Source: an uncultured Acidobacteriaceae bacterium (lineage in GTDB: Bacteria > Acidobacteriota > Terriglobia > Terriglobales > Acidobacteriaceae). From it: a stretch of 64,000 nucleotides of DNA. Below the pieces are notes generated by a model, which made no database searches, was not told where the DNA came from, and worked only from the letters and a program-made list of their open reading frames with translations. This document shows positions 1 through 64,000 of this stretch, in pieces (the first letter of the stretch is position 1; the number at the start of each line of letters is the position of its first letter). The DNA is taken from the NCBI GenBank assembly GCA_964437985.1, contig CAYTIL010000025.1:58669-122668 (forward strand), read 5' to 3'. Position numbers and translations under genes: made by a program.

Positions 1-37
1 TGTAGCCGGTGGAGCCGGTGAGGAAAACAGTCATCAG

Positions 38-165
38 TTCAGTTGCCAGTACCCAGTTGCCAGTGGTCAGTATCCAGATGATCGCAGAGGTACGAACGAA
101 CGCACACTTGCAGATCTTGTTTTTTCTCTGGCAACTGGCAACTGGCAACTGGGTACTGGCAACTG
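38..165. repeat. Long imperfect inverted repeat (arms ~38 nt) built from tandem ttgccag / ctggcaa heptamers around a ~50 nt centre (family F)
   Basis: Left arm cagttgccagtacccagttgccagtggtcagtatccag and right arm ctggcaactggcaactggcaactgggtactggcaactg are reverse complements, read directly in the sequence. It lies 3' of the minus-strand M24 peptidase gene. Confidence 0.6.
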
Positions 166-168
166 CTC

Positions 169-1293
169 TTACCCGTCGCCGCCGCGGTAGAGGCGCCAGG
201 GCACGTCGCAGAGATTCTCGCCTTCGGTCTTGCCCACGCGGAAGGTGTCCTGGGTGTAGAGGCAGACCTTACCGTCCTGGTCCACCACCTGGGGATGGAC
301 GGAGAGCACCATGTTCTCGCGCAGCACCACGTCGCTGTGCGCGCCCACCGCGGGATACTCCAGCATGGTGGTGCCGATGGCGTGACCGGAAAGATGGCCG
401 AGCGAGAAACCGTACTCTTTAAAGACGTCGGTAATCGCGCGGTGGACGCTGGAGGCGAGTTCGCCTTCGCGCAGACGCTTGCGTGCCTCTTCCATGGCGA
501 TGGGGTAGCCCTGCTTCATGCGCTCGGTGACAGGATCCAGCTTGCCCTGAATGATGGCGCGGGAAAATTCCACCCAGTAGCCTTCGGCGTTGGTGATCTC
601 CAGCGAGTAGAGCATGAGGTCGTCAGCGCTCACGCGCCGGTGTCCCGGAACTTTGAAGGAAGCTTCGGCGGTGCCGTGCGTGCCCGAGAGCACGATGTTC
701 ATCATGCGCGGGCCGGCGCCGCGCGCGAAGTAGACCTCGACCGCCGGAGCCAGGATTTCCGCCTCGGTCTTGCCGGGAGCGTAGCTGCCCAGCAGCGCGC
801 GGAAACCCTCGACCACGATGTCCATGGCCTCGCGGACTTCCTTCATCTCCTCTTCGCTCTTCACGGCGCGCGCCATGTCGAAGGCGAAGTCCAAATCCAC
901 CAGCTCCAGGCCGGCGGCCACCAGCGCTTGATAGTCCACCACTGCCATCACGTGCTTGAGGCCGTAGACGCCCAGGCGCTTCCACTTTGTTTCGCGCGCG
1001 CGCTCGGCAATCCACTGCCCCGGAACCGCGGGCCAGACGTGGTCGCGCACCCAGGGCTTGGATTTGTCGCCGATCCAGCGCGCTTCCGCGGGAAACACCA
1101 GCGTCAGTTCGCCCTCCGGAGGCAGGAGCACGTAGGCGTAGCGGTGGACAATCTCGAATCCGGAAACGTAGCGAACCGCTCCCTCAAAACCGGAATACTG
1201 ATTGCCGCACACCAGCAGCGCGTCCACTTTCTCCGCCTGCATGGCGGCGCGGATGGCGGCGTAGCGGCGGGAGATTTCCTGCGGCGAGGGCAT
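169..1293 (-). CDS. M24 family metallopeptidase (Xaa-Pro aminopeptidase/creatinase-like)
   Basis: 374 aa ORF with a creatinase/prolidase N-domain plus the M24 pita-bread catalytic region (HGxGHxxG-like ...SGHAIGTTMLEYP). The long antisense ORF 295..1344 has no recognisable domain. Confidence 0.85.
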   Translation of the reverse strand: MPSPQEISRRYAAIRAAMQAEKVDALLVCGNQYSGFEGAVRYVSGFEIVHRYAYVLLPPEGELTLVFPAEARWIGDKSKPWVRDHVWPAVPGQWIAERARETKWKRLGVYGLKHVMAVVDYQALVAAGLELVDLDFAFDMARAVKSEEEMKEVREAMDIVVEGFRALLGSYAPGKTEAEILAPAVEVYFARGAGPRMMNIVLSGTHGTAEASFKVPGHRRVSADDLMLYSLEITNAEGYWVEFSRAIIQGKLDPVTERMKQGYPIAMEEARKRLREGELASSVHRAITDVFKEYGFSLGHLSGHAIGTTMLEYPAVGAHSDVVLRENMVLSVHPQVVDQDGKVCLYTQDTFRVGKTEGENLCDVPWRLYRGGDG

Positions 1294-1294
1294 G

Positions 1295-2551
1295 CTACTT
1301 CGCTCCGCATAATTCAGCGGCGGTCAGCGCGTAGATCTTGGTGATCTCCAGCAGCGTCTCGATGCGGACTTTCTCGCCTTCCTTGTCGCGCGGGCCGCTG
1401 GAAGGACCGTAGTTCACCGTGGGAACGCCGTAACGAGTGAGCACGGAGGCATCCGAGGACCAGAGCACGGTGTCGCGTTTGGGCGCTGCGCCGGTGATCC
1501 GGCGATGTTGTTTCTCGATGGCCTTCACCATCTCGTGGTCGGGAGCAATTTCGGCCCCGGGGACGGAAACGTAGGTCTCAAACTCCAGGCCGTAGCCGGG
1601 GAAACGCTTCTCCAGGTCAAGGAAAAGCGCCTTGAGTTCGTGACGCGCGTGGTTCATGGGCAGGGTGGGTGGAACGCGCACGTCAAGATAAAGGTCGGTG
1701 CGCTCGGGAGTACGGCTGGCGCGCCAAGGGTGTCCGCCGCGGATGCCGCCCAGGTTCACGAATCCCTGCTTGTTGCCGTAAGCGGTCTTGGCCTGCCAGG
1801 ACGGAATCCACTTGAGGATTTGCGCGATCACGTCGTGCATGCGGCGCAGCGAGTTCTCTGCTTCGCGGCCGGGGCCGAAGGCGGTGTGAACGTACAGCCC
1901 GCGCGTGGAGATGCGCACCCACAGCGAACCATAGTGGCCGAGGACGACTTGCATGTCCGTGGGTTCGCCCAGAATGCACATGTCAGGCACAGTGCCGTGA
2001 TTCACCAGGTAATGCGTGCCGCAGCCGTATCCGCGAAACTCCTTGCCGGTGAACTCACCCACTTGCGTCTTCTCGATTTCGCCGGCGACGGCGGCGATGA
2101 TCACGTCGCCTTCCAGCTTGACGCCGGCGGCCTGCAGCGCGCGCACCGCCTGCGTGTAGCAGACCAGCGCGCCCTTCATGTTGTAGATGCCGAGACCGTA
2201 GATCATGCCGTTCTTGACCACGGCGTGGGGCTTGTAGCCCAGCCCGGTGAGGAAAGGTTCGCGGCCGCTGTTGGAGGTATCCATGTGGCCGTTGAACATC
2301 AGGCAACGGCCGTTGCCTGAGCCGTTCAGCCGACCCACTACATTGGCGCGGCCTTCCTCCACTTCCTGCCATGCGACCTCCAGTCCCATCTGTTCGAAGG
2401 CGGCACGCATGTAGTTGGCCATCTCCAGTTCGGAGCCGGTGGGACTGGGGATGTTGACCACGTCGCAACACATCTCCACCAGAGCGCGCTCGTCAATGTG
2501 CGCGAGGATGCGGTCGGCGAGGGAGGACTTGGGTTTGGGGCGCTTGGACAT
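1295..2551 (-). CDS. M20 family peptidase (ArgE/DapE/acetylornithine deacetylase-like)
   Basis: 418 aa ORF with an M20 metal-binding core (…FNGHMDT…, …GEP(T/S)…), abutting the upstream M24 gene on the same strand. Confidence 0.85.
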   Translation of the reverse strand: MSKRPKPKSSLADRILAHIDERALVEMCCDVVNIPSPTGSELEMANYMRAAFEQMGLEVAWQEVEEGRANVVGRLNGSGNGRCLMFNGHMDTSNSGREPFLTGLGYKPHAVVKNGMIYGLGIYNMKGALVCYTQAVRALQAAGVKLEGDVIIAAVAGEIEKTQVGEFTGKEFRGYGCGTHYLVNHGTVPDMCILGEPTDMQVVLGHYGSLWVRISTRGLYVHTAFGPGREAENSLRRMHDVIAQILKWIPSWQAKTAYGNKQGFVNLGGIRGGHPWRASRTPERTDLYLDVRVPPTLPMNHARHELKALFLDLEKRFPGYGLEFETYVSVPGAEIAPDHEMVKAIEKQHRRITGAAPKRDTVLWSSDASVLTRYGVPTVNYGPSSGPRDKEGEKVRIETLLEITKIYALTAAELCGAK

Positions 2552-2593
2552 GGGCAGATGAGAATCTATATGAGGAGCAGCATTCCATCAACC

Positions 2594-2748
2594 GTCGTCA
2601 TCCTGAGCCCGCCGCAGGCGGGCGAAGGACCTTACGACCGCCGGCCGTGCCGTTGCCGTCCACAGGCAGAATGCTTCAGGCCCGTCATCCTGAGCCCGCC
2701 GCAGGCGGGCGAAGGACCTTACGACTGCCGGCCGTGCCGTTGCCGTCC
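2594..2748 (+). repeat. Two tandem copies (2594..2660, 2683..2748) of the family C element gtcatcctgagcccgccgcaggcgggcgaaggaccttacgac(y)gccggccgtgccgttgccgtcc
   Basis: Near-identical 66 nt units read directly, 89 nt apart, each with an internal hairpin gcccgcc-gcag-gcgggc. They sit immediately 3' of the GIY-YIG ORF, which ends at 2755. The ORF-track entries 2498..2908 and 2647..3090 are translations of these repeats. Confidence 0.8.
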
Positions 2749-2754
2749 GCAGGA

Positions 2755-3063
2755 TTACTTCTTGCGCCGCGCAACCGGTCGAACGTACCAGCCTGTACTG
2801 AGGTCACGCCACTTCGGGTTTACGGATTCGATCAGCGCGATCTTGCGCTCGCGGCGCCAGCCCTTGAGTTCCTTCTCGCGGTCAATGGCGCTCAGCATGC
2901 TGGCATAACGCTCGAAATAGACCAGCTTGTTCGTCTGGTACTTGGCGACGAAGCCCTTGGGCTCAAACTTGTGCTGCCAGACCCGCACCTCCAAATTGCC
3001 GGTGACGCCGAGGTAAAGCACGCGACGCTGGCTGGCCATGATGTAGGCGCAAGAGAACGCCAT
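2755..3063 (-). CDS. GIY-YIG nuclease family protein (small stand-alone YhbQ/UPF0213-like)
   Basis: 102 aa ORF. N-terminal CAYIMASQRRVLYLGVTGNLEVRVWQHK fits the GIY-(x10)-YIG/ LY.GvT.NL.rR..eH motif of the GIY-YIG superfamily. Confidence 0.8.
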   Translation of the reverse strand: MAFSCAYIMASQRRVLYLGVTGNLEVRVWQHKFEPKGFVAKYQTNKLVYFERYASMLSAIDREKELKGWRRERKIALIESVNPKWRDLSTGWYVRPVARRKK

Positions 3064-3100
3064 TGGGTGGTCCTTTCCACCGCATCGTGAGTCTCAACAG

Positions 3101-3157
3101 TCGTAAGATCCTTCGCTCGCTCCGTCGCTGCGCTCCGTCACGGCTCAGGATGACAAT
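3101..3157 (-). repeat. Family C element in inverted orientation (reverse complement ttgtcatcctgagccgtgacggagcgcagcgacggagcgagcgaaggatcttacga)
   Basis: It shares the conserved ends gtcatcctgagc ... cgaaggatcttacga with the copies at 2594/2683 and differs in the internal stem. It lies 40 nt upstream of the GIY-YIG start, so the gene is bracketed by inverted copies. Confidence 0.75.
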
Positions 3158-3177
3158 CGCCTGTGGAAGAGTGCTGT

Positions 3178-4359
3178 TCAGCTCAGCGTGCGGAAGTCGT
3201 CGGGGAAACTGCACAGCTTTTCGTTGCCGTCGCCGGTGATCCAGAAGTTGTCTTCCAGGCGCAGGCCGCCACCGCCTTGCCAGTAGATGCCGGGCTCGAT
3301 GGCCAGTACCATCCCTTTGCGAATCGTGCCGGTGCCGGCCTGGTGGGCGTAGGGAGGCTCGTGCGCGCGGGCGCCGACGCCGTGACACACCGGATGCGAA
3401 GGCTGGCCGGGATAGCCGCCCTCGGCAATGCGGGCGCGGATGAGGCGGTCGAGTTCGGGGAAGCTGGCGCCGTCGCGCGCGAAGGCCACGGCTTCGTTGA
3501 AGACTTTGAGCAGCAGGTCGAGCAACTGGTTGTACCGTGGCGTGAGCTTTCCCGGACACAAGTTTTTAGTGAGGTCGTTCCAGTAGCCGTCCACGCATAC
3601 CCAGATTTCAAACAGCGTGGGTTCGTTCTGCTGGATGGGGCGGTCGCCCGTGGCGGTGAAGGTTGCGATGCCGGGGCCGGACCACACCAAGGTGAAGGCG
3701 CGGGCCATCTCCACTTTGCCCTGGTAGCCGACGCCGACGCCGTGCACGTAGCCCTCAAACATCGCGCCCACTTCGCTTTCCTTCATGCCCACACGCATGT
3801 TCTGGCGAGTGTGCTCCATGGCCAGCGCCGCCAGTTCGTTGGCCAGGCGCATGCGCTCGATTTCCTGATCGGTCTTGATGGCTCGCGCCTCAATGAGCAA
3901 CGGCATGGCGTCCACTACCTGCCCGGCGACTTTCTCGAAAGCCTGGAAGTAAGGCTGGGTGTACACCGTGGGCTCGCCCACCATGCGGTCGGCGGCTTGC
4001 GAAGAGTTGGTGAGCTCGACGCCGACTTTGTCGGTGAGTCCGCGCTCCTTCAGCACCTGAAGCGCGAGGTCGAGCGCGCGCATGTTGGGCGGACGCGGGT
4101 CGCGCTCGTCGTAGCCTTTGAACAGGCGGATGTCGCGCGTCCAGGAGTTGCGCTCGGCGTCGCCAAGCTGCGGCTCAATGGCGATGAGTGTGGGCTCGCC
4201 TTCGCGCGGAAATACCACCGCATCGTATCCCTTCATGCACCAGTAGTTGGTGAGATAGAGGATGTTGTCGGGCGCGCGGCACACCATGGCCGCGAGGTCG
4301 TGCTGCTTCATCAGCGCGCGCACGCGGGAGAGTTTGGTTTCGTCCTTAGGCCACGGCAT
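3178..4359 (-). CDS. M24 family Xaa-Pro aminopeptidase/dipeptidase
   Basis: 393 aa ORF with an M24 catalytic domain (…HGVGVGYQG…, …GMVLAIEPGIY…). It is a second M24 paralog in the window. Confidence 0.85.
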   Translation of the reverse strand: MPWPKDETKLSRVRALMKQHDLAAMVCRAPDNILYLTNYWCMKGYDAVVFPREGEPTLIAIEPQLGDAERNSWTRDIRLFKGYDERDPRPPNMRALDLALQVLKERGLTDKVGVELTNSSQAADRMVGEPTVYTQPYFQAFEKVAGQVVDAMPLLIEARAIKTDQEIERMRLANELAALAMEHTRQNMRVGMKESEVGAMFEGYVHGVGVGYQGKVEMARAFTLVWSGPGIATFTATGDRPIQQNEPTLFEIWVCVDGYWNDLTKNLCPGKLTPRYNQLLDLLLKVFNEAVAFARDGASFPELDRLIRARIAEGGYPGQPSHPVCHGVGARAHEPPYAHQAGTGTIRKGMVLAIEPGIYWQGGGGLRLEDNFWITGDGNEKLCSFPDDFRTLS

Positions 4360-4363
4360 GATC

Positions 4364-4537
4364 AGGTGTCAGGTGTCGGGTGTCCGCGTAGTTTCAAGTT
4401 TCGAGCTTCACGTTTCAAGAGAAAAAGCAAAACCAAGATCCCTCGACTCGCCCGCCACGGCGGGCTTGCTCGGGATGACAATTACGAAGGTGACGTGCTG
4501 ACGACTGACAACTCACAACCGGCAACTGACAACTTTC
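4364..4537. repeat. Composite repeat block: family D (caggtgtcaggtgtcgggtgtc, 4364..4385), tttcaagtttcgag...tttcaagag, family C copy (4435..4481, inverted), family F ctgacgactgacaactcacaaccggcaactgacaac
   Basis: Read directly. The C copy has reverse complement ttgtcatcccgagcaagcccgccgtggcgggcgagtcgagggatctt. The block lies between the two minus-strand genes at 3178..4359 and 4538..5461. Confidence 0.7.
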
Positions 4538-5461
4538 TCATTTCTTCGTCCACGAAACTTCCCTGCCCTTGATCAGCCGGTAGAGCGCCGTGTGCAAGGG
4601 CGCAGGGACGCCGGCGCGGGCGGCTTCGCGGGCGATGGCGCCGCCCAGGAAGTCCACCTCGGTCGCCTGCCGGTGGCGGACATCATAGAGCATGGAGGGC
4701 GGATGGTTGGTGCGCGCGCCAATCTTGTTCATCTCCCAGGGGTCCTCGTGCAACTCGATGCCGAGAGCGGCGGCCACGGCCTTGCCTTCGTTGATCAGAT
4801 CGTGGAGCAGGTGGCCGAGGTCGGAGAATTGTTCCTCCATCGCCGTCTCCGGACAATGCGGCAAGTCAGCGAGCGCGCACACGCTGTTTACCGACGCGTT
4901 AAAGATGAGCTTGGACCACTGCGCGGGACGAGCGTCCGGGAGTGCTTCCGCCTTCAGGCCGCCGGCGATGATCAGGTCGGCCAGCTCTTTCACCAGCGCG
5001 AAAGGCGTATTCGTCGGCTCGAAGGGTCCCATCCAGGTTGGTGTGTCGAGTTCGTACTGCACGTGGGTGTCGTTGTGACGCGTGCCGCTCATGAAGGTGG
5101 TGCCGCGAATCACGTAGCCGCGGGTGTGTTGCGCGATGACTTCTTCACTGCCCAGCCCGTTCTGCGCGGAAAGCACCGCAGCTTTCTCGAACAAGTGACC
5201 GACGGGAGCAAAGGCCTCGGCGGTTTCTCGCGCCTTGGTGGCCACGATGCCAAAGTCGAACTGCGGGAGGTCGGCGGGGCGCGTTGATGCCTTCAGAGAA
5301 ACCTGAAAATCGTGCGTGCCGCTGACGCGCAGGCCGTGCTCATTGAGAGCGCGGGCATGATCTTCGCGGCGGACAAGGGCCCAGACTTCGGCCACGCGCG
5401 CCAAGTGCGCAGCGTACAGGCTGCCGATGGAGCCACAGCCGATGATGCAGATGCGTTTCAT
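4538..5461 (-). CDS. panE: 2-dehydropantoate 2-reductase (ketopantoate reductase)
   Basis: 307 aa ORF with N-terminal Rossmann motif IGCGSIGSLYA and the ApbA/PanE C-terminal domain. Confidence 0.8.
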   Translation of the reverse strand: MKRICIIGCGSIGSLYAAHLARVAEVWALVRREDHARALNEHGLRVSGTHDFQVSLKASTRPADLPQFDFGIVATKARETAEAFAPVGHLFEKAAVLSAQNGLGSEEVIAQHTRGYVIRGTTFMSGTRHNDTHVQYELDTPTWMGPFEPTNTPFALVKELADLIIAGGLKAEALPDARPAQWSKLIFNASVNSVCALADLPHCPETAMEEQFSDLGHLLHDLINEGKAVAAALGIELHEDPWEMNKIGARTNHPPSMLYDVRHRQATEVDFLGGAIAREAARAGVPAPLHTALYRLIKGREVSWTKK

Positions 5462-5483
5462 GAGGGCCAGTAGTCAGTCATTG

Positions 5484-5527
5484 GTCGTTAGTCGTTAGCA
5501 AAAGACCAACGACTAGCGACTAACGAC
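5484..5527. repeat. Hairpin from inverted tcgttag tandem units (gtcgttagtcgttagc-aaaagaccaa-cgactagcgactaacgac) overlapping the coxL stop
   Basis: An 11 bp perfect stem read directly, with no U-tract on either strand, so it is not a canonical intrinsic terminator. Confidence 0.5.
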
Positions 5528-8009
5528 TCTTCTTCGCTCGATGCTCAACCTGCACGCCGCTCTCGCGTTTTCCCGCGGCAACCCCGGCCAGGGCGTGGTA
5601 GAGGCTGTCGGCGGGGTTGTGGGAGTCCTTGATGATGATGCCGCTGGGAAAGAGCGCGTCCTGCAGCGCGGCGCAGATGGTGTGCAGCGGCGCGGCCCCG
5701 CCCTCGCCCATTCCCTTGGCGCCGTTGTAGGTGAAGGGCGAAGGGCTCTCAATGTGTCCGTACTTCACGTTGGGCATGTTGACGATGGTGATGGGCGTGT
5801 AGTCGCTGAACGTCGAAGTGAGCATGTTGCCGGCGTCGTCGTAAACGCAGCTCTCCATGATGGCGGCGCCGATGCCGTGCGCAGTGGCGCCCATCACCTG
5901 GCCCTTCACGATGGCGGGATTGATGGCGCGGCCGCAGTCGTCCACGGCCACGTAGTCGAGCACTTTCGGTTGGCAGGTTTCGCGGTCCACTTCGACCACC
6001 GCAATGTGAAGCTGCGCCGAGTAAGTGAGCGTCAAGTTGCCGTACTTGCGCTTCAGGTCGGGCACCTGGAAGGGCGGACGGTACACGTAGCGGCAGTTGA
6101 AGGTGACGTTGCGCAGTCTCTGTGGAAGCTCGGCGCCGTTTACGTTCACCAGGTTGGCCAGCGCCCAGTAGTTGATGGAGCGCGGCTTCCCTTTGACGCG
6201 AACCTCCGGGCCTTGCGCGCCCATACCGAACTCGAGCTGGCTTTCTTTGGCCTTGAGTGAGAAAGCGGCCACGCGCTTGATTTCCGCCTTGAGCATCTGC
6301 GCGGCGCCGTTGACGGCGGAAAGCCCGGAGACCACGAACTGGCTGGCGTAGGTGCCGGAGGTTCCGGTGTGGGCGTTGCGCTCGGTGTCGAACCCGACGC
6401 GCACGTTCACAGTATCGGGCGTAACTCCGAAGACGTCGGCCACCACCTGGGCGGTGGTGGTTTCGTGTCCCTGACCCTGAGGCACGCTGCCCACGGCCAC
6501 CACCAGTTCGCCGTAAATGTCGAGCTTGACGATGGCGGCCTGCGAGTTTCCGGAGAAGGGCAGGTGCGGATTGATGAGGCGCGACTGTCCGAAGTTGTTG
6601 GTGCCGGAGTCGAGCGTAGTGCCGATACCGATGCCCAGGCGGCGTCCTTGGCGGCGCGCTTCCACCTGCTTTTTCTTCCAGTCGTCCCAGCCGATGAGCT
6701 CCTGCGCCAGTTCGAGCATGCGCGGGTAATCGCCGGAGTCGTACACGCAGCCGTTGGGCGTGGTGTAAGGAAAATCCTGCGGGCGGATGTAGTTGCGGCG
6801 GCGCATTTCGTCGGCGGGAATGCCGAGCTGGTGGGCGCAGATGTCCACCACCCGCTCCAGGAACCAGAGCTGCTGCATGCGCGAGTAGCCGCGGTTGGGC
6901 CCGACGGGACACTTGTTGCTCACCACCTGGGTGAAATCCAGACGGAAGTTGCGGAAGCGGTAGGCGCCGGGCAGCACCTGCGCCCAGATGATGCATCCCA
7001 GCGGCTCGTAGCGCGGGTAGGCGCCGCAGTTGTCGAGATGGCGGGAGTCGATGGCGAGGATGCGGCCGTCCTTGTCGAGCGCGACGCGCGTATCCAGGAA
7101 GGTGCGCTCGTTGCCGTGCGCGCTCGAGGTCATGTGTTCGGAGCGCGTCTCCACCCACTTCACCGGCCGCCCACCGGCTTTGCGCGAAGCCAGCGCGCAC
7201 ACCGCCATCTGCGGATAGCTGGTGATCTTGATGCCGAAACCGCCGCCGATGTCGTGCGTCTCCACGCGGATGCGGTCCAGGGGAATGCCCAGCGCCGGCG
7301 ACAGGAACTGCATGGCGAAGGTGGGGAACTGGTTGTTGCACCAGTAGTGGAGAACGTTCTCGGTGGTGTTCCACTGCGCGATGATGGCGTTGCCTTCTAG
7401 TGGCGCCGAGGAGAAGCGGTGAAAGTGCATGCGGTCAATGCTGACCACATGGGCCGCATCCCGGAACGCCTTGTCCACTTTGCCGTACTCGAACTTGCCT
7501 TGCCAGACCACGTTGGTGCCCGAGGAGGCGTGCAGGATGCTCTGATCCTTGAGCGCGTCGGCCGCGTCCAGCACCGGGTCGAGGGCCTCGTAGTCCACGC
7601 GCACCAGTTCGGCCGCGTCTTCCGCGGCGAGTAGCGACTCGGCGACCACTGCGGCCACCGGCTCGCCCTGGTAGCGCACCTTGTCCGCGCCCATGGGGTA
7701 GTCCACAATCTTGCCGCCGGGCGGCGGGCCAATCTCGATGAAGGGCTTCACCATGGCCGCCACTTCCGTGCCGGCGAGCGTGCACACCACGCCGGGCTGG
7801 GCCGCGGCTTCCGCAACGTCCACGCTCAGGACGCGGGCGTGCGCGTAGGGGCTGCGCACGAAGCGCAGATGCAACATGCCCTGGAGCTTGTAGTCGTCCA
7901 CAAAACGGCCCTGCCCGCGCACCAGGCGCGCTTCTTCCTTGCGCAGCACGGACTGGCCCACCCAGAGGGGCGGGCCGTTCGTGGACTTCTTCGGTTTGCG
8001 TTTCGCAGC
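5520..8009 (-). CDS. Xanthine dehydrogenase family molybdopterin-binding large subunit (CoxL/aldehyde oxidase-like)
   Basis: It carries the GQSVLRKEEARLVRG N-terminal motif and GGGFGIK-type Mo-cofactor regions. The ORF track extends to 8108 from a TTG, but that extension translates the REP palindrome at 8050..8072. The true start is probably the GTG at 8007..8009 (VAAKRK...), which is uncertain. Confidence 0.85.
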   Translation of the reverse strand, partial: AAKRKPKKSTNGPPLWVGQSVLRKEEARLVRGQGRFVDDYKLQGMLHLRFVRSPYAHARVLSVDVAEAAAQPGVVCTLAGTEVAAMVKPFIEIGPPPGGKIVDYPMGADKVRYQGEPVAAVVAESLLAAEDAAELVRVDYEALDPVLDAADALKDQSILHASSGTNVVWQGKFEYGKVDKAFRDAAHVVSIDRMHFHRFSSAPLEGNAIIAQWNTTENVLHYWCNNQFPTFAMQFLSPALGIPLDRIRVETHDIGGGFGIKITSYPQMAVCALASRKAGGRPVKWVETRSEHMTSSAHGNERTFLDTRVALDKDGRILAIDSRHLDNCGAYPRYEPLGCIIWAQVLPGAYRFRNFRLDFTQVVSNKCPVGPNRGYSRMQQLWFLERVVDICAHQLGIPADEMRRRNYIRPQDFPYTTPNGCVYDSGDYPRMLELAQELIGWDDWKKKQVEARRQGRRLGIGIGTTLDSGTNNFGQSRLINPHLPFSGNSQAAIVKLDIYGELVVAVGSVPQGQGHETTTAQVVADVFGVTPDTVNVRVGFDTERNAHTGTSGTYASQFVVSGLSAVNGAAQMLKAEIKRVAAFSLKAKESQLEFGMGAQGPEVRVKGKPRSINYWALANLVNVNGAELPQRLRNVTFNCRYVYRPPFQVPDLKRKYGNLTLTYSAQLHIAVVEVDRETCQPKVLDYVAVDDCGRAINPAIVKGQVMGATAHGIGAAIMESCVYDDAGNMLTSTFSDYTPITIVNMPNVKYGHIESPSPFTYNGAKGMGEGGAAPLHTICAALQDALFPSGIIIKDSHNPADSLYHALAGVAAGKRESGVQVEHRAKKSR

Positions 8010-8049
8010 CACGGTGTTTTGGTTTCTGGTTTTTCGTTTTTCGTTTTTC

Positions 8050-8072
8050 GTAGAGACGCAGCATGCTGCGTC
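8050..8072. repeat. REP-like family A: gtagagacgcagcatgctgcgtc (GTAG head + palindrome)
   Basis: It contains the perfect palindrome gacgcagcatgctgcgtc. A related gagacgtggcaagcaacgtct lies at 8092..8112. Confidence 0.65.
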
Positions 8073-8136
8073 CTGAACGGTCTCACTATCCCGAGACGTG
8101 GCAAGCAACGTCTTTACGAGCAGGCATCCACAGGTC

Positions 8137-8577
8137 TCAACTCAGCGCTTTCTGCAAACCATCAATCAGTTTCTGGACGTTTTTTTTCGCCAGCGGTTCG
8201 AGCAGGCCGCCGGCCACGGACGCCAGTCGTCCGAAGATCTGGGCTTCGCCCTTCCAGGAAACGCGGGTGCCGGCGCCGGCGGGTGCGAGGTCAAAGCCGG
8301 CGGTGAGGCTCATCGAGCCTCCGGCCATGCTTCCCTTCCCCTGGTACTGGGCGCGGCGGGGGCGGTCGGCCTCGGCCAGGCGCAGGGTCACGTCGGCAGC
8401 GCCGCGGATGTGCGAAATGCCCACCTTCACCTTCACCGCAAAATTCCTGTCGTCCACCACGGTCATGCTCTGGTAGTCGGGCAGCAGCGGACAGAATCGG
8501 TTGGGGTCGGTGAGGAAGTCGTAGACCTCCGCCGGCGTCTTGCTGACCTCGAACTCGCCTCCAAAACTGATGGCCAT
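8137..8577 (-). CDS. SRPBCC family protein, CoxG-like (carbon monoxide dehydrogenase subunit G family)
   Basis: 146 aa ORF with the CoxG/SRPBCC fold signature, sitting between the small and large XDH-family subunits. Confidence 0.7.
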   Translation of the reverse strand: MAISFGGEFEVSKTPAEVYDFLTDPNRFCPLLPDYQSMTVVDDRNFAVKVKVGISHIRGAADVTLRLAEADRPRRAQYQGKGSMAGGSMSLTAGFDLAPAGAGTRVSWKGEAQIFGRLASVAGGLLEPLAKKNVQKLIDGLQKALS

Positions 8578-8578
8578 G

Positions 8579-9088
8579 CTACTGATGCTCCTTCTTCATT
8601 TTTTCGGTTTTCATCTTTTCTGCGGCGGAGCGCACCGCCTGAAAAATGGCCTGATAGCCGGTGCAGCGACAGGTATTGCCGGCCAGGCCCTTGCGAATGG
8701 CCTTCTCGTCTGGGTCGGGATTCTTCTCCAGCAATTGCAGCGCGGAACAGAGGAAGCCGGGCGTGCAGTAACCGCACTGCAGTCCGTAGTTTTCCAGAAA
8801 GGCCTGCTGCAACGGATGCAGTTCCCCGTCGCGCGCGAAGCCCTCGACCGTGGTGATGTCCCCGCCGTCGGCCTGCACTGCGAACAGGGTGCACGACTTC
8901 ACGCTCTGGCCGTTGAGCAGCACGGTGCAGGCGCCGCAGTAGCTGGTGTCGCAACCGATGTGGGTGCCCGTCAGGTCGAGATTTTCGCGCAGCAGGCTGA
9001 CCAGCAGCGTACGCGGCTCCACGGCGAGCGCGTGCGTCCGGCCGTTGACCTTCACCCGGATGGAGACGCGGGGCTCGGACTCAGGCAT
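8579..9088 (-). CDS. (2Fe-2S)-binding small subunit of the XDH/CODH family (CoxS-like)
   Basis: Two Cys clusters are present: CDTSYCGACTV (plant-ferredoxin type) and CGYCTPGF...CRCTGY. Confidence 0.9.
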   Translation of the reverse strand: MPESEPRVSIRVKVNGRTHALAVEPRTLLVSLLRENLDLTGTHIGCDTSYCGACTVLLNGQSVKSCTLFAVQADGGDITTVEGFARDGELHPLQQAFLENYGLQCGYCTPGFLCSALQLLEKNPDPDEKAIRKGLAGNTCRCTGYQAIFQAVRSAAEKMKTEKMKKEHQ

Positions 9089-9977
9089 AGAAGTGTCCTA
9101 CCTCCACGGATTCGTTCCGGCTCCGCCGCAGCGCCACGTCGAGGGCGCGGGCCACCAGAGTGCGGACCAGCGTGCGTTTGTACTCTGCCGAGCCGCGCAT
9201 GTCGGACTGCGGCTGGGCGGCGTGCATTGCGGCCTCGGACGCGGCGGCGATGGACCTGGCGTCCACGGTGCGTCCGCGCAGCGCAGCTTCAGCTTCCGGA
9301 GCCCGGAGAGCGGTCAGCCCCACGGCGCCCAGAGCGATGCGCGCCTCGCGGCAAACGGAAGCGTCCTCCATGGTGAGCTGCACGGCGGCACTGGCCGAGG
9401 CATAGACCGGCGCGCAACGCTTCACTGCCATGTAGGCCCCGCCGCTGCGGCCCACAGGCAGCTTCACCGCCACTTCGCTGATCAGCTCGTCGGGGGCGAG
9501 CACGGTGGTGAAGGCGTCGGTGATGAACGCCGGCAGCGCCACGGTACGCTCGCCGACTGGGCTTTCACATTGCACTTCGGTATCGAGCGTGAGCAGCACC
9601 GGAGCCCAGTCGCCGGTGGGGTCGGCTTCGGCGAGTGAGCCGCCCAGCGTGCCCCAGTTGCGTACCTGCACGTCGGCAATGCCGGCGGCGCAGTCATGCA
9701 GGATAGGCGCCTTGCGGGCGAGTGCGGAGTCTTCGATCTCGGTGTGGCGGGTCATAGGCCCGAATCGGAGCACGCCCTTTTCTTCGCGGATGTAAGACAA
9801 GCCGGGAATAAATCCCAAATCCACCAGATGCGCCGGGCTGGCCAGGCGCAGCTTCATCAGCGGGATAAGGCTTTGGCCGCCGGCCAGGAGGCGAGCGTCT
9901 TCGCCCAAGTCGGAAAGAATCTCCACCGCATCGCTCAGCGAGCCAGCGCGATAGTAGCGGAATGAGCGCGGATACAT
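9081..9977 (-). CDS. FAD-binding molybdopterin dehydrogenase medium subunit (CoxM-like)
   Basis: 298 aa ORF with an FAD-binding PCMH domain (…AGGQSLIP…, …GTLGGSLA…). It overlaps the coxS start by 8 nt. Confidence 0.85.
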   Translation of the reverse strand: MYPRSFRYYRAGSLSDAVEILSDLGEDARLLAGGQSLIPLMKLRLASPAHLVDLGFIPGLSYIREEKGVLRFGPMTRHTEIEDSALARKAPILHDCAAGIADVQVRNWGTLGGSLAEADPTGDWAPVLLTLDTEVQCESPVGERTVALPAFITDAFTTVLAPDELISEVAVKLPVGRSGGAYMAVKRCAPVYASASAAVQLTMEDASVCREARIALGAVGLTALRAPEAEAALRGRTVDARSIAAASEAAMHAAQPQSDMRGSAEYKRTLVRTLVARALDVALRRSRNESVEVGHFYA

Positions 9978-10203
9978 GGCTGGAAAAGAGAGAGCATGCT
10001 ACGTCGTGGGGAAGGGGCAGTCAAGGCTCTGCGATGCAGGCGATCAACGCATTGCGGGGGGAAACGGGCGAGGGGGGCCGCGCTGCACCAACTCGCTTGA
10101 CAAAGCCTCCTGAAATTTAGTTAACTTGCGGCCCTGCATGAGTTTCGGCGCTCCAAGCCGAGCGGGTTTTGGCGATCCTTATCTCCTTCGAGGTGATCCG
10201 GTG

Positions 10204-13200
10204 ATGAAACGTGCACTGTTTTTGTTGGCGATATCGTTCCTGCTGGTGCTGAGTGCGCAGGGCCAGAGCATCAACGCGACCCTGGAAGGCCGGGTGTTTG
10301 ACGCAACCGGCGCCGCCCTGCCCAATGCCAGCGTGACCGCCGTCAGCAGCGGCACCGCGCTGACGCGCTCCGCCACCAGCTCCGGCGGGGGCGACTACGC
10401 CATTCCCGGACTACCGGTGGGCGAGTACACAGTGACCGCGGAGCATTCCGGCTTCAAGAAGGACTCGCGCAGAGTGGTTCTGCAGATCGGCCAGAATGCG
10501 GCCGTGAACTTCAACCTGGCGGTCGGCCAGGTGGAGCAGCAGGTGACGGTGGAGGCGCTGGGCGAACTGGTGGAGCCGACGCGCACCTCGGTGAGCTCGG
10601 TGATCAGCGAAGTACAGATTCGCAGCCTGCCGGTGAACGGCCGCCAGTTCATTGACTTCGCGCTGCTGGCGCCGGGCGTGACCGTGGGCGAAACCACCTC
10701 GGGCTCCACCGACGTGATCATCGAGCCGGTGACCAAGATTTCCTTCGCGGGGCAGAACATCCATTACAACCTGGTGGCCATTGACGGCGCCGACAACATG
10801 TCCACGGCGTCGGGCATCCAGAAGACCACGCCCTCGCAGGAAGCGGTGCAGGAGTTCCGCGTCATCAACACCCAGTACTCGACGGAGGCGGGCCGCGCGG
10901 TGGGCGGCATTGTGAACATCATCACCAAGAGTGGAACCAACGACTGGCACGGGGCAGCGTACTGGTTCCATCGCAACGACGCCTTGGATTCCCCCAGCCT
11001 TCTGGCCTCGCCCAACCTCGACCGGCTGGACACTTGCAACACGCCCGGCTCGCTGGCCTCGGGCGGCTGCGAGCTGCTGGACAAGCTGATCCAGAACCAG
11101 TACGGGTTCACCATCGGGGGCCCGGTGAAGAAGGACAAGTTCTTCCTCTTCGCCAACTACGAAGGCCAGCGGCGGCGGGAAAACCCGGCTTACAACTCGG
11201 TGATCATCAACAACTTCAGCATTCCGGGCCCGCTCAACGACATTCAGGACGCCAAAGCCAACTTCGGACTTCCGGCCGAGAACCTGAACCAGACCCGGTC
11301 TTTCGACTACGACCAGTTTCTGATCAAGGCGGACGCACCGCTCTCCGAGCGCCACTATCTGTTTGTGCGCTACTTCTTCAACGACGCCACCTTGCTCAAC
11401 CAGTCCCCGCTCAACGACGGCTTTGACTTGCCCTCGGGCTTTAAGAACAACTTCTTCCGCGACCAGTCGCTGGTGGGCAGCCTGACTTCCACCCTGCGCA
11501 CCAACCTGCTGAACGAGCTGCGGGTACAGTACGCCAACCGCTTCTTCGACTTTCCCTCGGTGAGCGCCCAACCCCACCTGGAAGTGGCCAACACCTTCAC
11601 CATGGGCGTCAACCGCGGTAATCCGGAATTCTACCGCGAGCCCCGCTTCGAGATAAGCGACTCGCTCACCTGGACCAAGGGAAAACACACGCTGAGCTGG
11701 GGCGGAAACTTCAACCACGTGAACACGGAGGAGTCGTTCCCGCTGTTCTATCCCTTCGAGGCCAACTTCGGCACCTTCGCCGACTTCCTGGCCGGCAACC
11801 CGTTCGTGATTTTCTTCCAGCGCAACGATACCGCCAGCAGCTTTTTCGAACCATCCATCCTGCCCAACGGGACCGCGATTTACCAGGGCGGAGCCATTCC
11901 TCAGTCCATCCGCGACCTGGCCAAAGGCGAACTGTCTCACTCCTACTGGGGGTTCTTCATCCAGGACAAGTGGCGGGCCACCGACAAGCTGACGCTGAAC
12001 TTCGGAGTGCGCTACGAGTTTGAGACCTGGCCCGACGGGGTGCTGGATACCGATTCCGACAACTTGGACCCGCGCCTGGGTTTTGCCTACAACCTCGGAA
12101 CCAGCAAGAACATCGTGCTGCGCGGGGGCGTGGGCTTGTTCCACGGCATCGAACCCTCCAACCTGCTGCACTGCCAGCGCGGATCGTGCGGGGGCGTGCG
12201 TGGGCAGTTCCCCGGGCAGGAAACCAAAGAAAACGACCTGGATGCCGCCACCCGGCTGTTCGCGCTGGCCAGCGATCCCTTTGTAATGCAGGCGGCGCTC
12301 AGCGGACTGCTGCTCAACGGCACCTATCCCGATGCCACGCTTTCTCCCGGCCTGCTGACCTGCGCCGCCGGCTTGCCGCTGGCTACGGTGTTTTTCACCG
12401 GCTGCCCCAACAGCTTCCTGGCGGATGCGGTCATCGTGCGCTTCGCTCAGGACCACCAGGCGCCCTACGGCATCCAGATGAGCCTCGGGTTCGAGATGGA
12501 GCCCTTCAAGAACACCGCCCTGAACGCCAGCTACCTGCGGGTGCGGGGCGTACAGCTCTCCAGCTTCTTCAACATCAACCAGCCGCCCCCGAACGCCGAT
12601 CCCGCCCTCGACATCTTGTTCCACGATTCGCGCGGCAACACCGGCCCCAAGGACCGCTACTACGGGGTCTGTTTCGTTCCGCCGGCCTGCAATCCGGGAA
12701 CGTTCATCCCCGGCGTGGCTACCACCGGCTTCCTGCCCTTCGCGGTGTTCTTCGAAGCCGACTCCCGCTGGGGCTCGACCTATGACGGGCTGTTGGTGAA
12801 CTTTGCCAAACGGGCCACAGGCCACTTCGGATTCGGCATGAGCTACACCTGGTCGAAGGGCATCGACAACGGCCCCAACCCCAGCTTCGTGCTGATTCCC
12901 AACGACAGCGCCGACACCGGCTTCCGCCGCGAGCGGGCCATCTCCTCTGACCACATCGCCCACCGCTTCGTGGGCAACGCCACCATCCTCGGCCCCAAGA
13001 ACAAGCACTTCGTGGTCAACGACTGGGAACTGGGCACCATCATGAGCTTCCAGACGCCACGCTACTTCACCAAGTACGCCGGCTTCGACGCCAACGGCGA
13101 CGTCTTCGGAGTAAACGACCGCGTGGGCATCGAGCCGCGCAATACCTTCCAGGGCGATGGCTACGCGGCCGTGGACCTGCGCATCTCGCGCTCCTTCAAG

Positions 13201-13443
13201 CTGGGAGAGCGGGCCCGGCTGCAGGGCATCTTCGAGGCCTTCAACCTGTTTAACACGCTCAACATCCGTTTCTTCAACACCGTGTACGGGGCGGGCGACT
13301 TCTGCCCCGCAGGCGACGCCAATGGCTTCTGCCCGCCACCGGCCCAGCAATTCCTGGAAGGCTCGCCCAACCCGAATTACGGGACACCGCGAACCATCTT
13401 CAATCCGCGGCAACTGCAGTTCGCGCTGCGGCTGTCGTTCTGA
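10204..13443 (+). CDS. TonB-dependent receptor with N-terminal carboxypeptidase-regulatory-like domain
   Basis: Signal peptide MKRALFLLAISFLLVLSAQG, a CarbopepD_reg-like segment (GRVFDATGAALPNASVTAV…GEYTVTA), a plug/barrel region and a C-terminal …LRLSF ending in aromatic Phe. The ORF track starts at 10126; the first ATG with a signal peptide is 10204. Confidence 0.85.
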   Translation: MKRALFLLAISFLLVLSAQGQSINATLEGRVFDATGAALPNASVTAVSSGTALTRSATSSGGGDYAIPGLPVGEYTVTAEHSGFKKDSRRVVLQIGQNAAVNFNLAVGQVEQQVTVEALGELVEPTRTSVSSVISEVQIRSLPVNGRQFIDFALLAPGVTVGETTSGSTDVIIEPVTKISFAGQNIHYNLVAIDGADNMSTASGIQKTTPSQEAVQEFRVINTQYSTEAGRAVGGIVNIITKSGTNDWHGAAYWFHRNDALDSPSLLASPNLDRLDTCNTPGSLASGGCELLDKLIQNQYGFTIGGPVKKDKFFLFANYEGQRRRENPAYNSVIINNFSIPGPLNDIQDAKANFGLPAENLNQTRSFDYDQFLIKADAPLSERHYLFVRYFFNDATLLNQSPLNDGFDLPSGFKNNFFRDQSLVGSLTSTLRTNLLNELRVQYANRFFDFPSVSAQPHLEVANTFTMGVNRGNPEFYREPRFEISDSLTWTKGKHTLSWGGNFNHVNTEESFPLFYPFEANFGTFADFLAGNPFVIFFQRNDTASSFFEPSILPNGTAIYQGGAIPQSIRDLAKGELSHSYWGFFIQDKWRATDKLTLNFGVRYEFETWPDGVLDTDSDNLDPRLGFAYNLGTSKNIVLRGGVGLFHGIEPSNLLHCQRGSCGGVRGQFPGQETKENDLDAATRLFALASDPFVMQAALSGLLLNGTYPDATLSPGLLTCAAGLPLATVFFTGCPNSFLADAVIVRFAQDHQAPYGIQMSLGFEMEPFKNTALNASYLRVRGVQLSSFFNINQPPPNADPALDILFHDSRGNTGPKDRYYGVCFVPPACNPGTFIPGVATTGFLPFAVFFEADSRWGSTYDGLLVNFAKRATGHFGFGMSYTWSKGIDNGPNPSFVLIPNDSADTGFRRERAISSDHIAHRFVGNATILGPKNKHFVVNDWELGTIMSFQTPRYFTKYAGFDANGDVFGVNDRVGIEPRNTFQGDGYAAVDLRISRSFKLGERARLQGIFEAFNLFNTLNIRFFNTVYGAGDFCPAGDANGFCPPPAQQFLEGSPNPNYGTPRTIFNPRQLQFALRLSF

Positions 13444-13484
13444 GAAGGTCCTGCACCCCGACACGTCGGGGCGCTACAGGCTGG

Positions 13485-13512
13485 AAGGCGCCCGCGCGGG
13501 CGCCTTCTTTTT
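13485..13512 (+). terminator. Rho-independent terminator after the TonB receptor gene
   Basis: GC stem ggcgcccgcgcgggcgcc followed by ttcttttt, 42 nt after the stop codon. Confidence 0.7.
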
Positions 13513-13531
13513 GCCGTTTGGTCCGCGACCC

Positions 13532-14029
13532 ATGACGGTCAGCAAGGAAACATATCGCAAAGCCATGGCGCGCTTTGCCACCGGCGTGACCGTGGTTACG
13601 GTGGACCGCGGCGACGGCCAGGTGCATGGAATGACCGCCAACGCATTTACCAGCGTGTCGCTGGACCCGTTGCTGGTGCTGGTGTGCATTGATCATCGCT
13701 CGCGCACCCTGCCTCTGATCCAGAAACAGAAGCGGTTCGGAGTAAACGTGCTGGGGCAGCACCAGCGCGCCGTAGCCGAGTACTACTCCAAGAGCTCACA
13801 GGACCACGAGACCGGGCACCGGCTGGGCATTCGGTACACTCTCACCAAACGAGGCACGCCGCTGATCGAGCACGCCCTGGCACAACTCGACTGCAAGGTT
13901 GCCGACGCGCATGTGGAGGGCGACCACACCATCTTCATCGGCCAGGTGGAACAGGTGTCGGTCCACGAAGGACGGCCGCTGCTGTTCTATGGCGGCAAGT
14001 ACCACACCCTGGGCGGAATACCGCATTGA
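13532..14029 (+). CDS. Flavin reductase family protein (NAD(P)H-flavin oxidoreductase, RutF/HpaC-like)
   Basis: 165 aa starting at the internal ATG (MTVSKETYRKAMARFATGVTVVT…GMTANAFTSVSLDPPLLV-type motif). The N-terminal extension in the ORF track (from 13157) overlaps the receptor gene and the terminator. Confidence 0.8.
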   Translation: MTVSKETYRKAMARFATGVTVVTVDRGDGQVHGMTANAFTSVSLDPLLVLVCIDHRSRTLPLIQKQKRFGVNVLGQHQRAVAEYYSKSSQDHETGHRLGIRYTLTKRGTPLIEHALAQLDCKVADAHVEGDHTIFIGQVEQVSVHEGRPLLFYGGKYHTLGGIPH

Positions 14030-14045
14030 GCAGGAGTCGGGTGTC

Positions 14046-14066
14046 AGGTGTCAGGAGGATAGAGAA
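14046..14066. repeat. Family D copy (cgggtgtcaggtgtcagg)
   Basis: Same ggtgtcaggtgtc core as 4364..4385 and 53250..53270 (reverse complement). It overlaps the likely RBS of the LLM gene. Confidence 0.55.
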
Positions 14067-14070
14067 CGCG

Positions 14071-15126
14071 ATGCGATTTGGAATCTATACCGAGATGCAG
14101 ACGCCGCCGGGCAAGCCCCACGACCAGATGACCTGGGAAACCTTCCGCCAGATCGAGCACGCCGACGCGGTGGGCTTCGACGTGTTTTCCATCATTGACC
14201 ACCACTTCTTCCAGAAGTTTTCCATCTCCGCCAACCCGCTGGCCATGTTCGCGGCTGCGGCGCAGAAAACCAAGCGCATCCGCTTCCGCACCGCCCTGCA
14301 CACCTTGCCGCTGGAGAACCCGCTGCGCCTGGCGGGGATGATCTCCGAGGCCGATATCCTCACCGGCGGAAGACTGGAGTGCGGCCTGGGCCGCGGTCAT
14401 GCCTGGCTCTTCGGACCCACCAACGTTCCCCTGGAGGAGAGCCGCCCGCGCTATGAGGAGGCCATTGACCTGCTGCTGCTGGCCTGGACGCGCGAAAAGG
14501 TCACCTATGAGGGCAAGTATTACAAGGTGAAGGACGTGACCGTGGTGCCGCGCCCGCTGCAGAAGCCGCATCCGCCGCTGTCCACCGGAGGCACCAGCGA
14601 CGTAACCTACCAGATGGCGGGCGCACGCGGCTGGGGCATCCTCGTGCCGCCTCTGCTGCCTTGGGGCGTGCTCGAAGGCCCGCTCAACATCTACAAGAAG
14701 GCGTGCGCCGAGCACGGCCACGAACCCAACATCATCTACATCCGCCCCGTCTACCTCGACGACGACGAAAAGCAGATCCGCAAGGAAGTGGAGCAGGCCT
14801 TGCTCAACTTCCTGGCGTTCAACGCCTCGCCGGTGGAGTCCATTCAGAGCGAGGAGGAAAAAACCGAACTGCGCGCCAAGGGCTACGGCTTCTACGCCTC
14901 GGGGGCGCTGGAGTCGCTGACCAAGCTGACTTATGAGCAGATCGTGGAGCAGGAGATCGCCTACATCGGCACGCCCGGCAAGGTGATCGAGCAAATCCGC
15001 GCGCTGCAGAAGAAGGGTGGAATCGGAGAGTTGGCCATCGTGTCCAACTTCGGCGGGCTCGAGCCGTGGAAAACCATCAAGACCCAGCAATTGTTCGCCG
15101 ACAAGGTGATGCCGGCGTTTCGATGA
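14071..15126 (+). CDS. LLM class (luciferase-like) flavin-dependent oxidoreductase
   Basis: 351 aa from MRFGIYTEMQ. It has a TIM-barrel LLM signature and an RBS aggagg 12 nt upstream. It is paired with the upstream flavin reductase, the classic two-component monooxygenase arrangement. Confidence 0.8.
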   Translation: MRFGIYTEMQTPPGKPHDQMTWETFRQIEHADAVGFDVFSIIDHHFFQKFSISANPLAMFAAAAQKTKRIRFRTALHTLPLENPLRLAGMISEADILTGGRLECGLGRGHAWLFGPTNVPLEESRPRYEEAIDLLLLAWTREKVTYEGKYYKVKDVTVVPRPLQKPHPPLSTGGTSDVTYQMAGARGWGILVPPLLPWGVLEGPLNIYKKACAEHGHEPNIIYIRPVYLDDDEKQIRKEVEQALLNFLAFNASPVESIQSEEEKTELRAKGYGFYASGALESLTKLTYEQIVEQEIAYIGTPGKVIEQIRALQKKGGIGELAIVSNFGGLEPWKTIKTQQLFADKVMPAFR

Positions 15127-15136
15127 GTTGCCCCGC

Positions 15137-15163
15137 GTAGCCCGGCCGCCCTCGGCCGGGTAC
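15137..15163. repeat. REP-like family B: gtagcccggccgccctcggccgggtac
   Basis: GTAG head plus the palindrome cccggccg…cggccggg. It lies directly after the LLM stop and 6 nt before the next ORF. Confidence 0.65.
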
Positions 15164-15168
15164 ATCCC

Positions 15169-16293
15169 ATGTCTAGCAGTTCACAAACCGTGAGGGCAGC
15201 CGGCAGGAATGGGCTGGCGCTCGCGCCCTTTGCGCCCATGAGCGCCACCCGCCTGCTGGTCTTCAGCGGAATTGCGCTCATCGTGGCGGGGCTGATCTTC
15301 GGCGACATCTTCGCGGTGTTCGTCCTCCATCAGAACGCCGGGCGCGTCGGCGAGCACCTGCTGGCGGCCACGCGCGCCGTCGCCGCCCAGCAACCGGAAG
15401 CCGTGCTCAACCATTTCGGATCCATTGGCAAGCTGCTGGAGAATCGCGGCACCAAAGTGGACACTCACGTCCACATCATTGACTTCGGTTACATCGCGCT
15501 CCTGCTGGCGTTGATCCAGCCGTATGTCGCACTGAGCGATGCTGCCCGCAAGCGCCTGGCGAAGCTCTTCGTGGCGGGCGCCACCCTGCTGCCGCCGTCG
15601 GTGTTCCTGATCCACTACGTGGGACTCGCCTACAGCCCGCTGAGCTCCATCGGCTGGGCCAGCATCGCCGCCGACTTCGGCGGGTTGCTGGTGGTCCTGG
15701 CCTGTGCGGGCGAGCTGGTGGGATTGTGGCGCTACCGCGCCGGAGAGCGCGGCACGCAGGATGAGGCCAGGCTTTTCGACACCGAAAGCTGGGCCAGCCG
15801 CACGCTGTTGGCGGGCGGAACGCTGCTGGTGCTGGCGGGATTTGTGCACGGCACCTATTACGCCGCCGTGGACCTCTACGATCACGCCGCACAGGACACG
15901 GCCATCCTGCGCTCCATGATGGAGAACGCCGCGTCCGGAAAACTGCCTGCGGCAGAAGCCGCGGTGGCCGGCTACGGCGGCCTGCTGGGCAACAAGGCTG
16001 TGAAGATAGCCGCGCACGCGCACATCATCGAGTTCGGATTGCTGGCCATGCTGCTGGCCTTCATCCAGCCCTACGTCTATCTCAGCGAGCGCTGGAAGCG
16101 ACGCTGGGTGTGGGTGCTGCTGGCCGGATCGGTGATCCTGCCGGTGTTTGTGCTGGCGGAATTGCGCCTGGGCCTGCTGGCGGGCGGCATCGCGGATATC
16201 GGCGGCCTGCTGGTGGTGGTGGCGCTGCTGGGGATGCTGGTGGGCGTCCTGCGCTTCACCGGAGCGGCCGACGCTGCCGGAGGCGGGTCATGA
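15169..16293 (+). CDS. Polytopic membrane protein of unknown function with an internal tandem duplication
   Basis: 374 aa. The two halves share the module TM - KVDTHVHIIDFGYIALLLALIQPYVALSDAARKR / AVKIAAHAHIIEFGLLAMLLAFIQPYVYLSERWKRR - TM-TM. The start is uncertain (15169 or 15238) and there is no clear RBS. Confidence 0.55.
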   Translation: MSSSSQTVRAAGRNGLALAPFAPMSATRLLVFSGIALIVAGLIFGDIFAVFVLHQNAGRVGEHLLAATRAVAAQQPEAVLNHFGSIGKLLENRGTKVDTHVHIIDFGYIALLLALIQPYVALSDAARKRLAKLFVAGATLLPPSVFLIHYVGLAYSPLSSIGWASIAADFGGLLVVLACAGELVGLWRYRAGERGTQDEARLFDTESWASRTLLAGGTLLVLAGFVHGTYYAAVDLYDHAAQDTAILRSMMENAASGKLPAAEAAVAGYGGLLGNKAVKIAAHAHIIEFGLLAMLLAFIQPYVYLSERWKRRWVWVLLAGSVILPVFVLAELRLGLLAGGIADIGGLLVVVALLGMLVGVLRFTGAADAAGGGS

Positions 16294-16778
16294 GCGGGCC
16301 GCGCAAGCTGCTCATCAGCGGAGGCCTGGCCCTGCTGATCTGGGGAATGAGCTACGGGCTGTGGTTTGCCGTCTTCGACGAGCACCAGACCCTGGAACGC
16401 ATGGGCGGGTCGCTGGCCACCGGCTTCGCCAAGGCTGCCGAACGCAAGCTGCCGGAGGCGCACGCCGCCCTCGACACCTACGCCGCCACCCGCTTCGAAT
16501 ATGTGCGCGAAGTGGACGTGCATTCGCACTGGAGTGGGCTGGCCATGCTGCTGATCGTGCTGGGCGTGGTCTTGGACCGGGTCGGGTATGATGAGCGCAA
16601 GCGCCAGGTGCTGGCGGCGATGCTGCTGGCCGGAGCGGTGATTTTCCCGCTGGGGGTGATCCTGCAGACCTTCGACCGCGGCCCGGCGCCGCAGGCGATT
16701 GCGGTGGCGGGATCGGGGATGCTGATCGCGGCCCTGGCAGCAGTGGCAGCAGGGCTCCTGCGGCGAGAGAAAGAGTAG
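16290..16778 (+). CDS. Membrane protein, single-module paralog of the preceding gene
   Basis: 162 aa. It contains VDVHSHWSGLAMLLIVLGVVLDRVGYDERKRQ, homologous to the repeated module upstream. Its start ATG overlaps the upstream stop (ATGA), indicating translational coupling. Confidence 0.55.
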   Translation: MSGPRKLLISGGLALLIWGMSYGLWFAVFDEHQTLERMGGSLATGFAKAAERKLPEAHAALDTYAATRFEYVREVDVHSHWSGLAMLLIVLGVVLDRVGYDERKRQVLAAMLLAGAVIFPLGVILQTFDRGPAPQAIAVAGSGMLIAALAAVAAGLLRREKE

Positions 16779-16780
16779 CT

Positions 16781-16828
16781 GTAGAGACGTTGCTTGCAAC
16801 GTCTCGTTGCTGGCAACGTCTCGGCGAG
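16781..16828. repeat. REP-like family A doublet: gtagagacgttgcttgcaacgtctc + gttgctggcaacgtctcggcg
   Basis: The first unit is a perfect 10 bp stem (gagacgttgc/gcaacgtctc). The second is a related unit in opposite orientation. The ORF-track start 16794 of the next gene lies inside it. Confidence 0.6.
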
Positions 16829-16841
16829 CTGGGGGGGAAGC

Positions 16842-17597
16842 GTGCTGGTCCTGACGGGCGGTGTGCGGGTGTGGAGCGCCGGCTCGGGAGAGCTTCGCAC
16901 CGAAGGCACGCGCTCCTTCCGCAAACTGGTCTGCCGCGAGAACGGCTCCAAAGGCCTGGCCCAAACCCTCAGCGAGTACGCTCCCGGGCGTTCCGCGGTG
17001 CGCGTGAATCCGGTGGCGGAAGAAGTCGTGTACGTGATCAGTGGGCACGGCGCCTGCCGGGTGGCTGCGTCCGACTATGCGCTGGAAACCGGCGCCGGCG
17101 TGTTCATCCCGCCGCGCGCCGAGTGCAGCTTTGAGAACCCCGGGCCGGAGAAGCTGGTGGTGGTGGGCGTGACCAGCCCCGAAGATGATGTGGCGCACGT
17201 GGTGCAAGAACCCATCCAAAAACCCGATCCCAAGCGCAAGCCGCCGCGCCGCCTGGTGCGCGAGGAGGAGCGCAAGATCGCCATCTTCGGCGACCGCCAG
17301 TTCCGAATCCTGGTGGGAGAAGACATGAAGTGCCGGAACATGACGCAGTTCGTGGGCTACATTCCGCCCAGCAAGGACCCGCTGCACGCGCACACTTACG
17401 AGGAGGTGCTGTACGTGCTGCAGGGCTCGGGACTGGTTCACACCGAAACCGAGAGCTGCGAATTCAGCCCCGGCAGCACCATCTTCCTTCCGGCGGGCGT
17501 CACTCACTCCCTGGAGAATCCGCTCACCACCGCCGTCCGCGTGCTGGGTGTGTTTCAACCGTCGGGCAGCCCGGCTGCGCGTTATCATAAGCGCTGA
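16842..17597 (+). CDS. Bicupin (two cupin-domain) protein
   Basis: Two cupin motifs are present (…EVVYVISGHGACRV… and …HAHTYEEVLYVLQGSG…). The start is uncertain. GTG 16842 follows a G-rich RBS, while the ORF-track start 16794 overlaps the REP. Confidence 0.6.
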   Translation: MLVLTGGVRVWSAGSGELRTEGTRSFRKLVCRENGSKGLAQTLSEYAPGRSAVRVNPVAEEVVYVISGHGACRVAASDYALETGAGVFIPPRAECSFENPGPEKLVVVGVTSPEDDVAHVVQEPIQKPDPKRKPPRRLVREEERKIAIFGDRQFRILVGEDMKCRNMTQFVGYIPPSKDPLHAHTYEEVLYVLQGSGLVHTETESCEFSPGSTIFLPAGVTHSLENPLTTAVRVLGVFQPSGSPAARYHKR

Positions 17598-17691
17598 CCC
17601 GGACCCCCTCGTGACCTTCCCCTTCCAATCCGAAACCCAGGACACTCCTCCCCATCGCCAGCCGCCGCAAGGTGAAGGCGAATTGCAGGAC

Positions 17692-18840
17692 ATGCTGGAA
17701 GCAACGCGCGCCGGACGGCCGCTCACGCGCGAAGCCGCGTGCCGCCTCATCCGATGCGCGGACGACGAACTCCCCGCGCTGCTCGCAGCGGCGGTTGAAC
17801 GCAAGCAGCGTTTCAAGCCAGGCGTGATCACTTATTCCCCCAAGGTCTTCCTGCCGCTCACCAATTTGTGCCGTGACTACTGCGGCTACTGCACTTTCCG
17901 CCGCGATCCCGGCCAGCCGGGCGCGCACACCATGGCTCCGGAGGAAGTCCTGGAGGTGGCTCGCGCGGGCGAGCGCCTGGGCTGCCGCGAAGCGCTCTTC
18001 AGCCTGGGCGACAAGCCGGAGCGCGCCTTTCCCGAAATGCGGGCCACTCTGAAAAAACTCGGCTACCGCTCGACGCTGCATTATCTGGAAGCGATGTGTG
18101 AGCTGGTGCTGCGCGAAACCTCGCTGTTGCCACACGCCAACCCCGGATTGATGAGCGCCCAGTGGGTGCGAAGGCTGCGCAAGTTCTGTCCCAGCATGGG
18201 ATTGATGCTGGAAACGGTGGGCGGAGCTTTGCTCGCGCCCGGCGCCGCGCATGATCGCGCGCCCGACAAGGTCCCGGCGCGCCGCCTGGATACCGTCGCC
18301 GAAGCTGGCCGTCAGCAGGTGGCTTTCACCACCGGGCTGCTGATCGGGATTGGGGAGACGCTGGAAGACCGCGTGGATACGCTGCTGGCCATCCGCCATC
18401 TGCATCAGCGCTACGGTCACATCCAGGAAGTGATCGTGCAGAACTTCCGCGTCAAGCCGCAGATTCCCATGGCCCACTGGCCGGAGCCCTCGCGCGCCGA
18501 CATGCTGCGCACTGTGGCCGTGGCGCGGCTCCTACTTGGCGATATGAATTTGCAAGCGCCGCCTAACCTCTCGGCGCCCAACTATGCGGAGCTGCTGTCA
18601 GCGGGCATCAACGATTGGGGCGGGGTCTCGCCGCTCACGCCGGACTACATCAATCCGGAAGCGCCCTGGCCGCACCTCGACGAACTGGAGTGCCGCACTG
18701 CAGCGGCGGGCCAGCGGCTGAAGGCGCGGCTCACCGTCTATCCCGAATTTGTTCCGCAAGTGGTGGCGCGCGGCGGACTGCTGGCGCAGAAGGTGGCCGC
18801 GGCGGCCGACGCCGAGAGCTATGCGCGGAGGGCGGCGTGA
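17692..18840 (+). CDS. cofG: 7,8-didemethyl-8-hydroxy-5-deazariboflavin (FO) synthase subunit CofG, radical SAM
   Basis: Radical SAM CxxxCxxC motif CRDYCGYC and CofG-specific downstream regions. The start was taken at the internal ATG (MLEATRAGRPL) after the cupin stop at 17597. The ORF track begins at 17548. Confidence 0.85.
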   Translation: MLEATRAGRPLTREAACRLIRCADDELPALLAAAVERKQRFKPGVITYSPKVFLPLTNLCRDYCGYCTFRRDPGQPGAHTMAPEEVLEVARAGERLGCREALFSLGDKPERAFPEMRATLKKLGYRSTLHYLEAMCELVLRETSLLPHANPGLMSAQWVRRLRKFCPSMGLMLETVGGALLAPGAAHDRAPDKVPARRLDTVAEAGRQQVAFTTGLLIGIGETLEDRVDTLLAIRHLHQRYGHIQEVIVQNFRVKPQIPMAHWPEPSRADMLRTVAVARLLLGDMNLQAPPNLSAPNYAELLSAGINDWGGVSPLTPDYINPEAPWPHLDELECRTAAAGQRLKARLTVYPEFVPQVVARGGLLAQKVAAAADAESYARRAA

Positions 18841-19784
18841 TCGTTCTGCTCACCGGCGGCACCGGCGGCGCCAAGTTCCTCCAGGGGCTGATGCAGGTGG
18901 TCCCGCACGATCAGCTCACTTGCGTGGTCAATACCGGCGACGACTTCGAGTGCTGGGGCCTGCATGTTTCGCCGGACGTGGACTCCATCACCTACGCGCT
19001 CGCCGGAAAGCTGAGCCGCGAGCGCGGATGGGGCGTGGAGGGCGACACCTTCGAGTGCCTGGAAGCGATGCGCAGGCTGGGCGCGCCGGCGTGGTTTCAA
19101 ATCGGCGATCGCGACCTGGCGCTGCACGTCTTCCGGACGGAACAATTACGCGCCGGCCGGAGCCTCAGTCAGGTGACGGCAGAAGTGGCGCAGCAGATGG
19201 GAATCCGCGCGCGCGTTCTGCCCATGAGCGACCAGCGCGTGGAAACGCGCTTGACGACTCCGGACGGCGAACTGAGCTTCCAGGAATATTTTGTTCGCGA
19301 ACGTTACCGCGTGCCCGTCAGCTCGGTGCGTTTCGCCGGCGCAGAGCTCGCCCAGCCCGCGCCCGGAGTTGTGGAGGCAATCCTCCACGCGGGCGCGGTC
19401 ATCCTGGCGCCGAGTAATCCCGTGACCAGCATGGGTCCCATCCTGGCGGTGCCCGGCGTCCGCGAGGCGCTGCGGCAGACGCCGGCGCCGGTGGGCGCGG
19501 TGAGTCCCATCGTCGGAGGCGCCGCGGTGAGCGGTCCGGCGGCAGAGCTGATGCGCACCCAGGATCTACCGGCGTCCATCGCGGGAACGGCGAAGGCATA
19601 CGCGGATTTTCTCGATGTACTGATTGCCGATGAGCGCGACGCCGCGTCTGCCGCCGAGATTGAAGCTATGGGAATTCGCGTGCAGTGCACGGCGACCATC
19701 ATGAAGTCGGAGGCGGAAAAGGCCGCGCTGGCCGAAGCGGCGTTGCGTGCCCTACAGCCCCGAGGTTTGAAAGCGACGGCCTGA
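18837..19784 (+). CDS. cofD: 2-phospho-L-lactate transferase
   Basis: VIVLLTGGTGGAKFLQGL N-terminus typical of CofD/YvcK-like proteins. The GTG start overlaps the cofG stop (GTGA) with RBS ggaggg. It is in frame with track ORF 18615..19784. Confidence 0.85.
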   Translation: MIVLLTGGTGGAKFLQGLMQVVPHDQLTCVVNTGDDFECWGLHVSPDVDSITYALAGKLSRERGWGVEGDTFECLEAMRRLGAPAWFQIGDRDLALHVFRTEQLRAGRSLSQVTAEVAQQMGIRARVLPMSDQRVETRLTTPDGELSFQEYFVRERYRVPVSSVRFAGAELAQPAPGVVEAILHAGAVILAPSNPVTSMGPILAVPGVREALRQTPAPVGAVSPIVGGAAVSGPAAELMRTQDLPASIAGTAKAYADFLDVLIADERDAASAAEIEAMGIRVQCTATIMKSEAEKAALAEAALRALQPRGLKATA

Positions 19785-19788
19785 AGAC

Positions 19789-20442
19789 ATGATTCTTGTC
19801 CCCATCAAGAACCTGGAAGGCGCCAAGCAGCGGCTGTCGCCGGTGCTGGATGCGAACGAGCGCCGCGTTCTGGCTGCGGCCATGATGGAAGACGTGCTGG
19901 AGACGCTGGCTTCGTGGCATGCGCGGCCGCCGGTCGCCGTCGTCACCAGCGATGCGGTTGCCATTGCCCTGGCGCACCGCTACGGCTTCGAGATCATCGC
20001 CGAGCCGGATAATCGCAGCGAGACCGACGCCATCGCCGTGGCCACGCGCGTCGTGGCGGAACGCGGCTGGACGTTAGTCATCCCCGCCGACATTCCCCTG
20101 GTCGAAGCCGCGGAATTACAAAGCATCGTGGAGGCAGCGCCCGCCGTGGCGGGCTCGGTGCTGGTGCCGTCGGCGGATGGGCGTGGCACCAACGCGGTGT
20201 TGCGGCGGCCGGCGGCGCTGTTCCCCCTGCGCTTCGGTGACGACAGCTTTGCGCCCCACCGCCGCGCCGCCGAGGCCACGGGAACGGCGGTGGTCGTGCT
20301 CGAGCTCCCGGGAATCGCGCTGGATGTGGACCGGCCCGCCGATCTGGCCGAGCTGCTCGCACGCGGCGGCCACCGGCGCTCGCAGCGCCTGCTGCGCGCG
20401 TGGAACGTTGCTGAGCGGATGGCCGCGGCCCGCATCGCCTGA
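19789..20442 (+). CDS. cofC: 2-phospho-L-lactate guanylyltransferase
   Basis: 217 aa MobA-like nucleotidyltransferase (MILVPIKNLEGAKQRLSPVL…) in CofC position between cofD and cofE. Confidence 0.8.
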   Translation: MILVPIKNLEGAKQRLSPVLDANERRVLAAAMMEDVLETLASWHARPPVAVVTSDAVAIALAHRYGFEIIAEPDNRSETDAIAVATRVVAERGWTLVIPADIPLVEAAELQSIVEAAPAVAGSVLVPSADGRGTNAVLRRPAALFPLRFGDDSFAPHRRAAEATGTAVVVLELPGIALDVDRPADLAELLARGGHRRSQRLLRAWNVAERMAAARIA

Positions 20443-20448
20443 CCCGCC

Positions 20449-21201
20449 ATGGGCGAATTGCGCGCCATCCCGATCCGTGGCATCGGCGAGATCAAGCCTG
20501 GAGATGCCTTGGCCGACAAAGTCTTGAAGGCGCTGGCGCGGCAGAAGTTGCGCCTGGAGCGCGGCGACATCCTGGTAGTCACGCACAAGGTGGTTTCCAA
20601 AGCCGAAGGACAGGTGGTGCCGCTTCGTAAGGTGCAGCCGTCGCGCGTGGCCCGACGCTGGGCGAAGCGCCACCGTCTGGACGCGCGCGTGGTGGAGCTG
20701 GCGCTGGGGCAAGCCCGGCGCGTGGTGCGCATGCAGCGCGGAGTGCTGATCACGCAGACCCGGCACGGCTTGGTCTGCGCCAACAGCGGCGTCGACCTCT
20801 CCAACGTGGACGGAGGCCGCAGCGCGGTCCTGCCGCCTCGCGATCCCGACCGCTCCGCCGAGGAATTGAGGCAAGCGCTCCGGGAGCGCACCGGGCTCGA
20901 CATCCCGGTGATCATTACCGACAGCTTCGGGCGGCCGTGGCGCGAAGGACTGGCGGAAGTGGCCATCGGCCTGGCGGGGATGCGCGCGTTTCGCGACTAC
21001 CGCGGACGGCGCGACGCCGCGGGCTACAAGCTGCGCGCCACGTTGGAGGCCGTGGCCGACGAACTCGCCGCCTTGGCCGGCCTGGCCGGAGGAAAGCTTT
21101 CGCGCACGCCCGCGTGTATCATTCGAGGCTTCCCGTACTCCCAAGGCCGGGGACGCGCACGCGACTTGGTGCGCCCGGCAGCTCGGGATCTGTTTCGTTG
21201 A
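20449..21201 (+). CDS. cofE: Coenzyme F420-0:L-glutamate ligase
   Basis: 250 aa with the CofE signature (…ILVVTHKVVSKAEG…, …GLVCANSGVDLSN…, …PVIITDSFGRPWR…). Confidence 0.8.
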   Translation: MGELRAIPIRGIGEIKPGDALADKVLKALARQKLRLERGDILVVTHKVVSKAEGQVVPLRKVQPSRVARRWAKRHRLDARVVELALGQARRVVRMQRGVLITQTRHGLVCANSGVDLSNVDGGRSAVLPPRDPDRSAEELRQALRERTGLDIPVIITDSFGRPWREGLAEVAIGLAGMRAFRDYRGRRDAAGYKLRATLEAVADELAALAGLAGGKLSRTPACIIRGFPYSQGRGRARDLVRPAARDLFR

Positions 21202-21204
21202 CTA

Positions 21205-22437
21205 ATGCCCAGAACCGTCAGCAACGCGGAGTTGGAGAATTTCCCGGCGCGGAAGTGGCGCGAGGTAGAGCCGCTCATGAGCGCGGCCGTGCGCGCGGCG
21301 CTGGAGAAGGTGGAAAGATCGCGCGACGGCGGCTCGCTCTCCCGCAGCCAGTGCCTGTTGCTGGCCGAAGCCCAGGGCGACGATCTGCTCGGCCTGCTGC
21401 TGTTTGCCAACCGCCTGCGCCAGGAACTGGCGGGCGACACGGTGACCTACGTGGTCAACCGCAACATCAATTTCACCAACGTCTGTTTCGTGGGCTGCAA
21501 GTTCTGCGCCTTCAGCCGCGGGCCGCGGGAAGCGGATGCGTATTTCCTGTCCATGGAGGACATCGCGCGCAAGGCCACGGAAGCGTGGGATTGCGGCTCC
21601 ACCGAGGTCTGCATCCAGGGAGGCCTGCCCCGCAACCTGCCGCCCATGCACTATCGCGACATCCTGCGAGCGGTGAAGCAGGCCACGCCGCAGATGCACA
21701 TCCACGCCTTCTCGCCCATGGAGATCGTGTACGGAGTGGAACTCACGGGCATGCCGCTGGCCGAATATCTCAGCATGCTCAAGCAGAGCGGGCTGGACAC
21801 GCTGCCGGGCACGGCGGCGGAAATCCTCGATGACGAAGTGCGCGCCGTGCTCTCGCGCAATAAACTTTCCGCGCGGCAATGGCGCGAGGTCATCACCACC
21901 GCGCACCGCTGCGGCATCCGCAGCACTTCCACCATGATGTACGGGCACCGGGAAACTCCTGCGCACTGGGTGGACCAGTTGCTGCTGCTGCGGGAAATTC
22001 AGCGGGAAACCGGAGGCTTCACCGAGTTCGTGCCGCTGGGGTTCGTCCATCAGAACACGCTGCTGTTTCAGCAGGGACTGGCACGGCCCGGACCCACGCT
22101 CTCCGAGCATCTTCGCGTGCATGCGCTGGCGCGCGTTCTGCTTGCGGGCTCGATCTGCAATGTTCAGGTTTCGTGGGTGAAGCTGGACCTGAAAGTGTCG
22201 CAGCTCTGCATGCAGGCCGGCGCCAACGACTACGGCGGCACCCTGATGGAGGAAAACATATCGCGGCTTGCGGGCTCGACCGCCGGCCAGTACCTGAGTC
22301 CGGAAGAGTTCCAGCAGCGCATCCTCGCCCTGGGCCGCGTCCCGGCTGAGCGCAACACCACCTACACACGCCTGCGCTATCCGGGCAGCGGTGGCCGCGA
22401 ACAGCACCCGCTGGCAGCAGCCAAGGAGTGCGCGTGA
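21205..22437 (+). CDS. cofH: FO synthase subunit CofH (5-amino-6-(D-ribitylamino)uracil-L-tyrosine 4-hydroxyphenyl transferase), radical SAM
   Basis: Radical SAM motif CFVGCKFC and CofH-type C-terminal half. Confidence 0.85.
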   Translation: MPRTVSNAELENFPARKWREVEPLMSAAVRAALEKVERSRDGGSLSRSQCLLLAEAQGDDLLGLLLFANRLRQELAGDTVTYVVNRNINFTNVCFVGCKFCAFSRGPREADAYFLSMEDIARKATEAWDCGSTEVCIQGGLPRNLPPMHYRDILRAVKQATPQMHIHAFSPMEIVYGVELTGMPLAEYLSMLKQSGLDTLPGTAAEILDDEVRAVLSRNKLSARQWREVITTAHRCGIRSTSTMMYGHRETPAHWVDQLLLLREIQRETGGFTEFVPLGFVHQNTLLFQQGLARPGPTLSEHLRVHALARVLLAGSICNVQVSWVKLDLKVSQLCMQAGANDYGGTLMEENISRLAGSTAGQYLSPEEFQQRILALGRVPAERNTTYTRLRYPGSGGREQHPLAAAKECA

Positions 22438-23108
22438 GCCGGCGCATCGCGATTGTAGGCGGCACCGGGCCCGAAGGCCGCGGCCTGGCCGCGCGCTGGG
22501 CGCGCGCGGGAGACAGCGTCATCATTGGCTCGCGCGACGCCGAACGTGCCCGGCGCGCAGCGGAAGAGGTGGCGAAGCAAGCCGGCGCCTCGGGACGCGT
22601 GGAAGGCATGGCCAACGCCGACGCCGTGGCCGCCACCGACCTGGTGGTGCTCACGGTTCCCTTCTCCGCACACGCCGAAACGCTCCAACAACTGAAGACT
22701 GCGTTCCGGCCTGGGACGATTCTCCTGGATGCCACCGTGCCGCTGGCGGCGTCGGTAGGCGGACGCGCCACGCGCACCCTGGGGGTGTGGCAGGGTTCGG
22801 CTGCGGAACAAGCGGCGGAACTGGTTCCGGAAGGCGTCAAAGTGGTGGCCGCGTTCCAGAACGTCTCCCACGAATGGCTGCACGGTGAAGGTGTGGTGGA
22901 CTGCGACGTCATCGTGTGCAGCGACGACGCTGCCGCCCGCCAGTTGGGGCGCGCGCTGGCGGAGAAAATCCCCGGCGTGCGCGGCGTGGACGGCGGCCGC
23001 CTGGAGAACGCCCGCATCGTGGAGCAGTTGACCGCGCTGCTCATCGGCATCAACCTGCGCTACAAGGCCCACGCGGCCGGCCTGAGGATCACGGGCCTGC
23101 CCCTGTAG
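22434..23108 (+). CDS. npdG: NADPH-dependent F420 reductase
   Basis: Rossmann motif IAIVGGTGPEG and NpdG/Fno-type body. The GTG start overlaps the cofH stop and an RBS aaggag lies 5 nt upstream. The ORF track starts at 22428. Confidence 0.8.
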   Translation: MSRRIAIVGGTGPEGRGLAARWARAGDSVIIGSRDAERARRAAEEVAKQAGASGRVEGMANADAVAATDLVVLTVPFSAHAETLQQLKTAFRPGTILLDATVPLAASVGGRATRTLGVWQGSAAEQAAELVPEGVKVVAAFQNVSHEWLHGEGVVDCDVIVCSDDAAARQLGRALAEKIPGVRGVDGGRLENARIVEQLTALLIGINLRYKAHAAGLRITGLPL

Positions 23109-23190
23109 AGACGCAGCGTGCTGCGTCTCCTTTCCTGCGTCTCCCTTCTTACTTGCACCTCGCCGAGACGCCGCCAGCTACGTCTCTACC
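23104..23190. repeat. REPIN-like pair of family A REPs in inverted orientation (gtagagacgcagcgtgctgcgtctc ... gagacgccgccagctacgtctctac)
   Basis: Two GTAG-headed palindromic units facing each other about 35 nt apart, immediately after the npdG stop. Confidence 0.65.
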
Positions 23191-23301
23191 GAGGTACCCG
23201 CTCCGCAGGCCCTCAAGCCTCCCCTTCCACCCGCTGCACACTTTTTTGTGCTATCCCGCCTGTTTGATTTACAATTTGCGGCCTCAAGGCGGAGGTGGCA
23301 G

Positions 23302-23691
23302 ATGCCGAAGGCGAAACAGATTACGGTGTGGGTGGCGGACCGGCCCGGAGTGCTGGGCGCGGTGGCCGCGGCGCTGGGCGAGAAGAAGGTCAATGTTCAG
23401 GGATTCGTGGCCCATACCCAGGGAGACCAGGGAGCGATCCGGCTGGTAGTGGACAAGCCCGCGGCGGCCAAGAAGGCGCTCGCCGCCAAGGGCTGGAAGA
23501 CTTCCGAAGAAGACGTGGTGGCGGTGACCCTGGCCGACAAGCCGGGAGCGCTGGGCTCGGCTGCGTCCAGGCTGGGCAACGCCGGCATCAACATCCAGTA
23601 CGGCTACGTGGGTACCGCCAAGGGCGCGCGCAAGGCGAACTGCTATCTGGCGGTCAGCGACGCCGCGGCAGCCTTGAAAGCACTGCGCTAG
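23302..23691 (+). CDS. ACT domain-containing protein
   Basis: 129 aa from MPKAKQITVW with RBS ggaggtgg. It has two βαββαβ-like ACT segments (…VLGAVAAALGEKKVNVQGF…, …GALGSAASRLGNAGINIQYGY…). Confidence 0.6.
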   Translation: MPKAKQITVWVADRPGVLGAVAAALGEKKVNVQGFVAHTQGDQGAIRLVVDKPAAAKKALAAKGWKTSEEDVVAVTLADKPGALGSAASRLGNAGINIQYGYVGTAKGARKANCYLAVSDAAAALKALR

Positions 23692-23708
23692 GTTCCTTGC
23701 TGCAAGGT

Positions 23709-23785
23709 GTAGCCCGGCCGCCCCCGGCCGGGCCGCACCATCCTGCCGGTGTAAGGCCGTGTGGGGCCGGGTCTGCGACCCGGCC
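23709..23785. repeat. REP-like family B (gtagcccggccgcccccggccgggc, 23709..23733) plus a second hairpin ggccgggtctgcgacccggcc (23765..23785)
   Basis: Read directly. It lies between the ACT gene stop and the convergent minus-strand gene that ends at 23804. Confidence 0.65.
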
Positions 23786-23803
23786 ATCGCCCCAGCCACG
23801 ACT

Positions 23804-24307
23804 CTAGATGGGCGGGCTGTCGTGGGCGTCGAAGACTTCTTCTTCCAGCTCCGCGCCGGGCAGGCTCTCCAGCAGGCGCACGCAGCGGTTCCAGCGCAGG
23901 ATGGCATCGTCGTTGGCGGCCGGGCGGATCTTCTCCGCTTCGGCGAAGCGGCGCATGGCCTCCTCGAGGAGCGGCATCAGCGACGCCAGCGGGCGCCCGG
24001 CGCGCAATTGCGTCTTGGCCTTGCGCTCGTAAAGCAATCCGGTGAAATACAAGCGCTCGTAGGGATCGGTGAGCGCGTTCAGCAGTCCTTCCGCCTCAGA
24101 GAAGCGGTCGGTGGGATCGCCGGTGAACTGGTCGGTGATGGTCATGGCGAGCAGCCGCACCGCCATCTGGTGATCGGGCGCCACCGCCAGGATGTCCCGG
24201 CAAATGGACTCCGCCTCCTCCGGCTCGTTCAGGTAGCGGTAGAGCTGAATGCGGTTAATCGCCTGCGTGATTCCGTCCTTCGAAATGGGCTTGAGTTTCA
24301 GTTCCAT
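23804..24307 (-). CDS. Hypothetical helical protein
   Basis: 167 aa from MELKLKPISK with RBS ggagag 6 nt upstream. No recognisable catalytic motif. The ORF-track N-terminal extension to 24394 overlaps frdD. Confidence 0.45.
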   Translation of the reverse strand: MELKLKPISKDGITQAINRIQLYRYLNEPEEAESICRDILAVAPDHQMAVRLLAMTITDQFTGDPTDRFSEAEGLLNALTDPYERLYFTGLLYERKAKTQLRAGRPLASLMPLLEEAMRRFAEAEKIRPAANDDAILRWNRCVRLLESLPGAELEEEVFDAHDSPPI

Positions 24308-24323
24308 AGGGACTCTCCAGCGG

Positions 24324-24689
24324 CTAGGCGAAATTCCACAGCAGGTAGCCCGCAACCACCGTTCCAACGATCGCGCCGCCGTAACAGAATACAAAGATTA
24401 CCTCATTCAGGTGCTTGATTTGCAGGCCGTCATAAAGCGTGAAGCGAAAGCGGTGCGCCCAGTGGAAAAGCGGCAGCGAGCACAGCACGAACAGATAGAG
24501 CCGCGCGAAGGGGTGAGCAACCAGTTCGCGCAGGTGGTTGTAGGCGGGCGGGTCGATCCAGCCCAGCGGAAAGGCCAGTCCGAACAGAAACAGATGCACC
24601 GGCAGCAGGAAGGCCGCTACCACGCCGCCGGCGCTGAATAGTCCCCAGAAGAAAGGGTCGTTGGATCGTCCTGGCGTGCGCTTTCCCAT
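24324..24689 (-). CDS. frdD: Fumarate reductase membrane anchor subunit D
   Basis: DPFFWGLFSAGGVVAAFLLPV… aligns with the E. coli FrdD N-terminus ([21 protein letters not shown]). Confidence 0.75.
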   Translation of the reverse strand: MGKRTPGRSNDPFFWGLFSAGGVVAAFLLPVHLFLFGLAFPLGWIDPPAYNHLRELVAHPFARLYLFVLCSLPLFHWAHRFRFTLYDGLQIKHLNEVIFVFCYGGAIVGTVVAGYLLWNFA

Positions 24690-25091
24690 CTATCCTCGCA
24701 AAAGAAACCAGACCACAACCGCGGAAACACCGAGCCAGCCAACATAGTTGGGCGCGGCAATGAGCGCGTCGGGGACGCGCTTGCCGCGCACCCGCACGGC
24801 CATGGCGCTGGGCGCCAGGTTGAACCAGGTGATGGTGTGGTAGAGCACAAACAGCAGACTCACTCCATTCACCGCGACCAGCGCCGGCGTGCGCAGCCAG
24901 TCCTGCAGCTCGGCCAGCGCATGCGGGCCGTCCGCCAGGGCACGCACCAGGAGCAAGGTGAGCGCCACCGTCCAGGCCACGAAGATGCTGGTCATCTCGC
25001 GCAGGATGAAGCGCATGTAGGGCCAGCCCGCCAGCCACCAGTAGGTGGAAACGCGCTTGCGATACCAGCGGGGATGGAACTCGGTTGACAT
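24690..25091 (-). CDS. frdC: Fumarate reductase membrane anchor subunit C
   Basis: RKRVSTYWWLAGWPYMRFILREMTSIFVAW aligns with E. coli FrdC ([29 protein letters not shown]). Confidence 0.75.
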   Translation of the reverse strand: MSTEFHPRWYRKRVSTYWWLAGWPYMRFILREMTSIFVAWTVALTLLLVRALADGPHALAELQDWLRTPALVAVNGVSLLFVLYHTITWFNLAPSAMAVRVRGKRVPDALIAAPNYVGWLGVSAVVVWFLLRG

Positions 25092-25127
25092 CGGCCTTTT
25101 GCCTTTTTTACTTTTTACTTTTGCCTT

Positions 25128-25886
25128 TCACTTCCTGCCCCATGGCATCACAAACGCCTTGAACCACTCGGCGGCGGCGGTGAGCTTGTATTGTTGGATG
25201 GCGCCGGCCGGGTCCACGTGTTTGGGGCAGACGCGGGTGCACTCACCCACGAACGTGCAACCCCAGATGCCCTCATGGTCGCTCAGTTCCTCCAGGCGTT
25301 CGTGGGCGCCCTGGTCGCGCGAATCCTTGTTATAACGCTGCGCCAGCGCCAGCGCCGCCGGCCCGATGAATTGCGCGTCCAGCCCGACGACCGGACACGC
25401 GGAGTAGCACAGCATGCAGTTGATGCACATGGAGAACTGCTTGTAGGTCTCGAGCTGCTCGGGCGTCTGCAGGTATTCGCCTTCGGCCAGCGGTTTCTCC
25501 TGCTTGCGGATCAGCCACGGCTTGGCCCGGCGGAGCTTGGAGACGAAGTCGGCAACATCAGTCACCAGATCGCGAACCACGGGGAAGAAGCGCAGGGGCT
25601 CCACGCGCACCACGTTCTTCTTCTGGTAGTGAGAGAGAAAGGTGGCGCAGGTGAGCTTGGGCTCGCCGTCCACCATCATGCCGCAGGATCCGCAGATGCC
25701 CATGCGGCACGACCAGCGGTAGGAAAGCGTGCCATCGACGCGGTCTTTGATGTAGTTGAGTGCGTCCAGCACCACCCATTCTTTGCGATAGGGAACCTCG
25801 AAGCGCTCAAAGCGCGGTTCGGCGTCGCGCTCCGGTGAGTAGCGCGCGATTTCGACCAGGATGGTATCGGAAGTTCGGACGGGCAT
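25128..25886 (-). CDS. frdB: Succinate dehydrogenase/fumarate reductase iron-sulfur subunit
   Basis: It has a 2Fe-2S region ([15 protein letters not shown]) and 4Fe-4S/3Fe-4S regions ([25 protein letters not shown]). The start was taken at the ATG at 25886 ([19 protein letters not shown]) rather than the TTG-extended track start 25910. Confidence 0.9.
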
Positions 25887-25890
25887 GTCG

Positions 25891-26100
25891 TTAGGGCTGA
25901 TGCTTAGCAATCAGTTCGCGGACGACCGGCACCAGTTCGTGAGGAACTTCCATCACGACGTGGCCCTTGTCTTCCCAAAGGCCGCCTCGTCCTCCGCCAC
26001 CGCTTCTTCTTCCGTTTGCTCCGCGTAGTGGGACCGGACACGTCGAACTCGCTCCTCATCCCAGCCCGCGGGAAATTTACTTTGCCTCATTTCTGCCTCT
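25891..26100 (-). pseudogene. Small conserved-looking ORF in the frdA-frdB spacer, interrupted by a frameshift
   Basis: ATG 26100 with RBS agagg 7 nt upstream encodes MRQSKFPAGWDEERVRRVRSHYAEQTEEEAVAEDEAAFGKTRATS*. A second frame continues as …[27 protein letters not shown] and ends 4 nt before the frdB start. Both pieces look protein-like, which suggests one ~66 aa gene with a +1/-2 frame error near gcggcctttgggaagac. Confidence 0.3.
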
Positions 26101-26164
26101 TCTTACGCCTGCGCCGACGATACGCCATGAGCGGCTTCCCCTTCAACTCGTGCGCGAGTATCCA

Positions 26165-27922
26165 TCAAGCTTCCTTGCTCTGCTGCCCGTACACTCGCTC
26201 CCCCGGAGGCCAGCGCGTAATGGTGACCGGCAGATACTCGACGCGTGCCGAGCCGTCGGCATTGCGGTAAACCAGCGAGTGCGTCAAGTAATTGGCGTCG
26301 TCGCGCTTCGGAAAATCGGTACGCTGATGGGCGCCGCGGGATTCCTTGCGCTCCAGCGCGCTGCGGACAATGCACTCCGCCACGTCCAGCATGAACCCCA
26401 GCTCCAGCGCTGCTGGGAGTTCGGTGTTGAAGGTGCGGCTGGCGTCGTCGAGCATCACGTTGTGGTAGCGCTGCTGGAGTTCGCTGAGCGTCGCCGCCGC
26501 CTCGGCCAGGGAACTCCCGGTGCGGTAGATGCCCGCGCCCTGCTCGAGGGCTGACTGCATCTCTTCGCGAAGGGTGGCGATACGCTCCTTGCCTCCCTGC
26601 TTGAACAGATACTCCTGCTCGAGGCGCCGCTTCTCGTCATTGGCCTGGGCCTCGATGTGCGCTCCATGCCCCTGCTGCTCGGAAGCAAACTGCGCGGCGG
26701 CGCGGCCGGCCCGGGCGCCGAAGACCAGCAGCTCGGGCAGCGAGTTCGACCCCAGGCGGTTGGCACCGTTGATGGAGACGCACGCCACCTCGCCCGCAGC
26801 ATAAAGCCCGGCCAGCGGCGTGGCCCCGTGGATGTCGGTGGAAACGCCGCCCATCATGTAATGCGCTACCGGCCGCACCGGGATGAGCTCGCGCACCGGA
26901 TCAATGTTCTGGTACTTCAGGCAGAGTTCGCGGACGAACGGCAGCTTGGCGTTGATGAGCTTTTCGCCCAAATGGCGCAGGTCCAGGTGGACCACGGGGC
27001 CGTAGGGGGTCTCGATGGTGCGGCCCTTCTCCTGCTCTTTGACGAAGGCCTGCGACAAGCGATCGCGCGGGCCCAGTTCCATGGAGCGCAGCACCGGCGT
27101 GGGCTGCGGCGTGCCCAGGTTGTAATCCTGCAGGTAGCGGTAGCCGTCTTTGTTGAGCATGTAGCCGCCTTCGGCGCGCGCGGCTTCGGTAATCAGGATT
27201 CCGGTGAACGGCAGGCCGGTGGGATGGTACTGCACGAACTCCATGTCTTTGAGCGGAGCGCCGGCACGATAGGCCAGCGCCATGCCGTCGCCGTTCTTGA
27301 TGTTGGCGTTGGTGGTGAAGGGAAACACTTTTCCGCAACCGCCGGTGCACAGGATGACGGACTTGGCGGTGATGGCCGCGATGCGTCCGGTAGCAATCTC
27401 AATGGCCACCACGCCCTGCACGCGTCCCTCGTCGATCAGAAGGCGGGTGGCGAACCACTCGTCGTAGCGGGCGATGGCGTTGTATTTGAGCGAGGTCTGA
27501 AACAGCGTGTGCAGCATGTGGAAGCCGGTCTTGTCGGCGGCGAACCAGGTGCGCATCTTCTTCATGCCGCCAAAAGCGCGCACCGCGATGTGGCCGTCGG
27601 GGTCGCGGCTCCACGGACATCCCCAGTGCTCGAGCTGCACCATTTCCTCCGGCGCCTCGCGACAGAAGGCTTCCACCGCGTCCTGGTCCGGGAGCCAGTC
27701 GCCGCCGGAGATGGTGTCGTAGCAGTGGTCGTCGAGCGAGTCGTCGGGCTTGACCACCGCAGCCGCGCCGCCTTCCGCCGATACCGTGTGGCTGCGCATG
27801 GGATAGACCTTCGACACCACGGCCACGCTGAGCTTGGGATTCACTTCGGCCACGGCAATGGCAGCGCGCAGGCCCGCGCCTCCGCCGCCAATCAGGAGTA
27901 CGTCGTGGGAGGAAATGTCCAT
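26165..27922 (-). CDS. frdA: Succinate dehydrogenase/fumarate reductase flavoprotein subunit
   Basis: FAD motif [17 protein letters not shown], the covalent-FAD His region ([10 protein letters not shown]), and the active-site HPTG and R…H…R regions. Confidence 0.9.
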
Positions 27923-27982
27923 GCAGTGAGGGAAGGGAAAAACTATTCTGTGGCGTGCGCGATGTCAAGCGCATCGGCAGGG

Positions 27983-28867
27983 TTATGCGGCTGCGGCAGC
28001 CGCCCGGCGCTTGTGCTGGCGCAGCAAGGCGTGCAGCGACTCGGCAGCCAGGCCGTAGAGCATCAGGCGAAAGCCGGCCATGAGCGTGGACAGCGGAACC
28101 ATGGGGTGCTTATTGTTGACCAGCGCGATCTGTTCCGGAGCGCGCAGGATGCGGGCCACGTACAGGCCCACGGTCTCGTCCAGTTGCAGCGAATTCGAGG
28201 CGCGCCAGAAATCGTTATCGGTCAGGAAAAGCTGATAGAGCGGCGTGTAGAGCTCGATGGCGGTCTGCACGTCTATGAAGTTGCTCCAGCGGTTGGGGAA
28301 GTCCTCGATGGGGAAGGGTCCGTCGCTGATGGCATCGAAGTTGAAGCGCTCGGGCGTGTGCACGTCCAGCCCGGCTTCGCGCAGCTTGGTGTTCAGGCGG
28401 ATGACGAAGTTGAACAGGTTGAGGTCGTGCTTGAGGAAGAGGTCGTCCTTCACGCCTTCCAGCGAGCCGGGCTTGAGCGGATTTAGTTCCACTTCGATTT
28501 CCGGTGTGTTGGCGGCCACGAACGCCAGCACCTCCGACCCGATGTGGAAGTGGCGCAGGATGAGGAAGTTGGCCTCCGGGCTCACCCAGTACTTCAGTCC
28601 CCAGTAAATCAGGCGGTGCAGGATTTTCGAGGACGTGAAGCGGTTGGGGATGATGACCTTGAAGAGTTGAATCAGGATGATGGTCAGGCGCGCCAGCGGA
28701 CGCACCAGCGGCAGCAGAAACTGGCGAGAGCGCGAACGATTGCACAACAGCAGCGCGGCCTTGGCGTCGTCGTCGATGGGGATGCTGCGATCGAGGTACA
28801 GCGCCAGCCAGGGATCGGGGTCGCGCTGGTCGTAGGGGATCGAATCAAAGCGGTGCGCAAATTCCAT
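27983..28867 (-). CDS. Hypothetical protein
   Basis: 294 aa from MEFAHRFDS. No recognisable family. It lies downstream of, and probably co-transcribed with, the KASIII-HDO fusion gene. Confidence 0.5.
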   Translation of the reverse strand: MEFAHRFDSIPYDQRDPDPWLALYLDRSIPIDDDAKAALLLCNRSRSRQFLLPLVRPLARLTIILIQLFKVIIPNRFTSSKILHRLIYWGLKYWVSPEANFLILRHFHIGSEVLAFVAANTPEIEVELNPLKPGSLEGVKDDLFLKHDLNLFNFVIRLNTKLREAGLDVHTPERFNFDAISDGPFPIEDFPNRWSNFIDVQTAIELYTPLYQLFLTDNDFWRASNSLQLDETVGLYVARILRAPEQIALVNNKHPMVPLSTLMAGFRLMLYGLAAESLHALLRQHKRRAAAAAA

Positions 28868-28960
28868 GGCTGCTCCCCGTGAGAAGTGTCTCACGAACCT
28901 CCACCGTCCTGCTCACTTCGCAAATCACCCCATCGCAGATCGCCGATCACGATCGCCGAT

Positions 28961-30880
28961 CTAAGTGTTCCCCAGTTCCTCCAGTTGCAGGATGTATAAA
29001 CGCGCGGTGACGCGCGCCGTCTTCACGATGCGGTCCACCAGTTCCTTGGTCAGGATGCCGCTGGCCAGCGCCTCCTCCAGTTTGGCGAAGTGTTCTTCGT
29101 CGTTTTCACCGTGGTAGAGCAGGAAGGTCACCTGCTCGTTGCGCAAGTCGAGCTGCTCGCGGATCTTTTCTCCCCAGGGCCGGGCCAGGCGCATGCCCAA
29201 GCCTTCGATGATGAACATGGCGCCGATGAGGTCGAAGGGGTTCTCCTGGCCGGCGCGGTGGAACATCCATGCGGAAAGCGCCTCCGACCCGATGTTCTTC
29301 TCGCCGTGCTGGATGTCTTCCAACCGGCCGCCCACGGAGACGAAGTCGCGCTCCAGCATCTGAAAGTCGCGATGCTCTTCCTGGGCGTGCCCGATGAACA
29401 TGGAGCGCAGCGGAAAAGCGTCGGCGGTGATGTGCGACGCGGCGCGCGCGATCCAGCGCCCACCTTCCACCACCTGCTGGCGCAGGTTGAACAGCAACTC
29501 GCGGTAGTCCTCCACGCGCATTTTGCCGCGATTCATTTTGTCCACGATGGGGACGTGAGCCAGCCGGCCCTCGAAGTCCAGCCACACCTGCGCCAGGCGG
29601 CGCGTGAGCTCCGCCTGCAGGTCCGCAGTGTTGCGCGGCGGAGCGGGAGCTCCGGCGCCGCCCGAGCCGTTGGACTTCCCGGCCGCGGTTTCCGTCGCAG
29701 CCACGCCGCTGGGGTCGTGGTCGGCAGCCGTCACCACCGTCAGCAGCAGATAGGAAATCAGGAAGCGGCTGCTCTCCGGGACCATGCACAGAATCTTCTG
29801 CCCGGGCTGCAGGCGGCCTTCATTCATGAGTTCCTCGAGCATAATGAACAGCGACGCCGAGCCGGTGTTGCCCTTGGAGTAGAGGTTGGTAAACCATCGC
29901 TCTTCAGGGATCATGGCGCCGCCCTTGCGCAGCAGGTCGAAAATCTTGTCGCGGAAGATGTGCGACGAGTAGTGGCAGAGCATCCAGTCCACTTCCTGGG
30001 GACGGATTCGGCCGGCCTCGATCAGCTCGAAGTAGCGGCCTACGCCCAGCTTGACCACGTTGTCCAGCGCTTGCAGGTCCTGGCGCAGCAGGATGGCGCC
30101 GCTGGCGGCCGCGTCGCACACCGTGGGATAGCTCGACCAGGAGGTCAGGGCGCCGTCCTCACCCTTCACCGCGCCGGCGTACATGCAGACGTCGAGGCGG
30201 TTGGCGTAGGACACCAGATCAATCCACTCCACGCGCAACGAGAGTCCGCGCGCGTTGGGGCGCGACTCGAGCAGGGCGGCCCCCGCGCCATCGGAAAGCA
30301 TCCAGCGCAGAAACTCGGCGTCGAAGGGGATATGGCCGTCCTTCTGGTAGTCGCGCGTCCCCTCAAACAGGCCGGGACGAAAAAAGCGGCTGGCGAATTC
30401 GCTGGCACAGGCCACGGCGTTGTTGCGGTCTCCCGTGCGCACCCCCATCCAGGCGCTCTTCAGCGCCATCACTCCGCTGGTGCAGATGCCGTGCAGCGTG
30501 GCGATCTCGCAGGGCGGCAGCTTCAGCTCGCCGTGCACCATGCTGGCGAAACCGGGAGCCATCAGGTCTCCCTGGGAGGTGGCGGCAGCCAGATACTGCA
30601 CGTCGCGCAGGCCCAGCTCGGAGCGTTGCAGCGCGTCGCGCACGGCGTTGGCCGCGAGTTCGCAGTTGGTGTAGCGCGCGCGGCCCTCGCGATCAATGGC
30701 GTAGTGGCGGCTCTGGATGCCGTTTTGCTTCAGGATGCGGGCGCGCAGCCGCGAGGGCTTGCCTCCGATGCGCCCCAGGTGGTCTTCCATTTCGTCGTTG
30801 CCGACGGGATCCCCGGGCAGAAACTTCCCCAGGGCGGTGATGTATGCGGTGTTGCTCATGATGTCCTCCATCGTGGGCAT
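28961..30880 (-). CDS. FabH-like 3-oxoacyl-ACP synthase III fused to a C-terminal heme-oxygenase-like (iron-containing redox enzyme family) domain
   Basis: The N-terminal ~380 aa carry the KAS III catalytic triad (GICTSG Cys, CHYSSH His, KGNTGSAS Asn). The C-terminal ~230 aa (…DYRELLFNLRQQVVEGGRWIARAASHIT…EEHRDF…IIEGLG…) resemble the PF14518-type HO-like/diiron fold. The true start may be M8 (MSNTAYITALGKF). Confidence 0.7.
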   Translation of the reverse strand: MPTMEDIMSNTAYITALGKFLPGDPVGNDEMEDHLGRIGGKPSRLRARILKQNGIQSRHYAIDREGRARYTNCELAANAVRDALQRSELGLRDVQYLAAATSQGDLMAPGFASMVHGELKLPPCEIATLHGICTSGVMALKSAWMGVRTGDRNNAVACASEFASRFFRPGLFEGTRDYQKDGHIPFDAEFLRWMLSDGAGAALLESRPNARGLSLRVEWIDLVSYANRLDVCMYAGAVKGEDGALTSWSSYPTVCDAAASGAILLRQDLQALDNVVKLGVGRYFELIEAGRIRPQEVDWMLCHYSSHIFRDKIFDLLRKGGAMIPEERWFTNLYSKGNTGSASLFIMLEELMNEGRLQPGQKILCMVPESSRFLISYLLLTVVTAADHDPSGVAATETAAGKSNGSGGAGAPAPPRNTADLQAELTRRLAQVWLDFEGRLAHVPIVDKMNRGKMRVEDYRELLFNLRQQVVEGGRWIARAASHITADAFPLRSMFIGHAQEEHRDFQMLERDFVSVGGRLEDIQHGEKNIGSEALSAWMFHRAGQENPFDLIGAMFIIEGLGMRLARPWGEKIREQLDLRNEQVTFLLYHGENDEEHFAKLEEALASGILTKELVDRIVKTARVTARLYILQLEELGNT

Positions 30881-30940
30881 GATAGGCCGCCTCAGTTCGG
30901 AGCGCCACGAGGGTTGGGACAGCGTGGAAGGGTGTCACAA

Positions 30941-31025
30941 GTTACATCTGGTGACGTGGTCATCTGGTCAGGTGGTCATCTGAGGTTTTGAAGATGACCA
31001 GATGACTCGATGACCACATGACAAC
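30941..31025. repeat. Complex palindromic region: catctggtgacgtggtcatctggtcaggtggtcatctgagg-ttttg-aagatgaccagatgactcgatgaccacatgacaacatgg
   Basis: Tandem ggtcatctg units on the left are mirrored by cagatgacc units on the right around a tttt centre. It lies between the FAD-oxidoreductase stop and the KASIII-HDO start. Confidence 0.6.
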
Positions 31026-31029
31026 ATGG

Positions 31030-32316
31030 TTAGGCCTCGAACTGCCTTTTCTGGTTGATGAAAAAGGCGAGGTCCTTCGATTTGAAGCGCGCAAGGGTGA
31101 AAGACGGTTCCGGCTTCACTTCCCCGAGGACGGTGGCGGCGGCAAGTTCGCCGAGCGCGGGTCCGTGCTTGAAGCCGTGACCCGATCCTCCGCCCAGCAG
31201 CCACAGGTTCTGGGCTGCGGGATGGTGGTCGAGGATGAAGTGGCCGTCGCGCGAGTTCTCGTACTGGCAAACGCGGGCCTCGAGCAGCGGCGGGTCGCCC
31301 AGTGCCGGGAAGCGGGCGCGCAGGTAGCGGCGCGCCGCCGTGATGCCTTTTGCCGACGGCGTGCGGTCGCCGGTAGTGGGATCGAAGGCGCCGCCGTGGG
31401 AGTCGTCGGCGATCTTGAAGCCGCGCCCCTGGTTGCCGGGAACGCCGTAGAAAATGCGCACGCCGTTGTCAATCCAGGCCGGCATCGCGCCTTCGCTGAA
31501 GCGCGCGTCGCCCGGCGGTGTGCCGAAGAAGTAGACTTCCTGGCGCGTGGGCTGAATCAGTTTTCCCAGCACATCGGGGAAAAGTTTTTTCAGCCACGGC
31601 CCGCACGCGAACACGTATTGGTCGGCGGTGAGCGCGGAGCCGTCGGAGAGCATCAGTTGGGCCAGCTTCCCTGCCTGGATACCGCCGGGCGTGACTGCCA
31701 GTTCGCGATAGTCGCCGCCCTCGGCGCGGAATCCCTCCACCACCGCCTGGCAGGCCAGTCGCGCGGTGAGGTAACCGGCGTCTTTCTCGAAGATCGCCCA
31801 AGCGACACCCTCAAAGTTGATCTGCGGCCAGCGGCGGGCGGCGTCCGGCGCGCTGAGCTGGTCAAACTCCAGCTTGTTTTCGCGCAGCAGGGGCAGCGCG
31901 GCGCGTTCGTAACGATCGTCGTGGCCCGCCAGCCACAGCACCCCGGTGCGGTGGAAGAGCTTCCGCTGCCAGCGGGCTTCGTTCTCTTTCCACAGCGTGA
32001 GTGCGCGCGCCACCAGTTTGAAGTAGATGGCGTCCGGGCCGTAGATGGCGCGGATCACCCGGGTCTCGCCGCCGGAACTGGCGCGCGAATTGCCCGGCCC
32101 CCAGGCGTCGAGCAGCGTGACGCGCGCGCCCCGGCGCAGCAAGTGGAGCGCGGTCCATCCTCCAAAGGCCCCGGCGCCGACCACGGCTACGTGCATTCTT
32201 GCGCCTTCCGGCTTCGCGGCGTTCGCGGCGCCGGCCAAAGGCAGCGCTCCCAGCGATGCGGCGGAGAGCTGCAGAAACGAGCGCCGGGAGAAACCGACAC
32301 GCTTGCGGGTTGGCAT
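31030..32316 (-). CDS. FAD-dependent oxidoreductase (DAO family, glycine/D-amino-acid/sarcosine oxidase-like) with Tat signal
   Basis: Twin-arginine motif SRRSFLQLSAASLGAL. FAD motif VAVVGAGAFGGWTALHL. DAO-type C-terminal GHGFKHGPALG. Confidence 0.8.
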   Translation of the reverse strand: MPTRKRVGFSRRSFLQLSAASLGALPLAGAANAAKPEGARMHVAVVGAGAFGGWTALHLLRRGARVTLLDAWGPGNSRASSGGETRVIRAIYGPDAIYFKLVARALTLWKENEARWQRKLFHRTGVLWLAGHDDRYERAALPLLRENKLEFDQLSAPDAARRWPQINFEGVAWAIFEKDAGYLTARLACQAVVEGFRAEGGDYRELAVTPGGIQAGKLAQLMLSDGSALTADQYVFACGPWLKKLFPDVLGKLIQPTRQEVYFFGTPPGDARFSEGAMPAWIDNGVRIFYGVPGNQGRGFKIADDSHGGAFDPTTGDRTPSAKGITAARRYLRARFPALGDPPLLEARVCQYENSRDGHFILDHHPAAQNLWLLGGGSGHGFKHGPALGELAAATVLGEVKPEPSFTLARFKSKDLAFFINQKRQFEA

Positions 32317-32371
32317 TTTGGGATCACCGGATTCCTGGTTCTTCGCGCATGGGTTCGACGCCGAGGCCGAG

Positions 32372-35020
32372 CTACTTCTCGGCCAGCTTCTCCCAGTTGA
32401 GCACCAGGTTCAGGGGCGGCGCTGTGGCTTCTCCGGCGCGCTTCTGCACCAGAAAGCGCTTGCCATCGGGGGCCACATCGAACTGCGGCAAATTTGGATC
32501 CATGTCGAACAGCTCCCGCGCCGGCCCCAGCGAAAACTGGTCGGCATTAGGGATCTCCACTGTCCGCATCTTGTTTTCGCCCACGTAATAGAGCTCCTTT
32601 CCATCCGGACTCCATCGCGGCGAAACGCCTCCGCTGCTCGAAACCTGCCATCTTCCCCCGGGACCGGGGAAAGCGGTTACGTAGACTTCGAGCCTTCCCG
32701 ATTCACCAGAAGCGTAGGCCAGCCACCTGCCATTGGGCGAGAGCCGGGCGTCCAATTCCAGGAACGGCCCATTGACGATGGGTCGCGGCTTGGGCTCTCC
32801 CGTGAGGGACAGATGAAGAATGTCCCAGTCGTTCGTGACATCTTGCCGGCCCAGGATTACAGAGCGGCCGTCGCGCGTCCACTCATAGACTGCGAGGCCT
32901 GTGTCCGCCTCCATCAGTTTTTGCGCAGCTCCGCCCCCGGCGGCTGGCTGCCGCATCAGCGTACCGCTCCATCCCTTGCCCTCCGCCCAAATGATCTCTC
33001 TTCCGTCCGGCGAGAACACCGCGGATGCGGATTGGGTACGCAGGAAGGTAAGGCGCGAAGCCGCATTGCGTTCCACGTCCACCACCCAAAGATCGCCGGT
33101 TCCACCAGCTTCCCCGAGGAACGTGGCCAGCTTCTTGCCGTCCGGCGACAACCGCGGATCCGACAGGAAGCCGGGCGCTCCCACGCTTCCCAGCATCCTT
33201 CCGGCCCGATCCACCCACTGGTACTGCACTTGGGTGAACGGTTCCGGGCGGTACACCAGCGCGCCGCGTTCGCTGGCCGAGAAATTTCCGATATCGCGCT
33301 GGCTGAAGTATTCCACTTTCTCGGCAATGGCCACCGGGCTCCCGGAAACCGCCAGGTCCCGCAGGCTGAAGCCCTGGGCCACTAGGTTCCCATTCTTAAT
33401 GAACAGCAGGAAACCGCCCGCGTACTGGGCCACCGAGCCGGGAGAGAGCACCAACTTGGGCGCAGACCCGTCGAGAGACCCGGCGTAAAGATCGCCGACG
33501 GTCTCTTGCGCCGTGCCCCGCAAAATGAACACAAAGTGCTTGCCATCCGGCAGGAAACGCGGGAATCGGTGGCTCACTCCCTTTTCCGGCTGGGTGACAG
33601 CGCGCGGCGTGCCGCCTCCCTCCGGCACCTGGTAGAGCGCGTCGGCGATGTTGGGAGTGAATAGGATGACGCCCTCGGCGCCCCACGTGCCTCCCCGACC
33701 ATTAGGCGCGTCGCACAGGACCTCCACGGCTCCGCCCGAGGCGGCGATCTTCTTCAGCCGGCCGTCGGCAAAGAAGGCGAGAAAACGGCCGTCGAAAGAC
33801 CAGAAGGGAAACGCCGCTTCTTCGGTCCCGGCCAGAACCTGGGACTGGCCAGTAGCCAGGTCGCGCACCCACAAGGCCCTGCTCTTGCCGCTGAACCCGA
33901 GAAAAGCCAGCCGGTCGCCGCGGGGCGAAAGCGCGACGCTGCCGTTAACCACCCCACCGAATTCCTGCCCCGCCGGTGGATTGATGTCCGCCTTCACCAG
34001 TTGGGACGCCGTACCTGCCCGGCGCGCGTAGAAGCCCGTGGAAACCATCGCGGCCAGCGCCAGCACCCATCCGGTCACCGCCACTCCCACACGCGCCCAG
34101 CGACTGAGCCGTAGCGATCGAGCCGGGGTCGCAGGGGCAGCCCGCGAGCCGCTCTCCTCGATCCACTTCAGCTCGCGCATCACGTCGGCGGAGCTCTGCC
34201 AGCGCTCCTCCGGATCCTTGGCCAGGCAAACCTTGATTACGTGCTCCAGCGCCGCCGGCGCCAGAGGCTGAGCCGTGGTGATAGGCTCCGGCTCCTTTTC
34301 CAGAATCGCCGACGCCACCGAAAGCTGGCTTTTGCCCTCGAACGCGCGCTTCCCCGTGGCCATCTCGTAGAGCACCGCGCCCAAGGCGAAGATGTCGGAA
34401 CGGCCGTCCGCCTCCTTGCCCTCGATCTGCTCCGGCGACATGTACTGGAAGGTGCCCACGACAATACCCTTCTCCGTGATAGGACCGGTCGGACTGACCG
34501 GGCTCGGCGCCGTCACTGCCGACAGGCTGCTGGTGGTCGCCATCCTCGCGGGCTTGGCCAGGCCGAAGTCCACCAGCTTGGCGCCCGACTTGGTCAGGAC
34601 CACGTTTCCCGGCTTCAGGTCGCGATGGACCACACCCTGGCGATGCGCCCGCTCCAGCGCATCCGCCATTTCCATTCCGATTTTCAAGAGTTGAGGTGTG
34701 GGCAAGGGGCCGCGGAAGAGGCGCTGGGCCAGCGTCTCGCCTTCCAGGTACTCCATCACCAGGTAGTCGGTGCCGTCCTGGTGGCCCACGTCGTAGAGCG
34801 TGCAGATGTGCGGATGCTGCAGCGAGGAGATGGCCTTGGCTTCGCGCTCGAAGCGCTGCTTATGTTCGCTATTGGAGGAGAAATGCTCGGCGAGGACCTT
34901 GATGGCGACGATGCGCTCCAGGCGGGTGTCGCGGGCCTGATACACCTCGCCCATCCCGCCCGCACCAATGGGCGCGAGAATCTCATACGGCCCTAACGTG
35001 GTGCCGTTCGCGATCGCCAT
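32372..35020 (-). CDS. Serine/threonine protein kinase with C-terminal TolB-like beta-propeller repeats
   Basis: Hanks kinase motifs (GAGGMGEVY, VAIK, HRDLKPGNV, DFGLA, SPEQ), then a TM segment and repeated …SPDG(K/R)…F… propeller blades. Confidence 0.85.
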   Translation of the reverse strand: MAIANGTTLGPYEILAPIGAGGMGEVYQARDTRLERIVAIKVLAEHFSSNSEHKQRFEREAKAISSLQHPHICTLYDVGHQDGTDYLVMEYLEGETLAQRLFRGPLPTPQLLKIGMEMADALERAHRQGVVHRDLKPGNVVLTKSGAKLVDFGLAKPARMATTSSLSAVTAPSPVSPTGPITEKGIVVGTFQYMSPEQIEGKEADGRSDIFALGAVLYEMATGKRAFEGKSQLSVASAILEKEPEPITTAQPLAPAALEHVIKVCLAKDPEERWQSSADVMRELKWIEESGSRAAPATPARSLRLSRWARVGVAVTGWVLALAAMVSTGFYARRAGTASQLVKADINPPAGQEFGGVVNGSVALSPRGDRLAFLGFSGKSRALWVRDLATGQSQVLAGTEEAAFPFWSFDGRFLAFFADGRLKKIAASGGAVEVLCDAPNGRGGTWGAEGVILFTPNIADALYQVPEGGGTPRAVTQPEKGVSHRFPRFLPDGKHFVFILRGTAQETVGDLYAGSLDGSAPKLVLSPGSVAQYAGGFLLFIKNGNLVAQGFSLRDLAVSGSPVAIAEKVEYFSQRDIGNFSASERGALVYRPEPFTQVQYQWVDRAGRMLGSVGAPGFLSDPRLSPDGKKLATFLGEAGGTGDLWVVDVERNAASRLTFLRTQSASAVFSPDGREIIWAEGKGWSGTLMRQPAAGGGAAQKLMEADTGLAVYEWTRDGRSVILGRQDVTNDWDILHLSLTGEPKPRPIVNGPFLELDARLSPNGRWLAYASGESGRLEVYVTAFPGPGGRWQVSSSGGVSPRWSPDGKELYYVGENKMRTVEIPNADQFSLGPARELFDMDPNLPQFDVAPDGKRFLVQKRAGEATAPPLNLVLNWEKLAEK

Positions 35021-35066
35021 GCGCGGCCGCGATTATAGCTTAGGCTCCCCCGCGACACGCAGCCTT

Positions 35067-36632
35067 CTACTCCGGCCACGCCGCGTACGCGTACAACATG
35101 TCCACCATGGACTGCTCGGCGCGCGCCAGACCCGCGACCTTGTCGTTGCCTTCGATGACCAGGTACTCGTCAATCGAGTGGGCGCGGCCGCCGTGGCCCA
35201 GCCCGGCGGAGACCGCGGCCAGGTTCAGCGGAGGCCGGGTGTACTGCGCCTGCGGGCTGGAGCCGGCCGAGCGCGGCCACACCGCGGGCTCGATTCCATA
35301 CTGCTTGTAGACGCTGAGCGCGCACTGCACCGGCGCGGTCTTCACCGAGGTGCGCGACCACTCGTCGCCGCCACCCAGCTTGCGCATCTCCAGGTCCGGG
35401 AAGCCGTTCTTGTCCAGGTGCTGGCGGATGAGCGCCATCTGTGCGTCGATCTCCTGATTAGGAACCAGGCGGGAGTCAATCTTGCAGGTGGCCTTCTCCG
35501 GCAGGATGGTGGCCATGCCCGGCCCGGTGTAGCCCGACCACAGGCCGTCAATGTTCAGCGAAGTATCGAACAGCAGATGACGCAGGGCCTCGGTATCGCT
35601 CCAGCCGTTCATCCACACCTTGGCGTTCGTCTTCTCGCTGGCCAGGGCGCGCCCGCCGAATTTCTGGATGATGGCCGCCAGCAGTTGCTCCTCTTCTTCC
35701 GTGGGCGGCACGATGGCGTCGTAATAGTTGGGGATGAGGATGCGGTTGGTTTCGGAATCGAACATGGTGCGGAGGGCGGCAATGAGCCGCCAGTTGGGCG
35801 AATCGAGGATGGCCTTGCGCGAGGAATGGATGGGAATGTTTTGCGGTCCGCGTCCCCAACGTTTGCCGTGCGCCTCCAGCTCGAAGGCGGCAATGCCCTT
35901 CGTGCCCAGGGAAATCTCCACCGCGCCGTCGCTGTTCTGCGAGGGATCGAGGCTGAAGTGAGCGCTGCACTTCTTGAGCTGGTCGTAATAGGGAGCGAGC
36001 ACCTGGTGGAAGTGCGGCGAGCCCTGCTCTTCCTCGCCGTCGCAGGTAAAAAGGATGTTCACCGGGAGCTTGCCATCTACGGCGATGATGGACTCGCAAG
36101 CGTTGAGCAGCGCCACCAGCGGCCCTTTGGAGTTGTACGAGCCGCGCGCCATGATGCTCTTACCGAAGGGAGGACGGTCCACGACGCTCGCGGCCAGCGG
36201 CGGCGACGACCATTCCTTCTCGTCGTAGGGCTGGGTGTCGTACATGAAGTAATGGGAGATGGTCTTCTTCGCGCCCGCGTCGTAATAGGCAGCGGCCCCG
36301 GGAAGGCCGTCGGTCTTGGCAATCTCCGCCCACTGGCAGCCCATGCGCTTGAACATCGCCATGAGCGAATCCAGGCACTCGCTCATGTTCTCGCGGCCCG
36401 AAACCGGCGTCTTCCATCCCCAGCTTGAAATGCTGGGCAGACGCAGGAACTCCTGGATGCGGGCCACGTGATCGGACTGGTGGTCCTGGATGTGCTTGTG
36501 CGCCTTGCGCACCGCGGCCGAGTTCAGGACATCCTGGGCGAAGCCGTGAGGCTCGTCGAGAAATGCGAAAAAGCCGGCCGCGGCCGCCGTGCTGCCCAGC
36601 GTGCGTGAAAATTCCCGCCGTGTCACCGCCAT
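35067..36632 (-). CDS. M20/M28-type dipeptidase-like metallopeptidase with Tat signal
   Basis: Tat motif TRREFSRTLGSTAAAAGFF. It has an M20 metal-ligand region and dimerisation domain. Assignment is at family level only. Confidence 0.7.
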   Translation of the reverse strand: MAVTRREFSRTLGSTAAAAGFFAFLDEPHGFAQDVLNSAAVRKAHKHIQDHQSDHVARIQEFLRLPSISSWGWKTPVSGRENMSECLDSLMAMFKRMGCQWAEIAKTDGLPGAAAYYDAGAKKTISHYFMYDTQPYDEKEWSSPPLAASVVDRPPFGKSIMARGSYNSKGPLVALLNACESIIAVDGKLPVNILFTCDGEEEQGSPHFHQVLAPYYDQLKKCSAHFSLDPSQNSDGAVEISLGTKGIAAFELEAHGKRWGRGPQNIPIHSSRKAILDSPNWRLIAALRTMFDSETNRILIPNYYDAIVPPTEEEEQLLAAIIQKFGGRALASEKTNAKVWMNGWSDTEALRHLLFDTSLNIDGLWSGYTGPGMATILPEKATCKIDSRLVPNQEIDAQMALIRQHLDKNGFPDLEMRKLGGGDEWSRTSVKTAPVQCALSVYKQYGIEPAVWPRSAGSSPQAQYTRPPLNLAAVSAGLGHGGRAHSIDEYLVIEGNDKVAGLARAEQSMVDMLYAYAAWPE

Positions 36633-36663
36633 GGTTCGCCTCCCGGAAAGAAAAGGATTTTAG

Positions 36664-36840
36664 CATTGACGATTGCCAAGTGACGATGGGCGAGCAGTCT
36701 TGTGCCGCGTGCCTAAGGGTAGACGCGGCACGTAAGGTCCTTCGTCCGCCTGCGGCGGACTCGGGATGACGACGTGGAAGGGAGCACGCGAGAAATGCAA
36801 TCGTCAATCGTCAATGATGAAGTCGTCAATTTGACGAGAG
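36664..36840. repeat. Composite repeat block: family E (cattgacgattgccaagtgacgatgg), hairpin gtgccgcgt-gcctaagggtag-acgcggcac, family C copy (36729..36773, inverted), family E (caatcgtcaatcgtcaatgatgaagtcgtcaatttgacga)
   Basis: Read directly. The C copy has reverse complement gtcgtcatcccgagtccgccgcaggcggacgaaggaccttacgtg. This is almost identical, hairpin included, to the copies flanking the GIY-YIG gene 34 kb away. Confidence 0.7.
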
Positions 36841-36849
36841 CCACCCGCG

Positions 36850-39120
36850 CTACGACGGCTTTTCGTTTCCCGAGTCCAGCACTTCGCGCACCTTCTGCGC
36901 CAGTTCGAGAGGGCGAAACGGCTTGGAGAGCAGGAAGGTTCCCGGGTCGAGCACGCCGTGGTGGACGATGGCGTTGCCGGTGTAGCCGGAGACGAAGAGC
37001 ACGCGGGTGTCGGGCCGCAGGGTGGCAAGCTGATCGGCGAGGTCGCGCCCGCCCATGCCGGGCATGACCACGTCCGTCACCAGCAGATGGATGGGCGCGG
37101 CGTGCTCGCCACACCGGCGCAGCGCCTCCAGGCCGTTGGCCGCCTCGAGCACGGTGTAGCCCTGATCAGCAAGGTATTGCGCTGCCAGCTTGCGAACGGA
37201 TTCTTCGTCTTCCACCAGCAGCACCGTTTCCGTTCCCCGCAGGGACGCGGCCGGAACCTTCGCGTGGTTGACCGGTTCGGGCGTGACCGATTCTCCGGCG
37301 TGCGGCAAGTAGATCTTGAAGGTGGACCCCTTGCCCACTTCGCTGTACACCCAGATGTAACCGCCGCTCTGCTTCACGATGCCGTACACCGTCGCCAGGC
37401 CCAGCCCCGTTCCCTTGCCTTTTTCCTTGGTGGTAAAGAAAGGCTCGAAGATGTGGGACTGCGTGGCAGCGTTTATGCCGCTGCCGTTGTCGCTCACCGC
37501 GAGCATGACGTAGGAGCCGGGCTGCATGGAGGCGTGGTGGTTCAACTGCATGGCGTCCATTTCGACGTTGGCGGTCTCGATGATCAAGCGGCCGCCGCGG
37601 GGCATGGCGTCGCGCGCGTTCACCGCCAGGTTCATGATCACCTGTTCGATCTGCCCCGCATCTGCCTTCACCACGCCTCGCTCGGGGTCGAGCTGGAGAA
37701 CCAGGTCAATGTCTTCGCCGATCAGGCGCCGCAGCATCTTGTGGTTCTCGATCACCACCGCGTTGAGGTCGAAGACTTTCAGCTCCAGCACCTGCTTGCG
37801 GCTGAAGGCCACCAGTTGGCGGGTGAGCCCGGCCGCGCGCTGGCCTGCCTTGCGGATCTCCTCCACGTGCTTGCGCGCGGGATCGCTCAAACCGACGGCT
37901 TCCTCGAGTAGGTCGCTGTAGCCGATGATGATGGCCAGCAGGTTGTTGAAGTCATGGGCCACACCGCCGGCCAGGCGGCCAACGGCTTCCATCTTCTGCG
38001 CCTGCAGGAGCTGTGCTTCCAGTAAGCGATGCTCGGAAATGTCGCGCACCACGGCCACCAGGCAGCGCTGGCCGGAGAGATCAATGGCCTCAGCGGACAG
38101 CAGGCCAGTGCGTACGGCGCCCTGCTTATTGCGGAAGCGTAACTCCAGGTTGGTCACGCTGCCTAGCTGAAGGATGTCGGACGTAATGCGCTGTTGCTCG
38201 GCAGGGTCGGCCCAGAGGTTGAGGTCGGAAACCGTGCGTCCTACCACCTCGTGGCGTTCGTAGCCGGTCAGACGCTGGAAACTTTCGTTCACCTCCAAGT
38301 AGCGGCCTTCGTCCAACGTACTGATGCTGATGGCATCGGGCGTGGCGCGAAAAGCCTTGGCGAACTTTTCTTCCGCGCGAATCAGGGAGTCCTCCAGGCG
38401 TTTGCGCTGGGTGATGTCGATGGCCAGGCCGAGCGTGCCCACGATGTGGCCGCGAGCGTCGCGCAGGGGCTCAGCGTGAGCGTGGAACCAGCGGCCTCCC
38501 CACTCCAATTCGTAGCTCACCGCATCCCCGACGAGGGCGTCGAAGTGCGCGCTGGCCACCAGCGAGCGCGCGTCGCCGGCCTGAAAGATTTCCATCAGCG
38601 AACGGCCCATGAAACCGGCCGCGGCCAGGTCCAGGCCCGGCAGGCCGGAGCCTACGGCGGAGGTGAGGCACAGCCCTTCGTCGGTGCTCCACAGAGCGCC
38701 GGGAAGCTGCGCCAGCAGCGCTCGCAGCCCGGCCTCGGCATGCAGCCGCGCACCCAGTCCGCTCTGCCCGGTGCTCGGGCGCTCCGCCAGTTGCTGCAGA
38801 CGATAGGAAGAAATCTTGGCCGCCAACGCCGGCAGCGCATCTTCGCCTCCCGGCTGCACCGCGCGCACGATCAAGCCGTCGCACTTCACGCTGGCGCCTT
38901 CGCGTCCGGAGGACGTGCCCGGAAGCAGAAACGTGAACTCTGCGGGAGTTTCCGGATCGAGTAGTTCGGGCGCGCGGAACAACACCCCGGAACGGCTGAT
39001 GTTCCCCGTGGTCCCATCGTTCCAATACATGTCGCCGGCGCGACGGTAACGCAGCGGCATGCGCAACGCGTAGCGGGCCGCGCGCGATTGACCGCCTTCT
39101 CCCAAGATGGACCGTGCCAT
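36850..39120 (-). CDS. Hybrid sensor histidine kinase/response regulator with N-terminal PilZ-like domain and PAS domains
   Basis: N-terminal RYRRAGD … GTTGNISRSGVLF (PilZ RxxxR / DxSxxG). PAS segments. HisKA (…RLAGGVAHDFNNLL…), HATPase_c (…DNGSGI…GTGLGL…) and C-terminal REC (…LLVEDEESVR…DVVMPGM…). Confidence 0.85.
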   Translation of the reverse strand: MARSILGEGGQSRAARYALRMPLRYRRAGDMYWNDGTTGNISRSGVLFRAPELLDPETPAEFTFLLPGTSSGREGASVKCDGLIVRAVQPGGEDALPALAAKISSYRLQQLAERPSTGQSGLGARLHAEAGLRALLAQLPGALWSTDEGLCLTSAVGSGLPGLDLAAAGFMGRSLMEIFQAGDARSLVASAHFDALVGDAVSYELEWGGRWFHAHAEPLRDARGHIVGTLGLAIDITQRKRLEDSLIRAEEKFAKAFRATPDAISISTLDEGRYLEVNESFQRLTGYERHEVVGRTVSDLNLWADPAEQQRITSDILQLGSVTNLELRFRNKQGAVRTGLLSAEAIDLSGQRCLVAVVRDISEHRLLEAQLLQAQKMEAVGRLAGGVAHDFNNLLAIIIGYSDLLEEAVGLSDPARKHVEEIRKAGQRAAGLTRQLVAFSRKQVLELKVFDLNAVVIENHKMLRRLIGEDIDLVLQLDPERGVVKADAGQIEQVIMNLAVNARDAMPRGGRLIIETANVEMDAMQLNHHASMQPGSYVMLAVSDNGSGINAATQSHIFEPFFTTKEKGKGTGLGLATVYGIVKQSGGYIWVYSEVGKGSTFKIYLPHAGESVTPEPVNHAKVPAASLRGTETVLLVEDEESVRKLAAQYLADQGYTVLEAANGLEALRRCGEHAAPIHLLVTDVVMPGMGGRDLADQLATLRPDTRVLFVSGYTGNAIVHHGVLDPGTFLLSKPFRPLELAQKVREVLDSGNEKPS

Positions 39121-39292
39121 GGCGAAGATCCCCCTTTGAAATCTGGGTTTTCTACCACCTAGCCACCCGCCGGGAGACCGGAGGGTACGCCTATAGCATG
39201 AAGGCTGCGGAGCCTGGTGGGAACGTCACGAAGGGTCAGAAGCGACCGAGCGGGAGGGCATGTACGGAAGTAACCAGGCGGGCGAGTGGGGA

Positions 39293-39480
39293 GTGACGAT
39301 TGCAGATTGGCGATTGCAAATTGATGATTGCAAATTGCGCGCGCGGTGGCAGGACTTGTATCAGGGCACGGCTTCAGCCGCGTCGAAAAGGTTGTTTTCG
39401 GACATTGTCATCCCGAGCGAGTCCGACCGAGCCGCCCGCGCAGCGGGCGACGTAGGGAGGACGAGTCGAGGGATCTTGGT
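39293..39480. repeat. Family E variant array (gtgacgattgcagattggcgattgcaaattgatgattgcaaattg, 39293..39337) followed by a family C copy (39406..39480, direct orientation)
   Basis: The C copy is gtcatcccgagcgagtccgaccgagccgcccgcgcagcgggcgacgtagggaggacgagtcgagggatcttgg. The block lies upstream of the hybrid kinase gene. Confidence 0.65.
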
Positions 39481-39542
39481 TTTTTCTATGAGAAGGCTGT
39501 GTGCCGACCCTGCGGCACGCCTGAAGTGCCACTCCTAACGGC

Positions 39543-42500
39543 TTACGGCTTGCGACTGCCGTCGTAGCGGAAGCGATAGCCCGGAGCGGACCGGCCGGAA
39601 TCGTGGCGCGTGTTGTAGTTAAGCAAATAATCGAGCGACAGTGGGTCGTCCGGATAGGCCGTGCTTTCAGGATAGGGGTAGTGGCCCATGGAATGGAACG
39701 GCAGAGGCGAGACGCTGTGGCCGTGGGCAGCGTAGAAGTCCATGTCCTTGGTAAACCCGTCGGCGTAGAAGAAGTAATCGCGCGTCCAGCCTTCCGGGAG
39801 CGGGGGCAACGCAGCAGGATCGAAGTCGAGTGCCACTTCATCTCCCGAGCCCAGGATCACGAACCTGTCCTCAGGCGCTGCCAGCAACTCGCGAACGTCG
39901 CCGTAGCGCGTGTAATTGCCGGGGTGGCGTGTGTAAGGACCGGTGCGGCTCACTTGGTGGTAGCGGAAGTCCAGGTCGCTGCGCGGCGTGCCCTCCACCA
40001 TGCGCGGGTAGCCGAGGAAATCGAGCTCCGCCGCAGCCAGCGGCACTTCCTGCACGCGCACTTCTCCCGGCTCCCGCGTGCGGTCCACCAGCACCTGGTC
40101 CCAATAGATCTTGAGATTCGTTCCGATGCGGATCCGCCGGGTGCCCGCGGGCAAGCGGCCTGTGAGGTCGGTGACCATGGTGCGCGCCAGGCCGGCGGGA
40201 AAACCCATTTCGTCCACCACACGCACCCAGCGGCCGCTGGCGTCCTGCGCCTCGACGTAGGGCGCCACGGCGTGCACGCCCGCCTGGTGCGCGGCGTACA
40301 CCGAGGTGGCGGTGAAGTAGTCAATGTATCCATGCAGCAGCAGACGAAGCGGCCCGGATTGATACTGCTCGCCCAAGTCCAGCTCGAGGTGATGCTGCTC
40401 GGCGAAACCCTTGAACGACAGATCGCGGAAGCCGGTGACGTAGCGCCGGTCGCGATGCAGAACTTGCTCAAGGACGTTGCGGCCGCGCTCATCCCAGGCT
40501 CCGCCGGGCGGCTGCGCGCCGCGGCTGGAGACAATCTCGAAAGGAACGAACGGCGGCGCGACGCGGAAGTGTTCCAGCGGATACACCTCGGACGCGCGTG
40601 GATGGTCCACGGCCACCAGACGCACCTGGTCGAGGTAGATGGTCTCTTCCATGGGCTCGACGAATCGGAAGCTGAGCCGGCCGTTGCGCGGCTTCAGCAT
40701 TTCGCCGGGAACCTTGAGGTATTCGGTGGGGTCGGAAGTATTGCGCACGCCGGGCCCTACCCAATGCCCCACGATGCCCGCGCCAATCAAGTCGCTGACG
40801 AACTCGTACTGCTGCCCGTTCCACGCAAACAGGATGGGACAGGAACTGCCGCGGCGGTCAATTTCGTCGAGCGCGTGCGTGCGACGGCGCGCAAGTTGGA
40901 GCTCGTCCTGGATCACGCCCGTGGGCCAGAGCAGGCGCACCACGTCGGCCTCGCGCGCGCGATAAAGTCCGGCAATGATTTCCGGCGCGCTCTGCCCGAG
41001 ATACCCGGAAGCCGCGGGAACTTCCCACTTCTGCCACTGGCGCCCGGCAAAGACCTCGACCTTGGCGCCGATGGCGCTCTTGTTGTCGTTGAGTCCGCGC
41101 AGCGCAATCCGCAGCCAGGAGTTGCGATTGCCGCCATCGTTGCGCAGCAGCACCACCGGTCCGAAGTTCTGGGTAATCAGCAGGTCGGTGTCGCCGTCGG
41201 AGTCGTAGTCTGCGGTGAGCAATGCCCGTGGCCGTTCCAGCTTCAGCTTGTCGAGGCCTACGTCGGCGGTGACGTCGGCAAATCCCTTGGCACCGAGGTT
41301 GCGCACCAGACGGATGCGCGGGCCTTCTGATGGTTCCTTGGCGGCACCCCCGACGGCTGCGAGGTCAATCCAGCCGTCGTTGTCGTAGTCGAAGGCGGCC
41401 ACGCCCCATCCCATTGTCCAGTCGAGTTCAGGAAACTCCACTCGCTCCAGGCGTTTACCCTCCACGTTGCGCCACAGCGTAAGGCCCGGCGCCGCCCAGT
41501 GAGTCAACGCCAGATCCATCCAGCCGTCTTTGTTGAAGTCGAAGACGGCAACCCCGGCGGTCGGCGAAGGCACGGGCCTTGACCACGGGCTGAGCGCGGT
41601 GAACTTTCCTTCCCGCGGATTGGCAAAGATCGCCAGGTCCGGACCCGAGCCGGTCACCAGCAGGTCCACAGCTCGGTCGTTGTTGAAGTCGGTCAGCACG
41701 GCCGCCAGGCTGAAGCCCTCACCAGCAAGGCCCGTGGCCACGGTCACGTCAAGGAAGGTGCCGTTGCCGTTGTTGCGCCAGAGGGTGTTACCGACCACCG
41801 GCCCGGGAAGCCTGCCGGGCGTCGCGGGATCGGGGAGGGGGATCAGAGAGAACCTGACTGAAAAAAGATCGAGGTCGCCGTCATGGTCGTAATCTACGAA
41901 GGTCAAACCCGCGAACAAACCGGCGCCCGACGGATAGTCCGGCCGTGCAGCCGCCACGCCCGCAGCTTGACTGACGTCCTGAAATTTCCCTTTGCCCAGA
42001 TTGTGGAAGAGGTGCATGCCGCCCCACGCTCCCACTGCGAGGTCGGTTTTGCCATCGTTGTCGTAGTCACCAGCAGTACACCCTTGGGCGGCGACGATGC
42101 CTTCCAATCCGGCAGCAGCAGTTGCGTCCACGAAGCGTCCCGTGCCGGCATTGCGAAGCAACTTGAGGCCCGTCGAGTCTCTGGCACTAGCACCCGGCCT
42201 GCCACTGCTCAAGAGCAACAGGTCGTACCGGCCGTCACCGTCATAGTCCAGGAAGCAGGCACCCGGCCCCAGGCGCGCAGGTGCAAACCTGTCGAGGGCC
42301 CAGGGCTCTTCCCTCATCGCCTGCGGCGAGCCCTGAGGCATTCCAGCAAAATGTTCGAAACGTAAGCCCGCCTGCCGCGCAGCGGAAATGAAGCGCACCG
42401 GAATCGCCGGTGGAGCCGACTCAGGCGCGGTGGTGACGTCCTCGGCCAGCGAGTACTTGCCCTGATCGCCGTAGGAGAGGCTGATTGGCGAACCCAGCTT

Positions 42501-43127
42501 CTCCTGCGTCAGCTTCTGAAAGCGCGCCAGATGTTCACGCGACTTGTCGGTCGAGCCGGTGCGCTGGTAGGAGCGCGCCAATCCGAACTCAGCAGAAACA
42601 TGGAACGGATTCCGCGCCAGCGCGCGCTCATACGCGGCGATGGCCTGCGTGTGCTGCGAAAGCTGACCCGCCATCCAGCCGGCGAAGTAGTGCACATCGG
42701 CATCACTGGGATCGAGTTCGGCGGCGCGGCTGAAGGCCTCGAGCGCGTGCTCGGCATCGCCCTGGTTGCGCAGCAGCAGTCCCAGGTTGTACCAAGCGCG
42801 GATGCTGGCGGGCTGCTTCGCCGCCACTTCCTCCAGCGCCTGCTTCGCGGGCGGGTAGCGCTGCAGGTTGTAAAGCGCGATCCCCTGGTTGAGCCGCGCG
42901 GTAAGCAGCTTGGGATCCAGCGCGAACGCCTTCTCGAAGAGCCCCAGCGCCTGCTCGAAGCGCTGCTGGGTCATGTAGCCCACGCCCAACGTGTTCAGGC
43001 GGCGAGCTTCGGAAACGGGGTCGGCGGGAGGCGCGGCTCTCTTCGCAGCGGGACGTGGGGCCGGAGACTGTGCCGCTGCCAGCACCACCGCGGCCAAGAG
43101 CAGCGACAGGAGAGTTCGCTTCATCAC
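39543..43127 (-). CDS. CRTAC1 family protein (N-terminal TPR repeats, FG-GAP/VCBS repeats, ASPIC/UnbV domain)
   Basis: Signal peptide MMKRTLLSLLLAAVVLAAA. TPR-like helices. Repeated DYDNDG/DFNNDG/DYDSDGDTD FG-GAP calcium motifs. ASPIC-UnbV C-terminal region. Confidence 0.8.
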   Translation of the reverse strand: MMKRTLLSLLLAAVVLAAAQSPAPRPAAKRAAPPADPVSEARRLNTLGVGYMTQQRFEQALGLFEKAFALDPKLLTARLNQGIALYNLQRYPPAKQALEEVAAKQPASIRAWYNLGLLLRNQGDAEHALEAFSRAAELDPSDADVHYFAGWMAGQLSQHTQAIAAYERALARNPFHVSAEFGLARSYQRTGSTDKSREHLARFQKLTQEKLGSPISLSYGDQGKYSLAEDVTTAPESAPPAIPVRFISAARQAGLRFEHFAGMPQGSPQAMREEPWALDRFAPARLGPGACFLDYDGDGRYDLLLLSSGRPGASARDSTGLKLLRNAGTGRFVDATAAAGLEGIVAAQGCTAGDYDNDGKTDLAVGAWGGMHLFHNLGKGKFQDVSQAAGVAAARPDYPSGAGLFAGLTFVDYDHDGDLDLFSVRFSLIPLPDPATPGRLPGPVVGNTLWRNNGNGTFLDVTVATGLAGEGFSLAAVLTDFNNDRAVDLLVTGSGPDLAIFANPREGKFTALSPWSRPVPSPTAGVAVFDFNKDGWMDLALTHWAAPGLTLWRNVEGKRLERVEFPELDWTMGWGVAAFDYDNDGWIDLAAVGGAAKEPSEGPRIRLVRNLGAKGFADVTADVGLDKLKLERPRALLTADYDSDGDTDLLITQNFGPVVLLRNDGGNRNSWLRIALRGLNDNKSAIGAKVEVFAGRQWQKWEVPAASGYLGQSAPEIIAGLYRAREADVVRLLWPTGVIQDELQLARRRTHALDEIDRRGSSCPILFAWNGQQYEFVSDLIGAGIVGHWVGPGVRNTSDPTEYLKVPGEMLKPRNGRLSFRFVEPMEETIYLDQVRLVAVDHPRASEVYPLEHFRVAPPFVPFEIVSSRGAQPPGGAWDERGRNVLEQVLHRDRRYVTGFRDLSFKGFAEQHHLELDLGEQYQSGPLRLLLHGYIDYFTATSVYAAHQAGVHAVAPYVEAQDASGRWVRVVDEMGFPAGLARTMVTDLTGRLPAGTRRIRIGTNLKIYWDQVLVDRTREPGEVRVQEVPLAAAELDFLGYPRMVEGTPRSDLDFRYHQVSRTGPYTRHPGNYTRYGDVRELLAAPEDRFVILGSGDEVALDFDPAALPPLPEGWTRDYFFYADGFTKDMDFYAAHGHSVSPLPFHSMGHYPYPESTAYPDDPLSLDYLLNYNTRHDSGRSAPGYRFRYDGSRKP

Positions 43128-43237
43128 GATGAGTGAAAATGCGGAAAGGTCAGCCTAACGTAGCCGAAGGATGCTTGTCTACGCGCGTCCAGGCTCACAA
43201 TCCGCGAACATTGCGCAAGCTGGAGGCGCGGAACACC

Positions 43238-43272
43238 AAATCGTCAATCGTCAATGAAGAAATCGTCAATCG
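43238..43272. repeat. Family E array aaatcgtcaatcgtcaatgaagaaatcgtcaatcg
   Basis: Read directly, about 110 nt upstream of the CRTAC1 start. Confidence 0.6.
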
Positions 43273-43287
43273 CCCGTGAAGCCAGCC

Positions 43288-44721
43288 TCACGCCTCCCGC
43301 GACAAGGGAGGCTCCTCGTATCCGAACTCGCGGTCAAGAAATCCGGCCACGGCGAGCACTTCTTCCTCCTCGTTGGGGCGGCCCACAATCTGCACTCCAA
43401 TGGGCAAGCCTTCGGCAGACTGACTGACGGGCACCGCGGCTGCCGGATTCCCCAGCAGGTTGAAGCACTCGGAATAAATCATCACGTCGGGCTGGCCTCC
43501 GGGATAGCGGACGGTGGTCCCGTTCACGCTCCACTCGCGCTGGTAGTGGCGGAAAGCGGGAATGGAGCACACCGGGCAGAGCAGGATGGGAAACTCCTGC
43601 ATGCGGGCGAGAAGTTTGAGGCGCAGCACGTCGCGCTGCAGCCAGGCGTTGAGAAAGTCGTCGGCGGAAATGGGAGACCGCGATGCCACCACCGCCGCGT
43701 AGTCCTTCAGCACGGGCGAGAGCTCGGCTTCGTGCCCGGCGAGCATGGGCCCGAGCAGCATGCCTCCGGCGACGCCGAACAGCGTCCACCAGCAGCGATG
43801 GGCGAGCTCGAGAAAATCTGGCGCAAACGGCTGCACTTCGAAACCCTGCTGCCGGAGGACCTCGGCGGCGGCGTGGACGGCGGCACGGGTTTCCGACGTA
43901 ACCGGATTGCCCGGAGCTTCGTCGAAATATCCGATGCGGAGTTTCCGCGCTTCCACCTTGCTCACCTTGCGCAGAGGCACGCGCACGGAGCTGGTGTCGC
44001 CCGGGTCGGGGCCGGCGATGGCCTCGAACAGCAGCTTCACGTCGGCGATGGTGCGCGCCATCGGTCCCACCACGCCCAACAGGGCAAACGGCCCCAGCGA
44101 TTCCGGGTAGTGTCCGGTAGCGGGCACACGGCCGGGCGTGGGCTTGAGTCCGCATATGCCGCTGAAGTGCGCGGGCACGCGGATGGAGCCTCCGCCGTCG
44201 GAGCCCACGCCGCCCGCCGACATGCACGCGGCGATGGCCGCGGCCTCGCCCCCGCTGGAGCCTCCGGGAGTGCGCTCCAGGTCCCAGGGACTGGAGGTGC
44301 GGCCGTGGAGAACGTTGCTGGTCTCCCAGGCCATCAGCAGTTCGGCCACGTTCGTGGTCCCCAGAATCACGGCCCCCGCAGACTTCAGGCGCGCCACCAG
44401 CACCGCGTCCTTCCCAGGAATGTGGCCGGCGCGCAGACGCGTCCCCGCTTCGCAGCGCAGCCCGGCAACGTCAATCGAGCTTTTGATGCTGACCGGCACG
44501 CCGTGCAGCGATCCCACGTCGTCGCCGTGCATCAGCACCGCCTCGGCGGCCCGCGCCGCCGTCAGCGCGCGCTTTTCGTCCACACAGACGAAGGCGTTGA
44601 ACTTCGGATTGAGCTGCCGGATTCGCTTCAGGTGGGCCTTCACCAGCTCGACCGGCGAGACCTTGCGGGCGCGGACCGCGGCCGCCATTTCGATGGCGGT
44701 GAGGCGAGTGAGCGAGGACAT
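43288..44721 (-). CDS. Amidase (amidase-signature family)
   Basis: AS signature GGSSGGEAAAIAAC…GSDGGGSIRVPA with the catalytic Ser-cisSer-Lys arrangement. Confidence 0.85.
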   Translation of the reverse strand: MSSLTRLTAIEMAAAVRARKVSPVELVKAHLKRIRQLNPKFNAFVCVDEKRALTAARAAEAVLMHGDDVGSLHGVPVSIKSSIDVAGLRCEAGTRLRAGHIPGKDAVLVARLKSAGAVILGTTNVAELLMAWETSNVLHGRTSSPWDLERTPGGSSGGEAAAIAACMSAGGVGSDGGGSIRVPAHFSGICGLKPTPGRVPATGHYPESLGPFALLGVVGPMARTIADVKLLFEAIAGPDPGDTSSVRVPLRKVSKVEARKLRIGYFDEAPGNPVTSETRAAVHAAAEVLRQQGFEVQPFAPDFLELAHRCWWTLFGVAGGMLLGPMLAGHEAELSPVLKDYAAVVASRSPISADDFLNAWLQRDVLRLKLLARMQEFPILLCPVCSIPAFRHYQREWSVNGTTVRYPGGQPDVMIYSECFNLLGNPAAAVPVSQSAEGLPIGVQIVGRPNEEEEVLAVAGFLDREFGYEEPPLSREA

Positions 44722-44789
44722 GAGCGCCTCATTCTAATACGGCAGCGCCGGTGTCTCGCTCAGTGTGGAAGCGGGCGGCCTTGTCCGCG

Positions 44790-46373
44790 CTACTCTTTCC
44801 GCCAACTCCACTCGTTCGCGTATTTCGGAAACTCGTACCAGGAATCGCAGACGAACTCGCCCAGACCGGCCACCCGGACATCGGCCGCGAACAGGTAATC
44901 GGGATAGGCGATAGGCAGAAACACCGCCTCTTCCGTCAGCAGCCGCACCAGCCGCAGGTACAGGCGCCGCGCCAGCGGGCGGCGCGCGGGACCGACGGCG
45001 CGCACCCGCTCCAGCAACCGGTCCACTTCCCGATTGTTGTACGCCCCGTAGTTCTGGCTGCCGCGCGAGTGATACTTCTTGAACAGGTTATCGCCGGGAT
45101 CGAGCAGGCCGCCCCATCCGCCGATGAACCCATCGTAGCGGTCGCCCATGTTGTCCGAGAGGCGGGCGTACTCGGCGTTGTCCACCAGGTGCAGGTTCAC
45201 GCGGATGCCCAGCGGCGCAAGCTGTTCGCGCACCAGTTCGGCAGCGGTGCGGCGGAAGACTTCGTCCTTCCACACAATCAACTCCAGCGTGAGCATTTGT
45301 CCGTCGCGTTCACGCCACCCCTCCGCGTTCTTCTTCCAGCCGGCGGCCTCGAGCAGGCGCGCGGCCGCCGACGGATCGTGGCGGCGCCGGTTCATCACCG
45401 GGTCGAACGCCCAGGAAGCCGGAGGAATCGGGCTGTAGGCCGGCTGCCCGAATCCGGCGATGGCCTTCTCCACGATCTGCTCGCGGTGGATGGCCAGATC
45501 AATGGCGCGGCGCACACGCGCGTCCTTCAGCGCCGGACGCCGCAGATTCAGCGGCAGGGCGCGCCAGGCTCCAGTGCGCATCCGGTAAAGCCGCAGCTTG
45601 AGATTGGCCTGCAAGCGCGCCACGTGTTGCGGCTTCACTTGCGTCAAATGGACTTCGCCGCGGAGCAGCGCCTCGGCGCGCGCGTCGTCGTCGGCAATCA
45701 CGCGAATCACCAGGCGCGGGATGGGCGGCGCGCCGAAGTGGTAGGCCGTGTGCCCGTCCAGCACGAACTCGCCGGCGTTGTTTCGCCCGAAAAACTTGTA
45801 CGGGCCGGTCCCGACCGGGTTTTGGTTCAGATCGTGCGCGCCCGCGAGCTGGTGCGCAGGAAGCACGGGAACTTCAGTCAGCGGTGCGAGAAATCCGGTC
45901 TCCGGATAGTGCAGCCGGAAGATGACTTCGTGCGTGCCCGCCTTCTCCCAGGCGCGGACCATGGCCTGGTTCTGATCGAAGGAAGTTTCCGTCTGCGGGT
46001 CGAAGAGCCGCTTCCAGGTAGCGATGACGTCGTCGGCGGTGAAGGGCTGCCCATCGTGCCACTGCACGTTGCGCCGCAGGCGGATGCGCCATGTGAGGCC
46101 GTCGGAGCTGACGGTGTAAGACTCGGCCAGGTCGCCGACGATTCGTCCCTCGTGGTCCGGCCAGAAGAGCCGGCTGTAGACCGCGCTGGAAACTTCGTTC
46201 CACTCGTTGAGGTCGAGCGTAGGATCAAACCCGCGCGGCTCCAGGCCGGCACCGTAAATCAGCGCCGCAGGCTTCGGCGCTTCCTCTGCCCGGCCGCCCA
46301 GCGGACCCAGCAAGCACACACCGAGCAGGAGGGCGATGGGTCGCATTGCAGTTCGCAGCATTGCGGTCGGCAT
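44790..46373 (-). CDS. ABC transporter substrate-binding protein, family 5 (peptide/nickel, DppA/OppA-like)
   Basis: 527 aa with a signal peptide and an SBP_bac_5 body. No cognate permease genes lie in the window. Confidence 0.85.
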   Translation of the reverse strand: MPTAMLRTAMRPIALLLGVCLLGPLGGRAEEAPKPAALIYGAGLEPRGFDPTLDLNEWNEVSSAVYSRLFWPDHEGRIVGDLAESYTVSSDGLTWRIRLRRNVQWHDGQPFTADDVIATWKRLFDPQTETSFDQNQAMVRAWEKAGTHEVIFRLHYPETGFLAPLTEVPVLPAHQLAGAHDLNQNPVGTGPYKFFGRNNAGEFVLDGHTAYHFGAPPIPRLVIRVIADDDARAEALLRGEVHLTQVKPQHVARLQANLKLRLYRMRTGAWRALPLNLRRPALKDARVRRAIDLAIHREQIVEKAIAGFGQPAYSPIPPASWAFDPVMNRRRHDPSAAARLLEAAGWKKNAEGWRERDGQMLTLELIVWKDEVFRRTAAELVREQLAPLGIRVNLHLVDNAEYARLSDNMGDRYDGFIGGWGGLLDPGDNLFKKYHSRGSQNYGAYNNREVDRLLERVRAVGPARRPLARRLYLRLVRLLTEEAVFLPIAYPDYLFAADVRVAGLGEFVCDSWYEFPKYANEWSWRKE

Positions 46374-46497
46374 TAGGGTCGGGGAGAGGTTTTCATGCCG
46401 GGGCGGCAGGGGTCAACCTTACGCCGGGACGCGCCCCCTTCCGGTACAATCGAGTTCCAAGCAGTAACTCCTAAGGCAACACTGGCCGAACCGGGTA

Positions 46498-48855
46498 TTG
46501 ACTTCACAAGAGGAAAAATTCGCGCCCTCGGCCGCGCCCGTTTACTGGCGCGTAGAGGGCAGCCTGCTCAACCTGAGCGCGGTGCGCCCGGTGGCCTTCT
46601 TCACCTGGAACGCGCAGAGCTTCGTAGAGCGCTGGGCGCGCCGCGGCGGCCTGGCGCTGATGGCCCTGGTGCGGCCGCTGCTTTATGCCGCGCACCGCAC
46701 CTTCGCCACCCGCGTACTGCACGCGGTGCTGCGCGGCGTGAGCCGCGATCGCCTGGATCTGTTGGGCGAAGAATTCTTCCACTACAAACTGCTGCCGCAC
46801 CTGAAGCCCGGCGGCGTAGCCATGCTGAAGGAAGTGCTGGCCGCGGGCGAGCGCGTGGTGCTGGTGAGCCAGGGGCTCGACCTGGTGATGCGCCCCCTGG
46901 CGCGACACCTGGGCGTGGAGCGCATCCTCGCCAACCGTCTGGAGTTTCGCGACGGCCTGGCCACCGGACGCCTGCTCGATCCGGTGATTCGGCCGCGGGG
47001 CGGGTTGGCCCGGCTGTTCGGAGGAAATCCCGATGGCCGCGTGCCCGAAGAGCGCCTGGCGCAAAATCTCGACATAGCCGGCGGAGCCGACGCCTTGCGC
47101 CGCGCTGCTATCCCTCCCGGCCGCCAACCGCTCAAGCGGTCCCGGCCGGCTATCGTGTTCGATCATCAGAAGACTCCGGCGCAACTGAGCGTGCGCCGCG
47201 CCTTGGCCGGTAAGCACGTGATGCTCGTCGGCGTGACCGGGTTCATCGGCAAGGTGTGGCTGGTGAAATTGCTCGAAGACTTGCCGGAGATCGGCAAGGT
47301 GTATCTGCTCATCCGGCGGCAGAAGTCGAATCCTTCCGTGCGCCGCTTCGAGAAAATCGTGGAGGAGTCGCCCGTCTTTGATTTGCTGGAGGAACGCCAC
47401 GGCGCAGGCCTGGCGCGCTTCTTGAGCGAGCGCATCGAAGTGGTGGAGGGCGACGTTTCCGTGCCTGGCTTGGGCCTCGACCAGGCCACGCACGCGCGTT
47501 TGCACAAGCACCTGGATCTGGTCATCAACAGTTCCGGGCTTACCGACTTCAATCCCGACCTGCGCGACGCGCTGGCCGGCAACGTCGAGGCCGTGCTCCA
47601 CCTGATCGAGTTCCTGCGCGCCTGCGATCACGCCGCGCTGCTGCACCTTTCCACCTGCTACGTCGCCGGCTATGTGGACGGCCGCGTGCCCGAGGAGCTG
47701 GCGCCCAATTACACATCGGTGAGGATTCCGGGTTTCGATGCGGAACGCGAGCTCCAGTCGCTGCACGCGCTGGTGAAGACGGCCACCCAGGAATCCGAGG
47801 GCCCCAAGGTCGCTGAAGAGTTGCGCCGGCAGCTTGCGGAAAAACGCGGCGCCGCCGCGCCTCTTTCCGGCGAGGCCCTGGAAATCCAGTTGCGCCGCGG
47901 GCGCGTGCGCTGGCTGCGCAACCATCTGACCGAAGCCGGCGTGAAGCGCGCCAAAGAGCTGGGCTGGCCCAACACTTACACCCTCACCAAGAGCCTGGCA
48001 GAGTCGCTGCTAGCCACGCGTGGCAGCGGCTTGCCCATCGCGGTGGTGCGCCCCTCCATTGTCGAAAGCTCGACCCACCAGCCCTTTCCCGGATGGAACG
48101 AGGGCATCAATACCTCGGCGGCGCTTTCTTACCTGCTGGGGACTTACTTCCGCCAGCTTCCCTCGAACGAGCGCAAGTGCCTGGACATTATTCCCGTCGA
48201 CCTGGTTTGCCGGGGCATGCTGCTGATCGCCGCGGCGCTGGTCGAGCGGCAGCACCAGCCCTTGTACCAGCTTGCCACCTCGGCCAGCAATCCCTGCGAC
48301 ATGCGGCGCTCCATCGAGCTCACCGGCCTGGCGCACCGCAAGCACTACCGCGCCCAGGAAGGACTGGAGCACTGGCTGCGCCTGCGTTTCGATACCATTG
48401 CCGTCTCCAAGTCCCGCTACCAGCGGCTTTCGGCGCCGGGACAGAAAGCCATTGTGCGCGCCATCCGGCTGGTGGCGTCGCCCATTCCGCTCATGGGGCC
48501 GTCGCTGGTTCGGGCGGAGCGCAACCTCGACCGCGTGGAGCGGCTGATCGAACTCTACGAGCCTTTCATTCTCGAAAACGAGCAGGTGTTCGAGGCCGAA
48601 AACGTGGAACTGCTGGCGCACGCCCTGCCGCCCGCGGAGCAGGACGCTTTCGGCTACGACGCTCGCGCCATTGACTGGTGGGAGTACTGGATCAACATCC
48701 ACGTGCCCGCGCTGCGCCGCTGGTCGTATCCTCTCATCGAGGGACGCCCCTTGGAGACGCGCCCCAAACGCGACTTCCGGCTTGACGCCCAGCCCGGCTC
48801 CACGCCGGCCGCGGGCCCCGGCATCCCCGCAGGAGCGACATGGCCATCTTCCTGA
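46498..48855 (+). CDS. Fatty acyl-CoA reductase (NAD_binding_4/male-sterility domain) fused to an N-terminal HAD-IB-like domain that lacks the DxD catalytic motif
   Basis: The C-terminal part has [18 protein letters not shown]…YLLIRRQ… and [13 protein letters not shown], typical of FAR/thioester reductases. The N-terminal ~230 aa resemble HAD-IB. The position of motif I reads [10 protein letters not shown] instead of FDxDGTL and no GDxxND motif IV is seen. The TTG start at 46498 is uncertain. Confidence 0.7.
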
Positions 48856-49997
48856 CCGGCTGCACCGGCTACATCGGCGCGCATGTGGTCGCGGGCCTGC
48901 TGGAAAACCACCAGGACCCGCTCAACCTGCTGGTGCGCGCCAAAGATCAGCGCGAGGCCGAGGAGCGCTTGTGGCGCTCGCTGCAACTGCATCTGGATTT
49001 CCCTCGCTTCTACAACTTCCTCAAGTCGCGGGTCACAGTTTTCCGCGGCGACCTCACCCATCCTCGCTTCGGCCTGAACCCGGACGACTATCGCCGCCTG
49101 CTGGAAACCACGGATTCCGTAATCCACGTGGCCGCGTCGCTGAACCGCAAATCGGAGAAAAGCTGCCTGAACGTGAACCTGCGGGGGACGCTGGAGGTGG
49201 TGCAGCTGGCGCGCCGCGCCCAGGACCTCCACGGCCTGCGGCGCATGAGTCACGTTTCCACGGTCGCGGTGGCCGGGCAGAGGAGCCACGAAGTGGTCCG
49301 CGAAGACCAGGCGGTGGACTGGCAGCGCTCCGACTACGATCCCTACGCGCGCACCAAGAAGTTTTGCGAGCACATGATCCGCGAGCTGCTCCCCGAGGTG
49401 CCGCGGACCATCTTCCGCCCCTCCATCGTGCTGGGCGACAGCCGCCGCGCCGAAACCACGCAGTTCGACATGGTGCGCGCTTTCGTCTTTCTCGCCGGGC
49501 TGCCGGTGCTGCCCTTCCGCCCCAGCGACAAGGTGGATATTGTGCCCGTGGACTACGTCGCCGACGCCATCGTCACCCTGCACCAGAAGGAAAAGCCGGC
49601 GCACGAGATCTATCACCTGTCGTCGGGCACGGGCTCGCAAACCTTTCGTGAGCTCACCGACGCACTGGCCCAAGCGCGGCACAAATCGGGGCCGTGGTTT
49701 CTGCCCTCGCTGGAAGGCGCGTTTGGCTCCATCGTCAACTCGCTCGCCAGTCGCAAAGGCAGCGTGGGCCATGGAGCGTCGCTGCTCAAGGTCTTCTTCC
49801 CTTACCTGGTGTGGAACACGGTGTTCGACAACACCCGCGTGGTGGCGGAAATGGGACGGCAGCCGCGGCCGTTCTCCGAATACAGCCTGCCGCTGCTCAA
49901 TTTCAGCCGCGAAAACCATTTCACGTTCCGCTATCAGGATTGGCCCGTCGCCGAAGCCATCGCCGAGGGACGCCCGGCGGGAGGGCCGGCGACATGA
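48840..49997 (+). CDS. SDR-family NAD-dependent thioester-reductase-like protein (NAD_binding_4)
   Basis: [13 protein letters not shown] Rossmann motif, VTVFRGDL…FGL, and [11 protein letters not shown] (YxxxK). It overlaps the upstream gene by 16 nt. Confidence 0.7.
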
Positions 49998-51406
49998 TGG
50001 ACCTGGTGCTGGAAGCCTGGGTCAGTGGACTCATCGAGACCTCGAAGCTCGCCTGGATGCTGGGCGCCGGGCATCCATGGAAGCCCGGGGAGAAGCTCAG
50101 CCTGCTGTTCGCCGGATACAACGGAACCCGCAACACCGGCTCGGACGTGCGCGTGGAGGAGATGCTGCGCCAGGTGCGCCGCATCCTGGGCGACGACCAC
50201 CTGCGCGTCGCGGTGATGACCCAGAACTTCGACCTCTCGCGCGGATATTTTGCCGGCGCCGAGCAGGTCCGCCTGCCCGACATTTTTCCTCCCTTTCTGT
50301 TTCGCGAAGTGCGCAAGCACCACGGCGTGGTGGCGTGCGAAGGCTCCATGTTCAAGAGCAAGTTTGCCAACGCCCTGACCACCATGATGATCGGCTCGCT
50401 GGGCATCGCCTCGGCAGAGAACAAGCTGAGCGTGGGCTACGGCGCCGAGGCCGGACACATGGACAAGCTGCTGGCGCGCATGTGCAGCCGCTACTGCAGC
50501 CAGTCGCTCATCCTCACGCGCAACGACGAATCGCGCGACGTGCTGCGCGAACTGGCCGTGCCCACCGAGCCCGGCACCGACACCGCCTGGACCTTCGAGC
50601 CGCACCCGCGCGAATACGGGCAAAAGATGCTGCGCGACCTGGGATGGGACGGCCGCCAGCCGGTGCTGGCCGTGTGCCCCATCAATCCCTTCTGGTGGCC
50701 GGTGAAGGCGTCGGTGACGCGCTACGCCGCGCGCGCGCTCACGGGCGCATATCGCAACAGTCACTACCGCAGCGTGTATTTCCATAACTCGGGGCCGCAG
50801 GTGGACGCGGCCTACGAGCGTTATCTCACCGCCATCGCCAGCGCCGTGGAAGCGTTTCGCAAGGAGCACGGCGCGTTCGTCATCCTGGTGGCCATGGAGA
50901 TGCTGGATGCGCGCGCCTGTCATGCGCTGGCGGAAAAGCTGAAGGGCGCACCCACGCTGGCCTCCGACCAATACAACATGTACGAGCTGGTGAGCGTGCT
51001 GCGCGCCTGCCCCCTGATGGTGTCGTCGCGTTATCACGGCATCGTCACTGCCATGCCGGGGCTGGTGGCGTCGGCGGGCATCACCATGGACGAGCGCATC
51101 CGCAACCTGATGCACGAGCGCGGACACCAGCACCTGCTGCTCACGGTGGACGACCCCGAGCTCGAGGGTAAACTGCGCGGCGTTCTCGACCAGCTTTGCC
51201 GCGAGCGTGAGGCCGTGGCCGACGGCATCGGGCGCAGCGTGGTGCGCAACCTGAAGGCCATGGCGCGCATGGGCGTCTACTTCGAAGCGCACGTGCAGCA
51301 GCGCTATCCGGAGTTTCCCTTCCGCACCGGCCAACTGAGTTGGGAAGACTACCTGCCGCCGCTCAGCCCCGGCCTCCGCACCCTCGTGGAAACCCACGGC
51401 GGATGA
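49994..51406 (+). CDS. Polysaccharide pyruvyl transferase family protein (CsaB/WcaK-like)
   Basis: 470 aa from MMDLVLEAW. The start overlaps the upstream stop (ATGATGA). PS_pyruv_trans-like body (…[17 protein letters not shown]…, …[11 protein letters not shown]…). Confidence 0.65.
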
Positions 51407-53058
51407 ACTTCCTGGAAAACATCCTGCAGCGACTGGCGCGAGAGCCAGCACGCGTCGTGATCCAGGAAGTGCGCGACGGAAAGCTGGTTTCTGCTAACCC
51501 CGGCGAGTTGCTGGCGCTGGTGAACGCGGCGCGCTCGTTTCTCCGCAACGCCGGGCTGAAGCCCGGCGACCGCTGCGGGCTGCTGGCGAGCAACAGCATC
51601 CGCTGGACGGCGCTCGACCTCGCCATCATGGCCGAGGGCGGGATCGTGGTGCCGCTCTACGCGCGCCAGGCAGCGAAAGAGCTGGTGGCGATGATGAAGG
51701 ACTGCTCGCCCTCGCTGCTGTGCTGCGGCGACGCCGCCTTGCGCGACGCGGTCCGCAGCGAGTGGCCGGAGGCGCCCCGCGCAGTTCTCTTCGACGAGAT
51801 CTTCGTCGCTCAGGACGCCGGCGGCTCGGCGCCCGCGGCGCTTTCCGACGCCGACCCGGTCACCATCATCTATACCTCCGGCACTTCGGGTGAGCCCAAG
51901 GGCGTTGTGCTCAACGTGGGCAATCTGAACCACATGATTCCCTGCACCGGCGCACGGCTGGATTTGCTGATGGGCGGCGCGCGCTCGCAGCCCGACCGCA
52001 TCTTCCACTACCTGCCCTGCTGCTTTGCCGGGTCGTGGATTCTGATGCTCACCGCGCTCTCGCTCAACAGTGTGCTCACACTCTCTACCGACCTCACGAA
52101 GCTGGCCGACGAAATGAAGCTCGCCGCGCCCGATTATTTCCTGAATGTTCCCGCGCTACTGGAGCGGGTGCGCCGCGGCATTGAGGATCAGCTTGCGCAG
52201 CGCGGCGGGTTTGCGCAGAACGCTTTCAGCAAAGGCCGCGCCGCATGGATGCGGCGGCGTGAGGGCCAATCCGCTGGCTTCGACTTCGTGTGGCGGTCAC
52301 TAGCCGAAGGCATCGTGTTTCCCGCCATCCGCAAGAAGCTGGGCCCGAACCTGCGCGCGCTGATTTGCGGATCGGCGCCGCTGGCGGTCGAGACCCAGCT
52401 CTTTTTCATGATGCTGGGGCTGCCGGTGTTGCAGGTGTATGGACTCACCGAGACCACCGCCATCTGCACGCTCGATCATCCGCAGCGCGTGGAACCGGGC
52501 CGCGTGGGCCCGGCGATTCCGCAAGTGGAGATGAAGCTGGGTGAGAACAGCGAGATTCTGGTGCGCGGTCCCAACATCTTTCCCGGATACTGGAACCGTC
52601 CGCAGGAAACGGCGAAAGCGCTGCGCGGCGCTCCGGACGGCAAGTGGTTCCACACCGGCGATCAGGGCGAAGTGGATGCTGCGGGCAACTGGCGCATCAT
52701 CGGCCGGGTGAAGAACCTGATCATTCCCGCTTCCGGCCACAACATCGCGCCCGAACCCATCGAAGACGCGCTCCTGCAACGCCTCCCCGGGGCGCAGCAG
52801 GTGGTGCTGCTGGGCAACGGCCGCAGCTTCCTGGCGGCGCTGATTGCCGGCAGCGTTGCGCGCGAGCAAGTCCAGAGTGTGCTAGATGCGATCAACGACG
52901 GCCTGCCGCATTACAAGCAGGTGCGCCGCTTCCACCTGATCGCCGAGCCTTTCACCATCGAGAGCGGCCTGCTCACCGCCAACGGCAAGCTGAAGCGGGA
53001 CGCGATTGCAGCGCGGTATGCGGCGGAGATTGAGCAGATGTACCGTAACCCGGCCTGA
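51403..53058 (+). CDS. AMP-dependent long-chain fatty acid-CoA ligase (FadD-like)
   Basis: AMP-binding motif IIYTSGTSGEPKGVVL. Linker/hinge motifs (…GYGLTETT…, …WFHTGDQGEVD…, …GRVKNLI…). ATGA overlap with the upstream gene. Confidence 0.85.
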   Translation: MNFLENILQRLAREPARVVIQEVRDGKLVSANPGELLALVNAARSFLRNAGLKPGDRCGLLASNSIRWTALDLAIMAEGGIVVPLYARQAAKELVAMMKDCSPSLLCCGDAALRDAVRSEWPEAPRAVLFDEIFVAQDAGGSAPAALSDADPVTIIYTSGTSGEPKGVVLNVGNLNHMIPCTGARLDLLMGGARSQPDRIFHYLPCCFAGSWILMLTALSLNSVLTLSTDLTKLADEMKLAAPDYFLNVPALLERVRRGIEDQLAQRGGFAQNAFSKGRAAWMRRREGQSAGFDFVWRSLAEGIVFPAIRKKLGPNLRALICGSAPLAVETQLFFMMLGLPVLQVYGLTETTAICTLDHPQRVEPGRVGPAIPQVEMKLGENSEILVRGPNIFPGYWNRPQETAKALRGAPDGKWFHTGDQGEVDAAGNWRIIGRVKNLIIPASGHNIAPEPIEDALLQRLPGAQQVVLLGNGRSFLAALIAGSVAREQVQSVLDAINDGLPHYKQVRRFHLIAEPFTIESGLLTANGKLKRDAIAARYAAEIEQMYRNPA

Positions 53059-53082
53059 GCGGTATGATTTCGAATGAATACC

Positions 53083-53241
53083 ATGAAGAAAGCCCGCAGA
53101 GCGGCCCCCAACAGCGAAGGCCCGCGCCGACCAGACCGCGCACCGCTGGCGCGCGAGTGCGCCAAGCTCGATCCTAAGTCAGAACAGCGCCTGGCGGACG
53201 AAGGGATGGACGCCGAGCTGGAGCAATGGCCGGAATACTAA
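53083..53241 (+). CDS. Possible small ORF (52 aa, [52 protein letters not shown])
   Basis: Short ORF in the 250 nt gap after the acyl-CoA ligase. There is no RBS or homology support. It is followed by a family D repeat at 53250..53270. Confidence 0.2.
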
Positions 53242-53307
53242 CGGCCTGACGCCCGACACCTGACACCTGCTTCAGAACGGGGCCAACTGCCCGTCGGTGG
53301 GCTCGGC

Positions 53308-54681
53308 TCAACAGAACCAGGGCTCGGTGAGATACGGAATGGTGGCGCGCGCCGGGCCCGGCGCCACAGCCGGAAGCGCGGGGAGAGACTGCTGCAGCGC
53401 GCGTCGCGCCAGCTTCCAGACTTCGTAAAATATTGTCCTGCGGCCCCATTCTTTCTCGGCGCCGGCTTCGACCATCGCCGCCACCTCGCGCTGCAGCCGG
53501 TCCACGCGCGGGTGGGGATGCTGCCAGCGATAGCTGAGCGCTGCTTCGTCAAAAGGCCCGATCAGCTCCTGCACTTCTTGCAGCTCGAGCAGGCGCGAGC
53601 CCGCTGGAATCAGCAAGCGCAACATGAGCTGCACCGGCGGAACGTTTTCCACCAGATCGAGATCCGCCAGCGTGCGCAGCAGTTCTTCGTAGCCTTCGAG
53701 CGTGGTCCAGGGATGGAAAGCGACGAACGTAGGCGCCAGCACCAGGCCGGTCTCGCGGAACAGCGAAACCAGGCGGAAGAAATCGGCGCGGGTATGGCCC
53801 TTGTCGAGCAGTGCGAGCACGCGGTCGTCGAGCGACTCGACGGCGGTGGTAACGAAGGCGCAGCCGGTCGAGCGCAGCGCCGACAGATGCCGCGCGTGCT
53901 TCAGCAGGTGTTCGACTTTGATGGTGGCGTCGTAGCTGATTTGCGGATGCTCGCGGTGCAGCGCCTGCACCAGTTCGAGCGCATGGCGCACCCCGTTGAA
54001 GAAGTCGGGATCGCCGAAAGTAATGTGCTGGGCCCCGGCAGCCACCTGCCGTCGAATGTCTTCCAGCACCACTTCCCGCTCCACAATGCGGAACTTGCCG
54101 CCGTAAACCGGCACGATGGGACAGTGGCGGCACAGATGCTTGCACCCGCGGCTGGCCTCGGTGTAGCCCACGATGCGCTCGGTGCCGTCGGGCAGCACTA
54201 GATGCGAATAACGTTTGAGTTCCGGAAGGCCGCTGCGATCGGGCACGCGAAACTGTTGCCGCTCCAGGCTGATCTCGGGCTCGCGCTGCGGCTGCGGTCC
54301 GTTCCCTCCTCCTGCCGCGCGCAATCTTTGCGCCAGGGCCAGCAGGCCGGACTCGAACTCTCCTCCCAGAATGGTGGCCACGCCCGACCGCCGCAACATT
54401 TCAGCGTTCATGGGCGCATAGAGTCCGTAGGCGCACAGGTGCGCCGCCGGATTCAGCGCTCCCGCCCGAGCGATGACGCGCAGGGCAATGCGCGTGGCGG
54501 TGTGCATGGGCAGGTAGAAAGCGATCAGACTGGCGTCGCGCACCGCCGGTTCGTTCAGCGGCGTTTGCGAAAGGTCGAGGACGCCGGCGTAGAAACCATC
54601 TTCCCGCAGCCAGGCCGCCGGCGACGCCAGGCCGAAGGGCTGGTGGCCGGATTCGTAGGTGGAGACAAGAAGAACATTCAT
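53308..54681 (-). CDS. B12-binding domain-containing radical SAM protein
   Basis: N-terminal B12-binding Rossmann-like region. Radical SAM motif CKHLCRHCP (CxxxCxxC). The start was taken at the ATG MNVLLVSTYE rather than the track start 54726. Confidence 0.8.
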   Translation of the reverse strand: MNVLLVSTYESGHQPFGLASPAAWLREDGFYAGVLDLSQTPLNEPAVRDASLIAFYLPMHTATRIALRVIARAGALNPAAHLCAYGLYAPMNAEMLRRSGVATILGGEFESGLLALAQRLRAAGGGNGPQPQREPEISLERQQFRVPDRSGLPELKRYSHLVLPDGTERIVGYTEASRGCKHLCRHCPIVPVYGGKFRIVEREVVLEDIRRQVAAGAQHITFGDPDFFNGVRHALELVQALHREHPQISYDATIKVEHLLKHARHLSALRSTGCAFVTTAVESLDDRVLALLDKGHTRADFFRLVSLFRETGLVLAPTFVAFHPWTTLEGYEELLRTLADLDLVENVPPVQLMLRLLIPAGSRLLELQEVQELIGPFDEAALSYRWQHPHPRVDRLQREVAAMVEAGAEKEWGRRTIFYEVWKLARRALQQSLPALPAVAPGPARATIPYLTEPWFC

Positions 54682-54726
54682 GGCGCAGGCCGCATTTCTC
54701 CATTCCGAGCAAGGCTGAGGGAGCAA

Positions 54727-54838
54727 AGCGATCCGAGGGCGAGTCGAGGAAGCTCTACCCCAAACACAGATGCCCGAGGTAGGGGTTCCTCGACTCGCGC
54801 TTCCTCACTGCGTTCGGTCGCGCTCGCTCGGAATCACA
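54727..54838. repeat. Degenerate family C pair: a partial direct copy (…atccgagggcgagtcgaggaag) and a full inverted copy (reverse complement ttgtgattccgagcgagcgcgaccgaacgcagtgaggaagcgcgagtcgaggaacc)
   Basis: The 13 bp perfect stem gcgagtcgaggaa/ttcctcgactcgc joins the two copies. The block lies between the radical SAM start and the yggX stop. Confidence 0.55.
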
Positions 54839-54843
54839 AATCT

Positions 54844-55167
54844 CTAGCTCTTACTTTGCGGCGGGACGAAGCCCGGCGGGAGGGCGGCGCCTTCGCCGAA
54901 GAAGTACTCCTCCATCTGCTGGACGATGATCTCCTGCGCCTCTTTGCGCGCCGGGTTGAGGCGGTATTCGTTGATGACCATCTTGGCGTGCTCCTGCCAC
55001 ATCTTCCACGCCTCTTCGGAGACGTTCTCGTAGATGCGCTGGCCCAACTCGGTGTCGAACGGAGCCTCGTCCAGCCCGGGCAGCTCCTTCTGAAACTTCG
55101 CACACTTCACCTTGCGCGTGCCTTCGGTGGAGGAAACGGGTCCGGGCATGGGACCGGAACAGGGCAT
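54844..55167 (-). CDS. yggX: Fe(2+)-trafficking protein YggX family
   Basis: VKCAKFQKELPGLDEAPFDTELGQRIYENVSEEAWKMWQEHAKMVINEYRLN aligns with E. coli YggX. The start 55167 was chosen for an RBS aggaga 6 nt upstream. The ORF track starts at 55173. Confidence 0.7.
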   Translation of the reverse strand: MPCSGPMPGPVSSTEGTRKVKCAKFQKELPGLDEAPFDTELGQRIYENVSEEAWKMWQEHAKMVINEYRLNPARKEAQEIIVQQMEEYFFGEGAALPPGFVPPQSKS

Positions 55168-55224
55168 AGGCATTCTCCTAGCGTGACGCTGAAGTCATTG
55201 TAACAGCGGACAGCGGCCAGCGGC

Positions 55225-55259
55225 CATTGACGATGGATGATTGCTGATTGACGATTGCC
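55225..55259. repeat. Family E array cattgacgatggatgattgctgattgacgattgcc
   Basis: Read directly, about 60 nt upstream of the yggX start. Confidence 0.55.
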
Positions 55260-55269
55260 GGTCGCACCG

Positions 55270-55725
55270 CTACACCGCTTCGAAGCTCGCCGAGCCGTCC
55301 TCGCCCAGCGATGCGTAATACAGCTCGACTTGCCGGTTACCAAACCGCTTTTTCAGGAGGTCGCTCGTGTCGCGCAGGTCTGAGGTCATCCGTTGACGGA
55401 TGCGCCCAGGGTTGTGCCCGAAACGCGCATCCAGATACCAGCGGCAATCCTCGTGAGCGATTAGGACGAGCCTCGCCGGGTCAACCAGATCCACGATGAA
55501 CTGCACCCAGCGCCAGCCCGACCAGGAAAACTTGGGCAGGTAACCGGCGAGCGTCAGCAGCTGCGCCCCGCCCGGGGCCGCGATCAGGGCGTAGTTATCG
55601 AGCCCCAGGCCCTTTATCAGAAATTCCTGAAAGTGCGGCTGGTAACGAGGATCGCTGCAATGAATGACGACCGCGGCGCGCTCCATTCTTGCGGCGACCG
55701 CTTGGGTCCGGTAGAGCGTTGGCAT
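55270..55725 (-). CDS. Hypothetical protein, possibly beta-carbonic-anhydrase-like
   Basis: 151 aa. HCSDPR and HEDC resemble the β-CA CxDxR / HxxC zinc motifs, but the protein is short for a β-CA. Confidence 0.35.
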   Translation of the reverse strand: MPTLYRTQAVAARMERAAVVIHCSDPRYQPHFQEFLIKGLGLDNYALIAAPGGAQLLTLAGYLPKFSWSGWRWVQFIVDLVDPARLVLIAHEDCRWYLDARFGHNPGRIRQRMTSDLRDTSDLLKKRFGNRQVELYYASLGEDGSASFEAV

Positions 55726-55782
55726 GCCGAGATTCTAAGCCATGGCGCCGCCACCGCTGGTCGCGTGCGGCAAAACATGCGG

Positions 55783-57348
55783 CTAGGGCTTGGTCCGCTC
55801 CTTCTTGGACAGTTCACCCGATCCTCCGCCCGGCGTCTCGGCCGGCGTTCCACCGTTAGTCTGTTTTTGCACGCCCAGTTGTTCGAGGACGTTGGGCAGG
55901 TTCAGGCCCAGCGCCTCCAGTTGCTGCAACAGATTGAAGACGATCGTGGGACTGGTCTTGGCCAGGCGGGCCAAACCACCGCCGTCGGGGCCGCCGCCTT
56001 GATCAATCACCACCACCTTATCTATGTTGCCCAGTGGAGCGGCCACAGCGCCGAAGATGCCGGCGGAGGCCTGCAAAATCGCGGGCAGCTTTTCCAGGAT
56101 GGTCTGCATGCGCGCGGCTTCGTTGAACTGCTTCCAGGCCTCCGCCTTGCGCAGGATGGCGGTGGCTTCCGCCACCCCCTGGGCTTCGATAGCTTTGGCT
56201 TGCGCCAGCCCGATGGCTTCGATCTTCGCGGCTTCGGCCCTGCCTTCGGCTTCCACCGCGGCGGCGCGGCCCGTGCCTTCCATGCGCAATTTTTCCTGCT
56301 CCGCCTGGGCGATGGAGATCATAGCGAGACGTCTGCCCTCGGCTTCGAGGATGGCCGCCTGCTTGGAGGCCTCGGCGCGCGTGATGGCCGCCTGGCGGTC
56401 GGCCTCGGCGGGTTTGATCACGGTGGCTTCCAGCTCCTTCTGCCGGCGCTGCACTTCCTGCTCCTGCACGGAAATCATTTCCTGCGTGCGGATGCGCTCC
56501 ACCTTGACTTCTTCCGCCACCACCGCCTGCCGGGCCTTCGCATCAGAAAGCGGCCCGGCTTGCTGTGCCTTGGCCTTCTCGGTTTCGATCTCCGCCGTGT
56601 ACTGCGCCTGGCGGATGGCAAAGTCGCGCTGCGCCTGGGCAATATCGGCCTCGGCGTTGAACTTGGCTTTCTCGCCCTGCTGCAGCGCTTCCGACGATTT
56701 GATCTTGGCGTCGCGCGTGGCCTCAGCCTCGCCGATGCTGGCGTCGCGCTTCACTTCCGCGGTGCGCCGCTTGCCCAGCGCGTTCAGGTACTCTTCTTCG
56801 TCGCTGATCTCCTGGATGGTGAGCACGTCCACGCCCACGCCCATTTTTTCCAGGTCCACAGCGGCTTCCGAAGTCAGCTTCTGGGCGAAGCTGGCGCGAT
56901 CGCTGTTCACTTCCTCCACGGTCAGCGTACCCAGGATGGAGCGCAGGTGTCCTTCCAGCGTCTGGAAGATCACCTGCTGCAACTGCGGCGGAGTCATGCC
57001 CAGAAATCGCTCGGCGGCCGCCTTCATGGAGGTCTCGTCGCCGCGGATCTTCACGTTGGCCACCGCCTTCACCGAGACTGGAACGCCCTTCAAGGTGTAG
57101 GCGCGCTTGATCTCCAGCGGGATGGTGAGCACGTTCAGCGACAGGTACTCCACCTTCTCCAGGATGGGGATGCGCAGCGTGGAGCCGCCCCGCACCAGCC
57201 GGAACCCGCCCCGCCCGCCGCTGATCACCGCCACAACGTTGGGCGACACCTTGATGTAGTTGCGGCTGAACTGCCAGGCGGCGATGAACAGCGCCAGCAC
57301 CGAAAGCAGCACGATAAAGGGAAGAAACAGGTCTTTGAGTTCGGACAT
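55783..57348 (-). CDS. Flotillin family protein (SPFH/band 7 domain)
   Basis: N-terminal TM segment, SPFH domain, then a long Ala/Glu/Gln-rich coiled-coil flotillin region. Confidence 0.85.
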   Translation of the reverse strand: MSELKDLFLPFIVLLSVLALFIAAWQFSRNYIKVSPNVVAVISGGRGGFRLVRGGSTLRIPILEKVEYLSLNVLTIPLEIKRAYTLKGVPVSVKAVANVKIRGDETSMKAAAERFLGMTPPQLQQVIFQTLEGHLRSILGTLTVEEVNSDRASFAQKLTSEAAVDLEKMGVGVDVLTIQEISDEEEYLNALGKRRTAEVKRDASIGEAEATRDAKIKSSEALQQGEKAKFNAEADIAQAQRDFAIRQAQYTAEIETEKAKAQQAGPLSDAKARQAVVAEEVKVERIRTQEMISVQEQEVQRRQKELEATVIKPAEADRQAAITRAEASKQAAILEAEGRRLAMISIAQAEQEKLRMEGTGRAAAVEAEGRAEAAKIEAIGLAQAKAIEAQGVAEATAILRKAEAWKQFNEAARMQTILEKLPAILQASAGIFGAVAAPLGNIDKVVVIDQGGGPDGGGLARLAKTSPTIVFNLLQQLEALGLNLPNVLEQLGVQKQTNGGTPAETPGGGSGELSKKERTKP

Positions 57349-57370
57349 CTTTGGGCACCTCCTTGAGGCG

Positions 57371-57913
57371 CTATTGCTTCTCCACCACGACCGTCTCGCC
57401 CAGAACTTCTTTCACCACCACCGCGGTGTTTTCGGCAACCGGAGCGCCGTCCCGCGAGCGCGCGATCTTGTCCACCAGTTCCCCGTGCAGGCTGCATCGC
57501 ACTTGGCCCAAGCCTCCCGCAGGAATAGCCACCACGATGCGTCCGCTCAGCCCGACCAGGTCCGTCGAGACCATGTGGGTGGTGGACTGCTGGCCGTAGA
57601 GAAAGCGCGCAAAGGCGTAGATGACCCCGCCAAAAACCAGCCCGCTGGCGAAGCCGACTCCCGAGGCGGGCAGCGGGCCCAGTCCGTAGCGCGCGGCCAC
57701 TGCGCCAAAGCCGCCAAATGCGGTGACGAACACGCTCATCACCCGCACGCTGAAAAAGCCGGGGCCGCCGCTCTCGGCGTGGGCGTCGAAGTGTCCGTCA
57801 CCGAAATGTTCGAAGGCTTCGCCGAACACCAGCGACACCACCAGTAGGATGAACCCGATGGCAGCGATCGCCAGGAAGATGCTGAACGCGGAGAAGCCGG
57901 AGAGAAAATCCAT
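57371..57913 (-). CDS. NfeD-like membrane protein (flotillin-associated)
   Basis: About 181 aa from MDFLSGFSAFSIFLAIAAIGFILLV… with a C-terminal OB-fold segment. It is immediately upstream of the flotillin gene, the usual nfeD-floT pairing. The start was taken at the internal ATG, and the coordinate is accurate to about ±1 nt by my count. Confidence 0.65.
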   Translation of the reverse strand: MDFLSGFSAFSIFLAIAAIGFILLVVSLVFGEAFEHFGDGHFDAHAESGGPGFFSVRVMSVFVTAFGGFGAVAARYGLGPLPASGVGFASGLVFGGVIYAFARFLYGQQSTTHMVSTDLVGLSGRIVVAIPAGGLGQVRCSLHGELVDKIARSRDGAPVAENTAVVVKEVLGETVVVEKQ

Positions 57914-57980
57914 CCCTGGGACACCTCGGCGAACCGTAACTCTATGCGGGGGTGACGAGGAAGTCAATATTCAGGGCTGT

Positions 57981-58008
57981 GTAGCCCGGCCGCCCCCGGC
58001 CGGGCTAG
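57981..58008. repeat. REP-like family B: gtagcccggccgcccccggccgggctag
   Basis: Third copy of the GTAG + cccggccg/cggccggg palindrome, in the divergent region between nfeD and the cysteine-dioxygenase-like gene. Confidence 0.65.
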
Positions 58009-58039
58009 AATTCCCTATCCGCGAACAGGGGGCAAGGAC

Positions 58040-58642
58040 ATGAGCACGCTGGGACAAAAGGCTGCGGCCGCGCAAACCGTTTCCATCCAGGAGTTCGTCG
58101 CCGGGCTGCGCCAGTTTCCGGAAGCGGCGTTTAGCGGAACCCGGACCATCCAGGACTACCTTGCGCAGCATCCCGTGGATCCCGCTTCGCTCACGCCCTA
58201 TCTGTTCTGGGACCGCCAGCACTACACCCGCAACCTCATCGACGCCACCCCGCTGTACGACCTCATCGCCATCTGCTGGGAGGCTGGACATCACAGCTCC
58301 ACCCACAACCATCGCGACCAGAACTGCTGGATGGCGGTGCCTATCGGCCGGCTGCTGGTGCAGAACTATCGCGTGCTCTTCCAGGACCTGAAGGCAGGCA
58401 AGTGCGACATCCGCCCCACCGACATCGTGGAGATGAACGCCGCCAACCCACTGGCTGTGAATCCCGCCGAGCCCGTGCACAAGGTCTATAACCCGCGCGA
58501 GTTCGGTGAACGCGCCGTGAGCCTGCACCTGTATTCCCGCCCTTTCGATTCCTGCGACGTCTACTCCGAAGAACAGCACACCTGCGGGGAGATCAAGCTG
58601 AGCTACAACTCGCAGTACGGCGAGGTTTGCAAGAAGGCATGA
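58040..58642 (+). CDS. Cysteine dioxygenase type I family cupin protein
   Basis: Cupin metal motif …GHHSSTHNHRDQNCW… and the conserved Tyr region of CDO/MDO-type thiol dioxygenases. Confidence 0.65.
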   Translation: MSTLGQKAAAAQTVSIQEFVAGLRQFPEAAFSGTRTIQDYLAQHPVDPASLTPYLFWDRQHYTRNLIDATPLYDLIAICWEAGHHSSTHNHRDQNCWMAVPIGRLLVQNYRVLFQDLKAGKCDIRPTDIVEMNAANPLAVNPAEPVHKVYNPREFGERAVSLHLYSRPFDSCDVYSEEQHTCGEIKLSYNSQYGEVCKKA

Positions 58643-58645
58643 TTG

Positions 58646-58817
58646 TTCACCACGGAGACACGGAGGCACGGAGAACAGCAAGTCAAAAATCAAAAGGCAA
58701 AAGGGAAAAGGGAAAAGGCAACAAGCCGCTGGCAATACGCCATGAACGAGGCAAGAGGTCTTCTCTTTTGCCTTTTGATTTTTTACTCTTGCCTTCTCCG
58801 TGCCTCCGTGCCTCCGT
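58646..58817. repeat. Long imperfect inverted repeat (~55 nt arms) around a ~57 nt centre
   Basis: Left arm ttcaccacggagacacggaggcacggagaacagcaagtcaaaaatcaaaaggcaaaaggg. The right arm reverse complement is attcaccacggaggcacggagaaggcaagagtaaaaaatcaaaaggcaaaagag. It is A-rich, which is atypical for this genome, and lies between the CDO-like gene and the ABC ATPase gene. Confidence 0.65.
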
Positions 58818-58875
58818 GGTGAATCGTGACTCGCGAACTTTTGCCCCCGTTTCTGCGTAGTACCATCAGATAGCT

Positions 58876-59595
58876 ATGCCTGCCAACGGCGCTGCCATCC
58901 GCACCGAAGACGTCCGCCGCCACTACCGCATGGGCGAAGCCGAAATCCGCGCCGTGGACGGCGTGACCCTGGAAGTTCCCTCGGGAGAATTCGTGGCCCT
59001 GCTGGGCACTTCCGGATCGGGAAAGTCCACGCTGCTGAACCTGATCGCCGGCCTGGACCGGCCCACCACCGGCTCCATCGTGGTGCACGGGCGCGACCTG
59101 GCGAAGATGTCGTCGCTGGAGCTGGCCGAATACCGCCGCCACACCGCCGCCATGGTCTTCCAGGCGTTCAACCTTATTCCTTCGATGACCCTGCAGCAGA
59201 ACGTTGACCTTCCGCTGCGCTTCGCCGAAGTGGAGCGCCGCGAGCGCGAGCAGCGGGTGCGTGACGCCCTGGAGCGCGTGGGCCTGGGCGGGCGCAGCGG
59301 CCATCGCCCCAGCGAGCTCTCCGGCGGCGAGCAGCAGCGGGCATCGCTGGCGCGGGCGCTGGTGAACCGCCCCTCGCTGCTCCTGGCCGACGAGCCCACC
59401 GGTAACCTCGACAGCCGCACCGGCGAGGAAATCATGGGACTCATCCGCGACCTCAACCAGTCGCTGGGCATGACCGTGGTGCTGGTGACTCATGAACGGC
59501 CGCTGGCCGAGCGTTTCGCCGGCCGTTTCCTGTTCATGTCCGACGGCAAACTGGTGGCCTCGGAAGGCGCCTCCTCCCGGGGAGCACAGTCATGA
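58876..59595 (+). CDS. ABC transporter ATP-binding protein (MacB/LolD-type)
   Basis: Walker A GTSGSGKST, signature LSGGEQQR, Walker B LLLADEPTGNLD. Confidence 0.9.
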   Translation: MPANGAAIRTEDVRRHYRMGEAEIRAVDGVTLEVPSGEFVALLGTSGSGKSTLLNLIAGLDRPTTGSIVVHGRDLAKMSSLELAEYRRHTAAMVFQAFNLIPSMTLQQNVDLPLRFAEVERREREQRVRDALERVGLGGRSGHRPSELSGGEQQRASLARALVNRPSLLLADEPTGNLDSRTGEEIMGLIRDLNQSLGMTVVLVTHERPLAERFAGRFLFMSDGKLVASEGASSRGAQS

Positions 59596-60950
59596 AGGCA
59601 CCCGACCTGTTCGATCTGGCCACCCGCAATCTGCGCCAGTCGATGCTGCGCAATTCGCTGACCACGCTGGGCATTGCCGTGGGCGTGGCCTCGCTGGTGG
59701 CCATGCTGTCGCTGGGCATCGGCTTGCAGGAAATGGCCGGCCGCCGGCTGCAAAGCTCGGGCCTGTTCGACACTATCTTTGTGACTTCGCGCCAGGACTT
59801 CCGCGGCGTGGAGCGCGACGAGCCGCGCAAGCCGGCGGAGGATGTCCGCTCGCTCAACGACGCCGCCCGCACCCAGCTCCGTCAGCTCGACGGCGTGATT
59901 GAGGTGTTTCCGGAAATTCGCCTCACCACCGAAGCGCGCTACGAGGGCAAGATGCACTTTGCTTTCGTGGCCGCGCTGCCGCCCTCGGCACGCGAGAACG
60001 AAGCGTTTGAGACCCTCCAGGGATCGTTCTTCTCCGGGCCCGTGGCCGAGGAAGCCATCCTTGCGCAGGAGTTCGCCAAGGAACTGAGCCCGCAGCCCGC
60101 TTCGCTGCTGGGCAAGGAGATCGTGGTGCGCTACGCCGAGCGCCAGCCTCTGGCCGGCGGCGACGGCGCCGCTGCTGCCGGCGCCCAGAGCGCGAACGAC
60201 GACGACGACCCCTTCGGCTTCACCGTGGTACGCCGCGATCAGAAGCTGCGCATCGTGGGCATCGTGGAGCGCGAGCCCTTCGGCGGCGTGCGCGCGGTTT
60301 CCTCGGCGCGCATCTTCCTGCCCACCGGCCTCGCGGAAAATCTGAACGTCCTGCAGTTCTCCGACCTGCGCGGCGCCACCCGCTCCAGCAAAGAGCGCAC
60401 CTACGTGAGCCTGGCGGTCCGTGTGGACAGCCCGGGGCGCGTCGAGGAAGTGCAGAACGCCATCAAGAAGATGGGCTTCCGCACCTTCTCGGTTTTTGAC
60501 GCCGCCCGCAACCTGCGCCGCTTCTTCGCCGTGCTCGACCTGTTCCTCGGCATCTTCGGTAGCCTGGCGCTGGCGGTGGCGTCGCTGGGAATTGTGAACA
60601 CGCTGGTAATGGCCATCCTGGAACGGCGCCGCGAAATCGGCATTATGAAGGCCGTGGGCGCCTCCGACGCCGACGTCAAGCGGCTCTTCTTCGTCGAAGC
60701 CGGAGTGATGGGCGCATTCGGCGGAGCATTGGGCGTCCTGCTGGGCTGGGCCCTGGGCCGCTCCATCAACTGGGCAACCAACCTCTACCTCGCGCGCCAG
60801 CAGCTTCCCCCGGAGCAGATCTGGTCGGTGCCCTGGTGGCTGGTGGCCGCGGCCCTGGGCTTCGCGGTTCTGGTCAGCCTGGTCTCCGGACTCTATCCCG
60901 CGGCGCGCGCCTCGAAACTCGATCCCGTGCAGGCCCTGCGCTATGACTAG
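59592..60950 (+). CDS. ABC transporter permease (FtsX/MacB family)
   Basis: N-terminal TM segment, a large periplasmic MacB_PCD-like domain, then a C-terminal FtsX 4-TM bundle (…LVMAILERRREIGIMKAVGAS…). It overlaps the ATPase gene by 4 nt. Confidence 0.85.
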   Translation: MKAPDLFDLATRNLRQSMLRNSLTTLGIAVGVASLVAMLSLGIGLQEMAGRRLQSSGLFDTIFVTSRQDFRGVERDEPRKPAEDVRSLNDAARTQLRQLDGVIEVFPEIRLTTEARYEGKMHFAFVAALPPSARENEAFETLQGSFFSGPVAEEAILAQEFAKELSPQPASLLGKEIVVRYAERQPLAGGDGAAAAGAQSANDDDDPFGFTVVRRDQKLRIVGIVEREPFGGVRAVSSARIFLPTGLAENLNVLQFSDLRGATRSSKERTYVSLAVRVDSPGRVEEVQNAIKKMGFRTFSVFDAARNLRRFFAVLDLFLGIFGSLALAVASLGIVNTLVMAILERRREIGIMKAVGASDADVKRLFFVEAGVMGAFGGALGVLLGWALGRSINWATNLYLARQQLPPEQIWSVPWWLVAAALGFAVLVSLVSGLYPAARASKLDPVQALRYD

Positions 60951-60963
60951 CGCTGCCGCCTGC

Positions 60964-61884
60964 ATGTCAAAAAATCGAAGGATAACTGCGGTCTCCAACC
61001 CTCTGATGTCGTTCTTGTCATTTTGCATTTTTACTTTTGCATTGTGCCTTGCTCCTTCCGCCCACGCCGCCTCCAGCGCCGAATGTAAAACGGTGAAGAG
61101 CGCCATCCTCAAGCGCGCGGTGCGCTACTGCGCGCTGCTGCCCGCCGGCTACGCCACCGACAAGACGCGCCGCTTCCCGGTCCTCTATTACCTGCACGGG
61201 CTGGGCGCGGATGAGCAGTCCCTGGTGCGCAGCGGCGGATGGAACCTGGTAGAGAGCCTGCAGGAGGAGAAACGCATCGGAGAATTCGTCCTGATCACGC
61301 CCGACGGCGGCCGCAGCTTCTACATCAACTCCCGCGACGGACGCCTGCGCTACGAAGACTTCTTCCTCCGCGAGTTCCTGCCCGCCATCGAAAAGCGCTA
61401 CCGGGTGCAGGCGGTGCGTGCCGGGCGCGCCGTGGCAGGAACCTCCATGGGCGGCTACGGCGCGCTGCGCCTCGCCTTCAAGTATCCTCAGATCTTTTCC
61501 GCGGCCAGCGCGCACAGCGCCGCGCTCATGGAAAAGCTGCCGCCGGGCGCGGGCGAAACTCCCGGACTGGGAGGCAGCCGCGGCTGGATCCTAGGCGATG
61601 TGTTCGGTTCCCCGTTCGACCAGGCCTTCTACGACCGCAACAGCCCGCTCGCCCTGGCCAAAGCAGGAGCCGGACTGTCGCGCGTGAAGATTTACTTTGA
61701 CTGCGGCCGCGACGACGAGTACGGCTTCGACGCCGGCGCCGAGAAGCTCCATCAGGAGCTGAACTCGCGCCGCATTGCCCACGAATTTCACATCTACCCC
61801 GGCGGACACAGTTGGAGCTACGTGGCCGAGCATCTGGACGAATCGCTGGCGTTCCACTCGCGGGCCTTCGGGCTGACTCGATAG
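60964..61884 (+). CDS. Alpha/beta hydrolase, esterase family (esterase D/putative esterase PF00756-like), secreted
   Basis: Signal peptide …FCIFTFALCLAPSAHA. The GTSMGGYGAL nucleophile elbow and the FPVLYYLHG motif are present. The start is uncertain (60964 or 61006). Confidence 0.7.
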   Translation: MSKNRRITAVSNPLMSFLSFCIFTFALCLAPSAHAASSAECKTVKSAILKRAVRYCALLPAGYATDKTRRFPVLYYLHGLGADEQSLVRSGGWNLVESLQEEKRIGEFVLITPDGGRSFYINSRDGRLRYEDFFLREFLPAIEKRYRVQAVRAGRAVAGTSMGGYGALRLAFKYPQIFSAASAHSAALMEKLPPGAGETPGLGGSRGWILGDVFGSPFDQAFYDRNSPLALAKAGAGLSRVKIYFDCGRDDEYGFDAGAEKLHQELNSRRIAHEFHIYPGGHSWSYVAEHLDESLAFHSRAFGLTR

Positions 61885-61941
61885 CTCCAAGAGCACTTCA
61901 GCGGAAGTAGACTGGCATGAGTCTCAGATACCCTCGGCCCA

Positions 61942-63258
61942 CTAGATGGCCTTCGAGCACGCCACGAACACTTCGTCGAGAAACGCCTTACACCGCCTGA
62001 AGTTCCACCACGTGTCGGTGAGCGGATGAATGTAAACCCATTTACCGTTCAGCTCGACTAGGATGACATCTTCCATAAGTGTCTCTCGCTCGTAACGAGC
62101 CATTCGAGCGTTCGAGCGCAGCGTGTCTCGAAACTGGTCGCGTGCCTGACCGGGCGGGAAAAGACCCAAGCACCGATCAAGTCCAGCTTTGCGGATATCA
62201 TCATCTAACTCATCCACAGTTGGTTCGTGATCGGGCTTTTGAACCACCTTTCCCGGTGTCACCATTCCGCGATGCGCGGTGGTATGTCTTACGGTCGCTA
62301 CCCGATTAATAAATTCCGTGTGGGCTGGATTCTCGAATACAGCGTAGACCTCGGGCGATTTCGCTCGCAGGGCTTTCAGAAACTCTGGGCTTCTAGCACC
62401 AACCCGCCTTGAGGGTATTCCCAGGCCCAGCAAGCCACTTACTAGGACCGCAGCGTGGTCGAATGCGCCATACAGCAACAGATAATAAAAGTTTAGGTAG
62501 TAAGCAATTTCAGACGAGAACTTCTGCCGTTTCCATTGGGCACGCCTCGATACCGCCTGTTGCATCTCGTAGAAGAGCAAGCGATCCCGAGTAAAGGAGA
62601 GGTCACCTAGTCGGTTGTAAACCAGCGAACGCCCGGCCTCAACAGCCTCGGAGTCTGCGCCCTTTGTTTGACACAACGCCAGGAACTCCATTCCGGGCTT
62701 GAAGGTCCACGCTTCTGACAGCTGATAGGAAGCGGTCCAGGTGGTGAACCACGCTTTGTATGCAAATGCCCAAGGTACGTCGTGACCTCTCACGAATATT
62801 TCCGAGTACCGGAGCACGAAGTCAGGAGTGGTTAGCAAGAGGCCTAACTTCTCGAATTCTCTTATGTAGGGAAGCCACTCAGCGGCATCGGTTACTACGC
62901 AATCGGCGTCGCACGCTAGCGCCGTAGCCGCAACAATTTGTAGTTGGCCATCAAGCTGGTCCCGGATGGCCGTACCGATCGTAGAAATATCGGTGGACTT
63001 TGTGATTGGTGTCACATCAATGCCGATGCCGCGCATTATTGAGATCCCCATTTCATCGTCCGCGGGGATGAAAAGGTGGATCGAACAAATCGGTGGCTGA
63101 AAGTGGTTAAGGTACGCACGCAACTGCTCGAGCTCGTCGAATAGAACCAGGTTCTTCCGGTCCTGAGGTGAGGTCAGCCACACCAATACATCGAGAGACC
63201 GTTTTGTTCGTCCTGCATCTTCAACCTCGGGGATTATCCTTCCACGGACAAGCGGCAA
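61942..63258 (-). CDS. Hypothetical protein on a low-GC insertion; C-terminal region has an R-x4-H (HEPN-like, R[NH]xxAH) motif
   Basis: 438 aa ORF. The local GC is about 53% against about 67% in the flanks (estimated by eye from stretches such as ataataaaagtttaggtagtaagcaatttcagacgagaac). The motif FINRVATVRHTTAHRG resembles the HEPN/Abi_2 signature. No other family was recognised. Confidence 0.5.
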   Translation of the reverse strand: MPLVRGRIIPEVEDAGRTKRSLDVLVWLTSPQDRKNLVLFDELEQLRAYLNHFQPPICSIHLFIPADDEMGISIMRGIGIDVTPITKSTDISTIGTAIRDQLDGQLQIVAATALACDADCVVTDAAEWLPYIREFEKLGLLLTTPDFVLRYSEIFVRGHDVPWAFAYKAWFTTWTASYQLSEAWTFKPGMEFLALCQTKGADSEAVEAGRSLVYNRLGDLSFTRDRLLFYEMQQAVSRRAQWKRQKFSSEIAYYLNFYYLLLYGAFDHAAVLVSGLLGLGIPSRRVGARSPEFLKALRAKSPEVYAVFENPAHTEFINRVATVRHTTAHRGMVTPGKVVQKPDHEPTVDELDDDIRKAGLDRCLGLFPPGQARDQFRDTLRSNARMARYERETLMEDVILVELNGKWVYIHPLTDTWWNFRRCKAFLDEVFVACSKAI

Positions 63259-63264
63259 GTATTG

Positions 63265-64000
63265 TCACCTCGCTCTCGCGTTATCGGCTTGCTCCGTCGT
63301 GGGCGCCCGCAGCGGTCGCAAGCGGCGCTCCTCCTGTACGGCGCGCAGCGCCTCGATCACGAAGATCACGGTCAACCCCAGCAGCAGCACTGCCACCACG
63401 CCGTTGATGAGCACCGGGTCCCAGCGCAGCCCTGCCCTCCGCAGTGCGGCCAGGCCTTCGCCAGCCTGCACCACCAGCGCGCTGACGGTGACGGTCATCA
63501 GGAACATCATGGGCAGCAGGGTGTACCAGCAGCGGCGGCCGCTGCGGTACAGCCACACGCTCACCGCCAGCAAGGTGAGCGACGCCAGCAACTGGTTCGA
63601 GGTCCCGAACAGCACCCAGAAACTGCGCCACGAGCCTTCGCCGGAGGAAAGCAACACCACCAACGCGAGGCCGGCGGTGACCGCGGAGGCGACCACTCGC
63701 GCGGCCCGTCCGAAGAATGGTCCCAGCAGCCCGCCCGCCAGTTCCTCGAGCAGGTAGCGGCCCAGGCGTGTGGCTACGTCGAGCGTGTCGAAGACGAACG
63801 TGGAGAAGGCCATGGCGCCGAAGGTGACGGCGAAAATACGCCACTGCTCTCCGATCAGCACGGTCAGAAACGCGGCCACGCCGTCTCCGTAGAGCTTGCC
63901 GGGCGCGCGCCCTGCCACATCACCGGGGAGCACGATCATCACGGTGCTCAGCGCGATCAGCGCCACCAGTCCTTCCAGCAGCATGGCCCCGAAGCCAATG
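63265..64000 (-). CDS. cstA: Carbon starvation protein CstA, C-terminal part (gene continues beyond the window end)
   Basis: A polytopic membrane segment with a CstA-type LFGTSNQLLA region. The ORF is open at the window edge. Confidence 0.55.
   Translation of the reverse strand, partial: IGFGAMLLEGLVALIALSTVMIVLPGDVAGRAPGKLYGDGVAAFLTVLIGEQWRIFAVTFGAMAFSTFVFDTLDVATRLGRYLLEELAGGLLGPFFGRAARVVASAVTAGLALVVLLSSGEGSWRSFWVLFGTSNQLLASLTLLAVSVWLYRSGRRCWYTLLPMMFLMTVTVSALVVQAGEGLAALRRAGLRWDPVLINGVVAVLLLGLTVIFVIEALRAVQEERRLRPLRAPTTEQADNARAR

Follow-up and report, generated by a model that had tools for sequence, protein, structure and literature searches.

The ssn locus of the window (the entire 64,000-nucleotide [nt] stretch of DNA that we analyzed) very probably belongs to the Ssn/SRM system, with the GC-rich elements around the gene being the cognate Ssn-related motifs (SRMs) in a long-hairpin variant. 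The ssn cassette and a solo SRM have been gained and lost at orthologous sites in related genomes. The association between gene and repeat is itself already known. The original prediction had held that no dedicated repeat family was known to go with stand-alone GIY-YIG proteins; this was outdated by the description of Ssn nucleases and their NTS and SRM repeats in 2025 (Chenal et al. 2025, Nat Commun 16:2388, PMC11893778), and a reading of the association as previously unknown is thereby corrected.

The protein characterized in that study, SsnA of Neisseria meningitidis, is a 94-amino-acid (aa) single-domain GIY-YIG protein (CDD cd10448). Across bacteria, Ssn homologs are flanked by hairpin repeats, either NTS (CGTCATTCCCGCGMAVGCGGGAATCYRG) or, more broadly, SRMs, which were described as 20- to 50-nt hairpin-forming repeats (PMC11893778). 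Ssn nucleases bind the repeat solely as single-stranded DNA (ssDNA) and cut a few nucleotides upstream of it; SsnA is inactive on duplex DNA, RNA, and the reverse strand, and RNA of the same sequence is neither bound nor cut (PMC11893778). Cleavage depends most on the three bases before the palindrome, and binding depends most on the C after it (PMC11893778). In Neisseria, the enzyme reduces transformation by NTS-bearing DNA (PMC11893778). The authors likened the NTS-ssnA-NTS layout to an insertion sequence and to REP/RAYT; a domesticated mobile element was offered as a hypothesis only, and the mobility of Ssn-SRM units was only speculated on (PMC11893778).

The 102-aa protein encoded by ssn matched the Pfam GIY-YIG domain (PF01541) at residues 5 to 74 (E = 1.9e-8). 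Pfam found no second domain in it, no NCBIfam family matched it, and by family profile its gene is the sole member of the family in the 64-kb window. In BLASTP, it was 47% identical to the Neisseria gonorrhoeae SsnA ortholog over 86 residues (E = 4e-24). The published homology criterion for Ssn is a tblastn E value of <1e-10 (PMC11893778); with the window protein, tblastn reached an N. gonorrhoeae chromosome at E = 1e-14 (the target was a plasmid collection, and the matches were two N. gonorrhoeae chromosomes filed there as plasmids). The N. gonorrhoeae locus contains a 94-aa open reading frame (ORF) with Y6, Y17, and E64 and has canonical NTS copies around it; judged by length, residues, and NTS context rather than by any published accession, this ORF is presumably the SsnA ortholog. 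Y6, Y17, and E64 are also the residues that were mutated in N. meningitidis SsnA (PMC11893778). In the BLASTP alignment, Y7, Y17, and E63 of the window protein align with Y6, Y17, and E64 of the N. gonorrhoeae ortholog, and among 35 homologs Y17 and E63 are invariant and Y7 is nearly invariant.

The original prediction had labeled the protein UPF0213/YhbQ-like. A profile of the 35 homologs recovered the N. gonorrhoeae SsnA ortholog at E = 9e-33 and Escherichia coli YhbQ at E = 2.6e-8, the latter with 20% identity over the core only, and we rejected UPF0213/YhbQ membership on this difference. BLASTP of the window protein against E. coli YhbQ aligned 26 residues (E = 2e-4). The window protein's family has a C-terminal signature, REKxLKGWxRxxKxxLIExxNPxWxDL, that is missing from E. 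coli YhbQ. We concluded from these sequence comparisons that the window protein is a member of the Ssn family and not UPF0213/YhbQ-like. An AlphaFold model of the protein (pLDDT, 86.6) has the order beta-beta-alpha-alpha-beta-alpha-alpha and the GIY-YIG fold. The solved structures nearest to it in a fold search were UPF0213 protein BH0048 (1zg2) at the top, followed by Slx1 and the UvrC N-terminal domain. A PDB sequence search with the window protein returned nothing at E <= 1; no solved Ssn structure was found by that search or by the fold search, which returned generic GIY-YIG domains only. A phage collection contained no homolog of the protein.

The original prediction had described a GIY-YIG gene bracketed by inverted repeat copies, two in tandem on its 3' side and one inverted on its 5' side, and we recovered this arrangement with its coordinates (Table 1). 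The two downstream tandem direct units are 97% identical with a period of 87 nt, and each contains GTCATCCTGAGC-CCGCCGCAGGCGG-GCGAAGGACCTTACGAC; the end of the proximal unit is 2 nt from the ssn stop codon. The upstream inverted copy, with its head GTCATCCTGAGC at 3143-3154 (-) and its tail CGAAGGATCTTACGA at 3101-3115 (-), sits 37 nt 5' of the ssn ATG. Common to both arms are the 12-nt head and a tail of ~19 nt (GCGAAGGAyCTTACGACTG); their central hairpins differ. The head box had 7 matches in the 64-kb window versus 0.74 expected (0 of 100 shuffles reached 7), and the tail box had 4 matches versus 0.29 expected.

TABLE 1 Coordinates of ssn, its flanking repeats, and solo repeats in the window
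Feature	Coordinates	Strand	Basis or remarks
ssn gene, single-domain GIY-YIG nuclease, 102 aa	2755..3063	-	Ssn family by homology
Leader between upstream repeat and ATG, TGTTGAGACTCACGATGCGGTGGAAAGGACCACCCA	3064..3100	-	Kept with the cassette in related genomes (alignments)
Upstream SRM-like hairpin repeat, sense to ssn	3101..3157	-	Head GTCATCCTGAGC, degenerate center, tail GCGAAGGATCTTACGAC
Proximal downstream repeat unit, antisense to ssn	2683..2753	+	SRM core 2684-2727 plus spacer
Distal downstream repeat unit, antisense	2596..2666	+	87-nt-period tandem duplicate of proximal unit; SRM core 2597-2640
Solo repeat, subtype of gene-flanking copies, intergenic	36736..36770	-	93% identical over 44 nt
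Solo repeat, subtype 2 (GTCATCCCGAGC...GTCGAGGGATCTTGGTTTT), ApbA-M24 spacer	4437..4479	-	Census
Solo repeat, subtype 2, long center, intergenic	39407..39475	+	Census
Divergent solo repeat, subtype 3 (GTGATTCCGAGC...GTCGAGGAACCCCTACC)	54784..54837	-	Resembles repeats around the L092 Ssn gene

Folded as ssDNA, the distal downstream copy forms a hairpin of -14.6 kcal/mol (z = -3.7) and the proximal copy one of -12.1 kcal/mol (z = -2.6), each with a GA/GA internal loop. The upstream copy has a poorly pairing center and folds no better than shuffled sequence (ssDNA, z = +1.16). Two readings of the CUGAGC/GCGAAG motif, as a hammerhead ribozyme or a kink-turn, were rejected by inspection: there is no CUGANGA/GAAA core, and the motif is a tandem G-A pair within a continuous stem.

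A fuzzy head-plus-tail census of the 64 kb gave seven copies, of which three flank ssn and four are solo. Solo copies thus exist, as the original prediction held, but we counted four where it had claimed five. At least three of the four are intergenic, and they are oriented either way relative to neighboring genes. Repeats occur in the window at a density of roughly 1 per 10 kb. The arrangement CGTCAT-CC..GG-AyC was found in six clear window copies; in the divergent copy at 54784-54837, GTGAT replaces GTCAT. A head-only match at 27347-27358, which has no tail, is probably due to chance.

We determined the distribution of the repeat around 80 loci that encode relatives of the window protein, taken from one-genome-per-species contigs (mostly Acidobacteriota, with some Chloroflexota, Verrucomicrobiota, Binatia, and others). 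Sense copies occurred at 3.57 per kb within 250 nt upstream of the gene and antisense copies at 3.15 per kb within 250 nt downstream, versus a background of ~0.04 per kb in the 10-kb flanks. Near the gene (<=250 nt), the repeat is therefore ~80-fold enriched and has a fixed orientation, sense upstream and antisense downstream. The tie between repeat and GIY-YIG gene in the original prediction is borne out by these numbers. A generic REP-like intergenic repeat that happens to lie beside a nuclease gene would account for solo intergenic copies at the density seen in the window, but it is refuted by an orientation-specific enrichment of this size in several phyla, and the same association has been reported (PMC11893778). 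We consider the probability of chance adjacency to be close to nil.

In most of these loci, the best inverted repeat shared by the two flanks has a sharp outer edge 1 to 3 nt before GTCAT and continues for 10 to 15 nt beyond the GGATC box, where the tail is specific to the lineage (for example, CTGCGGTTGC, CTTACGAC, or CCCTAC). Compensatory Watson-Crick changes give the outer stem no fewer than 7 forms among the loci, such as ATCCT/AGGAT, ATTCT/AGAAT, ATCCC/GGGAT, ATGCT/AGCAT, ATTCC/GGAAT, and ATTTC/GAAAT. The centers of the arms are more similar within a locus (0.62) than between different loci (0.45; 0 of 2,000 permutations). Arms were >=0.9 alike in only 8 of 45 loci, and shared genome background may explain the likeness within loci; for these reasons, we do not claim selection for arm-to-arm pairing. 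Ssn protein identity, compared by SRM tail class, was 74.7% versus 59.5%, which fits coevolution and is confounded by phylogeny.

Covariation of the hairpin together with the tandem G-A motif, the position of the repeats in the presumed 5' and 3' untranslated regions (UTRs), and the mutual complementarity of the arms would also suit repeats that act as RNA, whether as structured UTR elements or as a long-range 5'/3' stem that regulates ssn mRNA or is processed with it. However, covariation is equally compatible with an ssDNA hairpin, and solo copies lie in either orientation relative to neighboring genes. Rfam gave nothing across the window at gathering thresholds and nothing over 2500-3250 even at E <= 10. 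A scan of 2450-3300 found no promoter or terminator, and no terminator-like T-run is present. The original prediction had raised a nuclease that processes a structured RNA; for the characterized homolog this is contradicted, as SsnA shows no binding to, or cleavage of, RNA with the repeat sequence (PMC11893778). We therefore regard a role as RNA as very improbable.

The published SRM search pattern is HGTCWYN(0-2)YYVSBRHN(0-5)WNVSBRGN(0-2)RNCYNB, with a loop limit of 5 nt. It found 9 NTS copies in the Neisseria locus and matched 0 of the window elements. The single match that it gave in the window (44752-44783) coincides with none of the elements and is no more than chance would give (0.62 expected). 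The elements escape the pattern because their hairpin is too long for it, and the pattern under-detects the family. The window locus shows the following features of an Ssn locus: single-domain size, tblastn homology, catalytic residues, repeats on both sides, and a GTC head with a C after the palindrome. Like the Neisseria NTS (CGTCATTCCCGCG..GCGGGAATC), the window repeat has a CGTCAT head, an ATCC/GGAT palindrome stem, and a C that follows the palindrome. Because head, closing stem, and following C are shared, we filed the locus under Ssn/SRM as a long-hairpin variant.

We compared the window's own locus, site A (ApbA-M24 peptidase-[ssn]-M20 peptidase-M24 peptidase), among related genomes. 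The cassette is present at site A in the window, in L083 and L086, and in the more distant L087/L088 (four genomes occupied). It is absent from L084 and L085, whose M20 proteins are 90 to 92% identical to that of the window. One sense SRM is left between the same left and right flanks at both empty sites, and L084 has also kept a leader-like stretch. In L083, the order is SRM(sense)-leader-gene-SRM(antisense)-SRM(sense), with the distal copy in the orientation opposite to the window's; a further copy of this leader comes after the second, downstream sense repeat in both L082 and L083. Recombination between direct SRMs of the L083 type would yield exactly the structure of the empty site A. The empty genomes fall within the group of occupied ones, and the outgroup carries the cassette as well; therefore, two losses at site A are a more parsimonious history than would be four gains. 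In both the window and L086, a sense copy has been lost except for its tail, to which the antisense copy's head is now joined, and several rearrangement junctions fall at the SRM head, which is the expected cut position. These junctions are a hint of Ssn cutting, suggestive only.

Site B lies between a DsbA-like thioredoxin gene and a 75-aa ORF followed by ARPP-1. It is occupied in L082 (GCA_975097825.1), a genome with an empty site A, by a cassette with the same SRM and leader as the site A cassette and a protein that shares 84 to 86% identity with those encoded at site A. In L089, L090, and L091, site B contains neither a cassette nor an SRM, and L090 is from GCA_973950765.1, a genome with an occupied site A. 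In L092, site B contains an Ssn gene of another lineage, which is encoded on the other strand and has its own SRM subtype. One metagenome-assembled genome (L002/L005) contains two paralogous units of ~630 nt that are 93% identical and have unrelated flanks. In L083, L084, L086, and L087, the spacer orthologous to the one that holds the 4437-4479 solo SRM lacks this repeat. The presence/absence comparison of related genomes that the original prediction had proposed thus showed both the cassette and a solo repeat to be polymorphic, and the mobile-unit reading is not refuted by the test that had been set for it. These orthologous-site comparisons are the first concrete, purely computational evidence for gain and loss of the cassette and solo repeats, which was a hypothesis only in the published study (PMC11893778).

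Such polymorphism raises the question of a classical cut-and-paste or copy-and-paste transposon, with the GIY-YIG protein as transposase, the repeats as terminal inverted repeats, and the solo copies as MITE-like derivatives. The inverted repeats that flank the gene and their sharp outer edge would fit, as would presence/absence at two sites with reciprocal occupancy, paralogs 93% identical in unrelated flanks, and a polymorphic solo SRM. Several observations argue against it. No target-site duplication, which the original prediction had named as something to look for, was recognizable where the L002/L005 paralog units end or at either of the polymorphic sites, A and B (the boundaries of site B are fuzzy). 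The paralog unit runs ~60 nt beyond the right repeat. The empty site A keeps one repeat, as recombination between direct repeats predicts, unlike excision, and host-gene identities favor losses at this site. Solo copies are single hairpins, not pairs of repeats. No recognized transposase (DDE, HUH, or serine/tyrosine recombinase) was found, the only Pfam match being GIY-YIG. GIY-YIG nucleases hydrolyze DNA and are not known for strand-transfer activity. Of the minimal DNA transposon in the original prediction, the inverted termini and the insertion polymorphism stand, but target-site duplication and a known strand-transfer chemistry are missing. We consider a classical transposon unlikely. The cassette moves or is lost; as the catalyst of movement, Ssn is a candidate only.

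A mechanism that begins with Ssn cleavage of ssDNA can be proposed by analogy with the published enzymes. When the SRM-bearing strand becomes single stranded, the element would fold into a hairpin. Ssn would bind the hairpin along with the GTC head on its 5' side and the C that directly follows the palindrome, as do the Neisseria and Wolbachia enzymes to which we liken it. The predicted cut lies a few nucleotides 5' of the head, and duplex DNA, RNA, and the complementary strand would be spared. With a sense copy upstream and an antisense copy downstream, the predicted cuts therefore lie just outside the cassette, on opposite strands. Strands exposed during replication, or entering as incoming ssDNA, would acquire breaks, and host recombination might process these breaks in ways that result in SRM spread, gain or loss of the cassette, and local rearrangement. 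Judged by its relatives, the window enzyme presumably cleaves ssDNA on its longer SRM. We infer that Ssn-made breaks and host recombination together spread SRMs and cause the cassette to be gained, lost, and rearranged. At the level of the host, the system could limit recombination with incoming DNA as in Neisseria, or its maintenance could be purely selfish.

It is also possible, although short of probable, that the cassette is an autonomous mobile element with a novel type of mechanism, in which Ssn would nick ssDNA hairpins just outside both ends and host repair or replication would mobilize the cassette and the solo hairpins. We propose this tentatively. It fits the reciprocal occupancy of two sites, the independent insertions of two Ssn lineages in one spacer, the polymorphic solo SRM, and the junctions at repeat heads.

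The assignment of the locus to Ssn/SRM adds soil Acidobacteriota to the range of the Ssn family, whose nucleases are ssDNA specific, and the longer, distinct recognition hairpin is a candidate new specificity for ssDNA tools. As in other Ssn/SRM loci, the window has a ~100-aa single-domain GIY-YIG protein, 47% identical and with the catalytic Tyr/Tyr/Glu kept; hairpin repeats flank the gene on both sides, and solo copies are dispersed in intergenic DNA. Unlike the published SRM, the window hairpin is longer (35 to 70 nt) and has a conserved GA/GA internal loop and a variable center. The repeats in the window family are strictly sense upstream and antisense downstream, whereas the arrangement in Neisseria is mixed. 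The host also differs from Neisseria in being a soil acidobacterium (Terriglobales) not known as naturally competent, and the role in Neisseria of limiting natural transformation may be inapplicable to it.

Other known systems share some of these properties. UPF0213 proteins such as E. coli YhbQ are likewise small, stand-alone GIY-YIG proteins of ~100 aa with a related fold, but YhbQ is without the C-terminal signature of the window family and is 20% identical to it over the core. The GIY-YIG homing endonucleases (I-TevI and the T4 Seg proteins) have the same catalytic core, and spread through host break-induced repair is plausible for both. I-TevI and the Seg proteins bind DNA through an additional domain, cleave the empty allele as duplex DNA, and reside in phages or introns, whereas the window protein consists of the catalytic domain only. 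What the window system has in common with REP/BIME and RAYT is a nuclease gene bracketed by inverted hairpin repeats that are recognized as ssDNA, with many intergenic copies, solo or clustered. RAYT is an HUH/Y1 transposase that acts through a covalent intermediate; the window protein is a GIY-YIG hydrolase without such a domain, and no HUH Y1 transposase was found between the window repeats (Pfam, GIY-YIG only). With IS200/IS605, the window system shares ssDNA-dependent hairpin recognition and the lack of target-site duplication. The ends of IS200/IS605 are not inverted repeats, both cuts are made on one strand, and TnpA is an HUH enzyme, none of which applies to the window locus. If the tentative reading of the cassette as an autonomous mobile element is true, an Ssn-SRM element would be a non-HUH counterpart of REP/RAYT or IS200/IS605.

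The Ssn-related motifs (SRMs) downstream of the nuclease gene ssn are arranged differently at different loci. The distal downstream SRM of the window is an antisense repeat (relative to ssn) duplicated in direct tandem. At L083, which is syntenic with the window, and at L082, a site B locus, the distal downstream SRM is in the sense orientation, head-to-head with the proximal SRM, and is followed by a second copy of the ssn leader (the stretch between the upstream SRM and the ATG). Comparison of these sequences indicates that the SRMs at the ssn locus have undergone repeated rearrangement. Some family proteins in the databases (P0045 and P0093 in A1, the alignment of homologs of the window Ssn protein) have C-terminal extensions, e.g., DPSSLRSSG and DPSTPLRSAQNDKG. 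We conclude that these extensions are antisense SRM translated by read-through, with gene calls continuing into the repeat.

Although it has a single ssn gene, the window contains three SRM subtypes, whose tails are CTTACG, GTCGAGGGATCTTGGTTTT, and GTCGAGGAACCCCTACC. Other ssn paralogs, differing in specificity, may be present elsewhere in the genome; alternatively, a single Ssn enzyme may tolerate several SRM subtypes.

Short-period palindromic runs (e.g., CAGTTGCCAGT..., CTTGAAACTTGAAAC, and TTTGCATTTTGAATTTTGC) are a second type of intergenic repeat. Like SRMs, they show presence/absence polymorphism among related loci: at site A, the M20-M24 spacer of L084, L085, and L087 consists of 90-115 nt of palindromic runs, whereas in the window, L083, and L086 it is 1 nt long. 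At site B, in L082, a hairpin built of such runs encloses the Ssn cassette. Two further repeats, each present in three copies, are the GC-rich palindrome of family D8, a separate hairpin family unrelated to SRM, and the short hairpin of family D16, whose head, GTAGAGAC, is conserved.

Positions of repeats in the window and comparison loci
Feature	Locus	Positions
SRM copies representing subtype diversity	window	4437-4479, 39407-39475, 54784-54837
Downstream SRMs, distal antisense	window	2596-2753
Downstream SRMs, distal sense	L083	2200-2330
Downstream SRMs, distal sense	L082	4380-4560
Palindromic runs	window	40-165, 4380-4430, 25098-25140, 58646-58823
Palindromic runs	L084	4758-4860
Palindromic runs	L085	1601-1713
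Palindromic runs	L087	4764-4852
D8, GTGTAGCCCGGCCGCCCCCGGCCGGGC	window	15135-15161, 23707-23733, 57979-58005
D16, GTAGAGACGCAGCATGCTGCGTC	window	8050-8072, 16781-16803, 23105-23127

Two N. gonorrhoeae chromosomes of ~2.17 Mb are listed as plasmids in the plasmid collection (including PLSDB record NZ_CP119140.1, our locus L081), and it was because of this misfiling that comparison with SsnA, the Neisseria Ssn enzyme, was possible.

What the first reader, a model, noticed from the sequence alone, without database searches (positions are those of the whole stretch)
28961..30880. FabH-type ketosynthase fused to a heme-oxygenase-like diiron domain
A KAS III catalytic core (Cys in GICTSG, His in CHYSSH, Asn in KGNTGSAS) is followed in the same 639 aa polypeptide by a ~230 aa domain of the iron-containing redox enzyme family (HO-like fold, the family that includes CADD, UndA-like and SznF-type N-/C-oxygenases). 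A condensing enzyme covalently tied to an O2-dependent diiron domain would couple Claisen condensation to an oxidative step such as decarboxylation, desaturation or N-oxygenation. It is co-located with a Tat-exported FAD oxidase upstream and a 294 aa unknown protein downstream. This domain combination is not a standard annotated architecture to my knowledge.
Basis: partly seen in the sequence, partly recalled or inferred. Interest (0 to 1): 0.65.

Follow-up and report, generated by a model that had tools for sequence, protein, structure and literature searches.

The report
DarB-type ketosynthase fused to dimetal oxidase
The gene is real and widespread: a ring-forming (StlD/DarB-type) fatty-acid ketosynthase fused to a heme-oxygenase-like metal oxidase domain, always paired with an uncharacterised DUF6999 gene, and it probably makes resorcinol-type lipids without the usual DarA aromatase.

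Summary
The 639 aa ORF (28961-30880, minus strand; likely start 30859) is confirmed. The N-terminal domain is not generic FabH. It is a StlD/DarB-family cyclase-ketosynthase (StlD structure E 3.5e-99), with the Cys133/His303/Asn338 triad and the Glu161 position conserved. After a ~37 aa linker comes a heme-oxygenase-like (HDO) domain (AlphaFold pLDDT 95; TM 0.88 to 3dde, 0.84 to CADD, 0.71-0.75 to UndA). Seven ligand-type residues (H498, E502, D505, E559, H590, D594, H597) are conserved to ~30% identity. An Asp occupies the position of the usual ExxH histidine.

The fusion is not an artefact. At least 566 species-level genomes across many phyla encode the HDO domain, and 76 of the 80 best loci are fused. 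Split and triple-fused forms also exist.

The constant partner is the downstream DUF6999 gene (27983-28867), not the upstream FAD oxidase. DUF6999 is unrelated to DarA and has no related solved fold.

DarA and HDO/DUF6999 did not co-occur in 80 loci of each kind.

Best reading: a DarA-independent route in which the HDO domain oxidatively decarboxylates and aromatises the ketosynthase's carboxy-cyclohexanedione product. That chemistry is inferred, not shown. No paper describing it was found.

The parts
28961..30880 (-). KS-HDO fusion ORF: 639 aa from the first ATG, or 632 aa from the probable start at 30859. The stop codon is 28961-28963.
   Evidence: ORF list. Identical protein P0001 and fused homologs. 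GGAGGA lies 7 nt before the ATG at 30859, and the starts of StlD and homologs align to Met8.
29732..30859 (-). StlD/DarB-family ketosynthase/cyclase domain (residues 8-383). It carries Cys133, His303 and Asn338, plus Glu161, which aligns with Glu154 of StlD.
   Evidence: NCBIfam NF005293 at 455.7 bits (cutoff 450). StlD structure 5gk0 at E 3.5e-99 over residues 8-383. The four residues are conserved in 85-86 of 86 aligned KS sequences.
29621..29731 (-). Ala/Gly/Pro/Ser-rich interdomain linker (residues 384-420).
   Evidence: Sequence TAADHDPSGVAATETAAGKSNGSGGAGAPAPPRNTAD. It matches no domain model. Linker length varies among homologs, which are 620-670 aa in total.
28964..29620 (-). Heme-oxygenase-like (HDO) dimetal-type domain (residues 421-639). 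Candidate ligands are H498, E502, D505, E559, H590, D594 and H597.
   Evidence: PF14518 at 38.2 bits. AlphaFold2 model with pLDDT 94.9. Foldseek TM scores: 3dde 0.88, CADD 0.84, UndA 0.71-0.75. Conservation of the seven residues. Alignment to 3dde.
27983..28867 (-). DUF6999 partner gene (294 aa; a longer GTG-started ORF reaches 28894). It lies on the same strand, 93 nt downstream of the fusion.
   Evidence: PF22523 at 413.8 bits. Identical protein P0241 is 294 aa. DUF6999 is found downstream on the same strand in 75 of 80 loci from many phyla. It is fused to KS-HDO in P0375 and P0470.
30957..31016 (.). Four copies of TGGTCATC/GATGACCA, two per strand, in the intergenic region upstream of the fusion gene. 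This is a possible operator; whether it belongs to the system is uncertain.
   Evidence: Eight matches in the window against 1.5 expected, four of them here. The motif is not conserved in the 89% identical relative L090.

Best explanation
The locus encodes a two-gene, three-module cassette (KS-HDO fusion plus DUF6999). I read it as a DarA-independent version of the bacterial dialkylresorcinol/cyclohexanedione pathway.

Step 1 is inferred from family membership. The StlD/DarB-type KS domain takes a beta-ketoacyl thioester and a 2-enoyl thioester, probably fatty-acid-synthase ACP intermediates because no ACP gene is nearby. It joins them by Michael addition and Claisen cyclisation into a 2,5-dialkyl-cyclohexane-1,3-dione-4-carboxylate.

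Step 2 is inferred. The tethered heme-oxygenase-like domain binds two metal ions (Fe/Fe or Fe/Mn) through H498/E502/D505, E559 and H590/D594/H597 and activates O2. It then oxidatively decarboxylates this labile beta-keto acid in an UndA-like reaction (loss of the beta-hydrogen and CO2), which creates the double bond that tautomerises to the aromatic resorcinol. This is the job done by the unrelated DarA/StlC aromatase in canonical systems. Fusion would let the oxidase capture the intermediate before it decarboxylates non-oxidatively.

Step 3 has an unknown role. DUF6999 is an all-helical, probably membrane-associated protein with a conserved His/Asp/Glu/Arg constellation. It acts with the other two modules, for example in thioester release, a further ring or chain modification, or handing the lipid to the membrane.

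In some lineages membrane fatty-acid desaturase or hydroxylase genes are inserted in the cassette, which is consistent with a long-chain lipid product.
For: Shown:
- The KS domain is StlD/DarB family and aligns end to end with the StlD crystal structure at E 3.5e-99.
- Cys133, His303, Asn338 and Glu161 are conserved in 85-86 of 86 KS sequences.
- HDO-linked KSs form one clade inside the family, next to a DarA-linked Streptomyces DarB. Bootstrap support is 100/100 if that sequence is allowed inside.
- The C-domain has an HO-like fold, with pLDDT 94.9 and TM 0.84 to dimetal CADD and 0.71-0.75 to the decarboxylase UndA.
- Seven His/Glu/Asp residues on the three core helices are conserved down to ~30% identity.
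- The three modules are fused in pairs (76 of 80 loci), occur split (Pseudoalteromonas, L076, L080, L085) and occur fused all together (P0375, P0470).
- DUF6999 is downstream in 75 of 80 loci across many phyla.
- DarA-position proteins are unrelated to DUF6999 and to the HDO domain.
- There is no DarA or ACP homolog in the window or in the 80 HDO loci.
- In 80 DarA loci, 69 have a DarB-like KS and none has an HDO or DUF6999.
- FA_desaturase genes sit in or next to the cassette in 13 loci and FA_hydroxylase genes in 7.

From the literature:
- DarB/StlD make carboxy-cyclohexanediones, and DarA/StlC aromatise them with decarboxylation (review PMC6836626).
- 'DarA-less' DarB clades with unknown products are noted in the same review.
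- UndA is an HDO fatty-acid decarboxylase whose substrate carboxylate ligates Fe1 (PMC13108848).
Against: - No product, metal content or activity is known for any member.
- The canonical helix-1 His of the HDO 3H/3C set is replaced by Asp505, judged by alignment to 3dde. I had no model coordinates, so I could not check that H498, E502 and D505 converge on a metal site.
- Some fused homologs (P0376, P0377) have lost E502 and H597 equivalents, so the domain is not always a metalloenzyme.
- Two proteins (HDO and DUF6999) replacing one (DarA) is not parsimonious, and the aromatase could be DUF6999 instead.
- The review's authors suggested that DarA-less DarB homologs may not make carboxy-CHDs at all.
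- The non-co-occurrence result rests on two samples of 80 loci, and the members of each sample are related to one another.
- The score against the strict DarB model is below its cutoff (388.7 against 550).
Confidence: 0.4

Rival explanations
1. The KS makes the cyclohexanedione ring as in canonical systems, but DUF6999 is the functional replacement of DarA (decarboxylase/aromatase). The HDO domain then performs a further O2-dependent tailoring step on the ring or side chain, such as hydroxylation to a hydroxyquinone/quinol lipid, desaturation or C-C cleavage.
For: DUF6999 (~295 aa) is close in size to DarA (~320 aa). It retains ~35 residues at 97% or more across phyla, rich in His, Asp, Glu and Arg, which looks like an active site. 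It has a hydrophobic helix, and DarA has a hydrophobic C-terminus. It travels with the KS as consistently as the HDO does. HDOs are known for hydroxylation, N-oxygenation, desaturation and C-C cleavage.
Against: DUF6999 shows no sequence or profile similarity to DarA and no recognisable fold relative that would suggest redox or decarboxylase chemistry. Aromatisation is itself an oxidation, which the O2-activating domain is equipped to do. The HDO, not DUF6999, is the module usually fused to the KS.
Confidence: 0.25
2. This KS clade does not form a cyclohexanedione. It performs another head-to-head condensation, giving for example a 2-alkyl-3-ketoacid or a pyrone. The HDO then acts like UndA on the resulting acid to give a long-chain olefin, ketone or other hydrocarbon-like lipid.
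For: HDO-linked KSs are a separate clade, with ~40% identity to DarA-linked enzymes against 52% among themselves. They score below the strict DarB model cutoff. The cyanobacterial review argues that DarA-less homologs may have different products. UndA is a structural neighbour. The context includes lipid-modifying genes.
Against: A DarA-linked Streptomyces DarB groups with or inside the HDO-linked clade, so the clade boundary does not track a clear change of chemistry.
Confidence: 0.15
3. The C-terminal domain is not a metalloenzyme. It is a cofactor-less HO-fold module (TenA/PqqC-like), or a structural or substrate-binding appendage of the KS.
For: TenA proteins are among the top structural matches (TM ~0.75-0.79). 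The canonical ExxH His is Asp. Some fused homologs have degenerate ligand positions. The best sequence relative in the PDB, 3dde, is a structural-genomics entry of unknown function.
Against: H498, E502, D505, E559, H590, D594 and H597 are conserved across phyla on the helices that carry the metal ligands in HDOs, including an exact H-x3-D-x2-H motif. Pfam assigns PF14518 above its gathering cutoff, and no TENA_THI-4 match was reported at E 0.01 or better. CADD with bound Mn/Fe is a closer structural match than any TenA apart from a similar E-value.
Confidence: 0.1
4. The fusion is an assembly or gene-calling artefact that joins two neighbouring genes.
For: Split versions with separate KS and HDO genes do exist.
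Against: The window has a single uninterrupted ORF. The same fusion is present in 76 of 80 loci, including complete chromosomes (CP034235, CP183886, CP173678), and in more than 100 protein clusters from independent samples.
Confidence: 0.01

Closest known systems
StlD (Photorhabdus) and DarB (Pseudomonas, Chitinophaga) ketosynthase/cyclases with the DarA/StlC aromatase (dialkylresorcinol, cyclohexanedione and isopropylstilbene pathways)
   Same: The KS domain is a full-length homolog (E 3.5e-99 to StlD, about 45% identity). It has the same Cys-His-Asn triad and the Glu aligned with StlD Glu154, and it passes the StlD/DarB NCBIfam cutoff. The cassette is small, and like the cyanobacterial brt cluster it has no dedicated ACP.
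   Different: There is no DarA/StlC homolog in the window or in 80 related loci. A fused HDO domain and a DUF6999 gene are present instead, and DarA loci never carry these. HDO-linked KSs form their own clade. The score is below the strict DarB model cutoff. The product is unknown.
UndA (Pseudomonas 1-undecene synthase), a heme-oxygenase-like diiron oxidative decarboxylase
   Same: It shares the HO-like helical fold (TM 0.71-0.75), the H-x3-D-x2-H helix and a bridging Glu helix. It acts on a lipid substrate with a carboxylate, and oxidative decarboxylation that creates a C=C bond is the chemistry proposed here.
   Different: Sequence identity is only ~18%. UndA is a stand-alone enzyme. From my own recollection, UndA has the canonical E-x2-H on helix 1, whereas this family has H-x3-E-x2-D. 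The proposed substrate is a cyclic beta-keto acid, not a free fatty acid.
CADD (Chlamydia pABA synthase) and PDB 3dde (Shewanella denitrificans Sden_3740, unknown function)
   Same: These are the closest solved structures (TM 0.84 and 0.88). 3dde is the only PDB entry detectable by sequence (E 1.3e-9 with the family profile) and shares the His, Glu, Glu and H-x3-D-x2-H positions.
   Different: Identity is 14-21%. CADD is a self-sacrificing Fe/Mn enzyme with no KS partner. 3dde has His where this family has Asp505.
SznF-type 3H/4C heme-oxygenase-like N-oxygenases
   Same: They are multi-domain proteins containing an HDO domain, and the ligand count is three His plus four carboxylates.
   Different: In SznF the extra carboxylate comes from an auxiliary helix. 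Here the extra residues lie on core helix 1, and the auxiliary-helix position (E472) is not conserved. No nitrogen-containing substrate is suggested by the context.

Membership tests
StlD/DarB family beta-ketosynthase (NCBIfam NF005293) | Score above the curated family cutoff over the full model | tested here: met
   455.7 bits against a cutoff of 450, residues 12-383 on model positions 1-378. The margin is narrow.
StlD/DarB family beta-ketosynthase | Cys-His-Asn catalytic triad, plus the Glu aligned with StlD Glu154 | tested here: met
   Cys133, His303, Asn338 and Glu161 align with the corresponding StlD residues and are conserved in 85-86 of 86 family sequences. The role of Glu154 as catalytic base is recalled from the StlD structural paper, which I did not re-read here.
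Dialkylresorcinol DarB proper (NCBIfam NF053539) | Score above the curated cutoff | tested here: not met
   388.7 bits against a cutoff of 550.
Canonical darABC / stlCDE system | Adjacent DarA/StlC aromatase gene | tested here: not met
   There is no DarA homolog in the 64 kb window or in 80 related loci. DUF6999 is unrelated to DarA-position proteins.
Canonical darABC / stlCDE system | Dedicated ACP gene in the cluster | tested here: not met
   No ACP homolog in the window or in the 80 loci. Some genuine systems, such as brt, also lack one.
Canonical darABC / stlCDE system | Product is a carboxy-cyclohexanedione or dialkylresorcinol | not testable with these tools
   This needs expression and LC-MS.
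FabH (KAS III, TIGR00747 / NF006829) | Score above the curated cutoff | tested here: not met
   58.4 bits against 292.1, and 76.4 bits against 249.
Heme-oxygenase-like dimetal oxidases/oxygenases (HDO; Pfam PF14518) | Pfam model above the gathering score | tested here: met
   38.2 bits against 28.9, residues 507-629.
Heme-oxygenase-like dimetal oxidases/oxygenases (HDO) | HO-like helical fold | tested here: met
   Model pLDDT 94.9. Foldseek probability 1.00 with TM 0.88 (3dde), 0.84 (CADD) and 0.71-0.75 (UndA).
Heme-oxygenase-like dimetal oxidases/oxygenases (HDO) | 3 His / 3 carboxylate (or 3H/4C) primary ligand set on the core helices | tested here: inconclusive
   E502, E559, H590, D594 and H597 sit at canonical positions. 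The canonical helix-1 His aligns with invariant Asp505, and there is an extra invariant His498. The count is 3 His plus 4 carboxylates but the arrangement is non-canonical. The geometry could not be checked because no model coordinates were available.
Heme-oxygenase-like dimetal oxidases/oxygenases (HDO) | Binds two metal ions and activates O2 | not testable with these tools
   This needs metal analysis, Moessbauer or EPR spectroscopy, and activity assays.
TenA / PqqC (cofactor-less HO-fold enzymes, PF03070) | Match to the family model | tested here: not met
   No PF03070 match at E 0.01 or better. The only resemblance is structural, at the level of the shared fold.
DUF6999 (PF22523), for the downstream gene | Pfam model above the gathering score over its full length | tested here: met
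   413.8 bits against 27, model positions 2-275 of 275.

The most novel reading that the evidence does not exclude
KS-HDO plus DUF6999 is a widespread, previously unstudied three-module pathway found in Acidobacteria, myxobacteria, planctomycetes, Verrucomicrobia, Paenibacillus, cyanobacteria and some Proteobacteria. It makes an as yet unidentified class of resorcinol- or quinone-type lipid. In it a heme-oxygenase-like enzyme with a new ligand arrangement (H-x3-E-x2-D on helix 1) carries out a reaction type not yet known for the superfamily, namely decarboxylative aromatisation of a carbocycle. DUF6999 would be a new enzyme fold.
Probability: 0.3. Interest if true: 0.78.

Novelty: new variant of a known kind. 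Interest (0 to 1): 0.62.

Why it matters
DarB/StlD ketosynthases build dialkylresorcinols, cyclohexanediones and bacterial stilbenes, which serve as signals, antibiotics and pigment anchors. Reviews have noted 'DarA-less' homologs whose products are unknown. This analysis shows that a large, cross-phylum group of such homologs carries a specific replacement partner set: a heme-oxygenase-like oxidase domain and DUF6999.

The result has three uses:
- It gives a concrete, testable hypothesis for the missing aromatisation step.
- It adds a KS-tethered clade with an unusual ligand motif to the fast-growing HDO enzyme superfamily.
- It assigns a first functional context to DUF6999.

The cassette is only two genes and occurs in cultured Paenibacillus and Myxococcus, so the hypothesis can be tested directly by heterologous expression.

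Tried and rejected
1. DUF6999 as DarA/StlC. Rejected: BLASTP found nothing, hhalign probability was 0.1%, and DarA-position proteins have no Pfam hit.
3. The Tat-signal FAD oxidase as a pathway partner. Rejected: it is conserved only where the whole neighbourhood is syntenic and is absent in L001, L002 and L091.
4. Extra N-terminal domains in the very long ORFs of L016 and L074. None was found, so these are probably over-extended ORF calls in GC-rich DNA.
5. Sequence search of the PDB for characterised HDO relatives. Only 3dde was found, with a single sequence or with the profile, so residue-level alignment to UndA or CADD was not possible. The structure tool gives no coordinates, so ligand geometry was not checked.
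6. Literature searches for DUF6999, KS-HDO fusions, and dialkylresorcinol together with HDO. No relevant paper was found.
7. Promoter and terminator scans around the cassette gave nothing useful.
8. Failed or weak scripts. One script failed on file names and one tree script timed out; both were rerun. The ACP count in the DarA loci is unreliable because of how the query file was built, and I do not use it.
Full report
OBSERVATION

The window contains an uninterrupted 639 aa ORF at 28961-30880 on the minus strand. Pfam finds a KAS III C-terminal domain (43.8 bits) and PF14518 'iron-containing redox enzyme' (38.2 bits, cutoff 28.9) in the same chain. The two are joined by an Ala/Gly/Pro/Ser-rich linker at residues 384-420.

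The probable start is the second in-frame ATG at 30859 (Met8). GGAGGA lies 7 nt upstream, and StlD and close homologs start at the equivalent residue. Residue numbers in this report keep the 639 aa frame.

WHAT THE TWO DOMAINS ARE

The N-terminal domain is not a FabH in the strict sense. FabH models score 58-76 bits against cutoffs of 249-292. The StlD/DarB family model scores 455.7 bits, just above its cutoff of 450. The StlD crystal structure (5gk0) aligns over residues 8-383 at E 3.5e-99.

The catalytic Cys, His and Asn are conserved in 86 of 86 aligned family members, and the Glu aligned with StlD Glu154 in 85 of 86. According to the review PMC6836626, StlD/DarB enzymes do not elongate. 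They join a beta-ketoacyl and a 2-enoyl thioester head to head into a carboxy-cyclohexanedione, which DarA/StlC then aromatises with decarboxylation.

The C-terminal domain (residues 421-639) gives a confident AlphaFold2 model (pLDDT 94.9). The fold is heme-oxygenase-like. The best PDB matches are 3dde (TM 0.88), the dimetal enzyme CADD (0.84), TenA proteins (~0.75-0.79) and the diiron decarboxylase UndA (0.71-0.75).

I aligned 38 fused and stand-alone homologs, then divergent representatives down to ~30% identity. The conserved polar set, in domain numbering, is H78, E82, D85, E139, H170, D174 and H177. In full-length numbering these are H498, E502, D505, E559, H590, D594 and H597. They lie on the three helices that carry the ligands in HDOs.

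- H-x3-D-x2-H and the lone Glu are canonical.
- On the first core helix, the profile alignment to 3dde puts the family's invariant Asp where 3dde has the His of an E-x2-H motif. An additional invariant His lies four residues before the Glu.
- The count is therefore three His plus four carboxylates, in a non-canonical arrangement. The 3H/3C and 3H/4C definitions are from PMC13108848.
- H503, E472, E510 and E533 are not conserved in distant members.
- I could not inspect coordinates, so the metal-site geometry is unverified.
- Two fused representatives (P0376, P0377) have lost two of these residues.

IS THE FUSION REAL, AND WHAT TRAVELS WITH IT

The identical protein and more than 100 fused clusters at 63-89% identity exist, mostly Acidobacteria.

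I scanned one genome per species using the HDO-domain alignment. They include Acidobacteriota, Myxococcota, Planctomycetota, Verrucomicrobiota, many cultured Paenibacillus, Cohnella and Bacillus, cyanobacteria, Alphaproteobacteria and others, among them complete chromosomes.

In the best 80 loci:
- 76 have the KS-HDO fusion, 3 have separate adjacent KS and HDO genes, and 1 is interrupted.
- 75 have a DUF6999 gene downstream on the same strand. Most of the remainder end at a contig edge.

Other forms of the same cassette:
- Pseudoalteromonas sp. THAF3 has KS, HDO (49% identical to the domain here) and DUF6999 as three consecutive genes.
- P0375 and P0470 fuse all three modules in one protein.
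- A Nostoc plasmid carries a decayed copy.

By the usual gene-fusion and gene-neighbourhood argument, the three modules function together.

The HDO subfamily itself is compact. It has 384 representatives at 50% clustering with E of 1e-3 or better, and both fused and stand-alone lengths occur.

The upstream Tat-signal DAO-family oxidase is present only in 87-89% identical relatives, in which the entire neighbourhood is syntenic (M20 peptidase, DAO, KS-HDO, DUF6999, fumarate reductase). It is absent in relatives at ~70% identity. It is not part of the system.

Genes that recur in or beside the cassette in other lineages:
- a membrane His-box fatty-acid desaturase (PF00487) in 13 loci, usually between KS-HDO and DUF6999;
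- a fatty-acid hydroxylase (PF04116) in 7 loci;
- a small multi-pass membrane protein in 6 loci, plus Pseudoalteromonas.

These point to a long-chain lipid product.

DUF6999 AND DarA

The window's DUF6999 protein (294 aa) matches PF22523 at 414 bits. All 120 listed homologs are unnamed or called DUF6999, and no paper in the library mentions it.

For genuine DarA-type proteins I used the gene before DarB in a Burkholderia darA-darB-ACP locus and the gene after DarB in a Streptomyces cluster. The two are 35% identical to each other. They show no similarity to DUF6999 or to the HDO domain by BLASTP or profile comparison.

No DarA or ACP homolog occurs in the 64 kb window or in the 80 HDO loci. 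Conversely, I fetched 80 DarA loci from metagenomes. Of these, 69 contain a DarB-like KS, which lies downstream of DarA in all 43 loci with room on both sides. None contains an HDO or DUF6999.

In a neighbour-joining tree the HDO-linked KSs, fused and split, form one clade, and the proteobacterial-type DarA-linked KSs form another. The Streptomyces DarA-linked enzyme sits next to or inside the HDO-linked clade. Bootstrap support is 100/100 if it is allowed inside and 49/100 for strict monophyly. Mean identity is 52% within the HDO-linked group and 40% between groups.

INTERPRETATION

The KS domain is best read as a working StlD/DarB-type cyclase. It is nested in the family and keeps the catalytic residues, so a carboxy-cyclohexanedione is the most likely first product. 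This is an inference.

Canonical systems need an oxidant, DarA/StlC, to turn that labile beta-keto acid into a resorcinol. Here DarA is absent and an O2-activating type of domain is tethered to the KS. The HDO UndA converts a carboxylic acid to an alkene plus CO2, with the carboxylate bound to Fe1. The same transformation applied to the ring carboxylate and its neighbouring C-H would give the double bond that tautomerises to the aromatic ring.

I therefore propose that the HDO domain is a non-homologous replacement for DarA, and that fusion serves to capture the unstable intermediate. My confidence in this specific mechanism is about 0.4. That the cassette is a DarA-independent variant of DarB-type lipid or polyketide chemistry seems considerably more likely.

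The role of DUF6999 is open. It could be the decarboxylase/aromatase, with the HDO adding a further oxidation (rival, 0.25). The KS clade may make a different condensation product (0.15). The HO-fold domain may not bind metal (0.1). An assembly artefact is excluded.

COMPARISON AND NOVELTY

The nearest known systems are darABC/stlCDE for the KS, and UndA, CADD and 3dde for the oxidase domain.

The architecture is abundant in databases and carries routine names ('StlD/DarB family beta-ketosynthase', 'iron-containing redox enzyme family protein'). However, the 2019 alkylresorcinol review only notes 'DarA-less' DarB homologs with unknown products. The 2026 HDO review mentions no ketosynthase fusion. 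My searches found no study of the fusion or of DUF6999. The library does not cover most subscription-only papers.

I class it as a new variant of a known kind. The refined finding is more specific: a DarB-type KS, a variant ligand set, DUF6999 as obligate partner, and non-co-occurrence with DarA in the loci sampled.

Noticed in passing
window 30957-31016: There are four copies of TGGTCATC/GATGACCA, two on each strand, within 60 nt of the intergenic region upstream of the KS-HDO gene. The window has 8 copies against 1.5 expected. The motif is absent from the same region of the 89% identical relative L090. It may be a strain-specific operator.
   Followed up: partly
window 30859-30880: The first ATG (30880) is probably not the start. 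GGAGGA precedes the ATG at 30859, and StlD and homologs begin at the equivalent Met8, giving a 632 aa protein.
   Followed up: yes
window 24324-27922 (minus strand): A fumarate reductase/succinate dehydrogenase-type operon (flavoprotein 26165-27922, Fe-S subunit 25128-25910, two small membrane subunits) follows DUF6999 directly. It is syntenic only in close relatives, so it is probably unrelated to the cassette.
   Followed up: partly
P0375 (868 aa) and P0470 (469 aa, partial): These are single polypeptides carrying KS, HDO and the start of DUF6999, that is, triple fusions of the whole cassette.
   Followed up: partly
P0376 (633 aa) and P0377 (627 aa): These fused KS-HDO representatives have Gly at the E502 position and Asn or Gln at the H597 position. 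Some lineages may therefore carry a metal-free, possibly inactive, HO-like domain.
   Followed up: no
L013, L015, L020, L023, L024, L032, L033, L047, L051, L065, L075, L079, L087 (mostly between KS-HDO and DUF6999): A ~275 aa membrane His-box fatty-acid desaturase (PF00487) is inserted in or next to the cassette. A fatty-acid hydroxylase (PF04116) recurs in 7 loci, and a ~190 aa multi-pass membrane protein with no Pfam family recurs in 6 loci plus Pseudoalteromonas.
   Followed up: partly
L006 3825-6537 (Nostoc flagelliforme plasmid pNFSY08): This locus holds a frameshifted KS-HDO fusion followed by a truncated DUF6999. It is a decaying copy of the cassette on a conjugative plasmid and is not annotated in the record's gene table.
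   Followed up: partly
L091 8996-11248: In one Acidobacterial relative, three genes separate KS-HDO from DUF6999: a 112 aa ORF, a GNAT acetyltransferase and a 447 aa protein with no Pfam family.
   Followed up: no
L007 4367-6137 (Prevotella nigrescens plasmid); also Bacteroides and Phocaeicola plasmids H9-H11: In L007 a StlD/DarB-family KS sits next to a TetR regulator with no annotated neighbour resembling DarA, HDO or DUF6999. Bacteroides and Phocaeicola plasmid hits (H9-H11) carry a homologous KS overlapping a regulator gene; their wider context was not fetched. This may be a third, partner-less context for the family in gut and oral Bacteroidota.
   Followed up: no
window 32372-35020 and 35067-36632 (minus strand): Upstream neighbours are an 882 aa Ser/Thr protein kinase fused to PD40 beta-propeller repeats, and an M20 peptidase with a twin-arginine-like signal (TRREFSRTL). 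Neither shows any evident link to the cassette.
   Followed up: no

Follow-up and report, generated by a model that had tools for sequence, protein, structure and literature searches.

The stretch of DNA analyzed here (the window, 64 kb in length) carries a family of short repeats, Family C, with conserved ends and variable centers, and the question raised by this locus is in which form these repeats are recognized and by what. A sequence-only reading of the window had left two options, a structured RNA or a protein-recognized DNA hairpin. The DNA hairpin is the option that is supported, as the copies have the anatomy of Ssn-related motifs (SRMs) and flank an Ssn-family gene, while RNA is not favored. 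The explanation that we prefer, with a probability of roughly 85%, is that Family C consists of SRMs, i.e., oriented hairpin repeats that serve a small Ssn-family GIY-YIG nuclease as its DNA partners, and that the gene of this nuclease (ssn) lies between inverted copies (Table 1). The Ssn/SRM system comprises a site-specific ssDNA nuclease and hairpin repeats (Chenal et al., Nat Commun 2025, PMC11893778). With Family C identified as SRMs and ssn nearby, the finding is largely explained, save for a previously undescribed G·A-mismatch form of the hairpin.

Repeat copies in the window

The eight copies that had been listed from the sequence were all present, exactly or within a few bases, except that C7 starts at 54700 and not at 54727. 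All eight are intergenic, as they lie between Pfam-supported genes, and they occur on both strands relative to the flanking genes. The overlap of C7 is limited to the TTG-extended maximal form of the ORF 53308-54726. Greedy ORF tiling was left out of the assessment of intergenic bias because it chose spurious antisense ORFs in GC-rich DNA; the ORFs in which it placed C2 and C4 are antisense or overlap others, and are probably spurious.

Table 1. Family C copies and associated features, with positions and strands in the window.
Feature	Position	Strand	Description
C1	2597-2637	+	SRM, second inverted copy downstream of ssn; tail CGARGGAYCTTACGA; ssDNA fold -14.5 kcal/mol, z -3.75
C2	2684-2724	+	SRM inverted relative to ssn, begins 30 nt past the stop codon; tail CGARGGAYCTTACGA; ssDNA fold -12.1 kcal/mol, z -2.82
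Tandem duplication, 87 nt	2596-2753	.	Units 2596-2666 and 2683-2753, 97% identical; one SRM and its 3' flank per unit
ssn	2755-3063	-	102-aa single-domain GIY-YIG nuclease, predicted Ssn family; Pfam PF01541, E 1.9e-8
C3	3101-3154	-	SRM, 'TTACGA' subtype, tail CGARGGAYCTTACGA; on the gene's strand, 37 nt upstream of the ssn start codon
C4	4429-4479	-	SRM, 'GAGTCGAGGGATCTTGGTTTT' subtype; in the panE-M24 peptidase spacer
C5	36730-36770	-	SRM, 'TTACG' subtype, tail CGARGGAYCTTACGA; C·A mismatch at one basal-stem pair
C6	39407-39483	+	SRM, long form of the TTGGTTTT subtype; ends in GAGTCGAGGGATCTTGGTTTT; antisense to both adjoining genes
C7	54700-54753	+	Degenerate SRM, CCATTCCGAGC...GAGTCGAGGAAGC
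C8	54784-54837	-	SRM, diverged head GTGATTCCGAGC, tail GAGTCGAGGAACC

A common 5' end had been assigned to the whole family, and it is exact in five of the copies. The exact 12-mer head GTCATCCYGAGC occurs five times in the window vs 0.06 expected, and five occurrences were reached by none of 100 shuffles. The three other copies are diverged from this head, C5 by one mismatch and C8 by two, and C7 is degenerate. Apart from C7 and C8, the heads in the window read cGTC or tGTC. The 3' end CGARGGAYCTTACGA had likewise been ascribed to all copies, but was found only in C1, C2, C3, and C5; C4 and C6 share another tail, and C7 and C8 each have their own (Table 1). Two tail subtypes, TTACGA and TTGGTTTT (the latter in C4 and C6), are present within this one window, and two or three subtypes in all. 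The sequence-only reading had passed over these subtypes, as well as the adjacent nuclease gene. Copy length ranges from 41 to 77 nt, with some copies beyond the stated SRM range of about 20-50 nt. C7 and C8 form an inverted MITE-like pair with the heads outward.

The density of 7-8 copies per 64-kb window compares with 2 copies and 0 ssn genes in 464 kb of background, which was drawn from soil metagenomes by a query with an unrelated histidine kinase. A loose scan of the window for GTC followed by any 5-bp palindrome gave counts at chance level and 0 further copies. The palindromic array at 30950-31020 does not belong to Family C. The orthologous spacers of C5 and C6 were not recovered when the neighboring histidine kinase was searched against metagenomes, which returned only paralogs of ≤63% identity. 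A literature query with the 12-mer sequences returned only unrelated primers.

The gene between the inverted copies encodes a putative Ssn nuclease

The sole Pfam match of the 102-aa protein was PF01541, spanning residues 5-74, with no accessory DNA-binding domain. Pairwise BLASTP of the window protein against the 94-aa SsnA ortholog of N. gonorrhoeae gave 47% identity (40/86) at E 4e-24. Residues Y7, Y17, and E63 of the window protein align with the published catalytic residues Y6, Y17, and E64 of SsnA, and mutation of these SsnA residues abolishes cleavage (PMC11893778). When the window protein was searched by tblastn against the gonococcal chromosome, a single place was found (E 1e-14, 82% coverage), which falls within the published homology criterion of tblastn E < 1e-10 over >75% of the query (PMC11893778); our search ran the opposite way, with N. 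gonorrhoeae in place of N. meningitidis. Searches of the window protein against NCBIfam, PADLOC, and PDB sequences gave no match. From its homology to SsnA, its single domain, and its catalytic residues, the protein is assigned to the Ssn family (GIY-YIG, CDD cd10448) as a predicted member. The homolog set collected with it comprises 80 proteins with a median length of 98 aa.

An ssn ortholog, 88% identical, is located at the syntenic position in a Terriglobales MAG (locus L001); the ssn locus is thus syntenic in a related genome and has not recently moved. The C3 ortholog in L001 has kept its ends and has a different inner hairpin, and the 166-nt spacer that holds C4 is missing from L001. The same MAG has a second ssn paralog (locus L038). 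C4 is 89% identical to the SRM adjoining this paralog, and the TTGGTTTT subtype of C4 and C6 matches the repeats that flank it. A gene cognate to the TTGGTTTT subtype is absent from the 64-kb window.

The repeat-gene-inverted-repeat architecture recurs at homologous loci

In the window, ssn is bracketed by C3 upstream, on the gene's strand, and by C1 and C2 downstream in inverted orientation. This arrangement agrees with the NTS-ssnA-NTS arrangement published for Neisseria (PMC11893778). The architecture was compared across 80 homologous loci from Acidobacteriota, Chloroflexota, Planctomycetota, Bacteroidota, CPR, and other groups. GTCAT was found within 200 nt upstream of the ssn homolog in 57 of 79 loci, and inverted ATGAC within 200 nt downstream in 62 of 79, against a background of about 0.15 per 200 nt. 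Heads faced outward on both sides of the gene in 48/78 loci. The G·A-type copies cluster within 250 nt of the gene, with the strand bias that is expected. The upstream and downstream copies of a locus had the same basal-stem type in 19 of 24 loci, vs 6.3 expected. At three loci (L036, L038, and L046), a T-rich tail directly adjoins the ssn start codon. Inverted pairs of 70-140 nt with no gene between them also occur, as C7/C8 in the window and at L073, L017, L024, and L025. This recurring architecture, together with the identity to the SsnA ortholog and the conserved catalytic residues, identifies Family C and the ORF at 2755-3063(-) as an Ssn/SRM system in the sense of PMC11893778.

Hairpin anatomy and covariation

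Read on the 'GTCAT' strand, the repeat begins with a non-palindromic head, (T/C)GTC, which is followed by a 5-bp basal stem (AT-YCY / RGR-AT). A tandem G·A/A·G step (5'-GA...GA-3') lies between this basal stem and an inner helix that is free in sequence and length, ranging from a GCGAAGC-type mini-hairpin (in the 25-nt form) up to about 45 nt. Right after the palindrome comes a C, and then the subtype-specific tail, TTACGA or TTGGTTTT. The inner helices often carry further nested G·A/G·A steps, as does the long inner helix of C3.

A set of 167 copies was gathered with a pattern that required GA on both sides; the invariance of the outer G·A step in this set is therefore a matter of construction and not an observation. 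Other positions were left free by the search. The base before TCAT was G in 162/167 copies, and the base preceding GTC was non-G in 161/167, in agreement with the published 'HGTC'. Right after the palindrome the pattern admitted C or T; C stood there in 165/167 copies, and it was invariant in the alignments of 25-mers and 35-mers. In SsnA/NTS, cleavage depends critically on GTC, and binding on the C that follows the palindrome (PMC11893778).

Covariation in the stem, which had been proposed from the window copies, was confirmed, as compensatory changes were frequent and no shuffle attained the observed scores. The two variable basal pairs of the stem (ATYCY/RGRAT) were Watson-Crick in 160/167 copies, in four combinations. 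The covariation score of 27 distinct 25-mers was 0.444 vs 0.194 in shuffles (reached by 0/500 shuffles), and slid controls gave at most 0.142. For 11 distinct 35-mers, the score was 0.530 vs 0.202 (0/500 shuffles), with 8 of the 12 pairs changed on both sides. The inner 2x2 loops, which were not forced by the search, were GA/GA in 19/24 cases; the opposite strand would give TC/TC.

The copies had also been described as pairing at their ends and forming a central hairpin. This applies to the short copies, since C1 and C2 fold above shuffles (Table 1), whereas C3, C6, C7, and C8 folded no better than shuffles in a nearest-neighbor DNA energy model. This model gives equal energies for the top and the bottom strand and lends the long, G·A-rich copies no support. 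The support for a hairpin in C3, C6, C7, and C8 is comparison with other copies, not thermodynamics.

The 25-nt minimal form, GTCATTCTGAGCGAAGCGAAGAATC, has an exact GCGAAGC at its tip and G·A steps in Y-GA-R context on both sides. We liken this tip to the d(GCGAAGC) mini-hairpin and to tandem sheared G·A pairs in 5'-Y-GA-R-3', which we presume to be relevant here. Those are motifs of physical chemistry and not a genetic system.

Relation to the published Ssn targets

The window resembles the NTS/dRS3 and SsnA system of N. meningitidis and N. gonorrhoeae in that the gene between inverted repeats encodes a single-domain GIY-YIG protein (about 94-102 aa, homologous between the two), and in that the intergenic, multi-copy repeats form oriented hairpins which have (C/T)GTCAT as their head and close with ATC. 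The hairpins themselves differ. In Neisseria, the stem (TTCCCGCG/CGCGGGAA) is Watson-Crick throughout and the loop is fixed at 3 nt, whereas the window copies have the 5-bp basal stem, the tandem G·A, and a variable inner helix. No G·A-type copies were found in the gonococcal locus, where the 94-aa ORF sits among 16 NTS repeats within 2.6 kb, vs 8 copies in 64 kb in the window. With SRMs at large, Family C shares the HGTC head, the hairpin, the C after the palindrome, and the tie to ssn homologs across phyla.

The published SRM search sequence is HGTCWYN(0-2)YYVSBRHN(0-5)WNVSBRGN(0-2)RNCYNB, with NTSvar given as CGTCATACTCGGGNNNNNCCCGAGTATC (PMC11893778). Our implementation of it was checked and recovered the consensus and genuine gonococcal NTS copies. 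It matched in only 7 of the 80 homologous loci, and its one match in the window, at 44752, is at chance level (1 vs 0.48 expected). None of the 167 G·A-type copies and none of the window copies fit this search sequence, which counts against the SRM explanation. The same is true of the specificity of Ssn homologs, which varies even within Neisseria and Wolbachia (PMC11893778). The folding results for C3, C6, C7, and C8, the lack of a gene cognate to TTGGTTTT in the window, and the empty NCBIfam, PADLOC, and PDB searches also weigh against it.

We consider the odds to be about even that the G·A-type repeats are a distinct structural class of Ssn targets, in which the basal stem and the tandem sheared G·A would be read while the inner helix is free, that this class is missed by the published motif, and that two orthogonal Ssn/SRM pairs (with TTACGA and TTGGTTTT tails) exist in one genome. 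As it lies outside the published SRM motif, the G·A class may be present at some of the ssn homologs, roughly 29%, that were reported without SRMs. For the same reason, the published figures for the ssn-SRM association, 71% and 42% (PMC11893778), are probably underestimates.

Proposed mechanism

By analogy with SsnA and NTS of Neisseria, the hairpin would fold when the repeat strand turns single-stranded, be it in replication, in repair, or in incoming DNA. The nuclease would bind the stem and the trailing C, and would then cut that strand, a few nt to the 5' side of the GTC head. The neighborhood of every repeat would in this way be marked for ssDNA cleavage. Neisseria SsnA binds the repeat hairpin only as ssDNA, and not as dsDNA, RNA, or the reverse strand (PMC11893778); from this analogy we infer that the window protein, too, would bind and cut only ssDNA, at the position given above. 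Possible roles are the restriction of incoming ssDNA or the control of recombination, as in Neisseria, or a REP/RAYT-like maintenance of the repeats.

Alternative explanations

The repeats could instead be non-autonomous mobile elements of a REPIN- or MITE-like kind, with SRM-ssn-SRM as an IS-like replicator and the GIY-YIG protein mainly a repeat-copying enzyme and not a host nuclease. We regard this as unlikely, though it deserves a hearing, and it overlaps the SRM explanation without excluding it. Mobility would account for the inverted copies, heads outward, that bound the ssn gene, for the gene-less inverted pairs such as C7/C8, and for the 87-nt tandem duplication. The spacer that holds C4 and is missing from L001 also points this way, but the indel, 166 nt long, also takes in other simple repeats and is thus a composite and not a clean insertion of the element, and no target-site duplication was evident at the copy ends by inspection. 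The ssn unit has kept its chromosomal position between two genomes with an identity of only about 84%, which fits vertical inheritance and not recent transposition. GIY-YIG proteins are not known to have strand-transfer activity or transposase chemistry.

An analogy with IS200/IS605 and RAYT was raised by the authors of PMC11893778. REP/REPIN with RAYT and IS200/IS605 ends with TnpA (PMC3116915, PMC2817692) resemble the window in their short, GC-rich, intergenic hairpins with a conserved 5' tetranucleotide-like head, and in a small nuclease that recognizes ssDNA, encoded by a single-copy, vertically inherited gene between inverted copies. Membership of Family C in REP/REPIN-RAYT was nevertheless rejected, as the gene encodes a GIY-YIG protein where an HUH/Y1 (IS200-like) transposase would be expected, and the head, GTC(AT), is neither GTAG nor CGTC. 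Unlike in REP/RAYT, covalent-intermediate chemistry is not expected for Ssn.

It is highly improbable that the repeats act as structured RNA, whether as a cis-regulatory 5'UTR of ssn, as 3' stabilizers or terminators, or as small RNAs. An ssn promoter upstream of C3 would imply transcription of this copy, the covariation agrees with any single-stranded fold, and tandem G·A is a common motif in RNA as well. The T-rich tails after C4 and C6 also speak for RNA, but scans of the copies for terminators and promoters were negative, with a terminator-like site called at no copy, and at L036, L038, and L046 such a tail adjoins the ssn start codon. Rfam gave 0 matches in the window at gathering thresholds; with E relaxed to 10 over 2400-4600, and to 1 over eight loci rich in repeats, still nothing that fits the element came up. 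Relative to the genes beside them the copies point either way, and C6 runs antisense to the gene on each side. In addition, the RNA version of the repeat is not bound by Neisseria SsnA (PMC11893778).

Fewer grounds still for belief are offered by double-stranded palindromic operators of a dimeric DNA-binding regulator. The basal stem is palindromic, and a symmetric dimer that reads both halves would also yield 'covariation'; the element, however, is polar, with a GTC head and a C tail that are asymmetric, and the GA...GA step is anti-symmetric, where a true palindrome would be GA...TC. The half-site spacing varies from 9 to over 50 nt, which is incompatible with a fixed dimer footprint.

Chance similarity or unconstrained decay of duplicates, a reading with next to no credibility that can draw on the degenerate C7 and the stem mismatch of C5, is already refuted by the five exact 12-mers vs 0.06 expected, by the recurrence of the anatomy around homologous genes in many phyla, and by the frequent compensatory changes.

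Implications of the assignment and possible spread of the copies

With the SRM explanation, an anonymous repeat family becomes a recognizable pair of enzyme and target, and its conserved ends, polarity, intergenic position, and covariation are explained in one step. The Ssn field gains an example from Acidobacteriota and, beyond the published motif, a large class of G·A-mismatch targets in Acidobacteriota, Chloroflexota, Planctomycetota, Bacteroidota, and other groups. Two cognate subtypes apparently occur together in one lineage. If the G·A repeats are indeed a distinct class with two orthogonal pairs, this clade would offer new and predictable ssDNA-cleavage specificities, which would be of practical value since Ssn enzymes are under development as site-specific ssDNA cutters. 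A distinct G·A class would in addition show, by a natural example, that extensions of any kind are tolerated at the loop position.

The near-identity that had been noted between the copies at 36729 and 2594 was reproduced, as C5 and C1 are 93% complementary over 44 nt. Recent spread of C5/C1-type copies is plausible, and the near-identity could equally come from gene conversion or from constraint by the cognate protein. The tails of C6 and C4 are likewise 93% complementary.

Family C repeats and the neighboring GIY-YIG gene

The sequence-only reading had described an eight-site repeat family, with a copy at 36729-36773 and seven others. These Family C repeats (C1-C8) are real and far above chance expectation: the 12-mer head GTCATCCYGAGC has five exact sites in the window, compared to a mean of 0.06 in dinucleotide shuffles, none of which (0/100) reached five. 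C5 closely matches C1 (93% across 44 nt), as had been noticed, and C1 and C2 are contained in an 87-nt tandem duplication. The 3' end CGARGGAYCTTACGA had been taken as common to all copies, but it is limited to C1, C2, C3, and C5. C4 and C6 terminate in GAGTCGAGGGATCTTGGTTTT (93% match between their tails), C7 in GAGTCGAGGAAGC, and C8 in GAGTCGAGGAACC. Family C is not uniform, as its tails fall into two or three subtypes.

Coordinates of the Family C repeats, the ssn gene, and other repeats in the window
Feature	Position	Strand	Description
C1	2597-2637	+	exact head at 2597
C2	2684-2724	+	exact head at 2684
ssn	2755-3063	-	102-aa product; sole domain GIY-YIG (PF01541, E 1.9e-8)
C3	3101-3154	-	exact head at 3154
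C4	4429-4479	-	exact head at 4479
C5	36730-36770	-	head at 36770, 1 mismatch
C6	39407-39483	+	exact head at 39407
C7	54700-54753	+	head at 54700, degenerate
C8	54784-54837	-	head at 54837, 2 mismatches
Other repeat	40-165		
Other repeat	4385-4420		
Other repeat	4490-4535		
Other repeat	25098-25140, 58766-58808 + 61021-61063		
Other repeat	36799-36830 + 43239-43270		
Other repeat	58646-58675 + 58794-58823		
Other repeat	30950-31020		
27-mer	15135-15161, 23707-23733, 57979-58005		GTGTAGCCCGGCCGCCCCCGGCCGGGC

All copies are intergenic and flanked by Pfam-supported genes, whose products are M20 and M24 peptidases, PanE, a hybrid histidine kinase, an FG-GAP/TPR protein, a radical SAM protein, and an Fe(2+)-trafficking protein. 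C3 lies on the ssn strand, 37 nt upstream of the start codon; beyond the stop codon follow C2 and then C1, both inverted relative to the gene. Of note, the maximal radical SAM ORF (TTG start at 54726) extends into C7 (region 54680-54726). Translation more likely begins with the ATG at 54682(-), and C7 is then intergenic.

Anatomy and covariation of the hairpins

The pattern TSATYCYGA...GARGRA(H)Y collected 167 copies (112 distinct) of the G·A-type repeat, in which tandem G·A mismatches lie above the basal stem. Their common architecture starts with a GTC head and a basal stem AT-YCY/RGR-AT. A GA on either side then makes a tandem G·A step, the inner helix varies freely in sequence and length, and a C comes last. 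The 25-mer GTCATTCTGAGCGAAGCGAAGAATC is the form seen most often. The pattern itself fixes the outer GA...GA step in this set but does not impose complementarity on the two variable basal pairs. These were Watson-Crick in 160/167 copies (CCT/AGG 33, TCC/GGA 44, TCT/AGA 54, CCC/GGG 29).

The covariation predicted by the sequence-only reading was found. Among 27 distinct 25-mers, 94.7% of cells pair, and the covariation score was 0.444 versus 0.194 after shuffling (0/500 reached it), with slid partners at most 0.142. Among 11 distinct 35-mers, both sides had changed in 8/12 pairs (score 0.530 versus 0.202 shuffled; 0/500). Positions left free by the pattern were nearly invariant: G occupies the first one in 162/167, the position before it holds a base other than G in 161/167, and the last position is C in 165/167.

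The unforced inner 2x2 loops read GA/GA in 19/24 cases, where the complementary strand would read TC/TC. Such loops, combined with a head and tail that lack symmetry, favor a single-stranded structure specific to one strand over a duplex palindrome. A nearest-neighbor DNA model supported the folds of C1 (z -3.75) and C2 (z -2.82), did not support those of the G·A-rich C3, C6, C7, and C8, and did not distinguish the strands. In the long repeats (C3, C6, and C8; also loci L003 and L004), the inner helices consist of 2-4-bp Watson-Crick steps between further GA/GA 2x2 loops, resembling repeated nesting of a GA-NN...NN-GA core.

The repeat-gene-inverted-repeat unit in other genomes

A scan with the window ssn protein, one genome per species, returned 80 loci from Acidobacteriota, Chloroflexota, Planctomycetota, Binatia, Gemmatimonadota, Bacteroidota, Saccharibacteria, and other groups; the best match (88% identity) came from a Terriglobales MAG, which makes Terriglobales the probable order of the window as well. 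The head motif is concentrated at the ssn gene across these loci, and G·A-type copies are densest in the 250 nt on either side of it, where those upstream are + and those downstream are -. When only the pentamer GTCAT was assumed, 57/79 loci had it within 200 nt upstream and 62/79 had its reverse complement within 200 nt downstream; 48/78 had both, with a background of ~0.15 per 200 nt (same loci, >1 kb from the gene). Where the G·A form is lacking, loci mostly have GTCAT-hairpin-ATC repeats of other kinds, such as GTCATGCTGAGCGAAGCGAAGCATC and GTCATCCTGTAAGGATC; two Saccharibacteria loci have GTCATTCCCGCGTAGGCGGGAATCC. Unrelated soil loci from a histidine-kinase scan (464 kb) contained two G·A-type copies, compared to 7-8 in the 64-kb window, and no ssn gene.

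Family C as probable repeats of an Ssn nuclease

The Ssn/SRM (Ssn-related motif) system is already known, having been described in 2025 (Chenal et al., Nat Commun 2025, PMC11893778). SsnA, a 94-aa GIY-YIG protein (CDD cd10448), binds the Neisseria repeat NTS (CGTCATTCCCGCGMAVGCGGGAATCYRG) as ssDNA alone; dsDNA, RNA, and the reverse strand are not bound (PMC11893778). Its cut site lies upstream of the repeat at a distance of a few nucleotides; cleavage depends critically on the three bases upstream of the palindrome and binding on the C directly after it, whereas the loop is dispensable and extendable (PMC11893778). SRMs flank ssn homologs across phyla (at least one in 71%, both sides in 42%), and the Ssn system reduces transformation of N. 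meningitidis by NTS-bearing DNA (PMC11893778).

The gonococcal ssnA locus was taken from PLSDB NZ_CP119140.1 and NZ_CP119142.1, which are 2.17-Mb Neisseria gonorrhoeae chromosomes filed there as plasmids. The window ssn protein matched one site in each (E 1e-14, coverage 81-82%), a 94-aa ORF amid 16 NTS copies within 2.6 kb. The two proteins are 47% identical (40/86, E 4e-24), and their alignment places Y7, Y17, and E63 of the window protein opposite the reported catalytic residues Y6, Y17, and E64. The head and tail determinants from Neisseria biochemistry coincide with the near-invariant free positions of the 167 copies, and the natural inner-helix variability agrees with the tolerance of loop extension (PMC11893778). 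On these grounds, we file Family C as the probable SRMs of an Ssn nuclease from Terriglobales. The earlier suggestion of a protein-recognized DNA hairpin is thereby supported, as an Ssn-family GIY-YIG gene adjoins SRM-like repeats.

The repeats may also be selfish REPIN-like elements, a reading compatible with the Ssn/SRM assignment; Chenal et al. noted an IS-like NTS-ssnA-NTS architecture and a REP/RAYT analogy (PMC11893778). The structured RNA proposed as an alternative in the sequence-only reading is disfavored, because no Rfam family matches the repeats, copies occur in mixed orientations, terminator scans at the copies were negative, and the prototype SsnA fails to bind RNA (PMC11893778). 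A duplex operator is likewise disfavored by the polarity of the element and its variable half-site spacing.

Differences from published SRMs and repeat subtypes

The published degenerate SRM search sequence, which as implemented here recovers the consensus and genuine gonococcal NTS copies, fits 0/167 of the G·A-type set and no member of Family C. It had a site in only 7/80 homologous loci, and its sole window match (44752) is no more than chance would give (1 observed versus 0.48 expected). The main text of PMC11893778 does not mention Acidobacteria, Bacteroidetes, or G·A mismatches. Therefore, the G·A class lies at least outside the operational SRM definition and is called a variant here. 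What is new beyond the 2025 description is this G·A-mismatch variable-helix class, the range of phyla it spans, and the presence of two subtypes in a single lineage.

Two tail subtypes, TTACGA and TTGGTTTT, occur together in the window. The former adjoins the window ssn and its ortholog in L001, a syntenic Terriglobales MAG locus. The latter (C4, C6), whose putative cognate gene is not in the window, is 82-89% identical to repeats flanking a second ssn paralog of the same MAG (L038), and also to those of L036. Upstream and downstream copies of one locus share the basal-stem type in 19/24 cases versus 6.3 expected. The subtypes and this sharing fit cognate enzyme-repeat pairs. Relative to its close homolog L036, L038 has a stop after codon 8 (3001-3040), which marks a pseudogene unless the stop is an assembly error.

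Inheritance and turnover

L001 is collinear with window 175-5059 (~84% identity), with ssn and repeats at the same position, so the unit was probably inherited vertically in this pair. Both genomes keep the repeat ends but not the inner hairpins, and the orientation of the third copy is reversed between them. A 166-nt panE-M24 spacer (4360-4542, with C4) is missing from L001 (518-534), where the panE stop and M24 start are ~16 nt apart. Since this spacer also holds two simple-repeat blocks, the C4 indel is not a clean element insertion. The histidine-kinase scan did not recover orthologs of the spacers that hold C5 and C6. The recent spread proposed earlier is plausible, but the similarity of C5 to C1 may equally come from gene conversion or from constraint by the cognate protein. 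Turnover is evident, with transposition, gene conversion, and hairpin-templated change as candidate mechanisms.

Other repeats in the window

Further short quasi-repetitive families occupy many intergenic regions, often adjoining SRM copies. Among them are heptamer-like arrays of the CAGTTGCCAGT type, tracts of the TTTGCCTTTTTTACTTTTT type, two copies of AATCGTCAATCGTCAATGA with 94% identity, an inverted pair of TTCACCACGGAGACACGGAGGCACGGAGAA (97%), and the palindromic array GGTCATCTG/CAGATGACC. The 37 nt directly 5' of C6 (39356-39392) match two separate sites in L002, an Acidobacteriaceae MAG locus, at 90%, which indicates a putative further dispersed family. The 27-mer is GC-rich and hairpin-like, and two of its copies are 100% identical though 34 kb apart.
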